From: an uncultured SAR86 cluster bacterium
Lineage (GTDB): Bacteria; Pseudomonadota; Gammaproteobacteria; Magnimaribacterales; D2472
Assembly (NCBI GenBank): GCA_902602595.1
Contig: CACKRJ010000006.1
Coordinates: 2,024-66,023, forward strand
Length of the DNA: 64,000 bases
Direction: 5' to 3'
Positions 1 to 64,000 of the stretch are shown one piece after another. Within the stretch, counting starts at the first letter, position 1. Every line of letters starts with the position of its first letter. The position numbers and the translations under genes were made by a program. The notes under the pieces are model-generated. The model did not search any database. It saw only the letters and a list, made by a program, of their open reading frames with translations, and was not told where the DNA came from.

Positions 1-366
1 AGACTTCCTCAGGAGATAATATATTTGGAAGGTGACTTGGAGATTTTGGCGAACTGATTAATTCAAATGGAGAATTTGTAACCAAACCACTTTTTTTTAA
101 ATAACTAAAAAATCCCTTAGCGGAAGATATGTGTCTTTGAATAGATCGCGCACTAACATTTTGTTGGAAAAGGTCAGCAATCCATGCTGAACATATTTCT
201 TCTGTGAGGCTTTCAAAATCATTCACACTAGATTTTTTTAAAAATTTTGAAAATTTATTTAAATCTCTTTGATATGAGATTGTTGTGTTCTTGCTTAGGC
301 CTTTAATATTTTCTGAGAAATCTAAATAATTATAAATTAATGAGAAAAGAAAATACTTTTCATCAT
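1..366 (-). CDS. xerC: Tyrosine recombinase XerC, N-terminal part (runs off window start)
   Basis: Manual translation MMKSISF...GLSKNTTISYQRDL...SARSIQRHISSAKGFFSYL...SPFELISSPK...LPNILS matches the Xer N-terminal domain; canonical lysA-dapF-DUF484-xerC order. Confidence 0.85.
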
Positions 367-996
367 TCATGCCTCTTTTGACTCAAGGACCTTAACAATA
401 ATATCTCGAATGTACTCAATAAATGTTGTGTCTCCGTCACCAAGGTATTTGGTCGGTTCATTAGACCCCATTTTCAATAGGGCAAAACCTTTCTTTAATT
501 TCATCACGCTTATTACCGCAGATTTTATAGAGTCAGAAGAAAAGAACGCATCCATTTTTTCTCTGGATAAGGGCCCCATGAGAATCGCATCCTTGCTCAT
601 ACCTAATCCAGTTTTACTTTCAAGATCTTGTAATTCAGGGCCTGATAGAGCCTCTAAAATACATGAATCAATTTCAAAGTTTTTCTCAAAGAATGATTCA
701 ACGGTTTTTTTTACCTCATCAAAATTTTCAGATGCAATCAATGATAAGGTTAGATTTTTGGATTTAAAGAATAGCTCTTCATTTTCTTTTCCAGTTGAAA
801 CAAAACCTGAAAGCATATCCATAAGCCTTGATTGCTCGTCTCTTAGTTTGCGTATTTGCATTTCTAGCAGTGAAGTTGCGCCCTCTGTATCATGCTTAAA
901 GCTTAACTCGTTCACAAGAGATTCTCTGGAAAGAAAAAAATCAGTGTTTTCTAATAAGTAAAGTTCAATATCTTTTGCGTCTAGTTTTTTAGCCAT
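367..996 (-). CDS. DUF484 (YigA-like) protein
   Basis: YLLENTDFF...H...GATSLLEMQIRKLR motif; lies between dapF and xerC. Confidence 0.8.
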   Translation of the reverse strand: MAKKLDAKDIELYLLENTDFFLSRESLVNELSFKHDTEGATSLLEMQIRKLRDEQSRLMDMLSGFVSTGKENEELFFKSKNLTLSLIASENFDEVKKTVESFFEKNFEIDSCILEALSGPELQDLESKTGLGMSKDAILMGPLSREKMDAFFSSDSIKSAVISVMKLKKGFALLKMGSNEPTKYLGDGDTTFIEYIRDIIVKVLESKEA

Positions 997-1766
997 ATTC
1001 CCTCACAGATAAATTCAGCTGGCCCAGTCATTTCAAGCTTATCATTTATTTTTCTTAGGCTCAGCTCACCTCCAGCAGAAATAATTTTTACAGGCAATTT
1101 ATCATTGATATTAAAGCTTGCAGTTGCTGCAGAGGCCGAGCCACATGACAAGGTTTCACCAGCTCCAGCTTCATTGGTCCTAAGCTCAAGATTTTTTGAG
1201 TGTTTGGAAAATAAAGAAATATTTACACCTCTAAAAAACTTTCTTTGTCTTAGTTTTGAAGACAGCCCATCTAGGTCAAAAGAAAAGACTTTTGCTGTTT
1301 CTATAATTAAATGCTTATTGCCAGCATTGATAAATTTATATTTTTTTAAACCACATTTATCTAAAAACTGTGCCTCTGCTTTTGGCACCTCCTCTTGCAA
1401 TGGATAATCTATAATAACCTTAACCTTTTTAGAACCAGTTGGTGCAATTAACACAGGTTTAGATTTAGTGCCCAATAACAAAGATTTCTTTGGAGCAAGC
1501 TTAGATTCCCAAAGAAATGCTCCAACTGACCTTGCTCCATTTATACACATGTCAGCCTCTGAGCCATCTGAATTAAAAAATTTTACATAAAAATCATGGT
1601 CAGAATTTGTTGGCGGGTTTATAGTAATCAGCTGATCAAACCCAAGGCCTTTTTTTCGATCTCCTATCTTAATTATTTGAGATTTTGACAATGCATGCGC
1701 TTTGGTAAGATTCTCTAAGATAATAAAGTCATTGCCATTACCATGCATTTTTTTAAACTTGAGCAT
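981..1766 (-). CDS. dapF: Diaminopimelate epimerase
   Basis: FKKMHGNGNDF, GLGFDQL, FNSDGSEADMC, GETLSCGS; adjacent to lysA. Confidence 0.92.
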   Translation of the reverse strand: MLKFKKMHGNGNDFIILENLTKAHALSKSQIIKIGDRKKGLGFDQLITINPPTNSDHDFYVKFFNSDGSEADMCINGARSVGAFLWESKLAPKKSLLLGTKSKPVLIAPTGSKKVKVIIDYPLQEEVPKAEAQFLDKCGLKKYKFINAGNKHLIIETAKVFSFDLDGLSSKLRQRKFFRGVNISLFSKHSKNLELRTNEAGAGETLSCGSASAATASFNINDKLPVKIISAGGELSLRKINDKLEMTGPAEFICEGIWLKN

Positions 1767-2997
1767 CTAATCCCTCTTCAAGAGCAGTGAGCGAAGAGTA
1801 ATCCTCTCTTTTTCTTATCAAATAGAATTTATCTTTGTCGACAATAATTTCAGCAGCCCTAGGTCTTGAATTGTAGTTTGAGCTCATAACAAAACCATAT
1901 GCACCGACAGTCTTAATAGCCAACAAATCTCCTTTAGAGCTCTCGCTATCAATATTTTTTGCTAAGAAGTCTCCTGTTTCACAGATAGGACCCACAAGAT
2001 TAACAGTGGACTGCATGACCCCATTATTTTTTTTTACAGGCCAAACATCATGATGCGCCTGATAGAGAGCAGGCCGCAATAAATCATTCATTGCAGCATC
2101 AGCAATTAGAAAGTCATTTTTTTTGTATTCAATTCTAGTGAGCATGACTCCAGCATTAGCTGAAATAGATCGCCCTGGCTCAAGTATCAGTCTTTCTTTC
2201 CTCCCAGAAAATATTTTTTCATAACATTGAATTAATTCAATTGGCTGAACAGTTTCCTCACCCACATAGTTGACTCCCAGGCCGCCACCCATGTCTATAA
2301 AGTCTAAATTTATGTTTAGTTTCTCAAGCTCAATTAAAAGTTCTAAAGCTTGGCTAGCAGCCTCTTCAAAGCTATTGAGCTCCATAATTTGCGATCCAAT
2401 ATGGCATGTTAAGCCTACAAGGTTAAGATTGCTGTTTTCGCTACACTTTTTAACTATATCTTTTGCAGCTTCAATGCTCACACCAAACTTGTCAGATTTT
2501 CTGCCAGTTTTTGTAAATTCGTGAATGCCAGCATCTATATTTGGATTAAACCTTATTGCTACAGGAGCTATTTTTTTCATTTCTCCAGCAACCTCGCTAA
2601 GCTGATCAAGCTCTTCCTCAGACTCTATATTAAAAGAGAGGATGTTATTTTGAATGCCTGCCATCATTTCAATTTTTGATTTTCCAACCCCTGAAAAAAT
2701 AATTTTTTTCGGATCTGCTCCTGCTAAAAGCACCCTATGAAGCTCACCACCAGAAACAATATCGAATCCGCAACCAGCATTTTTTAGAGTTTTTAAAATT
2801 GAGATATTTGATAATGCTTTTACTGAAAAACACACAAGTCCATCCATTGACTGGAATGAATTTATGTATGCTTTAGCATGTCTTTCAAGTGTAGCTTTGC
2901 TATAAACAAAGGTTGGTGTTCCATATCGGTCTGCCACATCTTTTAATGGAACTTCCTCAGCGAATAGCTCATCTTCTTTGTAATGAAAGTGGTCCAT
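1753..2997 (-). CDS. lysA: Diaminopimelate decarboxylase
   Basis: YGTPTFVYS, FSVKA (PLP Lys), HIGSQI, EPGRS, GPICETGD, SNYNSRPR. Confidence 0.97.
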   Translation of the reverse strand: MDHFHYKEDELFAEEVPLKDVADRYGTPTFVYSKATLERHAKAYINSFQSMDGLVCFSVKALSNISILKTLKNAGCGFDIVSGGELHRVLLAGADPKKIIFSGVGKSKIEMMAGIQNNILSFNIESEEELDQLSEVAGEMKKIAPVAIRFNPNIDAGIHEFTKTGRKSDKFGVSIEAAKDIVKKCSENSNLNLVGLTCHIGSQIMELNSFEEAASQALELLIELEKLNINLDFIDMGGGLGVNYVGEETVQPIELIQCYEKIFSGRKERLILEPGRSISANAGVMLTRIEYKKNDFLIADAAMNDLLRPALYQAHHDVWPVKKNNGVMQSTVNLVGPICETGDFLAKNIDSESSKGDLLAIKTVGAYGFVMSSNYNSRPRAAEIIVDKDKFYLIRKREDYSSLTALEEGLDAQV

Positions 2998-3005
2998 AAA
3001 GGAGT

Positions 3006-3107
3006 TTAAATATTAAAGAGAGTTTCAGAAGGTATCGGCGCTTTCATTCCACAACCTATTACGATAAAAGAAACTAATGCTAAAAATAAAAATAGGCGAA
3101 CTTTCAT
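3006..3107 (-). CDS. lptM: Small lipoprotein, LptM/YifL-like (33 aa; absent from ORF track)
   Basis: Manual translation MKVRLFLFLALVSFIVIGCGMKAPIPSETLFNI*: signal peptide, lipobox VIG-C, CGxKxP motif; conserved position upstream of lysA/dapF. Confidence 0.7.
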   Translation of the reverse strand: MKVRLFLFLALVSFIVIGCGMKAPIPSETLFNI

Positions 3108-3116
3108 TCGCCTATT
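3082..3116 (-). terminator. Intrinsic terminator of metK-ahcY
   Basis: Minus strand AATAGGCGAA-TGAAAG-TTCGCCTATT followed by TTTATTTTT; perfect 10-bp stem about 35 nt after the ahcY stop. Confidence 0.7.
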
Positions 3117-3151
3117 ATGAGTAATTTATTAGAAAAAAACTAATTAGATTA

Positions 3152-4546
3152 TTAGTATTTGTATTCTTCTTCTTTAAATGGTCCTTCAACAGGCACATTA
3201 ATATACTCAGCCTGCTCACCTGTTAATTTTGTTATTGTACCTCCAAATCCTTGAACCATTAGTTCCGCAACCTCTTCATCTAATTTCTTAGGAAGCACTT
3301 TAACAGTTAACATTTCTTTCTGCTTATCTTCATCATTAACATTTGCAAAGCCCTGTTGATATAGATACATTTGAGCCAGAACTTGATTAGCGAAAGATCC
3401 ATCCATGATTCTGCTTGGATGACCTGTTGCATTGCCTAGGTTAACAAGTCTGCCTTCAGCTAAAAGAATAATATAGTTTTTGCTTTGTAGGTCTGGAGTT
3501 TCTGATGGCGAAGTATCTCTAAATACTCTATGAACTTGAGGTTTTATTTCCTCCCAATACCATTTATCTCGCATGAATTGAGTGTCTATTTCATTATCAA
3601 AGTGACCTATATTGCAAATTACCGCAGTATTTTTTACTGATCGCAACATTGCTTCATCGCAAACATTTACATTTCCAGTAGTTGTTACAATAAGATCGGT
3701 ATCTTCAAGCACGGCTAGGTTAATATCCTTTAAATCTCTTGTGACAACACCATTATTGTAACTTGAAACAACCTCAAACCCATCCATGCAGGCTTGCATT
3801 GCACATATTGGGTCAGATTCAACAACTCTAACAATCATTCCTTCTTGAGCAAGACTTAGAGCAGACCCTTTGCCCACATCTCCATATCCAATAACTAATG
3901 CTTTTTTTGAAGAAAGAAACATATCAGTTCCTCTTTTAATTGCATCGTTCAAACTATGTCTGCATCCATATTTGTTATCATTTTTAGATTTAGTTACTGA
4001 ATCATTTACATTAATTGCGGGTACTTTTAGGCTATTGCTCTCAAGCATTGCTTTAAGTCTATGAACCCCGGTAGTTGTTTCCTCAGAAATGCCATGAATA
4101 TTTTCAAGCATGTCTGGAAATTTAGTGTGAACCATATGAGTAAGATCTCCCCCATCATCAAGTATCATATTTGCATCCCATGGTTTACCATCCTGAACTA
4201 TTGTTTGCTCAATACACCAGTCAAACTCTTCATCAGTTTGCCCTTTCCATGCAAAGACAGGAATTCCAGCTGCGGCTATTGCAGCTGCTGCGTGATCCTG
4301 TGTTGAGAAAATATTGCATCCAGACCAGCGAACTTCTGCGCCCAGATCTACTAAAGTCTCTATTAATACAGCTGTTTGGATGGTCATGTGGATACAGCCC
4401 ATAACTTTTGCTCCCTTCAAAGGCTGAGCATCTTTATATTTAGTTCTCAGTGCCATTAAAGCTGGCATTTCATTTTCAGCTAAAGATATTTCTCTTCTGC
4501 CAAAATCTGCAAGACTCATATCCGCTACTTTATAGTCATTTTCCAT
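3152..4546 (-). CDS. ahcY: Adenosylhomocysteinase (SAH hydrolase)
   Basis: [50 protein letters not shown]. Confidence 0.98.
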
Positions 4547-4625
4547 TACTTACTCCAGTAAATTTAAGCGTGCATTCTACATAAAATAAATGTGTAAATG
4601 CACTCTAGTTTTAAAAAACCAGTTT

Positions 4626-5780
4626 TTATTTTGAAATTTGATCTGCTTTATCTGTTTTTTCCCAAGTTAGATCAATATCAGATCTTCCAAAGTGCCCATA
4701 TGCTGCAGTTGGGAGATATATAGGTCGCTTTAGATCCAGCATATTAATTAAACTTTTTGGTCTTAAGTCAAACTCTTCCTCTACAATCTTTACAATTGCT
4801 TCTTTTGATATTTTTTCACTATTGAAAGTTTCAACATGTATCGATGTTGGTTTCGCAACTCCAATAGCATATGAAACTTGAATCTCACAATAATCAGCAA
4901 GCCCCGCAGCCACAATATTCTTTGCAACGTATCTAGAAGCATAAGCAGCAGACCTATCTACTTTAGATGGATCTTTTCCGGAGAAAGCACCTCCTCCATG
5001 ACGAGCCATACCTCCATAAGTATCTACAATTATTTTTCTTCCAGTGAGACCGCAATCACCTACAGGACCCCCAATAACAAATTTACCTGTCGGATTAATA
5101 AAAATATTTGTTGAATCAAGAATCCATTCCTCTGGCACAATGGGTTTAATAATCTTATCCATTACTTCAGTTTTGATCTCTTCTTGAGTTACATCCTCAT
5201 CATGTTGGGTTGAGAGAACAACAGCAGAGAGGCCTTCAATGGTTTTGCCATCATCAGAGTAAATTACGCTCACCTGACTCTTTGCATCAGGTCTCAGCCA
5301 TTTAATTTCTCCACTCTTCATGACATCAGCCTGTTTTTTGACCAGTCTGTGAGAAAGATCGATTGGGAGCGGCATTAATGAGTCTGTTTCAGTGCAGGCA
5401 TATCCAAACATTAATCCCTGATCACCTGCTCCCTGTTCTAAATTTTCACCTTCTCCCTCAGTGACGCCCTGAGATATGTCGGGGGATTGCTCAAAGACGA
5501 GATTAGTAAACTCGCATGTATCTCCATTAAACCCATACTCATCATTGTTGTAACCGATATCATTAATTGTTTTTCTTACAACAGGCTCAAGATCCGGGCT
5601 TCCTAAAGACGTAATCTCTCCAGCTATAAAGACCATATTATTTTTAATCATGGTTTCGCATGCAACTCTGCTGTTAGGATCTTCAGCTAAATATGCATCC
5701 AAGATCGCATCAGAGATTTGATCGCAAACTTTGTCAGGATGGCCTCCAGAGACCGATTCAGATGTAAAGATATAACTCAT
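4626..5780 (-). CDS. metK: S-adenosylmethionine synthetase
   Basis: [33 protein letters not shown]. Confidence 0.99.
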
Positions 5781-5833
5781 AATTTCTTCAATAATTTAGT
5801 AATAAAGTTTTAATTTTTCACCAAAATTTGGCG

Positions 5834-5879
5834 TCCTATTTAGCAGTTTGAGCATGCAATCAGGAACAAATCACTTCTA
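5834..5879 (-). promoter_or_regulatory. SAM-II-type riboswitch aptamer (SAM-II/SAM-V clan) in metK leader
   Basis: Minus-strand RNA UAGAAGU-GAUUUGUU-CCUGAUUGC-AUGCUCAAACU-GCUAAAUAGGA has the GAUUU loop, UUGC and GCUAAA..GG pseudoknot elements of SAM-II; lies upstream of metK; P1 is weak. Confidence 0.65.
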
Positions 5880-5981
5880 AAAAGAGAATCTTAGTTGTTT
5901 TACAAAATAAACTCAAATATACCTATAAAAAATTATAGTCACATATTATGATTAATATGTCCTAAAACTATTTGCTCAAAA

Positions 5982-7973
5982 ATGCATAAAGAACTTGCAA
6001 ACGCTATAAGGTTTTTATCCATAGATGCTGTCCAAGCAGCTAAATGTGGTCATCCTGGAATGCCCATGGGGATGGCTGATATAGCTGTGGCGCTTTGGAA
6101 ATATAACTTAAAACATAATCCCAATGATCCAAACTGGTTTAATAGAGATAGATTTGTTTTATCAAATGGACATGGTTCAATGTTGTTATACAGTCTTCTT
6201 CATTTGACTGGCTATAATTTAAGCATTGAAGACCTAAAAAACTTTAGACAGATCGGCTCCAAAACGCCTGGCCATCCAGAATTAGATATTGAAACAGGAG
6301 TGGAAACAACAACTGGACCTCTAGGTCAAGGTATTGGAAATGCGGTGGGGATGGCGTTGGCTGAGAAAGTGTTGGCAAGCAAGTTTAATCAAGCAGATGG
6401 ATTGCAACCAATTGATCACTATACATATACCTTTCTTGGTGATGGCTGTTTAATGGAGGGGGTTTCTCATGAGGTTTGCTCTTTTGCAGGCACTCACGGG
6501 TTAGGAAAATTAATTTGTTTTTATGATCAAAATGGAATCTCAATTGATGGAGAGATAACTAACTGGTTTACAGATAATACTGTCCAAAGATTTGAAAGTT
6601 ATGATTGGCAGGTGCTTGAAGTAGACGGCCACAATATAGATCAAATTTTAGATGCTATAAAAAATGCACAAGCAGAATCAAATCAACCAACCTTAATTTG
6701 TTGTAAGACTGAAATTGGGTTTGGATCGCCAAATAAAGCAGGAACGTCAGGTGTACATGGGTCTCCTTTAGGTGATGAGGAGATTACAAAAACAAGAGAT
6801 CAGCTGGGATGGGAGCATGGCCCTTTTGATATTCCTGAGAACATCAAATCTGAATGGGATGCTAAAGAGAATGGTTCTAAAATTAATTCCGAATGGGATG
6901 CGCTAATGGATGAATATTCTAAAAAACATCCAGAGCTTTTTAATGAACTAGAGCGATTAATCAATAATAAATTGCCTAATGACTTTGAAAGAAATTATGA
7001 AGATTTTCTTGAAGAATTAGTTGCAGCCGATCAAAAAGATATGGCAACACGGAAAGCCTCAGAGGTTTGCTTGAACTTCTTTTGCGAACAGCTTCCTGAG
7101 CTTATTGGCGGATCAGCCGATTTGACTGGATCAAATAATACTTTTTCTTCAGCTAGCTCCGAATTACTCCCTAAAAATCCTCAAGGAAATCATATTTTTT
7201 ATGGGGTAAGAGAGTTTGGAATGACGGCAATTATGAATGGAATGCTTTTGCATGGAGGAATGAAACCATATGGTGGAACATTTTTAGTCTTTATGGATTA
7301 CGCTAGGAATGCTGTTAGGTTGGCTGCACTTATGGAGATTCCTAATATTTTTGTATATACCCATGATTCTATTGGACTGGGAGAAGATGGGCCAACTCAT
7401 CAACCAGTTGAGCATCTTGTAACTCTTAGGGCAACTCCAAACTTAAATAATTGGAGACCATCAGATATTATTGAGACTGCGGTCGGATGGAAAGAAGCAA
7501 TAACTTCTTTAAAGACTCCGCATAGTCTCATCTTATCAAGGCAAAATTTACCAAATATTCAAAGACACAAAGATCAAATTGCTCAGATAGAAAATGGAGG
7601 CTATTTGCTTTCTCATGAGGAGAATGCTGATATAACGCTCATTGCATCAGGCAGCGAGGTTCAGTTGATTTTAGCTGTTGCCAAATCAATCCAAGAAGAA
7701 GGATTCAAGGTAAATGTAGTATCTATGCCATGCCTTGATAAGTTCTACCAGCAGGATAAGACATATAGAGATAATGTTGTGGATCCCATGATACCGAAGC
7801 TTGTTGTAGAAGCCCTGCATCCTGATTCTTGGCATGGTTTGCTCAATCTTGCTGATACTGTTATTGGTATGAATACTTTCGGTGAAAGTGCTCCAGCAGA
7901 TGAATTGATGGCAAAGTTTGGTTTTACAGAAAATAATATTATTACCGAAGCAAAAAAACTACTTTTAAAATGA
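5982..7973 (+). CDS. tkt: Transketolase
   Basis: GHPGMPMG, RDRFVLSNGHGSM, GDGCLMEG, YGVREFGM, GEDGPTHQP. Confidence 0.98.
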   Translation: MHKELANAIRFLSIDAVQAAKCGHPGMPMGMADIAVALWKYNLKHNPNDPNWFNRDRFVLSNGHGSMLLYSLLHLTGYNLSIEDLKNFRQIGSKTPGHPELDIETGVETTTGPLGQGIGNAVGMALAEKVLASKFNQADGLQPIDHYTYTFLGDGCLMEGVSHEVCSFAGTHGLGKLICFYDQNGISIDGEITNWFTDNTVQRFESYDWQVLEVDGHNIDQILDAIKNAQAESNQPTLICCKTEIGFGSPNKAGTSGVHGSPLGDEEITKTRDQLGWEHGPFDIPENIKSEWDAKENGSKINSEWDALMDEYSKKHPELFNELERLINNKLPNDFERNYEDFLEELVAADQKDMATRKASEVCLNFFCEQLPELIGGSADLTGSNNTFSSASSELLPKNPQGNHIFYGVREFGMTAIMNGMLLHGGMKPYGGTFLVFMDYARNAVRLAALMEIPNIFVYTHDSIGLGEDGPTHQPVEHLVTLRATPNLNNWRPSDIIETAVGWKEAITSLKTPHSLILSRQNLPNIQRHKDQIAQIENGGYLLSHEENADITLIASGSEVQLILAVAKSIQEEGFKVNVVSMPCLDKFYQQDKTYRDNVVDPMIPKLVVEALHPDSWHGLLNLADTVIGMNTFGESAPADELMAKFGFTENNIITEAKKLLLK

Positions 7974-9106
7974 GGAAATTGGGCGATACAGATGTCTTTA
8001 ATAAGACGATCGCTCTTAGAGTGGATTTAAATGTTCCTATAAAAGACGGCAAGGTTTTGGACGACACTAGAATTCTTTCAATCACTTCAACCCTTCAATA
8101 CCTTAGAAAACAACAATCAAAAATAGTTATGATTTCTCATTTTGGAAGGCCAAAGCCAGGAATTTTTGACGAAAAATTTTCATTGCTTCCTGTGGCCAAA
8201 AGACTTGAAGAAATTTTCAATACGACGGTCCCATTATTTCAATCCTTAAAAGATGTTAATTTTGATAATGAAATTTCTTTGATTGAAAATATTCGATTTT
8301 TGCCAGGCGAGGTTGATAATGATGCAGATCTATCTAGGCAACTTTCTGATTTAGCTGATGTATATATTTTTGATGCTTTTGGAACATCCCATCGTGTTCA
8401 TGCTTCAACTTTTGGTGCTATTAATTCATCTAAAGTCTCTTGTTCTGGGCTTTTGTTAGAGGAAGAGATAAATTCATTAATAACAGCAATGGACTCTGAA
8501 GAAACCCCAGCCCTATCTATAGTAGGGGGCTCGAAAGTGTCTTCAAAATTAGATGTCATCAAAAGTCTCCTAAATGTTTCAAATGAAGTGCTGACCGGAG
8601 GTGGCATCACAAATACTTTTTTAAAAGCGAGTGGAAACAACATAGGGATTTCACTTTTTGAGGACTCTATGATTGAGCATGCTAAAGGCCTGCTTGCAAC
8701 TGACAAAATATTATTGCCAGAAGAAGTGGTTGTAAGTAAAAGCATTGATTCAAGTGAATCAAGGGTGTGTGGAATTGATGCCGTTCAAGATGATGAGATG
8801 ATACTTGACCAAATTCTAAGCCCAAAAGCCTTTGAAAAGATTTTTAAGGCAAAAAAAATTATTTGGAATGGGCCTGTTGGTGTATTTGAGCAAGAACTTT
8901 TCTCAAAAGGGACCCAACAACTTGCTGAGGCAATTGCATCTTCAAATGCTTATAGTTTAGCTGGAGGTGGAGAAACTCTTCTAGCTATTAAAATGTTTAT
9001 AGATAAGAGTAATATCTCTTATTGTTCAACTGGTGGCGGTGCTTTTCTTGAATTTATGGAGGGAAAAGCGCTACCATCATTGTCTGCCCTGGGCTTTAAA
9101 TTTTGA
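7970..9106 (+). CDS. pgk: Phosphoglycerate kinase
   Basis: RVDLNVP, SHFGRP, DAFGTSHR, WNGPVGVFE, STGGGAFLE. Confidence 0.97.
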   Translation: MRKLGDTDVFNKTIALRVDLNVPIKDGKVLDDTRILSITSTLQYLRKQQSKIVMISHFGRPKPGIFDEKFSLLPVAKRLEEIFNTTVPLFQSLKDVNFDNEISLIENIRFLPGEVDNDADLSRQLSDLADVYIFDAFGTSHRVHASTFGAINSSKVSCSGLLLEEEINSLITAMDSEETPALSIVGGSKVSSKLDVIKSLLNVSNEVLTGGGITNTFLKASGNNIGISLFEDSMIEHAKGLLATDKILLPEEVVVSKSIDSSESRVCGIDAVQDDEMILDQILSPKAFEKIFKAKKIIWNGPVGVFEQELFSKGTQQLAEAIASSNAYSLAGGGETLLAIKMFIDKSNISYCSTGGGAFLEFMEGKALPSLSALGFKF

Positions 9107-9119
9107 AAAGGAGAGAACC

Positions 9120-10133
9120 ATGTCATTGAATACACTAGAAGAAATAGCTAATTATATTGTCTCAGATGGAAAAGGAATTCTTGCAGCTGATGAAAGCAAT
9201 CCTACTTGTGGCAAGCGTTTTGACTCGATAGGCGTCGAATCTACAGAAATTAACAGACGTGATTACAGAGAAATGCTGTTCAGAGCTGATGGGATGAAAG
9301 ACAACATAGGCGGAGTTATCTTATTTGATGAAACAATTAGACAAAGTGCTGAAGATAGTACTCCATTGGTTGAATTAATTAAAAATCAAGGAGCCGTGCC
9401 TGGCATTAAAGTTGATAAGGGTCTAGCCCCATTAGAATCTTCTCCTGAGGAAACAGTTACGCAGGGCCTAGATGGTCTTGATGAGAGATGTAGAGAATAC
9501 GTTTCATTAGGAGCAAAATTTACTAAGTGGAGAGCAGTTATTAAGATATCTGAGAGCTTGCCAACAGATGAATGTATTGAAGCAAATATGCAGGCGCTAG
9601 CCAAATACGCGAAGATTGTTCAAAATAATAATATGGTTCCTATGGTAGAGCCTGAAGTTTTAATGGATGGAAGTCATTCAATTGATCAATGCTATGAAGC
9701 AACTAGCAAATCTTTAAAGTCACTTTTTGAATGTTTAAAGGATGAAGGAGTCAATATTGCTGGAACTATCTTAAAACCAAATATGGTTACCTCAGGATCA
9801 ACTGCAGAGATCCAAGCATCGGTTCAAGAGGTAGCTGAGATGACTGTTAAATGTCTTAATGAGAATGTTCCTTCAGATCTTCCTGGTATAACTTTCCTTT
9901 CAGGCGGTCAATCTGACGTTGATGCTACTGCTCATTTAGATGCGATGAATAAGATCGGTGGTTTTCCGTGGAAGCTAAGTTTCTCCTACGGAAGAGCTTT
10001 ACAACAACCATCTTTGAAAGCTTGGCTTGGCAAGAAAGAAAATGTTTCTCTCGCCCAAGATGCTCTTTCTCATAGAGCTTTAATGAATAAGCTTGCCGCT
10101 AATGGTGCTTGGGATTCTGGCCTAGAAAACTAA
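9120..10133 (+). CDS. Class I fructose-bisphosphate aldolase
   Basis: GKGILAADES, GIKVDKG, KWRAV, PMVEPEVL, LKPNMV, FLSGGQS, SFSYGRALQ; start moved to ATG 9120 after GGAGAG RBS. Confidence 0.95.
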   Translation: MSLNTLEEIANYIVSDGKGILAADESNPTCGKRFDSIGVESTEINRRDYREMLFRADGMKDNIGGVILFDETIRQSAEDSTPLVELIKNQGAVPGIKVDKGLAPLESSPEETVTQGLDGLDERCREYVSLGAKFTKWRAVIKISESLPTDECIEANMQALAKYAKIVQNNNMVPMVEPEVLMDGSHSIDQCYEATSKSLKSLFECLKDEGVNIAGTILKPNMVTSGSTAEIQASVQEVAEMTVKCLNENVPSDLPGITFLSGGQSDVDATAHLDAMNKIGGFPWKLSFSYGRALQQPSLKAWLGKKENVSLAQDALSHRALMNKLAANGAWDSGLEN

Positions 10134-10144
10134 GCCTTGTTCTT

Positions 10145-10582
10145 TTGAAAGCTCTAGCTCAGCGAGTATCATCTGCAAAGATATATATTGACTCTAAGAT
10201 CTATTCTTCAATCAATATGGGTATCTTAGCCTACGTTTGCTTTGAAAAAGATGACACCGAAGAGGTTATAGAAAAATTTATATCTAAAATTATTAATTTT
10301 TCTTTTTTTCAGGGAGATAGAAGCGTAATGTATGCAAGTTTAAGGGAGATAAGCGGAGAATTGATGATTGTCAGTCAATTTACTTTGTCTGCAGTAACGG
10401 ATAAAGGTAATAAACCTAGCTTTCATAGAGCGGCAAGCACAGAAAAAGCTAATTATCTTTATGACTCATTGATAGACAGGCTCAATGAATGCCCTATACA
10501 TTGTCAGTCAGGGGTTTTTGGGTCTGATATGGATATTCATTCTGTTAATGCTGGGCCTGTAACTTTTTCTTTTAAGATATGA
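10145..10582 (+). CDS. dtd: D-aminoacyl-tRNA deacylase
   Basis: (M)KALAQRV start at TTG 10145, VSQFTL, GNKPSF, GVFG.DM, NAGPVTF. Confidence 0.92.
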   Translation: MKALAQRVSSAKIYIDSKIYSSINMGILAYVCFEKDDTEEVIEKFISKIINFSFFQGDRSVMYASLREISGELMIVSQFTLSAVTDKGNKPSFHRAASTEKANYLYDSLIDRLNECPIHCQSGVFGSDMDIHSVNAGPVTFSFKI

Positions 10583-10586
10583 GCTT

Positions 10587-11759
10587 ATGAGCAATCAATT
10601 AGACAGTTTTGCAGCAGAAGTAGATGCCTGGATTAAAGAAAATTGTCCTAAATCAATGAGAACTCCAATGCCTGCTTCTGAGCAGGTATGGGCCTCTTCT
10701 AAGATTAAATTTCCTACTGCTGATTCTAAGAAATGGTTTGATGCAATGGTATCTAAGGGATGGTGTACACCAGAATGGCCTATTGAATATGGAGGCGGAG
10801 GTTTAACTTTTGAGGAAGCAAAGATTTTACGAGGTCGCCTAAAATTTTTTGGATGCAGGCCTCCCCAGATTAATTTTGGTATTTCGATGTTAGGACCTGT
10901 GATATTAGAGTTTGGCACTGATGATCAAAAAAAAGAATTTTTACCAAAAATTTCAAGAGGTGAAATTTGGTGGTGCCAGGGATTCTCTGAGCCAGGAGCT
11001 GGATCAGATTTAGCTAATGTCTCTACCTCAGCAGAACTTAAGGGTAATGAATACATAATAAATGGATCAAAAATTTGGACATCAGAGGCCAATAAAGCTG
11101 ATTGGATGTATTGTTTGGTCAGAACAGCTAAAACAGAAAAGAAGCAAGCTGGTATATCTTTTATTCTATTAAACCTAAAGCAACCTAACATTGAGATAAA
11201 ACCAATTAAACTTTTAAGCGGTCAATCTCCCTTTTGCCAAGTTTTTTTTGATGATGTTTTGGCAAGTGAGTCTCATAGAATCTCTAATGAAAATGATGGC
11301 TGGAAAGTTGCGAAGAGACTTCTCGAATATGAGCGAACTATGATGGCAGATCTTGGTAGCGAAGGAGCCGTTGATATTGAACCCATTAAAACTTATAAAA
11401 ATAACAATGGAGTAAGTGGGCTAGGACAACTTAAACTGCATAAAAAAATCACTAAGCACGAAATGCGAAATCATCTAATTGATTTAACAATCGCAAGAAC
11501 TGGCATTGAGTCAAAGAGTGGTTTTTCTCCGGCAGCACTTACATTGAAATACATTAGTACCGAGGAAACTCAGGCTAGGTGGGAGCTTAATGTTGCAAGT
11601 CTTGGTCTAGGAGGGCTTGAATTAGTTGAAAAAAGCAAGGGTGTAAAGCAAGAAATTGCTAAGTCTTTTTTCTATTCTAAGGCGTATACTATCGCTGGAG
11701 GAAGCTCAGAGGTTCAATTGAATATTATTGCAAAACATATTTTAGGACTCCCATCATGA
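10587..11759 (+). CDS. Acyl-CoA dehydrogenase family protein
   Basis: WPIEYGGGG, WCQGFSEPGAGSDLA, INGSKIWTS, TIAGGSSEVQ. Confidence 0.93.
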   Translation: MSNQLDSFAAEVDAWIKENCPKSMRTPMPASEQVWASSKIKFPTADSKKWFDAMVSKGWCTPEWPIEYGGGGLTFEEAKILRGRLKFFGCRPPQINFGISMLGPVILEFGTDDQKKEFLPKISRGEIWWCQGFSEPGAGSDLANVSTSAELKGNEYIINGSKIWTSEANKADWMYCLVRTAKTEKKQAGISFILLNLKQPNIEIKPIKLLSGQSPFCQVFFDDVLASESHRISNENDGWKVAKRLLEYERTMMADLGSEGAVDIEPIKTYKNNNGVSGLGQLKLHKKITKHEMRNHLIDLTIARTGIESKSGFSPAALTLKYISTEETQARWELNVASLGLGGLELVEKSKGVKQEIAKSFFYSKAYTIAGGSSEVQLNIIAKHILGLPS

Positions 11760-12367
11760 CAATTAAAAAAATATCAGTATTTTGTGGCGCCCATCTTGGC
11801 AAATCGCCAGATTATAAAATTGCCGCTCAGCAAATTGGAAAAATGATGGCAGAGAGAGATCTTGAAGTTATCTTTGGAGGCGGCAATGTTGGTTTAATGA
11901 AGATTGTTGCAGATACAGCCATTAACAATGGAGGAAAAGCTACTGGCATTACATTAAAGTCACTTCATGAATTTGAGCTCACTAATCTTAATATAGACGA
12001 AACAATCATTACTCATTCTCTTTTTGAAAGAAAAGAGAAATTTTTAGACATGAGCGATGCCTTTATTGTTTTGCCTGGTGGCGTAGGCTCCATGGATGAG
12101 CTGCTTGAGGTGATGGTAAGCAATCAACTGGGGGGCATTAACAAGCCTGTTGGCTTATTAAATATTAATGGCTACTATGACGGTTTTCTAAGCTGGTTAC
12201 AGCATTCCGTTGATGAGGAATTCGTTTCTATTGAAAACCAAAACCAAATCCTGGTTAATAACGATCCAAAAAAATTATTAGATATGGTTTTATCAGCCGA
12301 AATGCCATCTTCAGATACTTGGATAGAAAGACTTAATGTCGATTTTAGCAAGATACCAAAAGATTAA
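11756..12367 (+). CDS. LOG family (TIGR00730) nucleotide phosphoribohydrolase
   Basis: ISVFCGA, FGGGNVGLM, ERK...SDAFIVLPGGVGSMDEL. Confidence 0.9.
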   Translation: MTIKKISVFCGAHLGKSPDYKIAAQQIGKMMAERDLEVIFGGGNVGLMKIVADTAINNGGKATGITLKSLHEFELTNLNIDETIITHSLFERKEKFLDMSDAFIVLPGGVGSMDELLEVMVSNQLGGINKPVGLLNINGYYDGFLSWLQHSVDEEFVSIENQNQILVNNDPKKLLDMVLSAEMPSSDTWIERLNVDFSKIPKD

Positions 12368-13080
12368 TTTTTTTTATCTCTTGATATAAAAAGACCTATC
12401 TCAAAAAGCAGCCACATTGGCAGAGCTAAGAATAATTGAGAGAAAATATCTGGCGGCGTCAAAAACATTCCAATAACAAAAAAACTAATAATTAAATATG
12501 GCCTCATAGCTTTGATGCGATCTTTTGAAACCAATCCAGTGGTGATGACTAAGAAGGTTGCTATAGGAATTTCAAAAGCAAAACCAAAAGCAAAAAAAAG
12601 CTTTAATACAAAATCTAAATATTTATTTATGTCTGTCATAACTTGGATGGAGTCTGGAGCAGAGGACATAAAAAAACTAAGGATGATAGGACTTACAACT
12701 AAATAGGCAAACGCAATGCCTATATAAAAAAGTATTATTGAAGAGAGAATTAAAGGGCCTACAAATGCCTTTTCTTTTTTATATAAACCAGGAGAAATAA
12801 AACCCCACAGCTCTAGAAAAAAATAAGGCACTGATATGATCAAGGCTGAATAAATTGTAACCCTCAAAGGTGCAAGAAATGGAGATGCTACTTCAGTTGC
12901 AATCATGCTACTACCAGATGGCATCAACTCCATTAATGGCGCCGAGATAAAAGAATAAATGTAGTTAGTAAATGGCAAACAGCATACTAGGATTAATCCC
13001 CCAAACAAAAACATTCTAATTATTCTTGAGCGCAATTCTTTTAAATGCTCAATGAATGTCATGTTATTTGGATCGACCAT
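12364..13080 (-). CDS. tatC: Twin-arginine translocase TatC
   Basis: HLKELRSR, FISPGLYKKEK, FEIP, LTPPDIFSQ. Confidence 0.97.
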   Translation of the reverse strand: MVDPNNMTFIEHLKELRSRIIRMFLFGGLILVCCLPFTNYIYSFISAPLMELMPSGSSMIATEVASPFLAPLRVTIYSALIISVPYFFLELWGFISPGLYKKEKAFVGPLILSSIILFYIGIAFAYLVVSPIILSFFMSSAPDSIQVMTDINKYLDFVLKLFFAFGFAFEIPIATFLVITTGLVSKDRIKAMRPYLIISFFVIGMFLTPPDIFSQLFLALPMWLLFEIGLFISRDKKN

Positions 13081-13309
13081 CTTCTTCCTTTTTAAACTCT
13101 TCCATTTTTAGTTCATTGAAAATATCTTGCTTCAAATCTTCAGCGCCAATATCTCTTTCAATAGAAGATCTAAATTCAAAAAATTTGTTCTGGAATCTGG
13201 TAAAAGTTTTTATTATAGATTTTATAAATCCTGGAAGCTGATCAGGACCAATAACTAATATCCCAACCAGCAGGATAATTAGAATTTCAAGAAATCCAAT
13301 CTGTAACAA
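13064..13309 (-). CDS. tatB: Twin-arginine translocase TatB
   Basis: IGFLEIL...VIGPDQLP; lies between tatA and tatC. Confidence 0.88.
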   Translation of the reverse strand: MLQIGFLEILIILLVGILVIGPDQLPGFIKSIIKTFTRFQNKFFEFRSSIERDIGAEDLKQDIFNELKMEEFKKEEDGRSK

Positions 13310-13312
13310 TTT

Positions 13313-13498
13313 TTATTGATTGTCTGATTTAGACTCAGTATCTTTAGCCGAGCCATCATCTTTTATAGCTTTTTTAAATCCTTTAAGGCCCTCTCCTAGA
13401 TCTGAGCCCATGGTCCGAATTTTTTTACCGCCAAATAAAATTAGTATCACCACCAGTATGATTAATATTTGCCAAAAGCTTATTCCACCTATTCCCAT
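13313..13498 (-). CDS. tatA: Twin-arginine translocase TatA
   Basis: ISFWQILII...LFGGKKIRTMGSDLG...GFKKA. Confidence 0.95.
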   Translation of the reverse strand: MGIGGISFWQILIILVVILILFGGKKIRTMGSDLGEGLKGFKKAIKDDGSAKDTESKSDNQ

Positions 13499-13514
13499 AA
13501 TTAACTCCTGATTC

Positions 13515-15083
13515 CTATGTCAACATTATCCACAAAAGAATCATAATAATACCTATAAGTGTAAGTATAGTAAGATTTTGCCATTTTCGCTGATTTTGCA
13601 GACTTGCTTCAAGGTTTTTAATGAGATCAATATTTTTTTTCCCGTCATTTGCTATAAATTTAATGTTATCCAGTAAGTTAAAAATTTCACCTGGCAAAGA
13701 AGAGGCCTTATCTAAAATTTCATAATGATTATTCTCTAGAAACTCTTTGAGCTTCAGTGGGCTGAACTGCTTATCAATCCATTGATCAAGGTAGGGCTCA
13801 GCAAGGCCCCAGAAATCAAGATCAGCATATATCTCTCTTCCCATTCCCTCTATGTGTATAAGTGTTTTTTGTAAAAGTATCAAAGAAGGTTGAACAGATA
13901 AACCAAATTGCCTCGTTGAATCGAACAAATAAAGCAACAGATTTCCAAACTCAATTTCTGAAAGTGGCTTTTCAAAAATTGGCTCACAGGTTGCTCTTAA
14001 TGTTTGCTCTAAATCAGCTTTATTTGTTTGACTTGACACCCATCCAGCACCAATAAATAACTCAGAAAGCTTGTAGTAATCTTGTTTTAATGTTGCTTGC
14101 AACATTCTCGCTAAATTGTATTGATCGTCTCTGCTCAAAGAACCAACTATGGCGCAATCAATTGCTATATAGCTTGGCTGAGCGACATTAATTTTACTAA
14201 CAAAAATATTTCCTGGATGCATGTCAGCATGAAAAAAATTATCCCTAAATACCTGATCTAAAAATATCTTTACCCCATTCTCTGCAAGTTTTTTTCTATC
14301 AATGCCAAGTTCATCCATTGCTTTGGTATCTGTACATGCTATGCCGTCAATTTCTTCAAGCGTCAAAACATTAACCGTAGTCTGATCCCAAAATACTTTT
14401 GGAATAAATAACAGATTCGAATCCGAAAAGTTTTTCTTAGTTACAGTAGTATTTGCTGCCTCAACTTTTAAATCTAACTCTTTATAGATTGTTTTTTCAT
14501 AGTCACTAATTACATCTTTTAATTTGAGTCTATAGCTTTCTTTGTAAAAGAGGTTTATTAAAAAGCCTCCAGCTTTCATTACCATCACATTCCTTTTAAC
14601 TTGCTTATGAATGCCGGGCCTTAAAACTTTAATTACAACTTTTTCAGATGTGCTTATTAGTTTTGCTCTGTGAACTTGAGCCAATGATGCAGCTGCCAAT
14701 GGCTCATCTTCAAATTCATCAAAAACATCATTAATGTTAATTTTTAGGCTTTCTTCAATTATTTTTTTGGCTTGTTTAGTTGAGAATGGAGTGCATTGAT
14801 CAGTTAATCCTTTTAAGTAAGAGGCAATTTCAATGGATATAGCATCTGTTCTTGTTGATAGCAATTGCCCAAATTTTATGAACATGGGACCCAGGCTTTC
14901 TAAAAAATTTCTAATTCTTAAGCCATGAGGAATTTTTCTATTAATTATAAAAAAAGGGTTCAATAACCCCATTGCTTTTATCACGATAGAGCTACTGTTA
15001 TCGATTGGTATATTTACAATGCCATACCTAAATGCCTGAAACAGAATTTTCAAGCAATCTAGAACTGAAAAAAGAATATTCAT
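13515..15083 (-). CDS. ubiB: Ubiquinone biosynthesis kinase-like protein UbiB
   Basis: LGPMFIKFGQLLSTR, AAASLAQVH, FFHADMHPGN; ubiE-ubiJ-ubiB-tat order. Confidence 0.95.
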   Translation of the reverse strand: MNILFSVLDCLKILFQAFRYGIVNIPIDNSSSIVIKAMGLLNPFFIINRKIPHGLRIRNFLESLGPMFIKFGQLLSTRTDAISIEIASYLKGLTDQCTPFSTKQAKKIIEESLKININDVFDEFEDEPLAAASLAQVHRAKLISTSEKVVIKVLRPGIHKQVKRNVMVMKAGGFLINLFYKESYRLKLKDVISDYEKTIYKELDLKVEAANTTVTKKNFSDSNLLFIPKVFWDQTTVNVLTLEEIDGIACTDTKAMDELGIDRKKLAENGVKIFLDQVFRDNFFHADMHPGNIFVSKINVAQPSYIAIDCAIVGSLSRDDQYNLARMLQATLKQDYYKLSELFIGAGWVSSQTNKADLEQTLRATCEPIFEKPLSEIEFGNLLLYLFDSTRQFGLSVQPSLILLQKTLIHIEGMGREIYADLDFWGLAEPYLDQWIDKQFSPLKLKEFLENNHYEILDKASSLPGEIFNLLDNIKFIANDGKKNIDLIKNLEASLQNQRKWQNLTILTLIGIIMILLWIMLT

Positions 15084-15580
15084 TAATTTATTAAAACATG
15101 CTCAAGCCTATCAAGCCTTATCGAAATATCTCTAAAAGACTCCAGAACTCTATTTACTTCATCTTCTTGTAATGAGGATTCTTGAGGTTGTGGTTGGCTT
15201 GACATAATTTTCCTCAGCATCAAAGCTGGGATATCTCCGAAATATTTGTAGACTAAAAGTTCAAAATCTATGTCAATGTTGCCTAAAGCGCCTAATAGTA
15301 TTAAGGCGCTCTCTACATCTCCTGAAATAGATTTTGTTGGAATCTGTTTATTTCTTAATGCATTTAACACCATAAAAATGTTGAGTTGCAGAGAAAATTG
15401 GGGATTTAGATGCTCAAGGAAATAAATGTTTTGAACGTCATGATTCAATGAAATAGAAAATTTCGACACTGAATCAATCTCAACATTAAAATTAAGAGGA
15501 TACAGAGTTTTGATTTTATTCAAAAATCCAGGAGATAAAGACTCTATTTCATTTAAAAATTTATCTAAAGTTATGTGCAT
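15083..15580 (-). CDS. ubiJ: UbiJ-like (SCP2 domain) accessory protein, divergent
   Basis: Lies between ubiE and ubiB; ISGDVE, IDFE...YFGDI, RLDRLE tail; start moved to ATG 15580. Confidence 0.7.
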   Translation of the reverse strand: MHITLDKFLNEIESLSPGFLNKIKTLYPLNFNVEIDSVSKFSISLNHDVQNIYFLEHLNPQFSLQLNIFMVLNALRNKQIPTKSISGDVESALILLGALGNIDIDFELLVYKYFGDIPALMLRKIMSSQPQPQESSLQEDEVNRVLESFRDISIRLDRLEHVLIN

Positions 15581-15581
15581 T

Positions 15582-16316
15582 TTATTTCGCCTTATGAATT
15601 GCAACAACTCCGTTTACAAGATTGAAGAACTTGCATTCATTAAAGCCTGAATCAAGGACCATATCCTTTAATGTCTCTTGATCAGGGTGCATTCTTATAG
15701 ACTCAGCAAGGTATTGATAGCTTTCAGAATCATTCGCCAAAAGTTTGCCTAATTTAGGAATTATGTTAAATGAGTACCAATCATAAACCTTAGAAAATAA
15801 AGAATTTGTAGGTTTCGAAAATTCTAAAACCAATAAAACCCCATCAGATTTCAAGACCCTTTTCATTTCCTCAAGTCCTTTCCTCTTATCAGTAAAATTG
15901 CGCAGTCCAAACCCAACAGTAACTAGATCAAAAGTTTCATCTTGATATGGGAGACTTTCCCCAGAGGCTAGAGCAAAGTTGCAATTGTGAAAGAAGTTTT
16001 CGTTTATTGCACGATCTTTTCCTAGAGCAAGCATTGATTCATTGATATCTGTTACATGCACCGATACAGATTTAAATTTTTTATTAATTAATTTTGGAAT
16101 ATCAGCTGTACCGCTTGCAATATCAAGGGCTACTGAGCCTTCGCCCAACTCAGAGAGCTCAATTAATATTTTTTTCCAAATCCTATGCATGCCAAAAGAC
16201 ATCGCATCATTCATTAGATCATATTCTTCAGCAACGGAATGAAAGACCTCTCCAACATGATCGGCTTTTTTATTAACCTCGACCTCTTTAAAGCCAAAAT
16301 GTGTTTTCTCATTCAT
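15582..16316 (-). CDS. ubiE: Ubiquinone/menaquinone C-methyltransferase
   Basis: THFGF, YDLMNDAMSFGMHRIWK, LDIASGTAD, FGLRN, SYQYLAESI. Confidence 0.97.
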   Translation of the reverse strand: MNEKTHFGFKEVEVNKKADHVGEVFHSVAEEYDLMNDAMSFGMHRIWKKILIELSELGEGSVALDIASGTADIPKLINKKFKSVSVHVTDINESMLALGKDRAINENFFHNCNFALASGESLPYQDETFDLVTVGFGLRNFTDKRKGLEEMKRVLKSDGVLLVLEFSKPTNSLFSKVYDWYSFNIIPKLGKLLANDSESYQYLAESIRMHPDQETLKDMVLDSGFNECKFFNLVNGVVAIHKAK

Positions 16317-17203
16317 CTGCTTTTCTCTTGATTACTTAAAAAGATAAAATTATTGTATCTACTTTCTTTAATATCACCATTTTTAAGCGCAGCTTGAACT
16401 GCACACCCCTCATCAATTTGATGAGAACAATTTGGAAAAACGCAGTTTAAAGAATGATTCAAAATTTCTGGAAACCCTAAGATGATTTCTTTTAAATTCA
16501 AATGACCAATGTCGATGTCTCTAACTCCTGGAGAATCAATGATCTGTATTTCGTCAATATTATAAAGTGTTGATAATGAAGTAGTATGAACACCTTGGTT
16601 ATTAGAAAGGGCTTTAGATAATATTCTTTTACCGGTAATGGCCGAGGTTAAAGTTGATTTTCCAGAGCCAGAGTTACCTACAAATATTGCAGTCTTTTTA
16701 AGTAGGTATTTTTTTAATTTATCTATGTTTGTATTTAGTTTTGCAGAAATTTTAAATGTTTTGATTCCAATACTTTCATAGATTTTTTGAATCTCCTTAA
16801 ACTCATCATTAGGCAATAAATCTATTTTATTAAAAATTATGAAAGGATCTATCGAAGCATTTATTGATATTGTTATCCATTTATCGATGAACTCAAGATT
16901 GGTTTTAGGATTTTTGGTTACCAAAATTCCAATATGTGTGATGTTGGCGGCTATTGGTTTTTTTGCTTTATCTTTTGATTTATAGAGAGCCGTGGCTCTA
17001 TCCAAGCGCTTAGTTACGATACCCTCATGGCTATAATTGTTAGAAGTTCTCTCTATTTCAACTAGATCTCCTACAACAAGATTAATTCTTCCTTGGATTT
17101 TGCATTTAAATTCTTTGCCCTTTGATACCACGGAACAGGAGTTAGAATAGAACTCAACTATTTGACCGGTTTGAACTTTTATCATCTTGGGCTCAAAATA
17201 CAC
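16313..17203 (-). CDS. rsgA: Ribosome small subunit-dependent GTPase A
   Basis: NKIDL, GNSGSGKST, HTT, DSPG, C.F.NC.H...GC zinc finger; divergent from orn. Confidence 0.93.
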   Translation of the reverse strand: MYFEPKMIKVQTGQIVEFYSNSCSVVSKGKEFKCKIQGRINLVVGDLVEIERTSNNYSHEGIVTKRLDRATALYKSKDKAKKPIAANITHIGILVTKNPKTNLEFIDKWITISINASIDPFIIFNKIDLLPNDEFKEIQKIYESIGIKTFKISAKLNTNIDKLKKYLLKKTAIFVGNSGSGKSTLTSAITGKRILSKALSNNQGVHTTSLSTLYNIDEIQIIDSPGVRDIDIGHLNLKEIILGFPEILNHSLNCVFPNCSHQIDEGCAVQAALKNGDIKESRYNNFIFLSNQEKSR

Positions 17204-17227
17204 TATAGTTAAATTTTAACAACATAT

Positions 17228-17773
17228 ATGTCTACTCAAAAATCAAATCAAAATCTTATCTGGATTGATCTTGAGATGACTGGATTAGATCCAGACAAAG
17301 AGAGAATTATTGAAGTTGCTACTATCATCACAGATAGTAATCTTACCATTGTTGCAGAAGGCCCAAATTTGGTTATCAATCAATCTAGAAATCTTATTGA
17401 GAATATGGATGAATGGAATACTAAGCAGCATGGAAACTCTGGCCTAATTAAGGCAGTTCATGAAAGCAGCATTTCAGAACAAGCTGCAGAGATTGAAACT
17501 TTAGAGTTTATTTCAAAATATGTAGGAAATAAGAAATCTCCAATGTGTGGAAATACGGTATCTCACGATAGAAGGTTCTTAGCAAAATATATGCCAGATT
17601 TAGAATCATACTTTCATTACAGGCACATTGATGTTTCTTCTGTAAAAGAGTTAATTTCTAGATGGATGAATGATGCTCAAACATATGAAAAAAAGGGCTC
17701 TCATAGAGCCAAAGATGATATAAAAGAATCCATAAATGAACTAAAGCTTTACAAGCAAATTCTGTTTGATTAA
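17228..17773 (+). CDS. orn: Oligoribonuclease
   Basis: LIWIDLEMTGL, CGNTV..DRRFL, HYRHIDVSS, HRA.DDI.ESI. Confidence 0.98.
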   Translation: MSTQKSNQNLIWIDLEMTGLDPDKERIIEVATIITDSNLTIVAEGPNLVINQSRNLIENMDEWNTKQHGNSGLIKAVHESSISEQAAEIETLEFISKYVGNKKSPMCGNTVSHDRRFLAKYMPDLESYFHYRHIDVSSVKELISRWMNDAQTYEKKGSHRAKDDIKESINELKLYKQILFD

Positions 17774-17774
17774 T

Positions 17775-19391
17775 TTAGGCTTTAATTTTTTCTAATCCAA
17801 GTTTTTCTTGGTGGAGCACAAAAGACTGAGTTGAGATTATCTCGGGATTAATTCTTTCTAACTCTTTAATAAAATTAAATGAGGCTATGATTTTATTTTT
17901 CCTGCAATCTAATGATAAATATCCCCTATTGGAGGGATCCATCCATTTAAGCTCTTTATTAATTTTTACAATACTATTTATAAATTTACCTCTGTCTAAA
18001 TTTAAAATATCTGTAATACCTGGAGAAGTTACAGACGGAGCCCCGAGCTCGACTCCAACTTTCTTGCCAGATAAATCTTCAAGCTCAGAAACCCAGCTAT
18101 TATGTGTATCTCCAGCAAGGCTAATGAATTTTTTATTAGCGCTATTCATTAATTTATAAAGTTTGTTCCTTTCTGCGGGATATCCATCCCAGGCATCAAG
18201 ATTTGATGGAATGCCAAGCCCAAGAAATTTTAAATAAGGCTTTAAAAAGCTAGGAATTTCCTCTGAAGCAATCATCTTGCTTAAATCAGGAAATTTTAAC
18301 TTTGCCATTAAGACTTGCTGACCAAAAATTGTCCAAGCAGCATCTGTTTTAAAAACGCTATCTTCAATCCAAGCAAGCTGTTCAGATCCAATGAGCTCTC
18401 TGTTTTTAGAATTAAGTTCATCATAAAATTTTGCTTGATTGAACCCAGATTTGGTTAAGTATTCTTTTGGTTGGATTTGTTTATCCCTTGCATATTGTCT
18501 AGTATCTAGCATCAGCAAATGAATTAGTTTACCAATTTTAAACTCTCTGAATATCCTTCTTTTATTTTGCTGTTCCCTTATTGGCATCCATTCATAATAG
18601 GCCTTGATTGCTGCTGATCTTCGAGCATAAAAGTCTCCTTCTGAACCATCTCCCGAATGGTTTTCTGCGCCCCTCTTCCAAGCATCATTTGAAAACTCGT
18701 GATCGTCCCAAACGGCTATCAATGGCGCATTCTTATGGAGTGCTTTTGAGCCCTGATCTAGTTTATATTGAGCATGTCTTTGCCTGTAATCAGAAAGGGA
18801 AATCATTTCATGCAAGGGTTTTGGAACTCTTCCAAGCTTCTCTGCTTCATCAGTCGCATAACCTCCCATAGGGTATTCGTATAGATAATCACCTAAATGT
18901 AGCCATAGATCTAAATCATTTTTTTTGGCAGCAGCTTCGTATGCATTAAAATATCCCGCTGGATAATTACTACAGCTGAAAATTCCAATTTTTGCTACTG
19001 AAGTATTTGTTGAAAATGTTTTTGACTTACCAATGTCTGAAATGGTATTTCCAATCCTAAACCTATAAAAAAACCATTTTTCACTATTACAATATCTCTT
19101 TGCTACAAAATCATATTTTATGGTGTAGTCTGACAATGAAGAGGTTTGTAGTTTTTTTGAAAAAACAACTTTATTAAAGTTTTCACTTTCTGAAATTTCA
19201 AGAATTGTTTCAACTGGTCCTGGTTTTTGTGGTGTTACCCTGGTCCATAAAATCACCCTATCTTCTAGAGGATCCCCACTGGCGACTCCATGATGAAAAA
19301 AATAAGTATTTTGAGAACAACTAGAACTTATTGATGTCGAAAGCCCTATTGCTCCAATTGATGAGATTTTCAGAGCTTGCCTTCTTTTCAT
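17775..19391 (-). CDS. phoD: Alkaline phosphatase D family, Tat-exported
   Basis: Twin-Arg signal MKRRQALK; FHHGVASGDP, HLGDYLYE, WDDHE, LDTR, DAWDGY, GDTH. Confidence 0.92.
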   Translation of the reverse strand: MKRRQALKISSIGAIGLSTSISSSCSQNTYFFHHGVASGDPLEDRVILWTRVTPQKPGPVETILEISESENFNKVVFSKKLQTSSLSDYTIKYDFVAKRYCNSEKWFFYRFRIGNTISDIGKSKTFSTNTSVAKIGIFSCSNYPAGYFNAYEAAAKKNDLDLWLHLGDYLYEYPMGGYATDEAEKLGRVPKPLHEMISLSDYRQRHAQYKLDQGSKALHKNAPLIAVWDDHEFSNDAWKRGAENHSGDGSEGDFYARRSAAIKAYYEWMPIREQQNKRRIFREFKIGKLIHLLMLDTRQYARDKQIQPKEYLTKSGFNQAKFYDELNSKNRELIGSEQLAWIEDSVFKTDAAWTIFGQQVLMAKLKFPDLSKMIASEEIPSFLKPYLKFLGLGIPSNLDAWDGYPAERNKLYKLMNSANKKFISLAGDTHNSWVSELEDLSGKKVGVELGAPSVTSPGITDILNLDRGKFINSIVKINKELKWMDPSNRGYLSLDCRKNKIIASFNFIKELERINPEIISTQSFVLHQEKLGLEKIKA

Positions 19392-19453
19392 TAGAAAATA
19401 TTAACAGCCATTCACTCAAACGATAAGTAAAAAACTTGTCTATTTTGAAATGA

Positions 19454-19780
19454 TTAGTCTTGCTTATTTGCAGGTTGTATATTTATTGGTAAAGGAGATA
19501 CCTGACTTTTATTTTGTTTAATTTTAGCCTCGCCAGACTCTATTACTTCGTCTATTCTTATTACTGAATTAATAGGAATATATGATCTTTGAACGGCCTT
19601 AAATTCTTTTTCTAATTTTTCTGATGAGGGGTCAACCACTAGCTGTTTATTTTGATTAAATATATACTCTTCGACCTCAATGAAACCATACATGTCACTT
19701 TGATATATTTGTTTAGCAAAAATTTCGTAAATTTCTCCAAGTTGCATGAAGATTATTTTATATGTTTTCTTTTTATTCAT
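19454..19780 (-). CDS. DUF1820 family protein
   Basis: YKIIF..GEIYEI.A..IYQSDMYGFIEVE...VVDPSSEKL..EF..V.RSYIP; usual neighbour of miaB. Confidence 0.8.
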   Translation of the reverse strand: MNKKKTYKIIFMQLGEIYEIFAKQIYQSDMYGFIEVEEYIFNQNKQLVVDPSSEKLEKEFKAVQRSYIPINSVIRIDEVIESGEAKIKQNKSQVSPLPINIQPANKQD

Positions 19781-19837
19781 GCCTAATTATATGGTGACAA
19801 AGTTTGATAATAAAAGATTTTAATTAATAATTTATAT

Positions 19838-21163
19838 ATGAAAAAGAAATTGTTTATAAAAACTCATGGTTGTCAGATGAATGAATATGATTCGGCAAAA
19901 ATGATGGATCTTTTATACGAAAGAGAAAATTTTGAGCTTGCTAAAACTGAAGACGAGGCTGACCTATTGATACTAAACACATGCTCTATTAGAGAAAAAG
20001 CTCAAGAAAAGGTATTTCATCAAATTGGAAGATGGAGAAAAATTAAGGAAGACAAACCAGGGTTGAAAATTGCCATAGGTGGGTGCGTTGCCTCACAAGA
20101 AGGCAATGAAATTATTAAAAGGGCCCCAGCAGTTGATATAGTATTTGGGCCTCAAACATTACATAAGCTTCCTGAGCTATACAAAAAGAAGGAAAAAACT
20201 AACGAAAATCAGATCGATATCTCTTTTCCAAAGTTAGAAAAATTCAATTACCTTCCTATAGCCGGTAAAGGTGAGCCATCATCTTTTGTTTCAATTGCAG
20301 AGGGTTGCAATAAGTATTGTTCATTTTGTGTTGTTCCTAAGACACGCGGTCATGAAGTGTCTAGGACCATCGAAGATATCTTGAATGAAGTTTCTAAACT
20401 GGCTGATAAAGGAACTAGAGAAATAAATTTTCTAGGGCAAAATGTTAATAATTTTAAAGGTACCTTTAAGGGAGAGAAGTCGTCATTAGCCAAGCTAATT
20501 GAATTGACATCAAAAATCGTAAATATTGAAAGAATTCGTTTTACAACAAGTCACCCTCATGAATTCAAGGATGACTTAGTTGAGGTTTATGATAAAGTCC
20601 CAGAGCTTGTAAGTCATGTTCATTTGCCAGTTCAAAGTGGTTCAGACAAAATTTTAAAATTAATGAGAAGAAGATATAACGCTGAGAAATATTTATCTTT
20701 GATTGATAAGATTAGGAAAGTAAGACCGGACATGAGTTTTTCTTCTGACTTTATTGTTGGTTTTCCGGGTGAAACTCAACAGGACTTTCAAGAGACTATC
20801 GATATTATTAATGAAGTTAAGTTTGATGAATCATATAGTTTTATCTACAGCCCAAGACCAAATACAACAGCGTCTGAAATGTTAGATGATGTCTCTTTGG
20901 ATGAAAAAAAAGAACGCTTGAATATATTGCAATCAAGGCTTAATCAATTATCCTTTGGATACAGCCGAAAAAAAGTAGGCACAAATCAAACTTGTTTAAT
21001 TTATGGCCAATCTAAAAGAGATCCTGGCCAACTGCAGGGAAGGACTATTTGCAATAGAATTGTCAATTTTAAATCAAATGAACATGACCTAGTTGGCCAT
21101 TTTGCTAATATTTATATTCAAGAAGCTTTGACTAACAGTCTTAGAGGCAAGCTAGAAAATTAA
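19838..21163 (+). CDS. miaB: tRNA methylthiotransferase MiaB
   Basis: GCQMNEYDS, NTCSIREKA, radical SAM CNKYCSFC, C-terminal TRAM domain. Confidence 0.98.
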   Translation: MKKKLFIKTHGCQMNEYDSAKMMDLLYERENFELAKTEDEADLLILNTCSIREKAQEKVFHQIGRWRKIKEDKPGLKIAIGGCVASQEGNEIIKRAPAVDIVFGPQTLHKLPELYKKKEKTNENQIDISFPKLEKFNYLPIAGKGEPSSFVSIAEGCNKYCSFCVVPKTRGHEVSRTIEDILNEVSKLADKGTREINFLGQNVNNFKGTFKGEKSSLAKLIELTSKIVNIERIRFTTSHPHEFKDDLVEVYDKVPELVSHVHLPVQSGSDKILKLMRRRYNAEKYLSLIDKIRKVRPDMSFSSDFIVGFPGETQQDFQETIDIINEVKFDESYSFIYSPRPNTTASEMLDDVSLDEKKERLNILQSRLNQLSFGYSRKKVGTNQTCLIYGQSKRDPGQLQGRTICNRIVNFKSNEHDLVGHFANIYIQEALTNSLRGKLEN

Positions 21164-22128
21164 TGTCTAAAAACTTATTTTTAGCCAATTTAGAACTTAG
21201 CCCTAATGATGCCGACGTTTTAATAAGATTTGTTGGCGAATTAAATAAGAACCTTAAAATTGTTGAGAATAAATTTAAGGTAAAAATTTTTCAAAATGGT
21301 AATAAAGTAAGCATCTCTGGAGATGAAGAAAATGCTATTAAAGCATCCAATGCGCTGAAAGATTTATATGCTTCAACTTCACAAGGGATTGAATTGTCTC
21401 AGGAAAAAATACAAATGGTTATAAATAATAATGAAGACTCAAGCCTAACTCCTTCGTCTTTTGATACTAATGAAAATAGCTTTAAGACACCAAAGAAAAA
21501 TATAACTCCCAGGGGAAAGAACCAAAGTAATTACTTAGGCAACATGGATAAATATGAAGTCAACTTTGGAGTTGGTCCTGCAGGAACTGGAAAAACATAT
21601 CTTGCTGTAGCAAAGGCTGTTGCAATGCTTGTAAACGAAGATGTAAAAAAAATTATCTTAATTCGTCCTGCTGTTGAGGCTGGAGAAAAGTTAGGTTTCT
21701 TGCCTGGCGATCTATCACAAAAAGTAGACCCTTATTTGAGACCTTTATATGATGCTTTATATGAGATGCTTGGTTTCGAGCAAGTTGTAAGATTGCTGGA
21801 GAAAGAGATTCTTGAGGTTGCCCCGCTTGCATATTTAAGAGGGAGAACTCTAAATAATGCATTTATTATTATGGACGAAAGTCAAAATACTACTGTAGAA
21901 CAAATGAAAATGTTCCTAACAAGAATGGGTTTCGGATCTTATGCTGTTATTAATGGAGATACAACACAAATTGATTTACCTAAAAACGTTGAATCTGGGC
22001 TTTCCCATGCTATAAAAGTTTTAGATAAGATTGAGGATATTGGCTTTACAATTTTTAGCTCTAAAGATGTTGTTAGGCACCCTTTGGTAAGAAAGATTGT
22101 TGATGCATACGAAAAATTTGATAGCTAA
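21163..22128 (+). CDS. ybeZ: PhoH-family ATPase
   Basis: GPAGTGKT, RPAVEAGEKLGFLPG, RGRTL, DESQN. Confidence 0.95.
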   Translation: MSKNLFLANLELSPNDADVLIRFVGELNKNLKIVENKFKVKIFQNGNKVSISGDEENAIKASNALKDLYASTSQGIELSQEKIQMVINNNEDSSLTPSSFDTNENSFKTPKKNITPRGKNQSNYLGNMDKYEVNFGVGPAGTGKTYLAVAKAVAMLVNEDVKKIILIRPAVEAGEKLGFLPGDLSQKVDPYLRPLYDALYEMLGFEQVVRLLEKEILEVAPLAYLRGRTLNNAFIIMDESQNTTVEQMKMFLTRMGFGSYAVINGDTTQIDLPKNVESGLSHAIKVLDKIEDIGFTIFSSKDVVRHPLVRKIVDAYEKFDS

Positions 22129-22585
22129 AAAATTGAGCCTTAATATTTTACCTCATGACTACAAAGAACTTTCTAGTGCTCTTGAATCAAAACTTGATCT
22201 CTTAACAAAGCATATTTTAATTGATCAGAATCTTAGCGAATTAACAGTAAATCTTAAGCTTGTATCTAGCAATGAAATGATAAAGCTAAATGCAGATTTT
22301 AGATCCAAAAAATTAGATACAAATGTCTTATCTTTTGAGGCAAGCAAAGACATGCAAAAAATTTCGGGAGAGCTTGGTGATATTGTAATGAGTCTGCCCA
22401 TCATACAAAGTGAGTCACAGAACTTGAATAGAGGCCTTGAGGATCATATGATGCATCTTTTAGCTCATGGAATACTTCACTTAATAGGTTTTGATCATTC
22501 AGACAACAAATATGCCAATATAATGGAAGCACAGGAGATTAAATACTTAGAGTTTTTTAAAATAGCTAACCCTTACTTAATATGA
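22118..22585 (+). CDS. ybeY: rRNA maturation endoribonuclease YbeY
   Basis: TNVLSF, LGDI, HGILHLIGFDH; start uncertain (22097 or TTG 22118). Confidence 0.93.
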   Translation: MIAKKLSLNILPHDYKELSSALESKLDLLTKHILIDQNLSELTVNLKLVSSNEMIKLNADFRSKKLDTNVLSFEASKDMQKISGELGDIVMSLPIIQSESQNLNRGLEDHMMHLLAHGILHLIGFDHSDNKYANIMEAQEIKYLEFFKIANPYLI

Positions 22586-23424
22586 CGAATCAAGACACTG
22601 AAAAAGAACAACCTCCATCGAGTTTCTTAAATAAAGTAAAACGATTTTTTACTATAAAGCCATCAAGCCTAGATGATGTATCTGTTTTGTTGGAGGACGC
22701 TCTTACTGCGAGGTTAATTGATAAAGAAGCACAATTTATTGCCGAACGTGCAATTAGATTGGGGGATACAACTGTAAAGGAGATAATGGTACCAAGGGTT
22801 GAAATGATAATTCTTGCACCCGATGAAGATCCTGTGAGCATGATTAGCAGAATAATTGACTCTGGTCATTCTAGATATCCCGTTCTTGGACCTGCTAAAA
22901 ATGAAGTTCAGGGTATTTTGTTGGCAAAAGACTTACTTCCTGCTATTAATAAAGATCTGGAAGATTTTAATCTACCTAATTTGATAAGAGATATAAAAGT
23001 TGTCCCTGAATCAAAAAAAGCTGATTCATTGCTAGAGGAATTTAAAAAAGACCGATCACATATGGCCATTGTGATTGATGAATATGGAACAATATCTGGA
23101 TTGGTAACCATAGAGGATATTTTAGAGGAGCTTGTTGGTGAAATTGAGGATGAGCATGATTCAGATGACGAGGATCTTATTCAAGTCAGCGAGTATGAAT
23201 ATATTGCTGACGCTACTCTTGAGTTATCAGAATTTGAAAACAAATTTAACAAAAGTTTTAATGTGCTGGATGCAGAAACCTTAGCAGGTTTATTTATAAA
23301 TAAACTAGGATTTCTTCCCAAAGTTGGCGATAAAATTGAGTTAGATGACATGATTCTTGCGGTTACAGCTGCAGACAAAAGAAAGATAAAAAAAATTGGC
23401 ATCACCATTAAAACAAACTCATAA
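22582..23424 (+). CDS. corC: CorC/YbeX CBS-domain protein
   Basis: IMVPR, GHSRYPV, HMAIVIDEYG, TIEDILEELVGEIEDE. Confidence 0.93.
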   Translation: MTNQDTEKEQPPSSFLNKVKRFFTIKPSSLDDVSVLLEDALTARLIDKEAQFIAERAIRLGDTTVKEIMVPRVEMIILAPDEDPVSMISRIIDSGHSRYPVLGPAKNEVQGILLAKDLLPAINKDLEDFNLPNLIRDIKVVPESKKADSLLEEFKKDRSHMAIVIDEYGTISGLVTIEDILEELVGEIEDEHDSDDEDLIQVSEYEYIADATLELSEFENKFNKSFNVLDAETLAGLFINKLGFLPKVGDKIELDDMILAVTAADKRKIKKIGITIKTNS

Positions 23425-24874
23425 AGCTCCTTTCGTTTCATATATATTTTTAGGACTTGCTGGCGCACTATCTACACTGGCTTTCAGCCCTTTTGATATT
23501 AAGTTAATTATCCCATTTACCTTAGTCATACTAATTTATTTCACTGTGAATTCAAGAAATTTTATTGATAGTTGTAAGTATGTTTTTTCATGGGGTTTGG
23601 GATATTGGATAAGTGGAACAGGATGGTTAATAGTAAGTATTCACTATTATGGAAACACTAATATTATAATATCTTTTATTATTATAATATTAATGGGAGT
23701 ACTTTTATCAGCTGTCTTTATGACCCCTTTTGCAGCTATACGATTAATCCAATTAAATCAAAATATTATTTTTAATAGTTTGTTTCTTGCAAGCTGCTTA
23801 ATAACACTAGAGCTATCAAGATTTTTTTTACTAGGTGGTTTCCCATGGCTTCTGCCTGGATTAGTATTTTTGGATACTTTTGGCCAAGCTGTAATACCAA
23901 TTTTTGGAGTTTATGGAGCTTCCTATATTATTTATTTTCTTGCATCTTTAATTGCCCTTTCAATTTTTCAAAAGAAAAATAATTTTTTATTTCTTGGAAT
24001 ATTATGCTTATCAATCTTTATCCCATATCAAAGCAATCAAAAAGAAGTCTTTAATGAAAGTTTGTATCTTTCAATAATTCAACCATCATTGGACCCTTTT
24101 CAAAAATTTAAGGAAGGGTCTTATGTCAACATTGAGGATACGTTAGTAAATTTAACAAATAGGAACAAAGATTCAGACTTAATAATTTGGCCCGAATCCC
24201 CTCTTCCATATTTAGATTCGAACCCAAGAATGACTCAGCTCCTTTCAAGAATAGAAGAAGGGCCAAGAGTTTTAAGTGGGACTTGGCAATACAAAGGTAA
24301 TGAGCTTTATAATTCAATGACTATACTTGGAACTGATCAGGTCTATTTAAAGAGGCATCTTGTACCTTTTGGAGAATATGTACCTTTTGAGGGCATATTA
24401 AGAGGTTTAATTGAATTCTTTAATATGCCTATGTCATCCTTGAGCTCTGGCAATTCTAATCAGAAACTTCTTGAATTCAAAAATTATAGGATTCTAGGAA
24501 TGATTTGCTTTGATATTGCATTTCCCTTAAGTTTTTTAGACGAAGTAAGAGAATCTGATTTTATAATTAATATTAGTAATGATACTTGGTTTGGAAGTTC
24601 TTATGGGCCCTATCAGCACTTACAAATAGTTAGAGCGAGGGCATTAGAGGCAAATAAATGGGTGGCAAGAGGAACTTCAGATGGTATATCAACAATAGTT
24701 GATAATAAAGGGACAATTGTTTCTATATTAGAAAAAGGTAAGAGGGGTTCATTAAATGGAAATATTTATAAAACCTTAAACCCAAGCTTCTTTTATATAT
24801 ATGGCTACCTTATTTTACCAATTTTATCGCTTATTTTGATGATAGCGGCAATTGTATTAAAATTAAGAAAATGA
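23396..24874 (+). CDS. lnt: Apolipoprotein N-acyltransferase
   Basis: LAFSPF, GFPW, IWPES, KRHLVPFGEY, ICFD, NDTWFG. Confidence 0.95.
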   Translation: MASPLKQTHKAPFVSYIFLGLAGALSTLAFSPFDIKLIIPFTLVILIYFTVNSRNFIDSCKYVFSWGLGYWISGTGWLIVSIHYYGNTNIIISFIIIILMGVLLSAVFMTPFAAIRLIQLNQNIIFNSLFLASCLITLELSRFFLLGGFPWLLPGLVFLDTFGQAVIPIFGVYGASYIIYFLASLIALSIFQKKNNFLFLGILCLSIFIPYQSNQKEVFNESLYLSIIQPSLDPFQKFKEGSYVNIEDTLVNLTNRNKDSDLIIWPESPLPYLDSNPRMTQLLSRIEEGPRVLSGTWQYKGNELYNSMTILGTDQVYLKRHLVPFGEYVPFEGILRGLIEFFNMPMSSLSSGNSNQKLLEFKNYRILGMICFDIAFPLSFLDEVRESDFIINISNDTWFGSSYGPYQHLQIVRARALEANKWVARGTSDGISTIVDNKGTIVSILEKGKRGSLNGNIYKTLNPSFFYIYGYLILPILSLILMIAAIVLKLRK

Positions 24875-25404
24875 AATACTTTGCAATACTTATAGTTTCA
24901 GTTTTATCTTCATTCCTGTATGCCGAATACTCAATTGAGGTGAGTATTTCCGAGCAAAGGTTATACGTTATAGCTAATAATAGCATTGTAAGAAGCTATC
25001 CTATATCAAGTTCTGCTTATGGTGAGGGCCAAACTGAAAACTCGCTAAAGACACCCCTGGGAGATCACGAGATTAAAAAAAAAATAGGAACAGATGTCCC
25101 TAAATATCAGTTTTTTGTAAGTCGTGAGCATATTTCTCAAGAAGTAGATATTATTGAAAAAGAAATAGATTCACCTGATGATTTTATTACAACTCGAATT
25201 ATGTGGCTTGCAGGAAAAAATGAAGGATTCAACAGTGGCGGCAATGTTGATTCATTTAAAAGGTTCATTTACATTCATGGTACTCATGAAGAAGGCTTGA
25301 TAGGCAAAAAAGCATCTCATGGATGCATAAGGATGCTTAATCAAGACGTTTTGGAGCTTTTCAGGATCATTCCAACAAAAACAGCTGTAAATATCTATTT
25401 ATAA
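24871..25404 (+). CDS. L,D-transpeptidase (YkuD domain), secreted
   Basis: Signal peptide; TPLG, IYIHGT, ASHGCIRM catalytic motif. Confidence 0.88.
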   Translation: MKYFAILIVSVLSSFLYAEYSIEVSISEQRLYVIANNSIVRSYPISSSAYGEGQTENSLKTPLGDHEIKKKIGTDVPKYQFFVSREHISQEVDIIEKEIDSPDDFITTRIMWLAGKNEGFNSGGNVDSFKRFIYIHGTHEEGLIGKKASHGCIRMLNQDVLELFRIIPTKTAVNIYL

Positions 25405-25414
25405 GTTTTTTACA

Positions 25415-27574
25415 CTATACTCCGCCCATATTAGCGTTTTTAAAGCTTAATAGCTCCGCTCGGTTTTCAGGGGCTGGAGCCTCACCAAATGATCCTGATT
25501 CTTCTGCTAGTTTTTTAAGAAGCGGGGCAGGTTCCCAGAAATTATTATCTAATTTTGAAAAATCAACCATTTTACTTATTACATTTGATAAGCCTTGTTG
25601 ATTTGCATAAAACATTGGGCCCCCTCTCCAAATTGGGAATCCATAACCATTTATATAGACTATATCCATATCACCAGACCTTTGGGCCACTCCTTCTTCT
25701 AGAATACGCGCACCCTCATTAACTAGAGCTAAGATACATCTATCTATAATCTCTTGGTCAGAAATTTCCCTTCTTTCAATATTATTTTGATCTGAGATTT
25801 CCATATAAATTGATTCGTTTTCAGGAGCAGGGTTTGGAGCTCTTGAACCTTCGGAGTAATTATAAAAACCTTTGGAGGTTTTTTGACCAAATCTCTGTTG
25901 TTCACATAAGGCATCTGAAATTTTATTGGCTAATGGAGTCTCCATTTTAGCTAATTTTCGAGCCCTCCATCCAAGATCCAAGCCAACTAAATCCATCATT
26001 CTAAATGGACCCATGCTCATACCAAAAGCCTCTAAGGCACTATCAACTTGATTTGGTAACGCGCCTTCAAGTAATAACATGTTTGCCTGATATGTATATC
26101 CAGCCAACATTCTATTACCTATGAATCCTGGAGCATTAAGAGATACAACGGCAGCCTTACCCATCTTTTTTCCAAGGGCCATTACGGTTGCCATAGTTTC
26201 GTCTGAGGAGTCTTTCCCTCTAACTATTTCAAGCAACCTCATAACATTTGCCGGACTAAAAAAGTGAGTACCTACTACCTTTTCAGGCCTATTGGTTGAT
26301 GCAGCTATTGCATCAATGTCTAGTCCTGACGTATTAGATGCCAGGATGGCATGATCCTTAGTAACAGTGTCTAAGGTCTTAAAAATTTCTTGTTTTAAAT
26401 CAAGATTTTCATAGACAGCCTCAACTGCAATATCCACCTCAGATAGATCATCATATGAAAGGGTCGGAGTAATTAAACCCATAACCATATCTTTTTGCTC
26501 TTTGGTCATTCTTCCTCGATCTACCATCATTTGGTAATTTTTTTCTATGACTCCCATCCCCCTCTTAAGATTTTTTTCATCTTGATCAAGCACTAAAACA
26601 GGTATGCCTGCATTTGCAAAGTTCATTGCAATACCACCACCCATTGTTCCCGAACCAACAATACCAGCTGAGCCAATTGAAAGGAGGGGTGTTTCTTTTG
26701 GTATATCTGAAATTTTTGAAGCAGCGCGTTCACCAAAGAAGATATGGATCATTGCTTCTCTCTGAGGGTTTATTAAGCATTCAAGAAAATATTCAGATTC
26801 TTTTTTCATACCAACATCAAAGTCATCTTCATTTATCGCAGCTTCAACACAAGCTATAATTTGGCCTGGTGCAAATTGTCCTCTTCTAGTTTTTGCTGCT
26901 AATGCTTTAGCTTCTGTAAGAATATTATCATCACCTCTGGCTTCAATAACCTTTTCATTTTTATCTCTTACCTTTGGATGCATCTCAGCTCCAATTTTTT
27001 CTTTCAAAAATGCTATAGCATCATCCATTAAAGAATTTTCTGAAATTGCATCTATTACACCCTGATCCAGAGCTTTTTTGGCTGACATTGGAGTTCCAGC
27101 AATCATCATTTTTAGAGCTTGCGCTGGTCCAATTAGCCTTGGAAGTCTCTGTGTACCGCCTGCGCCCGGTAATAAGCCTAAATTGACCTCTGGCAGTCCA
27201 ACAATAGCCTTATTTGTGCCCATTCTATAGTTACATACAAGGGCTGTCTCTAGTCCACCGCCAAGCGCTGTACCATTTATAGCTGCCAATACAGGCTTTT
27301 TGCTAAATTCAATTTCTTTTAGTGTTTCATGAAGGTCTGGCCCATCAGATTTTTGACCAAATTCAGAGATATCCGCTCCAGCAATAAAAGATCTTCCAGC
27401 TCCTGTAAGGACAATACCCTGAATTGAATCATCATTGTTAGCCTCAGCAATAAATTTTGCTAAACCAGCCCTAACGCCGCTACTAAGGGGGTTAACGGGT
27501 GGATTATCTACCTCTAAAATCGCAATATTACCATTAACACTATAATTAACCTTGCCTTTCAATTTATTTGTCAT
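25415..27574 (-). CDS. Bifunctional enoyl-CoA hydratase / 3-hydroxyacyl-CoA dehydrogenase
   Basis: NPPVN, AGADI, LGGGLE, PGAGGTQRLPR; GSGTMGGGIA, NTS, HFFSPA, GFIGNR. Confidence 0.95.
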   Translation of the reverse strand: MTNKLKGKVNYSVNGNIAILEVDNPPVNPLSSGVRAGLAKFIAEANNDDSIQGIVLTGAGRSFIAGADISEFGQKSDGPDLHETLKEIEFSKKPVLAAINGTALGGGLETALVCNYRMGTNKAIVGLPEVNLGLLPGAGGTQRLPRLIGPAQALKMMIAGTPMSAKKALDQGVIDAISENSLMDDAIAFLKEKIGAEMHPKVRDKNEKVIEARGDDNILTEAKALAAKTRRGQFAPGQIIACVEAAINEDDFDVGMKKESEYFLECLINPQREAMIHIFFGERAASKISDIPKETPLLSIGSAGIVGSGTMGGGIAMNFANAGIPVLVLDQDEKNLKRGMGVIEKNYQMMVDRGRMTKEQKDMVMGLITPTLSYDDLSEVDIAVEAVYENLDLKQEIFKTLDTVTKDHAILASNTSGLDIDAIAASTNRPEKVVGTHFFSPANVMRLLEIVRGKDSSDETMATVMALGKKMGKAAVVSLNAPGFIGNRMLAGYTYQANMLLLEGALPNQVDSALEAFGMSMGPFRMMDLVGLDLGWRARKLAKMETPLANKISDALCEQQRFGQKTSKGFYNYSEGSRAPNPAPENESIYMEISDQNNIERREISDQEIIDRCILALVNEGARILEEGVAQRSGDMDIVYINGYGFPIWRGGPMFYANQQGLSNVISKMVDFSKLDNNFWEPAPLLKKLAEESGSFGEAPAPENRAELLSFKNANMGGV

Positions 27575-27718
27575 ATTTATCTCTTGATTAAAAATTTAAT
27601 CTGAAATTATATATATTTTTGGAGCTTTGAGCTGAAATATGTTGATTCTATATTAATTTAATATAAAAATAATTTATTAATATGTTTAAAAATAATTTGA
27701 ATTTATTTATCATTTTTA

Positions 27719-27746
27719 TTGATATATGATTATAAATATATATAAT
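27719..27746 (+). promoter_or_regulatory. Sigma70-type promoter
   Basis: TTGATA (27719-27724), 16-nt spacer, TATAAT (27741-27746), directly ahead of a structured RNA. Confidence 0.6.
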
Positions 27747-27751
27747 AGACT

Positions 27752-27829
27752 TTACCAACATTAATTTCCCCCTATGTTTTGTTGGTAATTCTCTGGAAAA
27801 TGGAGGGCTTATTGCCCTCCATCCTTTTT
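27752..27829 (+). ncRNA. Putative sRNA or attenuator leader with two hairpins
   Basis: Stem TTACCAACA/TGTTGGTAA with 19-nt loop containing TTTCCCCCT, then terminator hairpin; promoter just upstream. Confidence 0.6.
27800..27829 (+). terminator. Intrinsic terminator
   Basis: ATGGAGGGC-TTATT-GCCCTCCAT then CCTTTTT. Confidence 0.75.
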
Positions 27830-27842
27830 AAAGGTTTGTTAA

Positions 27843-27932
27843 ATGAAAGCAAAATTAATTGAAAAATTCGAGCTAGTTGCACTTGTCTCAATATTTATAT
27901 CTTCTGTTTACGCTATTTCTCCAGTGGTGTAA
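27843..27932 (+). CDS. Putative 29-aa single-pass membrane micropeptide
   Basis: MKAKLIEKFELVALVSIFISSVYAISPVV*; AAGG 8 nt upstream; stops 9 nt before gpx. Confidence 0.55.
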   Translation: MKAKLIEKFELVALVSIFISSVYAISPVV

Positions 27933-27941
27933 TATCAACGG

Positions 27942-28466
27942 ATGAAAAATTTATTTATCTTAACAACACTTATATATTCATCTGCATCATTCGCGTGCCC
28001 TGATGTTTTAAACAGCACCCTGCGAGTTTTAGACTCTGATGATGAAATCAATCTTTGTGAATATACAGGAAATGTCGTGTTGGTAGTAAATGTTGCAAGC
28101 AGATGTGGTTACACGCCTCAGTATGCAGCCCTTCAGAGGATTTACTCTAAGTATAAAGATGATGGTTTTGTAGTTATAGGAATACCATCAAGAGATTTTA
28201 AGCAAGAGTTTTCAGAAGAAGCTAAAGTTGCTGAATTCTGTAGCACTGAGTATGGAGTTGATTTTCCAATGTTTGCTACAGCAAAAGTTAAAGGTGAAAA
28301 CGCCCACCCATTTTATAAAAAACTTATCGCTGCTTCTGGCAAAGAGCCTAGATGGAATTTTGCTAAATATTTAATTGGTCGAAATGGTGAGGTTATTGAT
28401 CATTATAAATCAAGAGTAACACCAGAATCTGAAACATTAGTTTCAGCCATCACTGCAGTTCTCTAG
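27942..28466 (+). CDS. Glutathione peroxidase family protein with signal peptide
   Basis: VVNVASRCGYTPQY, PRWNFAKYLI; N-terminal signal ending SFA. Confidence 0.93.
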   Translation: MKNLFILTTLIYSSASFACPDVLNSTLRVLDSDDEINLCEYTGNVVLVVNVASRCGYTPQYAALQRIYSKYKDDGFVVIGIPSRDFKQEFSEEAKVAEFCSTEYGVDFPMFATAKVKGENAHPFYKKLIAASGKEPRWNFAKYLIGRNGEVIDHYKSRVTPESETLVSAITAVL

Positions 28467-29104
28467 TTTCTTCCAACGATTACCCTTTCAGGCTTGCAGT
28501 TTGCAAACAATCCATTATCTAGAACCCCAGGAATTAAATTAATTTTTTGTTCTAGATCTAATGGATTTTCTATTTTCAAATCTTTTATATCCAAAATTTG
28601 ATTACCTTGGTCAGTTAAAAAATCTTTTCTTAGTTTTGGCGAGCCTCCAATCTTTACAATTTCACGAGCAACGTAGCTCCTGCTTTTGATCATAACTTCG
28701 ACTGGAAGTGGAAAATTGCCCAAAGTTTTGACTAGCTTTGATTCATCGACAATACAAATAAATTCATTTGATGCAGATGCAACAATCTTTTCTCTCGTGT
28801 GAGCACCTCCTCCTCCTTTTATAAGATTATGAAAAGTATCAACTTCATCAGCACCATCAACATATACAAGAATTTCATTTACATCGTTTAATTCAAATAC
28901 CTCTATGCCAGAACTTTCTAATAATTGCGTAGAAGCCTCTGAGCTAGATACAGCTCCCTTAAATCTATGTTTAATTTTTGAAAGCTCTTCAATAAAGTAA
29001 TTAACTGTTGAGCCTGTTCCAACCCCAATAATTGAATCCAGACAAATTTTTGGTTTTATGTATTCGATGGCATCAATCGAAGCATTTAATTTTGAATTGC
29101 TCAT
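28463..29104 (-). CDS. rpiA: Ribose-5-phosphate isomerase A
   Basis: GVGTGSTV, DGADE, IKGGGG, REKIVA. Confidence 0.96.
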   Translation of the reverse strand: MSNSKLNASIDAIEYIKPKICLDSIIGVGTGSTVNYFIEELSKIKHRFKGAVSSSEASTQLLESSGIEVFELNDVNEILVYVDGADEVDTFHNLIKGGGGAHTREKIVASASNEFICIVDESKLVKTLGNFPLPVEVMIKSRSYVAREIVKIGGSPKLRKDFLTDQGNQILDIKDLKIENPLDLEQKINLIPGVLDNGLFANCKPERVIVGRN

Positions 29105-29128
29105 TATGGGTATAATACTTAAATTATT

Positions 29129-30676
29129 ATGCGACTTAAAATAAAAAAATCCGGCTCATATAAATTTTCAAAAAAATATTTAGATTTGATTCCTAAATCT
29201 AGAGTGTATGACGTTGCAAACAAAACGCCCATAACATTTGCTACTAACTTATCAACTAAATTAAAAAATGACGTTTTTTTAAAGCGTGAAGATATGCAAC
29301 CAATTTTTTCTTTCAAGATCAGAGGGGCATACAATAAGATTGCAAACTTAAATCAACAGCAAAAAAAAAGGGGGGTCATCACAGCCTCTGCTGGTAATCA
29401 CGCACAGGGAGTTGCAAATGCATGTAAAAAATTAAAGGTCCCATGTTTCATTGTAATGCCAGTTACGGCACCTGAGATAAAAGTAAAATCTGTTAAAAGA
29501 TTCGGTTCTAAAGTTTTTCTCTATGGAGACAACTTTGATCAAGCTTCAAAAAAAGCAAGACATATGGCAAAAGAGCAGAAACTTGAATTTATTGAAGCCT
29601 TTGATGATCCATTGACTATAGCTGGGCAGGGCACCGTTGGAAAAGAAATTTTAGATGAAGATAATAATTTAGATGTTATTTTCGTCCCTGTGGGCGGTGG
29701 AGGTCTATTGGCTGGTGTGAGCGCATGGATAGCTCAAACTCAAACAAATACAAAAATATATGGCGTTGAAGTAGAAGACTCTGCTTGTTTAGCTGAAGCA
29801 ATCAAAGCTGATAAAAGAGTTAGATTAAGAGAAGTAGGCCTTTTTGCGGACGGGGTTGCTGTAGAGTGCGTGGGCAAAAATAACTTTGACGTTATCAAGG
29901 AGTGTGTGGACGGAGTAATAACTGTAAGCATTGATGAGTTATGTGCCGCAGTGAAAGATATTTTTGAAGATACAAGAGTTCTTTCTGAGCCTGCCGGTGC
30001 ACTTGCTTTGGCAGGGCTAAAAAAATATGCTAAAAAAATTTCAAATAAACGTTTGCTTGCTGTAAGCAGCGGGGCAAATGTTAATTTTGAAAGACTGAGT
30101 TATATCGTTGAAAGATCTGAGGTTGGGGAAAACAGAGAAAAACTTCTGAGTATCCAAATCCCAGAAAAGCCTGGAAGTTTCTTAAGACTATGCAAAGTCT
30201 TTGGCCGATCACAAATTACAGAGTTTAACTATAGATTTGCCAGCAAAATAGATGCCCATGTTCTTGTAGGAATTAAAACTGAAAATGAAGATGCTTTCAA
30301 AAAAATTAAAAGCAAGCTTTTAAAGAATAAGTTTAAATTTACTGACTTAACAAAAAATCAAATTTCAAATGACCATCTTCGACACATGGTAGGAGGACAT
30401 AAGAGCATTATTTCAGAAAGAGATTCTGAGAGACTGTTTAGATGTCAATTTCCAGTAAGGCCAGGTGCTTTAATGGGATTCTTAAAAGATTTTGGCTCAA
30501 AATGGAACATTTCTTTATTTCATTATAGGAATCTAGGAGCTGCATTTGCCAATGTATTAATCGGTATAGAAGATAAAAGTAAGTCTAAGGATGCCCTAGA
30601 AAAGCATCTAAAATCCTTGGATTATAGTTTCGTTGAGGAAACAGAAAACACAGCTTATAAAGAATTCTTAAGATAA
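29129..30676 (+). CDS. ilvA: Threonine ammonia-lyase, biosynthetic
   Basis: KREDMQPIFSFKIRGA, SAGNHAQG, two C-terminal regulatory domains. Confidence 0.96.
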   Translation: MRLKIKKSGSYKFSKKYLDLIPKSRVYDVANKTPITFATNLSTKLKNDVFLKREDMQPIFSFKIRGAYNKIANLNQQQKKRGVITASAGNHAQGVANACKKLKVPCFIVMPVTAPEIKVKSVKRFGSKVFLYGDNFDQASKKARHMAKEQKLEFIEAFDDPLTIAGQGTVGKEILDEDNNLDVIFVPVGGGGLLAGVSAWIAQTQTNTKIYGVEVEDSACLAEAIKADKRVRLREVGLFADGVAVECVGKNNFDVIKECVDGVITVSIDELCAAVKDIFEDTRVLSEPAGALALAGLKKYAKKISNKRLLAVSSGANVNFERLSYIVERSEVGENREKLLSIQIPEKPGSFLRLCKVFGRSQITEFNYRFASKIDAHVLVGIKTENEDAFKKIKSKLLKNKFKFTDLTKNQISNDHLRHMVGGHKSIISERDSERLFRCQFPVRPGALMGFLKDFGSKWNISLFHYRNLGAAFANVLIGIEDKSKSKDALEKHLKSLDYSFVEETENTAYKEFLR

Positions 30677-31797
30677 TGATAAAAGAATTTGAAATTTTTA
30701 TTCCTGATAAAAAAATTGAAATTTTAAATCAAAAAATCGACTTAACTAGGTGGCCTGATGAAATTAATGATGAAAGATGGACTCTAGGTACAAAAAAGTC
30801 TTATTTAAAAGGAGCAGTTGAAACTTGGAGAAATAATTTTGACTGGAGAAAGCATGAAGCGAAACTAAATGAAGCTGGCAGTTTTAAATTTAAAACTAAA
30901 TCAGGGCTTGAACTTCACTATTTGCACAAAAAATCAGGCTCCAAAAATGCTATTCCGTTATTGTTGACACATGGTTGGCCAGGAAGCGTTCAAGAATTTC
31001 TCAAAATTATACCTTTATTATTGAATGGTAAAAATGGAATAGAATTCGATGTAGTCTGTCCAGCTATTCCGGGGTATGGATTTTCAGATAAACCAAGTGA
31101 GCAGGGAATGAATGCTCAAGAGGTTGCCAAACTTGAAAATGAGTTAATGCTTGGCTTGGGATACAAAAAATATATAGCTCAAGGAGGGGATTGGGGCTCA
31201 ATGATAACAAAGTGGATTGCAGAACTTTATCCAGAAAATTGTCTAGGCATTCACTTGAATTTAGTCATAGCTTTTCCACCTGATGGACAAGATCCAATGG
31301 AGGGAGTAACAGCTGAAGAAGCTGAGGGCATGAAAAATATAGAAAAATATCAAGCAACTGGATATGGATATTTTGCAATTCAAAGCACTAAGCCCCAAAC
31401 AGTTGGATATGGTTTAAACGATTCTCCTGTTGGCTTGGCTGCCTGGATTATTGAGAAATTTCATGGCTGGACAAAAGATAACACAGACAAACTTGTTGTT
31501 TCGCTGGATGAGATTCTAGCCATCGTATCTCTATACTGGTATACAGAATCCATTACATCTTCAGCAAGATTTTATTATGAGAATGGGCCGTTAGGATTTA
31601 CTTTTAATCCCGTATCTCAGCCAATGGCTGGAGCTATTTTCAAAAATGAAATCGCTAGACCACCAAAAGTTTGGGCAGAAAAAATCTATAATATTGTCCA
31701 ATGGAATCAATATCCAGGCGGGCATTTCGCTGCATTGGAGAATCCAGAGATTCTCTCAGATGATATTTTTAGCTTTGCTGCCAAATTAGAAATTTAA
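30676..31797 (+). CDS. Epoxide hydrolase (microsomal type)
   Basis: N-terminal EHN region (RWP...FDWRKHE), HGWPGS, PGYGFS, QGGDWG, GGHFAALE. Confidence 0.92.
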   Translation: MIKEFEIFIPDKKIEILNQKIDLTRWPDEINDERWTLGTKKSYLKGAVETWRNNFDWRKHEAKLNEAGSFKFKTKSGLELHYLHKKSGSKNAIPLLLTHGWPGSVQEFLKIIPLLLNGKNGIEFDVVCPAIPGYGFSDKPSEQGMNAQEVAKLENELMLGLGYKKYIAQGGDWGSMITKWIAELYPENCLGIHLNLVIAFPPDGQDPMEGVTAEEAEGMKNIEKYQATGYGYFAIQSTKPQTVGYGLNDSPVGLAAWIIEKFHGWTKDNTDKLVVSLDEILAIVSLYWYTESITSSARFYYENGPLGFTFNPVSQPMAGAIFKNEIARPPKVWAEKIYNIVQWNQYPGGHFAALENPEILSDDIFSFAAKLEI

Positions 31798-31814
31798 AAG
31801 TAGAAATTCTTTAA

Positions 31815-32381
31815 TCAATAAAATTTTTTACTTTGTTGCTCGGAAAAGACTATATCTAATTTAATATCATGCAATTCATTGAAAGAGTCATCAATAAATT
31901 GAAAATCATAAATTAAACCAATTAGCAGAGGCCCGTTGCTTCTTTGTTTAACAGATTCCAAAAATCTGTCATAGTAACCTCCGCCATATCCAAGCCTATA
32001 GCCGTTTTTATCTACACCAACTGTTGGAATAATAATGATTTCGTGATCAATCGGATTTATTTCATCACCGTCTGATGGCTCGAAGATATTATATTTATTC
32101 CTACCGAGCTTCTTAAAATTTTTGGGAGCAATTAAACTCATTGAATGGTTTGGCTCAATCCTTGGGAAGGTGGTTAAGAGATTTTTTCTCAATCTCATAT
32201 TGGTAAGAGCTTCTAGATCAACTTCATTATTTGAAGAAAAGTAACTTCCTAGTGTTTTGATAGCACTAAGGCTCAACTCTAAGTCAGCATTTTTTAAAAT
32301 TATTTTCGATAAGTTTGAGACCTCAGCTGAGCCTAAAGAATTTCTTTTTTGGAGGATAGATTGTCTGTATTTGGTTTTCAC
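31815..32381 (-). CDS. ygfA: 5-formyltetrahydrofolate cyclo-ligase
   Basis: IFEP, GYRLGYGGGYYDR, HDI; GTG start; downstream of 6S RNA. Confidence 0.92.
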   Translation of the reverse strand: MKTKYRQSILQKRNSLGSAEVSNLSKIILKNADLELSLSAIKTLGSYFSSNNEVDLEALTNMRLRKNLLTTFPRIEPNHSMSLIAPKNFKKLGRNKYNIFEPSDGDEINPIDHEIIIIPTVGVDKNGYRLGYGGGYYDRFLESVKQRSNGPLLIGLIYDFQFIDDSFNELHDIKLDIVFSEQQSKKFY

Positions 32382-32391
32382 ATTTGTGTTA

Positions 32392-32569
32392 ACTAAAAAA
32401 CCAATTCACCGCTACTCATCGTTACCTGAACCGAAAGCTCAGGTGGTGAAGCTCATACTGCATCAGGCTTCCCTCAATGGTAATGCACAACAACAGCAGT
32501 GGAAAATCACCTTTAAATATATTATCGGTTCAAAGAATCTCGATAAGTTGGCGAATGAACCAGTCAATT
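32392..32569 (-). ncRNA. ssrS: 6S RNA
   Basis: Canonical zapA-ssrS-ygfA position; long hairpin with closing stem ACUGGUUCAUUCGC/GCGGUGAAUUGGU and CUUGAACCGA/UCGGUUCAGG helix; ends approximate. Confidence 0.88.
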
Positions 32570-32608
32570 TAATTATAAATCAGTTGATATTAAAAAGAGA
32601 AGATTGTT

Positions 32609-32878
32609 TTAATTAAGGGATTGCTCGATCTTTGAAACAAGATCGTTTATATTTTTTTCTTCGCCCTTTGAGAGGGTGGCGCCTTCTTGAGGAAGTTGAC
32701 TTTTAAAAGCCAAATCTAGGCTTGTCAAAATTAATGCATTTGATTGATCTTGAATTGAATCTATTTGCTCATTTAATATTTCAGCTGCTTTGATTAATCC
32801 TTCTTTGTCTTTTGGAGGGCAAGCAATTGATATCTTTTTACCCATAATCATTAGTTCTAAAACTTCTTTATTGCTCAT
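32609..32878 (-). CDS. zapA: Cell division protein ZapA
   Basis: IMGKKISIACP...L.KAA..LN; upstream of 6S RNA. Confidence 0.85.
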   Translation of the reverse strand: MSNKEVLELMIMGKKISIACPPKDKEGLIKAAEILNEQIDSIQDQSNALILTSLDLAFKSQLPQEGATLSKGEEKNINDLVSKIEQSLN

Positions 32879-33080
32879 GCGATTTAATAACTTTTGTTAG
32901 CTTTGAATTAGCCTTTTCAAGCTTTTTGATTTGATTGGCTTGAGCAAGCTTATTTCTTTTCCATTCTCTTTCTTTTTTAATATAGGCATCAATAATACCT
33001 TTTTGCTCATCAAATCTTTTTAAGAGCTTTTCAGTGCATTTGATTAAATTATTTACAGAACTTTTTGAATCTTCACTCAT
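32868..33080 (-). CDS. Small coiled-coil protein (TIGR02449/ZapB-like position)
   Basis: Coiled-coil pattern with ..EREW..; directly upstream of zapA. Confidence 0.55.
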   Translation of the reverse strand: MSEDSKSSVNNLIKCTEKLLKRFDEQKGIIDAYIKKEREWKRNKLAQANQIKKLEKANSKLTKVIKSHEQ

Positions 33081-33151
33081 ATGAATATACTTAGTTTAAG
33101 TCTTAGAATGTAAATAGGGAAGTTTGAAAAAGAAAAGAGTAGAATGAGCAA

Positions 33152-34447
33152 ATGAAAAACAGATATTCAGAACGAAGAGATAAATTGGGTTCAATGTTAC
33201 CTAAAAACTCTGCCGTGGTTATCGCAGGAGCTTCAACACAATACAGAAATGCAGATTCATCACATGCTTTTAGGCAAGATAGCAATTTTTGGTATTTAAG
33301 TGGTTTTAATGAAGCTGAATCAACATTAGTGCTTTTAGTTAATGAAAAAAATAATGTTCAATCTATTGCTTTTGTTCCAGAAAAAGATGAATTAAAAGAA
33401 ATTTGGGATGGTTACCGAGCTGGGCCAGAAGGCGCTATGAAAGATTATGGTTTTGATCTTGCTTTCAACAACACCGAAATTGATCAAAGATTGCCTGACT
33501 TATTGGCTGGCCATAATCAGGTTTTTTATCCTGTTGGAAAGAGCAAGACATTGGATGCTGACATTATTGAATGGATTAAATCTGCTAAATCAAAAGATAG
33601 GCACAGTTCAGCAATTGATATTGCTGATGCATCATCCAAAGTTGGCAACCAAAGACTCATAAAGGATGAAGATGAAATCAAGATAATGAAAAAGGCTTGC
33701 CAAATCTCTGCTGAAGCCCATGTCGAGGCGATGAAGTTTGTAAAGCCAGGCATGACTGAGCAAGAAATGGAGGCATTTTATCAGTACGAATTTTCAAAAA
33801 GAGGAGGGCGTTTTTCTGCTTATACACCCATTGTAGCTGGTGGCGAAAATGCTTGCGTTCTTCACTATGTAGAAAACTCAAAACCACTAATAGACGGTGA
33901 GTTACTGCTGGTTGATGCTGGGTGTGAATTTGAATTGTATGCATCAGATATTACTAGAACTTTTCCAATCAATGGTAAATTTACGGCTCCTCAACTTGCT
34001 ATTTATGAAGTTGTTTTAGAGGCTCAAGTGAAAAGCATTGAAGCAATTTCTACAAATAATAATGTTATGGATGCACAAACAATTTCTGAAAAGGTAATTA
34101 CGCAAGGGCTAATTGATCTTGGGATATTGCAAGGCTCAATGGAAGAACTTCATGGGGCTGGAGCTTTTAAAGATTTTTATATGCATAAAATAGGCCATTG
34201 GTTGGGTATAGATGTTCATGATGCTGGTGACTACATGGAAGATGGCGACTTCATGAAGTTTAAACCCGGCATGGTTACCACGGTCGAGCCTGGTATTTAT
34301 ATTTCATCGTCTTCAAATGTTGATGATAAGTGGAAAGGAATAGGCATTAGGATCGAAGACGATATTTTGGTGACTGATGATGGTAATGAAAATCTGACTG
34401 CTTTTGTTCCCTCTGATCCTCAAGAGATCGAAGCGTTAATGGCTTAA
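33152..34447 (+). CDS. pepP: Xaa-Pro aminopeptidase
   Basis: FRQDSNFWYL, LVDAG, SDITRT, GHWLGIDVHD, TVEPG, GIRIED. Confidence 0.96.
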   Translation: MKNRYSERRDKLGSMLPKNSAVVIAGASTQYRNADSSHAFRQDSNFWYLSGFNEAESTLVLLVNEKNNVQSIAFVPEKDELKEIWDGYRAGPEGAMKDYGFDLAFNNTEIDQRLPDLLAGHNQVFYPVGKSKTLDADIIEWIKSAKSKDRHSSAIDIADASSKVGNQRLIKDEDEIKIMKKACQISAEAHVEAMKFVKPGMTEQEMEAFYQYEFSKRGGRFSAYTPIVAGGENACVLHYVENSKPLIDGELLLVDAGCEFELYASDITRTFPINGKFTAPQLAIYEVVLEAQVKSIEAISTNNNVMDAQTISEKVITQGLIDLGILQGSMEELHGAGAFKDFYMHKIGHWLGIDVHDAGDYMEDGDFMKFKPGMVTTVEPGIYISSSSNVDDKWKGIGIRIEDDILVTDDGNENLTAFVPSDPQEIEALMA

Positions 34448-34454
34448 AGCTTTT

Positions 34455-35603
34455 ATGTCGCAATCTGTATTGATTTCTGGGGGAGGGATTGTAGGATCCT
34501 TTCTAGGCCTTGAGCTTGCAGCAAGAGAAATACCTTTTAAGATTATCGAAAAAAAACCTTTTGCTTCATCAAAAAATGACCATATAAGATCTTTGACCTT
34601 GAACTTAAGCGCCAGCGAAAGGCTTGAAGATCTCGGGGTTACAACAGAATCGTCACTCATTCAAACAATGAAAATATTTGATGGCTCTGGATCTGGAAAA
34701 TTATCGTTTGATTGTCATGAGGCCAACATCGATTATTTGGCAAAAGTTTTTAGTTTCAATGAATTAAGAGAAGCTTTAATTAAAAAAGTTGAAAGCTCAG
34801 TATCTATTGGAGATGAAATTACGTCCTTTAAAACAATAGAATCTGGGATTCAAGCTTCACTAAGTAATGAATCAACATTAGATAGCAATCTCCTTGTAAT
34901 TGCTGAAGGCAGGAATTCTAATTTGGCGAAGTCTATAGCATCAGAAAATTTTTCTAAAGATTATGAGCAGATTGCTAAAACATTCTTGGTTGAAATTTCA
35001 GAACTAAATAGTGAAGAGGCGGTTCAAGTTTTTCATGAAAAAGAAATTTTTGCATTAATGCCATATAAGAATGATACTGAGATAAATCAATTTTCAGTAG
35101 TTTGGTCCATGCCAAAAGATCTTGCACTTGATTTATCACTAGAAAATTTTTCTACTCACATACAAAAGTTCGAAAAGAAACTTTCTTGTAAAATAAAAGT
35201 AACCAGCGAATTGCTCTCATTCCCACTTTCAGCTCACCATCTTGATGAATACTGTGATCATGGCGTTTGTGTAATTGCTGACGCAGCTCATTCTATTCAT
35301 CCTTTAGCAGGTCAAGGCATTAATTTGGGTATTTCAGACGCGATTATTCTTGCTGAAGAAATTGAACGAGCAATTAACTCTGACAAAGATATCGGACAAT
35401 TAGCTTTTTTAAAAAAATATGAGCTTAGAAGAAAAACCTTGAATGCATCAATGATTAGGGGAGTTGACTTCCTCTTTAATCTTTTTCAACAGGATAATCC
35501 CTATCTAAGATTAGGTCGCAACTCTGGCTTGAAGGTGGTGGATAAGCTCAGCTTTTTAAAGAAAAATTTTATTTTGCATGCATCTGGCATTCAAAAAATT
35601 TAA
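34455..35603 (+). CDS. UbiH/UbiI/VisC-family FAD monooxygenase
   Basis: GGGIVG, DAAHSIHPLAGQGINLG; directly after pepP. Confidence 0.85.
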   Translation: MSQSVLISGGGIVGSFLGLELAAREIPFKIIEKKPFASSKNDHIRSLTLNLSASERLEDLGVTTESSLIQTMKIFDGSGSGKLSFDCHEANIDYLAKVFSFNELREALIKKVESSVSIGDEITSFKTIESGIQASLSNESTLDSNLLVIAEGRNSNLAKSIASENFSKDYEQIAKTFLVEISELNSEEAVQVFHEKEIFALMPYKNDTEINQFSVVWSMPKDLALDLSLENFSTHIQKFEKKLSCKIKVTSELLSFPLSAHHLDEYCDHGVCVIADAAHSIHPLAGQGINLGISDAIILAEEIERAINSDKDIGQLAFLKKYELRRKTLNASMIRGVDFLFNLFQQDNPYLRLGRNSGLKVVDKLSFLKKNFILHASGIQKI

Positions 35604-35608
35604 AAAGC

Positions 35609-36208
35609 CTATTTTTTATTCCAATAAGAAATTCCCAATTCTTTTAAAAGTTCAACTACTTCATGTATGGGTAAACCCACAATATTGGAATAACTTCCAT
35701 TTATTTTTTTGATAAATGCAGATCCGTAGCCTTGAATTCCATAGCTGCCTGCCTTATCGAATGGCTCATTGGTTTTGCAATACTCTTTACAATCAACCTC
35801 AGTTAACGTTGCAAACTCAACGTTTGATGAGACGCTGATGGTGTGAAACTTAGCTTTATCCTTATTTATGATCCCAATAGTCACCGCAGTTATTACTGTG
35901 TGAGTTTTACCAGATAATTTTAAAAGCATCGCAATGGCATCAGGTTCCGATTCAGGTTTCCCAAAAATCTTATCTCCTAAAACAACAATAGTATCAGCAG
36001 CAAGCACCGGAAAAGAACGCATATCCTCAGATATAACCTTGCGAACACCTTCCTGACATTTCAATACCGATAAAGCTACAACATTTTCTTGAGGAGAATT
36101 GGAGCTATTAATCTTTTCGTTGATCTCGATATCGATGATTTTATGTTCGACACCAACTTGTTGCAAAAGCTCAGTTCTTCGAGGTGATTTGGAGGCTAGG
36201 TAGATCAT
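35609..36208 (-). CDS. maf: Maf-family nucleoside triphosphate pyrophosphatase (YhdE-like)
   Basis: LASKSPRR, ADTIV, GKP, DKAGSYGIQ, GSYSNIVGLP. Confidence 0.95.
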   Translation of the reverse strand: MIYLASKSPRRTELLQQVGVEHKIIDIEINEKINSSNSPQENVVALSVLKCQEGVRKVISEDMRSFPVLAADTIVVLGDKIFGKPESEPDAIAMLLKLSGKTHTVITAVTIGIINKDKAKFHTISVSSNVEFATLTEVDCKEYCKTNEPFDKAGSYGIQGYGSAFIKKINGSYSNIVGLPIHEVVELLKELGISYWNKK

Positions 36209-36235
36209 CCATTACAATTTTAACAGGAGAACAAT

Positions 36236-37117
36236 ATGACCAATCAAAATAAAAGAGTAATTTTAGTAACAGGAGCTAGCAGGGGAGTAGGCAAAGGTAT
36301 TGCTGAAGGAATGGCTAGAAAGGGAGATATTATTATTTGTGCCGCCAGAAGCCAACAGAAAGGATCAATCGTCCAACAATTTGGTTTTGAGATTAAAAGC
36401 AGTCTTGATGAAACAGTTGAAAAGATTAATGCAAAGGATGCAAATGGCATCGCCTATTCAATTGATCTAAACAATCAAAAAGAAATTTTAGAACTGTCTG
36501 GCTATATTGAAAAAGAGTTCGGTCAGCTAGACCTGCTAGTTCACTCAGCCTGTCAGATCCATGATGATCTAGTGCAACCAAAACCCTATTGGGAAAAATC
36601 TGTTGATCTTTGGTCATTGATGGATGTTGGACTTAAGTCTAATTATCTTTTATCGCATGCATTAACCCCCTTGATGATTGAAAGCAAAGGCAAGTTAATA
36701 GTTCAAATTTCTTCTCATGGAGCTATGTGCTATATGCATGGGCCCATATATGGTGCACAAAAAGCTGGCATTGATAAAATGGCATTCGACATGGCTTATG
36801 ACCTTAAGCCTCATGAAATTTGCTCATTATCCCTCTGGTCAGGAATAGTAAAAGATGAGAAAACCCAGAAGGTAAGCGAAATGCATGGAGAGCAATATGC
36901 AGAGTTTTTGAAAGGTGCTGCCAGTCAAGAATATGCAGGTTTGGTAATTAACGAGCTATATGATGACCAAAAACTCATGACATTGTCAGGAAAAACACTA
37001 TTAGCTGCTGAAGTTGGTAAACAATATGGAGTTCAAGATATAGATGACTGCACTCCTAAGAGCGATAGGGAAACACTAGGCGGACCTAGAGATTTTTCAG
37101 AAGCAGTGGTTTATTAA
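36236..37117 (+). CDS. SDR oxidoreductase (DHRS1-like)
   Basis: VTGASRGVG, ISS, YGAQK catalytic motif. Confidence 0.9.
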   Translation: MTNQNKRVILVTGASRGVGKGIAEGMARKGDIIICAARSQQKGSIVQQFGFEIKSSLDETVEKINAKDANGIAYSIDLNNQKEILELSGYIEKEFGQLDLLVHSACQIHDDLVQPKPYWEKSVDLWSLMDVGLKSNYLLSHALTPLMIESKGKLIVQISSHGAMCYMHGPIYGAQKAGIDKMAFDMAYDLKPHEICSLSLWSGIVKDEKTQKVSEMHGEQYAEFLKGAASQEYAGLVINELYDDQKLMTLSGKTLLAAEVGKQYGVQDIDDCTPKSDRETLGGPRDFSEAVVY

Positions 37118-37354
37118 TTAGACTTTTTCGCCGCGAGATCTCATGTCTTTGAGAACCTCATCAATGCCTTTTTTGTCTATGATGCGCATACCTTTAGTAG
37201 ATAGCTTCAGAGTTACGAATCTGTTTTCTGACTCGACCCAAAATTTGTGTGTATGGAGGTTAGGAAAGAACTTCCTTTTCACTCGGTTATTTGCATGGGA
37301 AACGTGATTACCGCTTTGTGGCATCTTCCCTGTTACTTGACATACTTTACTCAT
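37118..37354 (-). CDS. rpmB: 50S ribosomal protein L28
   Basis: [10 protein letters not shown]...[16 protein letters not shown]...[11 protein letters not shown]. Confidence 0.98.
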
Positions 37355-37408
37355 AGAAACGCGATTTTATAGGACATAGAGAGTCTTAGCAAGATAGAAT
37401 GAACAAGA

Positions 37409-37903
37409 ATGAAAAATTTATTTTTACTCAGGCACGCTAAGTCTAGTTGGGATAATGCAGCACTTGTTGATTTTGACCGTCCTTTATCTAAAAGAGGAAT
37501 ATCTAATGCAATTAAATTGTCCAAATACATACAAAAAAACAGCATTTCATTTGATTTAGTCCTATCTAGTCCCAGCGAAAGAACACAATCAACCCTTGAT
37601 CTAGTGTTGAGCTCTTTTGATCCTATTCCAACAATCACTTTCAAAGAATCTATTTATCATGCATCAACATCAAGCCTCTCTCAGTTGATTAAAGAGCAAG
37701 ATGATGAGATAAATAATTTACTGATCATAGGACATAATCCCGGTCTGCATATTCTCACAGAAACATTAACCAATGAATCCATTGTAAAGTTTCCAACTTG
37801 TGCTTTTGTAAAAATCACTAATTTTAATCGGTGGAAGAATTTAGATGCTGGTATATTAAATCTCGAATCATTAATTACTCCTAAGGAACTCAAACATGAT
37901 TGA
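37409..37903 (+). CDS. SixA-like histidine phosphatase
   Basis: [25 protein letters not shown]. Confidence 0.88.
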
Positions 37904-38351
37904 TTTGAAAGTTAAAATTCTCAACCCACTTATAGGCGATTCTATTCCATTGCCAGAATATTCTACAGAAGGCTCAGCAGGTTTAGATTTAAGAGCATGT
38001 GTGGAGGAAAGTTTTACGTTAAAGCCTCAAGAGTGCAAATTAATCCCTTTAGGTTTTTCTATTTATATAGAAGATCCAACGCTATCTGCTTTGGTAATTC
38101 CAAGATCTGGTCTTGGCTCGAAACATGGGATCGTTATGGGAAATTTAGTGGGATTAATTGATTCTGACTATCAGGGGGAGCTTAAAGTGCCACTTTGGAA
38201 TAGATCAACTGAAGATTTTCTAGTGAGCAGTGGCGATAGAATTGCTCAAATGATTCTCGTACCAATTAAGCAAGCTAAATTAAGAGTTGTAGAGGATTTC
38301 TCAGAAACAGAAAGAGGAAATAAAGGATTCGGCAGTTCTGGCGTTGAATGA
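37896..38351 (+). CDS. dut: dUTP pyrophosphatase
   Basis: [33 protein letters not shown]. Confidence 0.98.
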
Positions 38352-38374
38352 ATTAGATGCCTTTTGAAAAGAGC

Positions 38375-38851
38375 TTATTTGTCTTCTTCGCTTTCACTAT
38401 CTGATTCAGTATCAGTTTCTGCTTCAGCATTATCATCAGAAGCCTCTTCTGCAGGAGCTTCCTCAACAACATCTTCAACTTCAGCTTCCTTAGCGGTTTC
38501 TTCAACCACTTCTTCGACAGGAGCCTCTACTGCTTCTTCTGCTATTTCTTCTACAGCTGTTTCCTCCGCTTTAGCTTCAGCTTTTTTAGCTTTAGGTTTT
38601 GAAGCGCCTGATGCGCCAAAACGATCTTGGAATTTCTTCACTCTTCCACCAGAATCGAGCATTTTTTGCTTACCAGTGTAGAAAGGATGTGAAGCTGATG
38701 AGACATCAAGCACATAATATGGATATGTATTACCATCTTCCCATTTCTTCGTTTGAGTCGTGCTAACAGTTGAAGGAATAAGAAAGTATTTATCTACTCC
38801 AACATCATGGAATAGTACTTCACGGGTTTGAGGATGTATGCCTTTTTTCAT
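38375..38851 (-). CDS. rpmE2: 50S ribosomal protein L31 type B with acidic C-terminal extension
   Basis: [34 protein letters not shown]; no Cys; ~80-aa low-complexity tail. Confidence 0.93.
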
Positions 38852-38908
38852 ATTAAAATAAATTTTGGATGAGCACTATAACAAATACAGGTAGGTTTAC
38901 AAACACAT

Positions 38909-40885
38909 ATGACTAAATTTTTTTACAATGTCGCTATAGCTGTTCCACTTATGCAAACCTTTACCTATCACTCAAATCAGCAGATTATTCCTGGCACTAG
39001 GGTGACTGTTAAATTTGGCAGAACTAATAAGTTGGGCATAGTGACAGAGGTCATCAGTAAGACCAACATTAAAACTAAACCCATTCATATAGTGTTAGAT
39101 GATTTGCCAATTTTTTCTAAAACTGAGCTCAAAATTTTTAAATGGGCGTCTGATTATTATTTGCATCCAATAGGTGAAGTAATTAACTCGTTTTTGCCTA
39201 CAAATCTCAGACAAACAAAGAATACTTTTGAGGCTGAAACTATAGAGGGTAATAAAGAAACCATAGAACACAACTCAGAGTTTCAAACAACTCTCAATTC
39301 TGAACAAATTAAAGCTGTAAAGTTTTTGAATGAATTAAAAGGATTCATGCCAACCCTTTTACATGGAGTAACAGGCTCGGGCAAGACAGAAGTTTACATA
39401 AGATGCATTTATGAACAATTATTAAACAATAAATCGGTCTTGGTTTTAGCTCCTGAAATTGCTTTAACCCCTCAACTGGAAAGCAGGGTTAGAGATCAAT
39501 TTGGAGATTTGATAGGGGTTTACCATTCCAAAATGACATCATCTGCTCGATATAAAACTTGGAAAAAATTTCGTAGTGGTGAGATTAAAGTAATTATTGG
39601 CACGCGCTCTGCTGTAATGATGCCAGCACCAAAGCTTGGACTCATTGTTGTTGATGAAGAGCATGACGCTTCATACAAACAACAAGAAGGCTTTAAATTT
39701 TCTGCAAGAGACATTGCAATTAAAAGAGCACAGATAATAAAAATCCCAATTATCTTAGGTTCGGCCACTCCATCCCTAAGAACACTTAAACTGGTTGAAG
39801 AGAAGAAATTTAAAACTATCAGCTTAACTAAAAGAGTCACCCAACAAAACCCGCCAAAATTTACTATCCTCGATATTAATGATGTGCAGTTAGTTAGCGG
39901 TTTAGCTCCTCAGGCAATAGAGGCCATAAGTCAAACCTTAAAGCAAAAAAAACAAGCCATGATATTTATTAACCGGCGAGGCTTTGCGCCGCAATTTATA
40001 TGTTCTTATTGTGACTGGAAAGCCATGTGTAATAGTTGTGATTCAAGCCTAGTATTTCATCATCAAGCCGCTCGATTGATTTGTCATCGCTGTGATTCAG
40101 CTTTTGGTATACCAACTCACTGTCCAAACTGCTCCAAAGCGCAACTCTCTTTTCTTGGCACAGGCACCGAGCAACTTGAGGAAACATTAAAAGAACTTTT
40201 TCCCAAGATATCTATTCATAGAATGGATCGAGACTCAACAACAAAGGCTGGCTCTTTGGAAACACTACTCTCAGAAATAAATAATTCTGATACAGGCATT
40301 CTGATAGGTACACAAATGTTAATTAAGGGGCATGATTTTCCAAATTTAGAGTTAGTTGTAGCTATCGATATTGATCAAGGCATCACAAGCTTAAACTCAT
40401 CTGCTGTAGAGGAAATGGGGCAGAAACTAATTCAAGTCGCCGGAAGGGCAGGACGTTCAGATGGCAATGCAACCGTCTTGGTTCAATCTAGGTATGTGAA
40501 CGATCAAAATTTATTGCAGTTAAAGAGTGGAAATTATTTAAATTTTGCTAAATCTTTAATGAAGCAACGCCAATTAACCAATCAACCCCCATATATTTTT
40601 GAAGCCACTATCAAAGCCTCATCACCAAAAGCCCAAACCAATATAGAAATGTTGAATCATGCAAAGCAATTTATAGATTCGAGCAAGTGTCTGCTTATTG
40701 GTCCCATTCCAGCTATACAATCTAAGGTTAGAGGCTCTTATAACCATCATTTACTTATTCAAGCTAATACAAGAACCCGTCTAAATAAACTTTTAGCTCA
40801 TTTATCACATTCTCTTTCTAAAGATAAAAACAATATTTCCAAGAAGGTTCGCTGGGGTATCAATGTTGATCCGCTAGAGTTTTAA
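38909..40885 (+). CDS. priA: Primosomal protein N' (replication restart helicase)
   Basis: GVTGSGKTEVY, PEIALTPQ, DEEHD, four CxxC pairs, QVAGRAGR, VDP at C-terminus. Confidence 0.96.
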   Translation: MTKFFYNVAIAVPLMQTFTYHSNQQIIPGTRVTVKFGRTNKLGIVTEVISKTNIKTKPIHIVLDDLPIFSKTELKIFKWASDYYLHPIGEVINSFLPTNLRQTKNTFEAETIEGNKETIEHNSEFQTTLNSEQIKAVKFLNELKGFMPTLLHGVTGSGKTEVYIRCIYEQLLNNKSVLVLAPEIALTPQLESRVRDQFGDLIGVYHSKMTSSARYKTWKKFRSGEIKVIIGTRSAVMMPAPKLGLIVVDEEHDASYKQQEGFKFSARDIAIKRAQIIKIPIILGSATPSLRTLKLVEEKKFKTISLTKRVTQQNPPKFTILDINDVQLVSGLAPQAIEAISQTLKQKKQAMIFINRRGFAPQFICSYCDWKAMCNSCDSSLVFHHQAARLICHRCDSAFGIPTHCPNCSKAQLSFLGTGTEQLEETLKELFPKISIHRMDRDSTTKAGSLETLLSEINNSDTGILIGTQMLIKGHDFPNLELVVAIDIDQGITSLNSSAVEEMGQKLIQVAGRAGRSDGNATVLVQSRYVNDQNLLQLKSGNYLNFAKSLMKQRQLTNQPPYIFEATIKASSPKAQTNIEMLNHAKQFIDSSKCLLIGPIPAIQSKVRGSYNHHLLIQANTRTRLNKLLAHLSHSLSKDKNNISKKVRWGINVDPLEF

Positions 40886-41745
40886 ATATTGAAAGTTTGA
40901 CCTACCAATTCTTCTGATAGGCTCCAAAGCTTGTGTGCTTCTTCAAGATTCTTTGAGTAATTGGATGATTTATGTATTTTTGAATCAACAAAGTATTCAC
41001 CTGTCATCCCATCATTTTGTTTGGTTGCAAGATAGATAATGCTTTCAGCTCCTTTTAATGGTGATCTAAAAAAGGGCCTTAGAATTAATCTTAGGGGTTT
41101 GCTATACCAAGCTTTATTTTGGCTACCAAGTGAAGTATTTACACCTCCTGGGTGGATAGCATTAACTGAAATATTCTCTGTAGATAGTTTAATTGCAAGG
41201 TATCTAGTAAAAAGCAAGTTAGCAAGTTTTGATTGCCCATAGCATCTTAAACCCTGACCAAAATTACTTTTATAATTGATATCTTCCCATTGCATTTTTT
41301 TTACAAATGCATGAGCAGCAGATGAGACATTCACAATCCTTGCCTCATTTTCACCTTTTAATTTTTGGAGAAGCAGATTGGTAAAGAGAAAATATCCAAG
41401 GTGGTTGATTGCAAATGTATTTTCAATGCCCTCACTGGTTTCATGATATGAAGTATTTACAACACCAGCATTGTTGATGAGCACATCAATTTCCCCACAC
41501 AAATCATTAATTTCATCCGCACATTTTTTAATGGAATCTTGTTTTGAAAAATCACAATACACTGAATGAACTTGAGTATCTGGGGATAGGGCTTTAATTT
41601 CAGCAAGAAGCTCGTTAGCAAGATCTTGATTTCGATAGGTAAACAATAGCTGAGGATTTTCTTTAGACAGTTCAATGGCTGCAGCTTTTCCTATACCATT
41701 TGTTGCGCCTGAAATAACAATTGTTTTATTTTTTAGATTCCACAT
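40882..41745 (-). CDS. SDR oxidoreductase (retinol dehydrogenase-like)
   Basis: SGATNGIG, NNAG, NHLG.FL, YGQSKLAN, HPG.V.T. Confidence 0.9.
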   Translation of the reverse strand: MWNLKNKTIVISGATNGIGKAAAIELSKENPQLLFTYRNQDLANELLAEIKALSPDTQVHSVYCDFSKQDSIKKCADEINDLCGEIDVLINNAGVVNTSYHETSEGIENTFAINHLGYFLFTNLLLQKLKGENEARIVNVSSAAHAFVKKMQWEDINYKSNFGQGLRCYGQSKLANLLFTRYLAIKLSTENISVNAIHPGGVNTSLGSQNKAWYSKPLRLILRPFFRSPLKGAESIIYLATKQNDGMTGEYFVDSKIHKSSNYSKNLEEAHKLWSLSEELVGQTFNI

Positions 41746-43022
41746 TAGATATATATTTGAATTACTTGACCAGGATAAATGCTTTTATTTTTTAAGTTAT
41801 TCCAATTGACTATTTCATCAATGGTAACACCAAAACGAATAGCAATTTCTGAGATTACATCGCCTTTTTGGATTTCATAGTCAACAAATTTTGGCAGAGA
41901 TGCCATGAAAGTATTTGGCTTGGGCTTAACTTTAAAATAGTTATGAATCCCCAAAAAAATGCTTCTGGCAATCATTCTCCTGCCTGCCTTGCCCTCCAAC
42001 CTTCTTGCATCATCAGGATTTGTAATAAATCCAGACTCTATAAGGACTGAAGGTATATCAATCGATTTTAATACCCTGAAATCAGCAAACTCTACATTTG
42101 GTTTATGCATCTTTGTATAAGGATCTCTTTTTAATTGTTCTAAAATTTTTTCTGCTAAGATGATGCTGTTATCTATCTTAGCCTCGTATGCTATTTGATA
42201 AAGAGTTCTAGCTGCATCTTCATCAAAATCTCTCACATCCAGTTTACCAATCTTTGATTTGACTTCTGGGCTAGTGGCTAATTTGTTTTTTGAAAGGGTT
42301 GCAGCTGTAATTGAGGAAGCCTCTTCTGACCATACATAAACAGATGCGCCCTTAACTGAGGATAGTCTAAAGCCATCAGCATGAATTGAAACAAATAAAT
42401 CAGCACCAAGTTTTCTTGCATTTTGATATCTATCATCCAAGCCCACATATCGATCATCTGACCTGATCATTACTGGCTTATATCCATAGGTATTTTTAAG
42501 GGTGCGCTCTAATTCCCTCGCAATTAAAAGTGTCACATCTTTTTCTAGAATGTTTTTACCAACTGACCCTGGGTCTCTTCCTCCATGACCTGCATCTATT
42601 GCTACAATAATGTCCCTTAGATTTTTTGAGATTTTTTTATCTCTTTTGATCTCTAGAATTAAATCCACTCGATCCTTGAATTTAACTTGCCAAGGTTTTT
42701 TCCAATACACAGATCCCTTTAAATCAATCACAATTCGTGTAGTACTGCCAACCTCACTAGCTCTGATAAGTTTTATGGGAGAGAGTGATGAGGGTTTAAT
42801 TAGATCATTAAGAGAGACATTTTTTAAATCAATCACAATCCTTGAAGGGTCATCTAGGGCATATGAATTAATTAAAGCAACCTTATCTAAGTTAAATACT
42901 ATTTTTAAGTTTCCAGATTCAAGCTCAGAAATATTACTAAAAGATACTCGATTGGAAGCTTCTACTGTAATAGTACAAATGCAAAGAATTGCAAGAAGAA
43001 ATCTGAATTTATTCATTTTCAT
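41745..43022 (-). CDS. amiB: N-acetylmuramoyl-L-alanine amidase (AMIN + Amidase_3 + LysM)
   Basis: PSRIVID, IDAGHGGRDPG, EK, FVSIHAD, LIESGF, C-terminal LysM; follows tsaE; start approximate. Confidence 0.92.
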   Translation of the reverse strand: MKMNKFRFLLAILCICTITVEASNRVSFSNISELESGNLKIVFNLDKVALINSYALDDPSRIVIDLKNVSLNDLIKPSSLSPIKLIRASEVGSTTRIVIDLKGSVYWKKPWQVKFKDRVDLILEIKRDKKISKNLRDIIVAIDAGHGGRDPGSVGKNILEKDVTLLIARELERTLKNTYGYKPVMIRSDDRYVGLDDRYQNARKLGADLFVSIHADGFRLSSVKGASVYVWSEEASSITAATLSKNKLATSPEVKSKIGKLDVRDFDEDAARTLYQIAYEAKIDNSIILAEKILEQLKRDPYTKMHKPNVEFADFRVLKSIDIPSVLIESGFITNPDDARRLEGKAGRRMIARSIFLGIHNYFKVKPKPNTFMASLPKFVDYEIQKGDVISEIAIRFGVTIDEIVNWNNLKNKSIYPGQVIQIYI

Positions 43023-43479
43023 AATAAGTTTTAATACTGGATTCAATATTAGTATCCTTGCATTCTATTGAGGCATGTCTTGCCTGATTGTTATGCTTCA
43101 GATCGATTATAACGTCCCCATTTCTATCTGTCTGAAGATTTTCTGGCCACTCAATAAAAATAATTTTTGGCATAGCAATCTCTCTATCAAGATTTAATAC
43201 TTCTACATCCTCAATGGAATTTATTCTATATAGATCAATGTGCAATAATAGCCTTCCATCAATTTCATACTCTTCACATAAAGTGTATGAGGGACTGGTC
43301 ACCACATCTCTCCAATTTAAATTTTGTAAAACGCCCCTCACCAAGGTAGTTTTTCCAGCTCCCAAATTACCATTTAAATGAATCTCAAAATTTTTAAAAT
43401 CAAGATTCTTAATAGCGCTTCCAATAGCTGCACCCAAAAGCAATGTATTGGACTCGTTTTTTAATCTTAGTTTAAGCAT
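43009..43479 (-). CDS. tsaE: t6A biosynthesis ATPase TsaE
   Basis: GNLGAGKTT, SPSYTL, HIDLYR, IEW. Confidence 0.95.
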   Translation of the reverse strand: MLKLRLKNESNTLLLGAAIGSAIKNLDFKNFEIHLNGNLGAGKTTLVRGVLQNLNWRDVVTSPSYTLCEEYEIDGRLLLHIDLYRINSIEDVEVLNLDREIAMPKIIFIEWPENLQTDRNGDVIIDLKHNNQARHASIECKDTNIESSIKTYYENE

Positions 43480-43485
43480 TAAATA

Positions 43486-44955
43486 TTAATTCAGGAATTT
43501 TCTTATATAAGGAATCAGCTCGCCAGCAGCTAAACCTATTTTGCCGACATCTTTGGCAAACTCCTTACCAGCCTGAGCATGTATTCCAACGCCCGTTATT
43601 GCAGCATCAATTGGAGCTAATCCCTGAGCCATTAATGACCCAATAACTCCAGAGAGAACATCACCAGAGCCGGCAACAGCTAATTCCGGACCTCCAGAAG
43701 AACATAGATAGACATTATTTTTATCGCAAACAATTGTTCCATTGCCTTTAAGTACGATGATGCAACCATATTTTTTCTGCAATTCTTTTGCCGATTTAAT
43801 TCGATTTTTTTGAACCTCTTTTGCAGTGATCTGCAACATTTCTGCCGCCTCACCAGGATGAGGGGTAAGCACTGTTTGACTGTGAAGTGTTATTTTAGAA
43901 AAAGTTTCATTGGCTAGTAATTTAAGAGCTCCTGCGTCTAACAGGGTAGGGGTTTCATTATCTGTTACAGAGAAAAGAAGCTTGTATAGTATCTGTTCTG
44001 ACCAGTAGTTTTCAAATAAACCAGGACCTGCTACAACTGCATCAGGCCATTCTAAGTTAGCCTCTAGATCTTGAGCATTATCAGCACCAGATACCATTAC
44101 TTCTGGATTTTTTGCAAGGCTTGCAGAGACATGAGATTTTCTAGTCAGCAATCTTACAAGTCCTGCTCCAGTTTTTAGCCCGGACTCTGAGGACATAATG
44201 CCAGCCCCACCAAAACCTTCGTCTCCAGCAATTATCAAAAGCTTGCCATGATCACCCTTATGCGCATTCTGTTTTCTTATTGGGATATTTTTTTTGATAT
44301 CCTCAACAGAGAATTCGTTCACTGCTGGGCTTACATTTTTACTCATACTAAGTCCAAGATCTTTTAAAATTAGCTTGCCACAATAATTTTTACCTTCGTT
44401 AATTCGTTGTCCAAGCTTATAACCAATAAAGGTAATTGTTTTATCTGCATTAAAACATGCTTTAGATATTTCTCCAGTATTAGAGTCAATTCCAGTAGGA
44501 ACATCTATCGCTACTTTAGATTCAAATTTATCACAGATTGATAATATTTTTTCTAGCTTACTACTCAAATCTATTCTTCCTCCTATTCCAAATATTGCAT
44601 CTACTACAATTGTTGAGCTGGGAATATTTTTAAGTGCTTTTGAGCTAACAAATTCTAAATTTTTTGCCTTATTAAATGCATGCTCGCATAAGGGAGATTT
44701 TTTTTTATCGTCCAGCACATCTATAAATTTGACACTTTTTTTTAATTTGCCTAGACCCATGCCTATGAAATATCCATCCCCACCATTATTGCCAGGCCCA
44801 CATAAAATCAAGAAGTCAGAAGATGAGTAAGTTTTATTTAATATCTCAACAGACTGCCTAGCAGCCTCCATCATTGCAAGCAGGTCATCGCCTTTTTTAA
44901 CAAAAGAATTTTTCTCGAAATCTTTAACTTGTTCCGCAGTATAAATACTAATCAC
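43486..44955 (-). CDS. nnr: Bifunctional NAD(P)H-hydrate epimerase/dehydratase
   Basis: CGPGNNGGDG, DAIFG, HKGDHG, LTPHPGE, GSGDVLSG. Confidence 0.95.
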   Translation of the reverse strand: MISIYTAEQVKDFEKNSFVKKGDDLLAMMEAARQSVEILNKTYSSSDFLILCGPGNNGGDGYFIGMGLGKLKKSVKFIDVLDDKKKSPLCEHAFNKAKNLEFVSSKALKNIPSSTIVVDAIFGIGGRIDLSSKLEKILSICDKFESKVAIDVPTGIDSNTGEISKACFNADKTITFIGYKLGQRINEGKNYCGKLILKDLGLSMSKNVSPAVNEFSVEDIKKNIPIRKQNAHKGDHGKLLIIAGDEGFGGAGIMSSESGLKTGAGLVRLLTRKSHVSASLAKNPEVMVSGADNAQDLEANLEWPDAVVAGPGLFENYWSEQILYKLLFSVTDNETPTLLDAGALKLLANETFSKITLHSQTVLTPHPGEAAEMLQITAKEVQKNRIKSAKELQKKYGCIIVLKGNGTIVCDKNNVYLCSSGGPELAVAGSGDVLSGVIGSLMAQGLAPIDAAITGVGIHAQAGKEFAKDVGKIGLAAGELIPYIRKFLN

Positions 44956-46030
44956 TAATAGATAGACTTCCTTCTGCTAATCTATCTGAGTGGTAAGAGC
45001 CAATCCACAAGGATCCATTATGGGGCAGGCCAACCGTTCCAACCCCCATATTGTTGCTCTTAAATTTAAAAGACTCAACCAATGAAAGATCCAACAAAGA
45101 TAGTTTGTTAACTGAAAATGGAAGAGTGCAATTTACAACTTCTCCACACCCTAAAGATTCTGTAACTGAGTGATCATGATTAGTAACCCACGCAAAGCCA
45201 TCTTTAATAATTACATTGTCAGGTGAATTGTGTTTATAGACTCCCAAGGATTTTTTTGAACCTAAGTCAAACAGAACAGTCTTATCCCCAAGGTTATAAT
45301 TTACAATTAGATTATTATTTTTTTGATCTAATGCAATGCCATTTGGAAAAGACCCAGCCGTGTAATTTAATTCCTCGAGCTTATTATCTTGAGTCCATTT
45401 TACAACCATACCTGTATCTGATTTTGCAAATACATTCCACAAGGCTTTGATTAACGAAAAGTCAGATTCAAACATATGAGAGGCATAGAAGTTTCCAGAT
45501 GTATCTAAAGAAACATCATTGAAATAATATTGACCATTCACATCGATACAGCCCCTCCACTCAAGCATCCAGTTATTTTTTTCAAATAACTCAAACATTT
45601 CTATGCTTTCATTGGGATAGTGACTAACAACTGCAAGCTGCAGCTTTCCATCTTTTCTTTGAACTAAATCAATGCCATGTGGACCAAATGGAATATTTGG
45701 ATCTCTGAAACAGTCCTCAGAGCCCCATTCATTTTTGCCAAAAGTTATTTTTGCACTAGTTCTGCTTTTATCATTTAAATTAAAAAAGCTTAATTTGCCA
45801 GATGTCATTTCAACCAATGGCGCCATTCCCCCGAACTCAGCCACAATTAAAAAATTACCATCTGGTGTAAGAGCCAAATCCTCAGGATTCATAAAATCAC
45901 AATAGACCTTTAGCTCTTCATTACTTTTGCACTCATCTAGAGGCTCAATATTGTTGTTATTTCCAAGCCATAAAAATGCAATAAAACTCAATGAAAGCGT
46001 TCCTAGAATAGCTATTGTTCTTTTTTTCAT
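44948..46030 (-). CDS. Paraoxonase/arylesterase-like beta-propeller (SMP-30/PON family), N-terminally anchored
   Basis: NPEDL, FGPHGI, ESIEMFE, FNDV, FPNGI, PDN; start moved to ATG overlapping upstream stop. Confidence 0.8.
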   Translation of the reverse strand: MKKRTIAILGTLSLSFIAFLWLGNNNNIEPLDECKSNEELKVYCDFMNPEDLALTPDGNFLIVAEFGGMAPLVEMTSGKLSFFNLNDKSRTSAKITFGKNEWGSEDCFRDPNIPFGPHGIDLVQRKDGKLQLAVVSHYPNESIEMFELFEKNNWMLEWRGCIDVNGQYYFNDVSLDTSGNFYASHMFESDFSLIKALWNVFAKSDTGMVVKWTQDNKLEELNYTAGSFPNGIALDQKNNNLIVNYNLGDKTVLFDLGSKKSLGVYKHNSPDNVIIKDGFAWVTNHDHSVTESLGCGEVVNCTLPFSVNKLSLLDLSLVESFKFKSNNMGVGTVGLPHNGSLWIGSYHSDRLAEGSLSISD

Positions 46031-46935
46031 TTTTTTTCCTCCCACTCCTGTAAATAACTATTTATAAGAGAGACGAGCTGCAGTGGTGAGTCGAGTGGGA
46101 CATGATGAGCCGCATCTTCAATTACTTCAACAATCATAGTATCTTTAAATGCCTCTCTAATATATTTCATTATTTTTGATTCTAATAATAGACTTTTACC
46201 GCCAGCAACAAAAAGTGCTGGGCACTGAAATTTAAATTCATAATTGTGTAGGCGCCTAAGAGTGGCAAACAGCTTATCATCAAATCGCCATCTCCAGCCC
46301 TCTTCATTATTACAAATTGAGTGTTCCGCAATATATCTAAGATACCAAAAATTTTCACAGTCCTGGGGAGGCATCAGTCTAAACCTTTTGATAATTGAAA
46401 CCTTATCAGGATAGTATTTGATTTTTCTTAGCGGACCAGTGCTTTGATGTTTGTTATAGTCATATGTCGGAGGTCGAATGGGAGAGTCAACCATTATCAA
46501 TCCATTAAATAGTTCTGGCATCTCACTAGCCATAAATCCAGCTACATGTCCGCCAAGTGAATGTCCGATAAGAAAGATTTTTTGATGAGCATTTACTACT
46601 TTTTCTTGATGTAATATTCCCATTAATGCTTCACTGAAGCCTTCAAAGTTATATTCTGCTCTATGATCAGACTCTCCCATTCCAGGTAAATCTGGAGCAA
46701 AAATAGAGCAGTTTTTATTAATGAGTGGAGCTATTGGATCCCACCATCTTTTATGAGCACCAGTTCCATGAATTAAAATAATGATACTCTCGGCATCTTT
46801 CCTATCCCATGCTTGATATTTAATATTGCCAAGTTGATGAGAAAGAATTTCTTGTCTTGGCCTATCAGATATACAAGAATGGAACCAGTTCGGGGCATCT
46901 TTAATATCGGTTTTAAGTGACTCAGTAATTTCCAT
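46027..46935 (-). CDS. Alpha/beta hydrolase
   Basis: HG...H..WW, DLPGMG.S, GHSLGG nucleophile elbow, AAHH. Confidence 0.9.
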   Translation of the reverse strand: MEITESLKTDIKDAPNWFHSCISDRPRQEILSHQLGNIKYQAWDRKDAESIIILIHGTGAHKRWWDPIAPLINKNCSIFAPDLPGMGESDHRAEYNFEGFSEALMGILHQEKVVNAHQKIFLIGHSLGGHVAGFMASEMPELFNGLIMVDSPIRPPTYDYNKHQSTGPLRKIKYYPDKVSIIKRFRLMPPQDCENFWYLRYIAEHSICNNEEGWRWRFDDKLFATLRRLHNYEFKFQCPALFVAGGKSLLLESKIMKYIREAFKDTMIVEVIEDAAHHVPLDSPLQLVSLINSYLQEWEEKK

Positions 46936-46975
46936 TCATGAGTATTCTAAAGGATAATAAAATTCCATACTATCC

Positions 46976-47764
46976 ATGCAAGCAATGACAACAATTATTA
47001 AACCAGCCGCTACGGTAATCTTAATGAGAGATGCAGGAGAAGGTGGATTTGAGATATTGATGGTGAAGCGAAGCAGTAGATCTGCTTTCGGAAGCATATA
47101 TGTTTTTCCAGGTGGTAAATTAGATCCAGAGGATTACTCACCTGCGCTATATTCATATTGCAAAGAAATGACTGATTCAGAGGCATCGAGAAAATTAGGA
47201 ATTAAGAAGGATGGTCTTGCTTATTGGATAGCATGCATAAGAGAGTGCTTTGAAGAGGTAGGAGTGCTATTGACTGGATCCAATGACTCAATAATTCAAG
47301 ATACATTCAAGCTGAATGCCTTAAGGAATAAACTCAACAATAAAGAAATTACTTTTAAAGATATTTGTATCTCTGAGTCATTAAACCTTAGAGCAAAGAA
47401 TATTGTGCCGTGCGCTCATTGGATAACTCCAACCATTGAGCCAAAAAGATTTGATACAAGGTTTTTTCTTGCCAAGGTTGATCTTAAGCAACTCGCAAGT
47501 CATGATGGTTTTGAGTTAACAGAAAGTACCTGGATCAAACCTCAGGATGCTCTTAAAAGATTGGAAAAAGGCGAAATGAATATGATTATTCCAACCATAG
47601 AAAATATTAAAGCTTTGGCTCAATTTTCTTCAAGCAAAGATGCGTTTGATTATTTTGATAGTTTAAAAGACGAAGCAATTCCTCCAATCCTCCCAAAATT
47701 TATTAAAAAAGACGGTGACTGGATTGGTTTTTTACCCGGAGATGAGGGGTATAATGATGTCTAG
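46976..47764 (+). CDS. NUDIX hydrolase (NUDT19-like)
   Basis: PAATVIL, VFPGG, RECFEEVG, HWITP...KRFDTRFF. Confidence 0.88.
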   Translation: MQAMTTIIKPAATVILMRDAGEGGFEILMVKRSSRSAFGSIYVFPGGKLDPEDYSPALYSYCKEMTDSEASRKLGIKKDGLAYWIACIRECFEEVGVLLTGSNDSIIQDTFKLNALRNKLNNKEITFKDICISESLNLRAKNIVPCAHWITPTIEPKRFDTRFFLAKVDLKQLASHDGFELTESTWIKPQDALKRLEKGEMNMIIPTIENIKALAQFSSSKDAFDYFDSLKDEAIPPILPKFIKKDGDWIGFLPGDEGYNDV

Positions 47765-48566
47765 AGACTTTATTCAAAGAGTTACAGCTTCCAACGGAAG
47801 TGTATTCACGGGCCCTGGAACCAATAGCTTTCTAATCGGTCGAAATGATATAACTTTAGTAGATCCAGGGCCAAAAATCGATGCGCATATAGAAAACCTA
47901 GTCAAGCTTGGCGAAGGTAAAATAAAGCGAATTTTAGTTACTCACACACATCGTGATCATTCCCCCGCAGCTAAAGTTTTAGGGGAAATGCTAGGGGTCC
48001 CGTTGATGGGCAGATTGCTCGAAAAAGATGATTCTATGCAAGATAAAACCTTTAAACCAGATCGCATTCTTGAGCACGGAGATTTAATTGAAACAGATGA
48101 ATACACCATAGAAACAATTCATACCCCAGGGCATGCATCAAATCACCTTTGTTATTTAATCCAAGAAGAAAAAGTTATGCTTACCGGAGATCATATAATG
48201 AATGGTTCAACGGTTGTTATTGCTCACCCTGATGGGTCTATGAAAGATTATTTGAGCTCTTTGGCGTTATTACGAGATTATCATTTTAATAAAATAGGAC
48301 CGGGCCATGGTGACTTTTTAGAAGACCCAATGGCTGTGGTTGACTGGATTATTGATCATAGATTAGAAAGGGAAAAAAAAGTTATTGCTAAGTTAAAGAT
48401 GTTTTCGAAAATTACATCTGAGGATTTGGTAGCAAGCGTCTATGATGATGTGGACCCAAAACTTCATCCTATTGCAATCTGGAGTTTAGAAGCCCATTTA
48501 TTCAAGCTTTTTGAAGATGGAATGGTTGCTTATGAGCCAACAGAGAAAATTTGGTCTTTTAAATAG
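47757..48566 (+). CDS. Metallo-beta-lactamase-fold hydrolase (LACTB2-like)
   Basis: FTGPGTN, THTHRDH, HTPGH..NH, GDH, PGHG, AHL.KL; start moved downstream. Confidence 0.88.
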   Translation: MSRDFIQRVTASNGSVFTGPGTNSFLIGRNDITLVDPGPKIDAHIENLVKLGEGKIKRILVTHTHRDHSPAAKVLGEMLGVPLMGRLLEKDDSMQDKTFKPDRILEHGDLIETDEYTIETIHTPGHASNHLCYLIQEEKVMLTGDHIMNGSTVVIAHPDGSMKDYLSSLALLRDYHFNKIGPGHGDFLEDPMAVVDWIIDHRLEREKKVIAKLKMFSKITSEDLVASVYDDVDPKLHPIAIWSLEAHLFKLFEDGMVAYEPTEKIWSFK

Positions 48567-48571
48567 AGTAA

Positions 48572-48934
48572 ATGTTTGCTTTTATCCTGGGTTGCTTATA
48601 TCTAATTTCAGCTTTAGTTACACTATTTTTGATAAAAGAGAAATTTAATATTTTTGGATTTATTTATAATCCAAGCAATAGAAAATTTCTTTTAATTTTT
48701 GACACTCCATTTTTGCTCATAAGCTTTGCAGCAATTATTGAGCAAATGCATTGGTTACTCTTTTTGATATTTTTCATGCACGCGCTTAATTCAATGACGC
48801 TCTTAATGAGACCTCAATTTTTCTATCAATCGAAAGAAGAAATGCAGTTGATGAATGAAGGCTCCCTGAATAATTATTTGGTAATAATGACTTCCTTAGT
48901 AGGTATAGGCTGCTTATTAGTTAGTTATTTTTAA
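48572..48934 (+). CDS. Hypothetical membrane protein
   Basis: About four hydrophobic segments; 5 nt after the MBL gene. Confidence 0.65.
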
Positions 48935-50857
48935 ATGGCGTTTATTTTTAATTAAATCCTCAACCACTCCGGGATCTGCTAAGGTCGATGTATCACCTAG
49001 ATTGTCAAATTCATCGCCTGCAACCTTTCTCAAAATCCTGCGCATTATTTTTCCAGATCTTGTCTTTGGAAGTCCTGGAGCCCATTGAATAAGATCAGGC
49101 TTTGCAATTGGACTTATTTCTTTTGCAACAAAGTTCTTTAACTCTGATATTAAACTTTCATTCTCCTCTTCTCCAATCATCAATGTCACGTATGCATAAA
49201 TGCCTTGACCTTTAATTGGATGCTCAAAACCTACAATTGCTGCCTCTGCAACTTTCTCATGCAATACCAAAGCGCTCTCTATTTCAGCTGTTCCAAGTCT
49301 ATGTCCTGAGACATTTAATACATCATCAACTCTGCCTGTAATCCAAAAGTATCCATCGCTATCTCTTTTCGCTCCATCACCAGTAAAATAAGCATTTTCA
49401 TAAGTTGAAAAATATGTATCAATCATTCTTTGATGATCTCCATAAACACTTCTTATTTGGCTAGGCCATGATTGAGTGATGATCAGATTTCCAGACGCCT
49501 CACCCTTTAAGACAACCCCATTTTCATCCACAATTTCAGGCTTCATCCCAAAAAATGGCAGAGTTGCTGATCCTGGTTTTGCTGGAGTGATTCCCGCAAT
49601 TGGAGAAATTAAAACAGAGCCTGTTTCTGTTTGCCACCAGGTATCAATAATGTGACATGCTTCATTGCCAACCACTTTAAAATACCATTCCCATGCTTCT
49701 GGATTAATTGGTTCGCCAACTGTTCCCAAAATACGGAGGCTTTTTCTGCTTGTTTTCAATACATGTTCATTACCTTGAGCCATAAGAGCTCTCAGAGCAG
49801 TTGGTGCCGTATAAAAGATAGATATTTGATATTTATCACAAATTTCCCAAAATCTTGATGGATTTGGATATGTCGGAATTCCTTCAAACATTAAAGTTGT
49901 GGCTCCATTAGATAATGGCCCATAGAGGATATAGGTATGACCGGTAATCCATCCAACATCCGCAGTGCACCAATATTTATCATTATCTTCATAAGCAAAA
50001 AGATATTTAAAGCTTAAATGCGCACCTAGTAAGTATCCTCCAGAAGTATGCATGACGCCTTTTGGTTTTCCCGTAGAGCCAGAGGTATATAAAATAAAAA
50101 ACGGATCCTCAGAATCCATTTGTTCGCATGGACAATCAATTGATGCTGAGGCAAACATTTCTTCATAATCTCTGTCTCTATCTGCCACCCAATCAATCAC
50201 CCCATTTGTTCTCTTAATCACTAAGCAATGAGCTACTTTTGGACAATCTTGCAATGCGCTATCAACGTTTTTTTTAAGAGGGATTTTCTTGCCACCCCTT
50301 ATGGCTTCATCTGCTGTAATAACTATGCTGCAATCTGCATCTAAAATTCTGTCCTTGAGGGACTCCGGAGAAAAGCCACCAAAAACAACGGAATGGACAG
50401 CACCAATTCTTGCGCATGCCAACATTGCGTAAGCTGCCTCTGGAATCATTGGCATATAAATACAAACCCTTGATCCTTTTGATGCCCCCAAATCTTTTAA
50501 AATATTTCCAAATTTGCAGACATTTTTATGCAAATCACTATAAGTAATTTCTTTGGATTCATTGGGGTCATCTCCTTCCCAGATAATCGCAGTTTTATTT
50601 GCATATAATGATAAATGCCTATCAATGCAGTTATAGGCGATATTAATTTTTCCACCTTCAAACCATTTTGAATCAGCAAACTTATTATTATGTACACTTG
50701 TAAAGGGCTTAAACCAAGCTAAGTTTTCCTCAGCTTGCTCCCCAAAGAAAGCTTGAGGGCTATCAATCGATTGATGATACATAGACCTGTATGCATCTAA
50801 ATTTTTTATAAATGGGTTAATAAGATTTTTAGGAGGAGAGTATTTTTTCTCAGCCAT
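48917..50857 (-). CDS. acs: Acetyl-CoA synthetase
   Basis: [40 protein letters not shown]. Confidence 0.97.
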
Positions 50858-50872
50858 AGAAGTAATTAAGTT

Positions 50873-51538
50873 TTATAAGATAGAAGGTTGAGGATTAATA
50901 AAGTTTTTACCTCTTGGATCAGACATAATCTTATTGATCAGCATGTCATAGTCAGAACCACCGCTCTCAAGATCAATATCTGATGCATTGATAATTAATA
51001 AAGGAGCATTTTCAAAGTATAGAAAGAATTTTGAGTAGGCATCATTAAGTCTTTCTAAATAATCGATGGTTAAAAATTTTTCATCAGGATTCCCGCGTTT
51101 ATTAATTCTTTCGAGCAATACTTCTACAGGAGCTTGAAGATAAATCACTAAATCAGGTGAAGGGGCATCTAGGGTTAGATGTTCATATACTTTGTCATAC
51201 AGTCCCATTTCTTCCTCGGAAAGAGTAACCTCAGCAAATAATCTATCTTTTTGAATTAAAAAATCAGCAACACGCACGGGTTCAAATAAAGATCTTTGTT
51301 TTAAGTCCTCAATTTGCTGCATGCGTTGAAATAAGAAAAATAATTGAGTAGCTAGCGCAGACTGCTTTGGATTCCTGTAAAAGCCTTTAAGAAATGGATT
51401 TTCAGCTGGTTGCTCAAGAAATACATCGTAATTGAAAGTTTCGGCAATTTTATGTGCAAGTGTAGTCTTTCCCACGCCAATAGGACCTTCAATCGCAATA
51501 TATTTTGGAAGTGGAGCTTCCTGTAAAGCTGGTTCCAT
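50873..51538 (-). CDS. Deoxynucleoside kinase family
   Basis: IAIEGPIGVGKTT, NPFL..FY, TQLFFL..R, PDLVIYL. Confidence 0.9.
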   Translation of the reverse strand: MEPALQEAPLPKYIAIEGPIGVGKTTLAHKIAETFNYDVFLEQPAENPFLKGFYRNPKQSALATQLFFLFQRMQQIEDLKQRSLFEPVRVADFLIQKDRLFAEVTLSEEEMGLYDKVYEHLTLDAPSPDLVIYLQAPVEVLLERINKRGNPDEKFLTIDYLERLNDAYSKFFLYFENAPLLIINASDIDLESGGSDYDMLINKIMSDPRGKNFINPQPSIL

Positions 51539-51564
51539 AAGGTTTTTACTCTGTTTAGTAAAGA

Positions 51565-52845
51565 TTAGCTTAACTCTTCCAAGAAACCAAATTTTTTCTC
51601 TATTGGACCGCTTCGTGATTCCCTTAATGACTTAAGTAATTCAATTTTTCCTGGCCGGTTGACCTTCTGAAATTGAGTCCACCAGTTACCCATGCCTTGA
51701 TAATCATTTGCTGCCTCTTCCCTTAAGAGCAAAAAATCGTAGGCGGCTCTAAAGCGAGGATGATTTAAAATCTTATAAGGCTGGTGCCCTAAACGAGTTT
51801 CAAGTTTTAATTGTAGAGACCAAATATCTTTAATGTATCCATGGAATTTCCTAGGTACAGCAGTTAATACTTGTTGCTCCCTGATAATTCTATCCATATT
51901 TTTGAAAAACTTCCTCAGATTTAGACTCCCTTTTTCTTTTGATGCATCAATTAACCGTGGCCAAAGTAAAGCTGCTATAAGAAATCCTGGAGTCACAGAT
52001 TTAGATGCCTTTAATCTATTATCAGTATTAATTAATGCGGCATGTTGAAATCTTAAGCCAAATGAATTTTCAACGTGATTATCTGTGTTAATTAAATATT
52101 TTAAAATCCCGAATGAATGAAGCTTATTGAAATTATTAAGAGCTTTTTTTGTAAGAAAAATTTTACAGAACTCATCAAACATCCTTGCATTAGAAATATT
52201 TCCTAGCAAATGACCCTTTTGATAAATAGCATGTTTAACATCATTAGAAATTTTAAAATCTAGTTTTGAGCAGAATCGAATAGCACGCAAACTTCTTACA
52301 GGATCCTCTTCGAATCTAATCAGAGGATTGCCAATTGAGACGATAATTTTTTTTTGTATGTGTTGCAGCCCATTATGAAAATCACATAGGTGTTTTCCTA
52401 TAGGATCAAAATAAAGCGCATTAATGGAAAAGTCCCTTCTTTCACAGTCTTCTTCCAGAGTACCCCAGACATTGTCTCTAAGAATCTTTCCCTCAGAATC
52501 TTTGACAACGCTGGAGGTATTATCTTGGTTAGAGGTATTTGCTCTAAAAGTTGAGACTTCAATTAGCTCATTCTTGCTAAAAACATGGACTAAACGAAAT
52601 CTCTTACCAATAATTCTGGATGATCTAAAGATTTTTCTTATTTCTTCGGGAGTTGCGTTTGTTGATATATCAAAGTCTTTTGCTTTGATTCCAACCAGTG
52701 AATCACGGACACATCCACCAACAAGATATCCTTGAAAGCCAGATTGCTTTAATTTTTTAAGAATCTCAATTGCAAGAGGGCTAAACTTGACTTCCTTAAG
52801 TATTTTTGGAATTTTTAAAGTAGATATTTTATTTTTTCTATTCAA
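51565..52845 (-). CDS. pcnB: Poly(A) polymerase I
   Basis: VGGCVRD, KDFD, IIGKRFRLVHV signature, RRDFSINA, HPRFRAAYDFLLLR. Confidence 0.95.
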   Translation of the reverse strand: MNRKNKISTLKIPKILKEVKFSPLAIEILKKLKQSGFQGYLVGGCVRDSLVGIKAKDFDISTNATPEEIRKIFRSSRIIGKRFRLVHVFSKNELIEVSTFRANTSNQDNTSSVVKDSEGKILRDNVWGTLEEDCERRDFSINALYFDPIGKHLCDFHNGLQHIQKKIIVSIGNPLIRFEEDPVRSLRAIRFCSKLDFKISNDVKHAIYQKGHLLGNISNARMFDEFCKIFLTKKALNNFNKLHSFGILKYLINTDNHVENSFGLRFQHAALINTDNRLKASKSVTPGFLIAALLWPRLIDASKEKGSLNLRKFFKNMDRIIREQQVLTAVPRKFHGYIKDIWSLQLKLETRLGHQPYKILNHPRFRAAYDFLLLREEAANDYQGMGNWWTQFQKVNRPGKIELLKSLRESRSGPIEKKFGFLEELS

Positions 52846-52877
52846 AAGCTTATGAATAAAATTTTAGAGCTGGGTAG

Positions 52878-53438
52878 CTATCCACCAAGTTGTTTTTCTT
52901 TGATTTCATCAAGTGTCTTGCAATCAATACAATGAGTAGCTGTTGGACGAGCCTCAAGTCTCTTCACTCCTATTTCAATTCCACAAGCATAACAGTATCC
53001 ATAGTCATCTTGCTTAATTTGTTCTAAAGAGCTTGCAATTTTATTTATAAGCTTTCTTTCTCTATCTCTTGTTCTTAATTCAAAAGCAAATTCTTCCTCT
53101 TGTGAAGCTCTATCAATAGGGTCTGCAAATGACTCACCTTTATTTTTAAGGTGATCGAAAGTTTTTTGCATTTCTTCTCGTAAGTGTTCACGCCACTCAA
53201 TTAAGACAGAATTAAAGTGTTTTTTCATTGCGGCGCTCATGTATTTTTCACCTTTGCGACCCTTATAAGAGGATATTGGCGATGTTCTTTTCTTAGCAGC
53301 AACCTTTTTTGCTGGGCCTTTCTTAGCAGCAACCTTTTTTGCTGGAGCTTTCTTAGCAGCAACCTTTTTTGATGGAGCTTTCTTAGCAGCTATTTTTTTT
53401 TCACTAGATTTCTTTTTTGTATCTGCTTTTTTAGGCAT
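52878..53438 (-). CDS. dksA: RNA polymerase-binding factor DksA with Lys/Ala-rich N-terminal extension
   Basis: DPIDRASQEEEF, RDRERKLI, CYAC...RLEARP...CIDC. Confidence 0.96.
   Translation of the reverse strand: MPKKADTKKKSSEKKIAAKKAPSKKVAAKKAPAKKVAAKKGPAKKVAAKKRTSPISSYKGRKGEKYMSAAMKKHFNSVLIEWREHLREEMQKTFDHLKNKGESFADPIDRASQEEEFAFELRTRDRERKLINKIASSLEQIKQDDYGYCYACGIEIGVKRLEARPTATHCIDCKTLDEIKEKQLGG
53289..53400. repeat. 30-bp tandem repeat (about 3.7 copies) encoding AAKKAPAKKV-like units in dksA
   Basis: tttcttagcagcaaccttttttgctgg.. recurs at 53289, 53319, 53349 and partially at 53379. Confidence 0.92.
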
Positions 53439-53494
53439 TTTTAATTAGTAAAAGTTTTTAGGCGCATGAAATTATCAGAAAGCTGAGCAATAAG

Positions 53495-54499
53495 CTAGCT
53501 TTTTTTGTAATTATTTAGTACTTCTCTATAAGATTCATGGGTAAGTCTTGGTCCAAAAGTTTCTACAACCTTTGATGCTCCGTAATTTGCAAATTCAGCA
53601 CATGACTTCAAGTCTTGATCTTGAAGTAATGCAAACAAGAAGCTACCAGCAAACATATCTCCTGCACCATTGGTATCCACAGGATTGATGTTAACTTGTG
53701 GAGAATTTAGGATTTCATCTTTTGTAATCACAACGCTACCTTTTTCACCCATAGTAATTATTGAGGTATAGGATTTATCTTGCAATTTTATAAATGCTTT
53801 ATTCATATCTTCTTCATCAACGAAAGCCTTGGCCTCATCATCATTACCAAAAATATAGTCTAAGCCATATGATTCCAATTCTCGAAATCTATCCTTAAAA
53901 CCCATGACAATTCCAGGGTCAGATAATGACAATGCTATTTTCACATCAGGAAAGTTTTTAAGGTGATCAAGCGCCTTTAGGGTTACTTTGTAATTGTCTT
54001 CACTGGTAACCATGTAGCCTTCGATGTAAAAAATTCTTGAATTTGCGATCTGCTCTAAATCGAGGTCATCTTCGTTCATTAACGAACTCACATTTAATGC
54101 AGTGGTCATTGTCCTTTTAGCATCTGGAGTAACAAGTATTAGACATTTTCCAGAAGGAATAGAGTTTGCAGATGACATATTCCCTTTATGGCCAATCCCA
54201 GCCTCTTTGATACTATCAAGATATCTTATGCCGTCTTGGTCATCAGAAACTTTGCAAGTATGAAAACACTTAGCACCAAAACTTGATGCAGCAACAAGAC
54301 TATTAGTTGCTGATCCGCCACAGTCGGAAACTGTTTCCGCGCCAGAAGCAATTAGTCTCTCAATTATTGGCGCGTGTTCTTCAGCGCTGGATAGAGTCAT
54401 TTGGTCTATTTCTAATCCTAGCTCAGAGATAAGACTATGTTCAACTTTAAACACAGTATCAACAAGAGCATTTCCTATAGCACTTATATCATTTTTCAT
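53495..54499 (-). CDS. PfkB-family kinase (adenosine kinase-like)
   Basis: IGNALVD, GGSATN, LVTPDAKRTM, YIEGY, DTNGAGDMFAG. Confidence 0.88.
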   Translation of the reverse strand: MKNDISAIGNALVDTVFKVEHSLISELGLEIDQMTLSSAEEHAPIIERLIASGAETVSDCGGSATNSLVAASSFGAKCFHTCKVSDDQDGIRYLDSIKEAGIGHKGNMSSANSIPSGKCLILVTPDAKRTMTTALNVSSLMNEDDLDLEQIANSRIFYIEGYMVTSEDNYKVTLKALDHLKNFPDVKIALSLSDPGIVMGFKDRFRELESYGLDYIFGNDDEAKAFVDEEDMNKAFIKLQDKSYTSIITMGEKGSVVITKDEILNSPQVNINPVDTNGAGDMFAGSFLFALLQDQDLKSCAEFANYGASKVVETFGPRLTHESYREVLNNYKKS

Positions 54500-54501
54500 T
54501 T

Positions 54502-55785
54502 TTATAGTTCTTTGATTGCTTTTTCAATCTTACTTTTAGTTTCATCAATTATAGCCTGATCATGAGTTGAGGATATAAATCCAGCTTCAAATTTGGATGG
54601 AGCAAAGTATATTCCTTGGTTTAAGGCGGCATAGAAAAATTTTCTGAACATTTCATCATCAGTTTCTACAACATCTTGAAAATTCATTGGGAGACTTTCA
54701 CTAAAGAAAAAACCAAACATGCCACCAATAGAGGAGGTTGAAAATGGTATACCTTTATTATCCATTAGATTTTTTGTATGCAGCATTATTTCAGAGGAAG
54801 CTAGTTCTAATGCATCAAATGGATTTTCTTTAATTAAAGCATTTAGCAAGGCTATCCCAGCACTCATTGCAAGCGGATTTCCCGATAATGTTCCTGCTTG
54901 ATATATAGGACCGATTGGGGCAAGTTGATCCATAATAGGTTGTTTTCCCCCAAAAGATCCAACAGGTAGCCCCCCGCCTATTACTTTACCAAGAGCGGTT
55001 AGATCAGGCTTGATTTTATAAATAGCTTGAGCACCTCCAACTGCTACTCTAAAACCAGACATTACTTCGTCAAAAATAAGGAGAGATTCAAATTTATTAC
55101 ATAGTTCTCGCAAAGCTGAAAGAAATCTATGCTCTCCTGGAATGAATCCCATATTGCCTGCAATAGGCTCAACAATAATTGCAGCCAAATCATCACCAAT
55201 TTTATTTGTTACTTCTAATACAGCCTCTATATCGTTGTAAGGACAACTGTATGTGAGAGCTGCTAATTCTTTGGGTATTCCAGGAGAATCAGGTAAACCA
55301 AAAGTAGAAACACCTGAACCAGCTTTTACTAGTAAAGAATCCACGTGTCCATGATAACAACCAGTAAATTTAATAATTTTATTTCTGCCCGTGAAGCCTC
55401 TAGCTAATCTAATACAACTCATAGTTGCTTCCGTTCCAGAATTGACCATTCTTATTTTTTCCATAGATGGGACTTGACTCTTAATTATTCTTGCCAGCTC
55501 ACTTTCAAGACTTGTTGGAGCGCCGAAGCTTGTTCCAAGCTCAAGTTGAGCTTTTATGGCATCCAATACAGCTGGATTTGAATGTCCAAGTATCATAGGT
55601 CCCCAGGATCCAATGAAATCTATGTATTGATTATCATCTTCATCAATTAAAATTGGACCTTTAGCAGATTTAAAAAAAATAGGCTTGCCGTCAACATTTT
55701 TAAATGCTCTCACAGGTGAATTTACACCGCCTGGCATTAGTGTCTGAGCTTGCTCAAAGAGGGATTCTGATTTAATTCTTTTCAA
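54502..55785 (-). CDS. hemL: Glutamate-1-semialdehyde 2,1-aminomutase
   Basis: PGGVNSPVRAF, NSGTEATM, DEVMSGFR, GKVIGGG, GTLSGNP. Confidence 0.97.
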   Translation of the reverse strand: MKRIKSESLFEQAQTLMPGGVNSPVRAFKNVDGKPIFFKSAKGPILIDEDDNQYIDFIGSWGPMILGHSNPAVLDAIKAQLELGTSFGAPTSLESELARIIKSQVPSMEKIRMVNSGTEATMSCIRLARGFTGRNKIIKFTGCYHGHVDSLLVKAGSGVSTFGLPDSPGIPKELAALTYSCPYNDIEAVLEVTNKIGDDLAAIIVEPIAGNMGFIPGEHRFLSALRELCNKFESLLIFDEVMSGFRVAVGGAQAIYKIKPDLTALGKVIGGGLPVGSFGGKQPIMDQLAPIGPIYQAGTLSGNPLAMSAGIALLNALIKENPFDALELASSEIMLHTKNLMDNKGIPFSTSSIGGMFGFFFSESLPMNFQDVVETDDEMFRKFFYAALNQGIYFAPSKFEAGFISSTHDQAIIDETKSKIEKAIKEL

Positions 55786-55859
55786 AGGTATTTTTTTAAA
55801 TTAATTTTTATTTAATTTGTTTTTGTTATTAATTAATGTGCGCGTGAATGATATCAAAT

Positions 55860-56399
55860 TTAGTGAGACATTTTTCTTATTTCATGAGCAAATTCTTCAA
55901 CTTTATTCCAATCTGTAAATTCGTAAGTTTTTGATATGTCTGTAGGCCCATTTGTAATCCACATGATTAGTCTAATCATATATTTATCGAAAAATCGATA
56001 TTTTGGATAATCCACCTTGCCAGCAAAAACTGCTAATTTTTTTGGAGTCCAATCTGCAAGTGTTAAAAATTTTTTTATGTAAGGATTTTTTTCAGGTGTA
56101 TTTTTTTCTGGTTTTCTTGCGACTACGTTGACACTAAAAAATGAATTACTTGAACTCTCCAAGAAATCAATATTATTTTTTATGAAATCATATACGTCAT
56201 AAGAGTGTTTTCCATATCTTATACTTGCTCCAACAATTACATGTTCAAAACTTTTATCAAGCAATTCTAAATTTTCTTTTATGCTTTTTATTGATTGCAA
56301 ATCAACTATAAAAGTATCATCTAAAATACTTTTTATTTTTTCACATATCAATTTTGTTTGACCATCAGTAGTTGAGTAAGCAATAAGTATTCTTTTCAT
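55860..56399 (-). CDS. hemG: Protoporphyrinogen IX dehydrogenase, flavodoxin type
   Basis: YSTTDGQT, GASIRYG, FFSVNVVARKPEK, NPY, FAG...YP.Y, EFTDW. Confidence 0.92.
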   Translation of the reverse strand: MKRILIAYSTTDGQTKLICEKIKSILDDTFIVDLQSIKSIKENLELLDKSFEHVIVGASIRYGKHSYDVYDFIKNNIDFLESSSNSFFSVNVVARKPEKNTPEKNPYIKKFLTLADWTPKKLAVFAGKVDYPKYRFFDKYMIRLIMWITNGPTDISKTYEFTDWNKVEEFAHEIRKMSH

Positions 56400-56478
56400 A
56401 GTTGATATTTAAAATATTTTAACTTCTATAATACTAATCTTGAAAAATTAATTATGAATCCTATAGAATAATTATCAT

Positions 56479-56814
56479 ATGAATATCGAATCAACATCTA
56501 TTTCTGTTAGTTCTAGTGCAATAAAGCGAATTCAAGGGCTGTTGCCTGACCAACAATCAAACTTTTTTAGAGTTTATGTAACTGGAGGAGGTTGCTCTGG
56601 TTTTCAATATGGCTTTAAGTTTGATGATAATCCAGCAGGAGATGATGATATTTTAGATTTTGAAGGTTTTACTATTTTATTAGATTCGCTTTCTTACCCA
56701 TATCTTTATGGTGCAACTTTAGATTATGTTGAGGACCTTTCTGGCTCGAAATTTCTGATTACCAATCCTAATGCCAAAACCACATGTGGATGTGGTGAGT
56801 CATTCACTGTTTAG
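56479..56814 (+). CDS. erpA: Fe-S cluster insertion protein ErpA
   Basis: [30 protein letters not shown]. Confidence 0.93.
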
Positions 56815-57898
56815 ATCTTGTAATCTTTCCAAGCAACCCCTTTTTATCTTTTACGCAAAGTGGATTATTATAAATTCTTTGCCTAGCCATCCATGCAAAA
56901 GCCATGGCCTCAATTGCTTGAGGGTTAAATCCAAATTCGCTGCTAGAGGCTAGGCTAATTTTTGAAAGTCTTTGGATTGAATTAACCAAAAATTTATTTT
57001 TAATTCCACCGCCGCATAGAATTACTTCGTTAGGCAATTTTTTTTGTGATTTTAGAGATTTTGCTATGCAAATGGCTGTTAACTCAGTTAGTGTCGCCAA
57101 AATATCATATGAAGATTTTTTCAATAGTTGTTTCGGAATAAACTTAATATTAAATACTTCTTTGCCAGTGGACTTCGGATGGCGTTTTTTGAAAAACTGA
57201 TGATCCAGCATTTTGTTTAATGAATGGCTGTGAACTTTTCCATTTTTAGCAAGTTCACCGTTTTTATCAAAGGGAAGATTTAGGAAGTTTTGACAGTAAG
57301 CATCCATCAACGCATTGCCAGGCCCACAGTCAGATCCATAAAAACTTTCCTTTCCATCAAGGAAGGTAAAATTTGATATTCCTCCAATATTTAATACAAC
57401 CAATGAAGACTTCCTTCTTGCAAATATATTCTGATGGAATTCGGGAACAAGTGGAGCACCTTCTCCACCAAGTTCTATATGATCATTTCTAAAATCACTA
57501 ACAACATCTAACCCACTTAGCATGGAAACTATTTTTGGGTCACCGGCTTGAATTGAAAATGGATATTTATTTTTAGGCGCATGGAATAAGGTCTGACCTG
57601 ACAAACCAATTGCCACAATTTCATTTTTCTTCATATAATTTTTTACAAGAAACTTATTAATTGATTCGCCAAAAGCGAAACCGATTTTTTTATCGATTTC
57701 AAAATACTTATTTAGGCTTAATTTCTGATTTTGAATGACATTTGATATATCTTTTCTTAATTTATCAGGATATTTATAGGAATTAAATTTTAATAATTCA
57801 AATTTTTTTTTATTGATATGTAATGCACAAACATCAATACCATCATGGCTGGTACCACTCATGGTTCCTATAAAAATTTTATCTAAAGAGGTTTTCAT
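56804..57898 (-). CDS. anmK: Anhydro-N-acetylmuramic acid kinase
   Basis: [43 protein letters not shown]. Confidence 0.95.
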
Positions 57899-59135
57899 TT
57901 GGATCTTTAGATAATAACTGATCTGCTAAATCTATGTAATTATTTCTTAATACTTGAAATTGATCCATGTTGGATTTATCGATTGGAGATGCTGAGGGAA
58001 GAGGCACCTTCAATGGATCTGTTCTTTTTTCTCCGATTCTAAATTCGTAATGTAAATGAGGAGCAGTTGCTAAACCTGAGTCACCTACATAACCTATGGT
58101 CTGACCCTGAGAAATTTTCATACCTTTAGAAATGCTGGGATGATATTTATCTAAATGAGCATATAAGGTTGTTATCTCACCTCCGTGACGAATAACGATT
58201 GTTCTTCCGTACCCGCTTTTCCATCCTGCAGATTGAATAACCCCTTCGCCGGTTGACCGAATTGGTGTTCCCCTTTTTGCTGCATAGTCAACCCCATTAT
58301 GAGCTCTGATAGTATTCAAGATCGGATGCCTTCTATTTGGGTTGAAATGTGAACTCACATATGCAAAATCTAGTGGCGCTCTCAAAAAAGCTTTCTCAAG
58401 ACTGCCACCATTCTCATTAAAGTATTCCCATTTTTTATTTTTGCCTTTATGTCTTATTGCTGTGTATCGATTATTTTGATTATAAAATTCTGCAAATAAA
58501 ATACTACCATTTTCTATTTGTTGACCGTCTACAAAGGGGGTTTCATAAAGGATTTTAAATCTATCACCAGCCCTGATATCAAAAACAAAATCAATATCCC
58601 AGCCAAAAATATAGGCCAGATCCATTATCACACTTTCAGGAATGTCATTATTTAATCCAGCCAAATAGAATGATGACTCTATTAATCCTGTTTTAAAAGA
58701 ATTTATAAGCTCTGGTTTTTTATCACTCCTTTTTATTATTATTTTTGGAGACAATTCAATATGATAAGAGAGCAGAGGCCCTTTATGAATATGAATTTCT
58801 TGCAGTTTTCCTCCTGTAGATAAAAACTCTAATCTATCATTTGGGAGAATATTTTTTATTTCATTGGATTTATCTTTTTTAAATATTTGGTAGGTGTTGT
58901 TCAAAGAAACTTTATATTTTTCGAATATCAGTGAGAGGTTTTCGCCTTTTTCAACAATATGAATGATCTTAGTTTGTATGCTGGAGGGATTGGGAGGTGG
59001 AAATAATATAGTGTTTGAAATTATCTCTGGTGAGACTGTTTCTTGCTCGACTCCTGCATCATAAATTAGAAAGATTCCAATTACTGCTAACAAAACAAAA
59101 GGTAAAGTTTTGGAGCTAGGTCTGGAGGTCCACAC
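57879..59135 (-). CDS. M23 family peptidoglycan DD-metalloendopeptidase (MepM-like)
   Basis: HNGVD, YAHL, GYVG.SG, PHLHYE; usual neighbour of anmK and tyrS. Confidence 0.92.
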   Translation of the reverse strand: MWTSRPSSKTLPFVLLAVIGIFLIYDAGVEQETVSPEIISNTILFPPPNPSSIQTKIIHIVEKGENLSLIFEKYKVSLNNTYQIFKKDKSNEIKNILPNDRLEFLSTGGKLQEIHIHKGPLLSYHIELSPKIIIKRSDKKPELINSFKTGLIESSFYLAGLNNDIPESVIMDLAYIFGWDIDFVFDIRAGDRFKILYETPFVDGQQIENGSILFAEFYNQNNRYTAIRHKGKNKKWEYFNENGGSLEKAFLRAPLDFAYVSSHFNPNRRHPILNTIRAHNGVDYAAKRGTPIRSTGEGVIQSAGWKSGYGRTIVIRHGGEITTLYAHLDKYHPSISKGMKISQGQTIGYVGDSGLATAPHLHYEFRIGEKRTDPLKVPLPSASPIDKSNMDQFQVLRNNYIDLADQLLSKDPNENLFR

Positions 59136-59140
59136 AATTT

Positions 59141-59839
59141 TTATTTAATCAGTTCAAACGAGAGTGTTCCAACATTTTCTATCTCTGCAACAACTTTATC
59201 ATTTATGCTAAGCCTTCCAACACCCGAGGGGGTACCTGTAAATATAATGTCCCCAGCCTTGAGAGTAATAAATTTAGATAAGCAACTGATTAATTCATCT
59301 ACTTTCCATATCATATTTGATAGATTTCCAGATTGTTTTTTTTGACCATTCACTTTTAATGAGATGCTCCCTTCATTTAATAGCAATCCTTCTTTTCTTA
59401 GAATTTTTGAGATTGGCGCAGAATGATCGAACCCCTTGCTTAAATCCCATGGCTTGCCAGCCCCTTTTGCAGCTTCTTGAAGATCTCTTCTGGTAAGATC
59501 AACTCCTACTCCATATCCAAAAATATGTTGCCTTGCTTCAGATGGAGATATGTTTGAGCATTCTGACCCTAAAAAAACAACAAGCTCTACTTCATGATGG
59601 AGGTTATTGGTTTGAGTTGGAAAAGGAATAGAAGCTAGTTGAGTAATAGCTTGTGCAGGCTTGCTAAAAAAAAATGGTTGATCTTTATCCACCGTAACTC
59701 CCATCTCTTGAGCATGTTCTTCGTAATTACTTCCAACACAGTAGACTTTACCAACTGGAAAAACTAATTTACTTTCTTGAATATTTACGCATTTAATCTT
59801 TGGGTTAAATGTAAATTTGATGGATTTTTGTTTTGTCAT
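59141..59839 (-). CDS. Fumarylacetoacetate hydrolase family protein
   Basis: CVGSNY..HA.EM, FFSKP, HHEVEL, DLTRRDLQ, IFTGTPSGVG. Confidence 0.92.
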   Translation of the reverse strand: MTKQKSIKFTFNPKIKCVNIQESKLVFPVGKVYCVGSNYEEHAQEMGVTVDKDQPFFFSKPAQAITQLASIPFPTQTNNLHHEVELVVFLGSECSNISPSEARQHIFGYGVGVDLTRRDLQEAAKGAGKPWDLSKGFDHSAPISKILRKEGLLLNEGSISLKVNGQKKQSGNLSNMIWKVDELISCLSKFITLKAGDIIFTGTPSGVGRLSINDKVVAEIENVGTLSFELIK

Positions 59840-59887
59840 TTGAGTTAAAACATTTGAGAAAATAAATACTATAATAAATGATAATCC

Positions 59888-61075
59888 ATGAAAAAAAATC
59901 TTAATTTAATTAAACGAGGAATTGATGAGCTGATTAGTGAGGATGAGCTATTAGCAAAACTCAAATCAAACAAACAGCTTGTTGTGAAGGCTGGCTTTGA
60001 TCCAACTGCACCAGATTTGCATCTCGGGCATACGGTGCTAATTAATAAATTGAGGCACTTTCAACAATTAGGCCATCAGGTAATATTTTTAATAGGTGAT
60101 TTTACCGGCATGATTGGCGATCCATCAGGAAAAAATAAAACCAGACCGGCTTTAGATGAGGCAGATATCAAGGACAATGCAAAATCATACAAAGAACAAG
60201 TTTTTAAGATTTTAGATCCAAAATTAACTGATGTTAGGTTTAATTCTGAGTGGAGTAACCAGCTTGGCGCAGAGGGAATAATAAAACTTGCATCTCAATA
60301 TAATTTAGCCAGGATGCTTGAGCGAGATGATTTTAATAAAAGATATAAGTCCAACCAGACCATTGCGCTTCATGAATTCTTGTATCCTTTGATTCAAGCA
60401 AATGATTCTATAGCTCTCGAAGCAGATATAGAGTTAGGCGGCACTGATCAAAAGTTTAATCTTCTGGTTGGAAGAGAACTTCAAAGAGCATATGGCCAAG
60501 AGCCTCAGGTAGTTATTACTGTTCCCATTCTTGAGGGCTTAGATGGAAAAAATAAAATGTCTAAATCTTTAGATAATTATGTGGGTATCGACGAGTCTCC
60601 AAATGAAATGTTTGGAAAAATTATGTCTATTTCAGACGAACTTATGTGGAGATGGTTTGAGTTGTTAAGTTTCAAATCTATTGAAGAGATTGATGCTCTT
60701 AAAGCTGACCAAGCTAAAGGAAAAAATCCCAGAGACATTAAAATAGATTTAGCTAAAGAGCTTATTGCCCGTTTCCATGATGATAAATCAGCCGATCTTG
60801 CAGAATCTGATTTTATAAATCAGTTTCAAAAAAAGAATATTCCAGATGATATAGAAGAAGTATCTTTAACCCTATCTAAAAGCTCAATTCCCTTAGTTAA
60901 TCTTTTGAAAGATTGCGGGATGACCAGTAGTACATCTGAGGCAATGAGAATGATTCAACAGGGAGCTGTTAGAATAGATGAAGAAAAAATTATTGATACA
61001 AAACATATTATTTCTTCTGGCACTTCAGCTATTTACCAAGTAGGTAAAAGAAAATTTAAAAAAATAACTCTTTAG
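59888..61075 (+). CDS. tyrS: Tyrosine--tRNA ligase
   Basis: [27 protein letters not shown]-terminal S4 domain. Confidence 0.98.
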
Positions 61076-61108
61076 TTTTAATAATATAATTTTGAATCAA
61101 TATTAAAT

Positions 61109-61804
61109 ATGCAACAGTTTTTTTCTTCTATTAGTTTTTGTCTAAGTAATATTGGATACTTGCTCATCTTGTGCATCCCAGTGATGACGCTTGAAATTGC
61201 TCTAGCTAGTCTCATAGCTTCTTTAGATATTCAATCAAGTTCAGATACGGCAGCTCTTGAGGCAATTGGTGAAATATCTTTCCAAGTATTTCTTTTAGTG
61301 CTTGCATCTCTTATTCTTTCAGTGGCTTTAAGTGGTGGTTGTATGGCTGCTTTTCGCTCTTTGTCCGATGATGGGTTGTTGAGCCCATATCAAGCCCTTT
61401 TTGCAGGTTTAAAAAAGTTTTTCCCGCTCCTTTGGTCTAATATTTTGCATTCTATTGCATATGGGCTGGGATTTTTAATGTTAATTCTGCCTGGTTTTTA
61501 TTTGTATGGCCGCCTTGGATTATTTCCGTTATTTATTATGTTTGAAGATAAGGGCGTGATGGATTCTTTTGGAGCATCTTGGAATCTAACAGAAGAATTT
61601 GCAACAAAACTATTTACTCTTACCGCAATTTTTATGAGCATTCAGCTGAGCTTTGGATTTTTTGGAGGCATTATTGGAGTTGATGGATCCTTATGGTTTT
61701 TAATTGCAGCAACCACCTTAAAATACGCAACGTTAATGCCTTTGTTTTATTTATTTTATAGCCTCTATGAGTCTATTAAAAATAAACCACAATTAGGAAA
61801 TTGA
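61109..61804 (+). CDS. Multi-pass membrane protein (YciC-like fold suspected)
   Basis: Five to six hydrophobic segments, G..LLILPG.Y...R motif, S..ASW.LT. Confidence 0.6.
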   Translation: MQQFFSSISFCLSNIGYLLILCIPVMTLEIALASLIASLDIQSSSDTAALEAIGEISFQVFLLVLASLILSVALSGGCMAAFRSLSDDGLLSPYQALFAGLKKFFPLLWSNILHSIAYGLGFLMLILPGFYLYGRLGLFPLFIMFEDKGVMDSFGASWNLTEEFATKLFTLTAIFMSIQLSFGFFGGIIGVDGSLWFLIAATTLKYATLMPLFYLFYSLYESIKNKPQLGN

Positions 61805-62220
61805 AAAATATGAAAATATTAGTAATGGGACTGCCAGGCAGCGGCAAAACTTATCTAACCCAGAGATTAGTGCCATTATTGAATGCTGCATGGTATAACG
61901 CTGATCAAGTCAGGAAGATGTCCAATGATTGGGATTTTTCAGATGAAGGTAGAAAAAGACAATCCATGAGAATGAAAACTTTTGCAGATTTTGAAAAATT
62001 GCACGGAAGATATGTTGTATGTGATTTTGTTTGCCCAACTAAAGAAACGCGAGAAAATTTTGATGCGGACATAGTTATTTGGATGGACACCATCAAAGAG
62101 GGAAGATACGAAGACACTAATAAGCTTTTTCAAGATCCTCACAGTGTTGATTTTCATATTACAGAGTGGAATGAGCACAACCATGATGATGTGGCTAAGG
62201 AGATTTTAAGAAATGTTTGA
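61801..62220 (+). CDS. Small P-loop kinase, adenylyl-sulfate kinase (CysC)-like
   Basis: GLPGSGKT, NADQVR, WDFS.EGR.RQ..RM, CDFVCP, FQDP parallel CysC motifs; start 61801 (TTG) or 61810 (ATG). Confidence 0.75.
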   Translation: MKNMKILVMGLPGSGKTYLTQRLVPLLNAAWYNADQVRKMSNDWDFSDEGRKRQSMRMKTFADFEKLHGRYVVCDFVCPTKETRENFDADIVIWMDTIKEGRYEDTNKLFQDPHSVDFHITEWNEHNHDDVAKEILRNV

Positions 62221-62605
62221 TTGGAAAAAACCAACCGTTCAGATGCTAGGCAGATGGCAGCCTTGGCATGATGGGCACCAAGCCTTATTTAATAGATGCA
62301 TTGCAAAAACTGGTCAGGTAGCAATTCAGGTTCGTGACGTTCAAGGAGCATCTGGAGGAGATGGACAAGACGATAATCCTTTTGATTGGGATGAGGTTTG
62401 TAGAAATATCGAAGCAGGGCTTTTAAAAGATGGTTACAAAAGGGGTCAAGAATATGAAATTATGTTGGTACCAAATATTGTAAATATTACTTATGGTCGA
62501 GGAGTAGGATATACATTTGAAGAGGAGGTTTTTGATAGCGAAGTTACTGAAATCAGTGCTACAAAAATTCGTCAAAAACTTCGAGATGAAGGGAAGCTGG
62601 ATTAA
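62213..62605 (+). CDS. HIGH-superfamily nucleotidyltransferase (cytidyltransferase/NadM-like)
   Basis: LGRWQPWHDGH (compare GRFQPFHxGH), NPF, ISATKIR. Confidence 0.8.
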   Translation: MFDWKKPTVQMLGRWQPWHDGHQALFNRCIAKTGQVAIQVRDVQGASGGDGQDDNPFDWDEVCRNIEAGLLKDGYKRGQEYEIMLVPNIVNITYGRGVGYTFEEEVFDSEVTEISATKIRQKLRDEGKLD

Positions 62606-62664
62606 TTTATTAGTTAGTTTCCCAAGATCATTGTTTAGTTTATAATCGCTTTTCCCAATTTATT

Positions 62665-62742
<78 letters not shown>

Positions 62743-62792
62743 TTCATTTATTAAACTTTTACTTTCATCAACATTTGTAATACTTTGTTGTG

Positions 62793-64000
62793 ATGGAAAA
62801 TAAAGATCGCTCAAAATCAAACATGCAAAGGGTTGCATTGACGTCATTAGCTGGGACGAGCATAGAGTGGTATGACTTTTTTCTTTATGGTGCAGCGGCT
62901 GCATTAATATTTCCAACAGTTTTCTTTAGTGAAGCTGACCCTTCTACATCCTTAATTTTATCCCTATTAACCTTTGCTGGTGGATTTATTGCTCGACCAA
63001 TCGGGGGCATTATTTTCGGTCACTATGGCGATAGAGTTGGAAGAAAAAAAACATTAGTCATGGCATTAATTTTAATGGGAGTTTCTTCTACCCTTATTGG
63101 ACTTCTGCCAACTTATTCAATGATCGGAATTACAGCGCCAATTTTACTTACATCATTAAGATTTGCTCAAGGACTTGCTATTGGAGGTCAATGGGGAGGC
63201 GCCATGTTACTAGTTACTGAAAGCGCTCCATCTGATAAAAGAGGATATTACGGTGCTTTTGCTCAAGCTGGTGCGCCAGTGGGAGTTATTTTAGCTAATC
63301 TTGCATTGATACTGACGAGTTCACTTGTTTCTGAGGAGTTTTTTTATTCATGGGGATGGAGAATTCCATTTCTTGCAAGCGCCGTTTTGATTGGTATTAG
63401 TATGTATATCCAACTAAATCTAGAGGATACAAAAGCCTTTACAGAGTTGCAGGCAATGAGAAAAGACAATGAAGATAGTAATGAGGAGGCACAACGATCG
63501 CCTATATTAGAAGCAATTAAAAAGTATCCAAAACGAATAGCACTAGCTGCGGGAGCTTTTCTTTCAATTCAGGTAACGTTTTATATTTTAATAGCTTTCC
63601 TTCTTGCATATGGCGTATCAAGCTCAGAAATATCAAGAGATGATATGTTAGCTGCAGTATTAATTGCATCAGCAATTATGGTTCCATCTCAGTTTATATT
63701 TTCTTCATACTCTGATAGAAATGGAAGAAAGGGTATATTTATGGCTGGAGCAATACTCACAGGCTTATGGGCTTTTGCCATATTTCCACTTGTGGACACT
63801 GGTCATTTTTGGTTAATAGTTTTAGCTATTTCAATGGGCTTAATATTTGTAGGTATGATGTATGGACCTCAAGCAGCATTTTTTACTGAGTTATTCTCTA
63901 CAGAAGTAAGATATTCAGGCGCAACCCTTGGTTATCAGTTTGGAGCAATTTTGGGAGGAGCATTTGCCCCAACTATTGCGGCTTTACTATGGAACAACTA
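62793..64000 (+). CDS. MFS transporter, metabolite:H+ symporter (ShiA/MHS) family; runs off window end
   Basis: Manual translation MENKDRS...SLAGTSIEWYDFFLYGAAAALIF, ARPIGGIIFGHYGDRVGRKK, LRFAQGLAIGGQWGGA, WGWRIPFL. Confidence 0.92.
   Translation, partial: MENKDRSKSNMQRVALTSLAGTSIEWYDFFLYGAAAALIFPTVFFSEADPSTSLILSLLTFAGGFIARPIGGIIFGHYGDRVGRKKTLVMALILMGVSSTLIGLLPTYSMIGITAPILLTSLRFAQGLAIGGQWGGAMLLVTESAPSDKRGYYGAFAQAGAPVGVILANLALILTSSLVSEEFFYSWGWRIPFLASAVLIGISMYIQLNLEDTKAFTELQAMRKDNEDSNEEAQRSPILEAIKKYPKRIALAAGAFLSIQVTFYILIAFLLAYGVSSSEISRDDMLAAVLIASAIMVPSQFIFSSYSDRNGRKGIFMAGAILTGLWAFAIFPLVDTGHFWLIVLAISMGLIFVGMMYGPQAAFFTELFSTEVRYSGATLGYQFGAILGGAFAPTIAALLWNN

Follow-up and report, generated by a model that had tools for sequence, protein, structure and literature searches.

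The closest described relatives of the proteins considered here are the bifunctional PAPS synthases, represented by human PAPSS1 (1x6v), and the bacterial fusions of Sat with CysC (2gks, 3cr8), which couple an APS-kinase-fold domain to a HIGH-fold adenylyltransferase within 550-630 residues. In ATP sulfurylases the forward reaction is unfavourable, and it is driven by the removal of pyrophosphate together with the pull of APS kinase. Sat proteins carry the signature motifs QxRN...HxxH and GRD. On the kinase side, Asp480, Arg483, Phe492 and Arg497 of M. tuberculosis CysC contact APS, the two arginines binding the phosphosulfate while the phenylalanine stacks on the adenine (PMC4373884).

In SAR11, Pelagibacter ubique keeps AprBA and misses both sat and cysDN; AprBA is treated there as a means of sulfite detoxification, and Table 3 of the same study has strains with both cysC and aprA (Smith et al., 2016; PMC5069961). 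The text of PMC2211403 that was consulted does not address the missing sat. In some SAR116 genera, aprABM and sat have been reported (PMC8547437). Phage cysC genes are treated as assimilation genes, with no partner mentioned in the available portions of the two reports concerned (bioRxiv 10.1101/2020.02.13.942896; PMC13584214). A full-text literature search, with most subscription journals and supplements outside its coverage, found no function assigned to the family of small transferases described below.

We consider a pair of genes in a window of 64,000 nucleotides, the whole stretch of DNA that was analysed, from a SAR86 bacterium. The pair codes for a miniature kinase and a miniature transferase, about 265 residues in all. 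We hold it probable that together they make a minimal PAPS synthase, whose predicted sulfurylase would belong to a third class, derived from NadM.

The locus and its genes

The window lies on contig C6 of an assembly (G000) of 1.35 Mb that is 82.8% complete. The three open reading frames of the original prediction were all recovered (Table 1), and the overlap of 8 nt between kinase and transferase genes (62213-62220) is real, recurring in most related bacterial loci. The overlap proposed between membrane and kinase genes (61801-61804) probably does not stand, as it requires a TTG start that is not seen in homologues. Over 77 aligned homologue rows, the methionine encoded at ATG 61810 is nearly invariant and the lysine that follows it (K2) is invariant; since homologues start there, a gap of 5 nt most likely separates the kinase gene from the membrane gene.

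Table 1. Features of the locus, in window coordinates
Feature	Position	Strand	Remark
tyrS	59888..61075	+	Upstream flank, conserved in the genus
TATAAT hexamer	61085..61090	+	Between tyrS and the membrane gene; promoter role only putative
Membrane protein, 231 aa, weakly UPF0259/YciC-like	61109..61804	+	Genus-level neighbour, outside the module
Miniature APS-kinase-like protein, 136 aa (139 aa from TTG 61801)	61810..62220	+	Pfam, fold, invariant residues
HIGH-fold nucleotidyltransferase, 130 aa, NadM-like sequence; proposed non-canonical ATP sulfurylase	62213..62605	+	Profile, fold, gene context
tRNA-Ile(GAT)	62665..62742	+	Downstream flank

The TATAAT noticed upstream is present. As a promoter it was set aside, because a promoter scan pairs no -35 box with it and the hexamer is no more frequent than chance would have it (the + strand of the window has 28 occurrences, and 20 shuffles gave 32-54). 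The membrane protein scores under both family cut-offs tested. Metatranscriptome contigs from three runs, belonging to three studies, span parts of all three genes, a type of record that is blind to strand, level and shared transcript. Past the tRNA gene, the genomes of the genus diverge in gene content, which resembles a variable insertion site.

The miniature kinase

The kinase scores 25.5 bits against Pfam APS_kinase (PF01583), above the cut-off of 21.1, and about 21.1 bits against TIGR00455 (apsK), far below the cut-off of 138.7. In a fold search its structure model (pLDDT 92) retrieves four APS kinases as the best matches (Z 15.9-17.0, rmsd 1.9-2.2, 122-136 residues), with gluconate kinase next in the ranking (Z 15.0). 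With described CysC proteins (M. tuberculosis 4rfv; APE1195 2yvu) it shares the fold (Z 16-17, rmsd about 2 A), the P-loop, both sulfate-binding arginines and the stacking phenylalanine, whereas it differs by its small size, by YNAD in place of LDGD and by a shortened lid. D32, R35, F43 and R48 are invariant in the 77 homologue rows and, mapped via a canonical CysC, they align to D480, R483, F492 and R497 of the M. tuberculosis enzyme. D32 is the last Asp of the altered LDGD motif, the first Asp of which has become an invariant Asn. The lid usually comprises about 30 residues, and a canonical CysC is ~23 residues longer across the span that it shares with the miniature form; the SAR11-type kinase, of 164 residues, has a different insert of 27 residues at this position. 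Judging from its modelled fold and these residues, the protein would in all likelihood work like an APS kinase, though as an atypical member of the family.

The miniature transferase

The motifs GRWQPWHDGH and ISATKIR that had been picked out in the 130-residue partner are present. Conservation that extends from the window protein to those of phages and haloarchaea covers GRxQPxHxGH, R41, NP, P87, GRxVGY and ISxTxxR. A profile search of the PDB places the NMN adenylyltransferase MJ0541 on top (E 2.4e-5), and the score against PRK01153 is 22.8 bits for a cut-off of 127, in a match confined to residues 11-83. The structure model (pLDDT 82) matches NadM with Z 9.9 (rmsd 3.5, 117 residues) and Sat 1v47 with Z 7.9 (rmsd 3.9, 118 residues), the HIGH fold being common to the whole superfamily. 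Residues 91-120 of this model are poorly ordered, and they may take up their fold in an oligomer. In the HHpred- and Foldseek-type comparison once suggested for both proteins, the kinase leads to APS kinases, the transferase to NadM first and to Sat lower, and Foldseek returned no match for the transferase model at E <= 0.001. In the ESM Atlas the transferase meets only clusters named 'cytidylyltransferase', without a model.

NadM (MJ0541 1f9a; NadM-Nudix 2qjt), the best match in both sequence and fold, has in common with the miniature protein the N-terminal GRxQPxHxGH and NPF motifs, and on sequence grounds it is the likely ancestor. The miniature protein is nevertheless ~40 residues shorter, its profile match stops at residue 73-86, it has an invariant Arg41 where NadM has Gly-Ser, and its gene context is that of sulfur, not of NAD. 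With the Sat of sat-aprMBA operons (PF01747, TIGR00339), a protein of 390 residues, it has three motifs in common, namely HxxH, GR..G and, near the C-terminus, IS(A/G)TxxR. By contrast QxRN and the Asp of GRD are missing, GRWQPWHDGH standing for QTRNPMHRSH and YGRGVG for VGRDHAG. Family searches gave no match to PF01747, and hhalign against two Sat proteins yielded probabilities of 0.2-0.9%, that is, no sequence similarity. Direct homology with Sat was set aside, none being found at the profile level (hhalign under 1%). Sequence alone would suggest a place in NAD metabolism; gene context does not.

A quick tree of transferases, in which 41 of the 73 internal branches are open and one row is very long, places the window protein in a supported group of 34 rows with Gamma- and Alphaproteobacteria, Bacteroidota and Fidelibacterota, no donor or direction being readable from it. 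Elsewhere in the genome, contig C16 codes for a cytidylyltransferase-cupin protein (L231:1462-2256), and proteins of the same kind are present in 13 viral loci (best 80 of 141).

Distribution of the pair

We surveyed the best 80 of 141 viral loci, the best 80 of 157 genome loci and 29 loci of close relatives of the window, a best-80 choice that makes the sample lean to close relatives. Using tblastn, the kinase was found near the transferase in 79 of the 80 viral loci (best 80 of 141), in all 29 relatives' loci and in 62 of the 80 genome loci (best 80 of 157). Rare co-occurrence, which would have spoken against the pathway first proposed, is not what is seen. Similar pairs do occur in aquatic phages, as the original prediction had it, fused forms included. 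The functional unit is the two-gene pair, which is real and widespread. A single phage profile, PHROG 10255, spans the kinase and the transferase of the window from end to end (positions 2-113 and 124-228), and its members in Xylella phage Sano (gp35) and Stenotrophomonas phage DLP6 (gp227) are kinase-transferase fusions, the fused form of the pair; in their records they are annotated only as kinase or hypothetical, their C-terminal half having no assigned function. Among longer relatives of the transferase (6,618 proteins), about 95 of the 120 listed carry the APS-kinase Pfam domain in a hand count. Fusions to decarboxylase, chorismate synthase, peptidase and others among these longer matches were set aside as probable assembly chimeras.

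Sat and CysD were searched for in 50 carrier genomes, namely those of 49 of the 80 genome loci together with G000: Sat is present in four (46 do without it), CysD in none. Four genomes with the transferase alone have a full-size CysC elsewhere, and neither Sat nor CysD. There are also 11 plasmid matches, 10 of them haloarchaeal, and nine lie under a gene annotated cysC. In all five haloarchaeal plasmid loci examined, a sulfotransferase accompanies a fusion of CysC with the transferase, and the CysC half, which is full-size, scores above the apsK cut-off in both cases tested. The eleventh plasmid, from Microvirga, displays the order sulfotransferase, fusion, cysD, cysN, with both cysD and cysN complete. 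The Microvirga fusion beside cysDN, together with Sat in 4/50 carriers, means that the transferase is not strictly an alternative to these enzymes; the Microvirga case is one of a sulfur context that is redundant, and it counts against simple replacement.

The survey of neighbourhoods and fusions that had been proposed shows sulfotransferases and apr genes to recur, and no NAD-pathway family among the neighbours scanned. Out of 80 genome loci (best 80 of 157), 36 have apr, cysQ, sulfotransferase, hpsN-like, xsc or DUF2061 genes (apr in 17, sulfotransferase in 13, cysQ-like in 10, three loci coming from one genome) and 44 have none of the sulfur markers counted. In viruses (best 80 of 141 loci), a sulfotransferase match lies within the flanks in nine of 80, and the frequent neighbours are replication and glycan genes.

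A probable exchange with sat in SAR116 and a link with aprBA in SAR11

The family of genome G062 comprises eight genomes, three of which bear a SAR116/Puniceispirillales label, and aprM was found in six. In four of these six (G061-G064) the miniature transferase lies directly upstream of aprM. In the two others (G132, G133) this slot is occupied by a canonical Sat of 390 residues, above the family cut-off, and a search of both genomes with the miniature transferase profile found nothing. Twelve genes flanking the slot, including aprMBA and a full-size cysC, keep the same order in G132 and G062, with 55-97% identity, and a thirteenth pair at the edge is 40% identical. Between the miniature gene and aprM, G062 also retains a decayed, frameshifted remnant of the 3' end of sat (L117:6419-6573), 69% identical over 156 nt and scoring 53, where the best of 300 shuffles reached 31; none was found in four other gaps tested. 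Given this shared gene order and the remnant in G062, the miniature gene most likely displaced sat. One carrier, G063, has a Sat elsewhere as well, among unrelated genes. The published report of aprABM with sat in some SAR116 genera agrees with the Sat-bearing genomes seen here (PMC8547437). In its genomic setting the transferase behaves like a Sat-type sulfurylase: it lies upstream of aprMBA and occurs in genomes without Sat and CysD, the exceptions being the four carriers out of 50 that have Sat, and the Microvirga plasmid.

Among the 21 SAR11 genomes sampled (the family of G069), 14 have the transferase and the same 14 have aprB, so that presence and absence agree in 21 of 21. The two genes are within about 3 kb of each other in 13 of the 14 carriers, and in the remaining one the pair adjoins aprA at a contig end. 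As the genes are linked, this co-occurrence reflects the gain or loss of a single cluster and does not amount to 21 separate observations. No Sat was found in the 14 carriers. Five of the seven non-carriers were checked; G112 and G120 have cysD-cysNC, and G112 holds the only Sat of the sample. Outside the 21 genomes, a Sat-like gene coexists with the pair in G077. In one locus (L211, from G068) the miniature kinase is separated from its transferase and is flanked by aprA on one side and a gene for a TauE/SafE sulfite exporter on the other. In most SAR11 and HIMB59-labelled loci (L177-L194), aprA is followed by an unannotated open reading frame of 116-122 residues (for example L228:8019-8369), without any Pfam or NCBIfam match.

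The pair within its own order

No sat, CysD or CysH-family gene was found anywhere in the assembly (82.8% complete), which extends to the genome what had been said of the window. The claim that sulfotransferases are absent is true within the window, but four genes of the Sulfotransfer_3 family, two of them TPR fusions, lie on other contigs of the genome. From this gene content, and from the distribution given below, the most likely product here is PAPS that serves sulfation, as opposed to reduced sulfur. A CysQ-like gene is found on contig C1, and a search for aprA returned nothing above the cut-off.

Across four families of the order (f1, f2, f3 and f4), the miniature transferase is present in 31/36, 6/8, 0/8 and 1/8 genomes respectively, and a sulfotransferase in 35/36, 8/8, 0/8 and 2/8. 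The transferase follows the sulfotransferases: both are common in f1 and f2 and nearly absent from f3 and f4, a contrast of two lineages against two, in genomes that are mostly incomplete. Sat is present in one of 61 genomes of the order, and the miniature kinase is missing in the five non-carriers checked (5/5). One genome, G060, has the pair with no Sulfotransfer_3 match.

NadD follows another pattern: it is present in 0/36, 7/8, 8/8 and 0/8 genomes of the four families, G000 and its family being without the canonical enzyme. A transferase of 368 residues is found in 31/36, 0/8, 0/8 and 8/8. In G000 this protein is encoded at C3:57233-58336 (L232:892-1998); its C-terminal half is weakly NadD-like, it has no solved relative, and it is likely, from these similarities and this distribution, to be a non-orthologous NadD. 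The miniature gene, present in f1 and f2, cuts across this NadD/368-residue pattern.

Proposed function and its alternatives

Of the three outcomes first envisaged (minimal PAPS synthase, nucleotide-cofactor salvage, or new nucleotide product), the PAPS synthase has good support, from the genes around the pair as well as from the features of the kinase. Kinase and transferase are kept together and are frequently fused; the kinase combines an APS-kinase fold with the arginines that bind APS; and relatives of the transferase occupy the sat slot in SAR116 and are joined to canonical CysC in haloarchaea. To be sure, there is evidence against an ATP sulfurylase: sequence similarity with Sat is nil by the searches made, and the closest relatives, as judged from sequence and fold comparisons, are NMN adenylyltransferases. 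The divergence of the kinase, the redundant Microvirga and Sat-bearing carriers, the 44 genome loci free of sulfur markers, the small share of viral loci with a sulfotransferase and the case of G060 also weigh against this reading. Set against PAPSS1, the fused miniature forms also have the kinase first; fusion and domain order match, whereas the second domain is outside the Sat family, without the N-terminal Sat domain. The chemistry is known, the enzyme family new.

In this scheme the 130-residue protein would convert ATP and sulfate to APS, and phosphorylation of APS by the 136-residue kinase would give PAPS, from which the four sulfotransferases encoded elsewhere in the genome would likely draw their sulfate. 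Removal of pyrophosphate and the kinase would pull the unfavourable first step forward, and PAP would be recycled by the CysQ-like protein of contig C1. The same transferase would work in reverse in genomes of SAR11 and SAR116 and in those labelled HIMB59: breakdown of taurine or DHPS would give sulfite, AprBA would oxidize it to APS, and APS with pyrophosphate would give ATP and sulfate. We lean, if only slightly, towards the broader claim that the family adds a third class to the ATP sulfurylases, next to Sat and CysDN, derived from NadM and a third of the size of Sat, that it is the missing ATP-yielding step of SAR11 and SAR116, and that the pair is a PAPS supply of ~800 nt for bacteria, haloarchaeal plasmids and phages.

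Other readings have to be weighed. The transferase could act on APS without being a reversible ATP sulfurylase, either as an APS:phosphate adenylyltransferase (APS + Pi -> ADP + sulfate) or as an APS remover, the kinase being a competing branch. This would fit the slot beside aprMBA and account for the coexistence with cysDN in Microvirga, yet we find it improbable: with no aprA above the cut-off, no Sat and no CysD in G000, nothing else was found there to make APS for its four sulfotransferases. Furthermore, HIGH-fold enzymes work with NTP and pyrophosphate, and the APS:phosphate adenylyltransferases described belong to a different fold. The pair might instead activate a group other than sulfate (a sugar phosphate, a phosphonate or another oxyanion) to decorate surface glycans or virions by way of a new nucleotide product, as suggested by the viral neighbours, which include KdsA/KdsB-like, UDP-glucose dehydrogenase, epimerase and carbamoyltransferase genes, by the 'cytidyltransferase' label that the protein bears in its sources and by the divergence of the kinase. 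Our estimate is equally low here, because the exchange with sat, the fusion with canonical CysC and the sulfotransferase neighbours would go unexplained, although phage copies could have drifted.

A NadR-like salvage of NAD, with a NadM-like NMN adenylyltransferase and a kinase, is what the GRxQPxHxGH and NPF motifs and the best family, profile and fold match would predict, in a genome and a family devoid of canonical NadD. However, the 368-residue protein, whose function is deduced from its similarities, would fill that gap, its distribution over the order being the complement of that of NadD; NadD is present in five of five SAR11, SAR116 and related carriers tested, all alphaproteobacterial (four above the cut-off); no NAD-pathway family appears among the 90 and 50 recurrent neighbours scanned; and the kinase partner is APS-kinase-like or a canonical CysC, not a ribosylnicotinamide kinase. 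The salvage option of the original prediction is very improbable on these counts. Hardly any weight is left for a three-gene pathway with a membrane step, also part of that prediction. The membrane gene is on the same strand as the pair, 5 nt away, and adjoins it in 25 of 29 relatives' loci, where the order tyrS-membrane-kinase-transferase is kept, but it is near the pair in only four of 80 genome loci (best 80 of 157; missing from 76) and missing from 80 of 80 viral loci (best 80 of 141). In the five other genera of the family that have both (G032-G036), the two are unlinked, the membrane gene lying on another contig or hundreds of kb away. The membrane gene is a local neighbour in the genus, incidental to the module.

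If the miniature family is an ATP sulfurylase, the AprBA pathway of SAR11 would have no missing step and could serve these highly abundant marine bacteria as a source of ATP, the sulfotransferases of SAR86-like cells would gain their donor, and surveys that score sat and cysD would undercount sulfate activation. Phage genes named cysC would often be one half of a self-contained PAPS supply, not just aids to sulfate assimilation. Streamlined marine bacteria, haloarchaeal plasmids and many aquatic phages would then use the pair to supply PAPS for sulfating their own surfaces or products, a scaffold of NMN adenylyltransferases having converged on sulfate chemistry.

Accompanying genes

A gene of the DUF2061 family (71-86 residues) is present in 19 of 80 viral loci (best 80 of 141), usually between kinase and transferase (for example L026:2003-2233), and it is fused to the transferase in P0267; it is a better candidate for a third component than the membrane protein of the window. 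Two viral loci (L064 and L065:5154-5579) have, upstream of the kinase, a second and divergent copy of the transferase without HxGH and ISATKIR, possibly a non-catalytic partner. Phage phiRSL1 (L004:6989-14438) has the miniature kinase without the transferase, near a sulfotransferase, nucleotide-sugar enzymes and a dUMP hydroxymethylase, a cluster which hints at a sulfated DNA or glycan modification, and RsoM2USA likewise has the kinase alone. Finally, haloarchaeal plasmids (L247-L250 and L252) share a cassette in which the sulfotransferase and the CysC-transferase fusion are accompanied by a gene of the YqcI/YcgG family, and which may make a sulfated small molecule.
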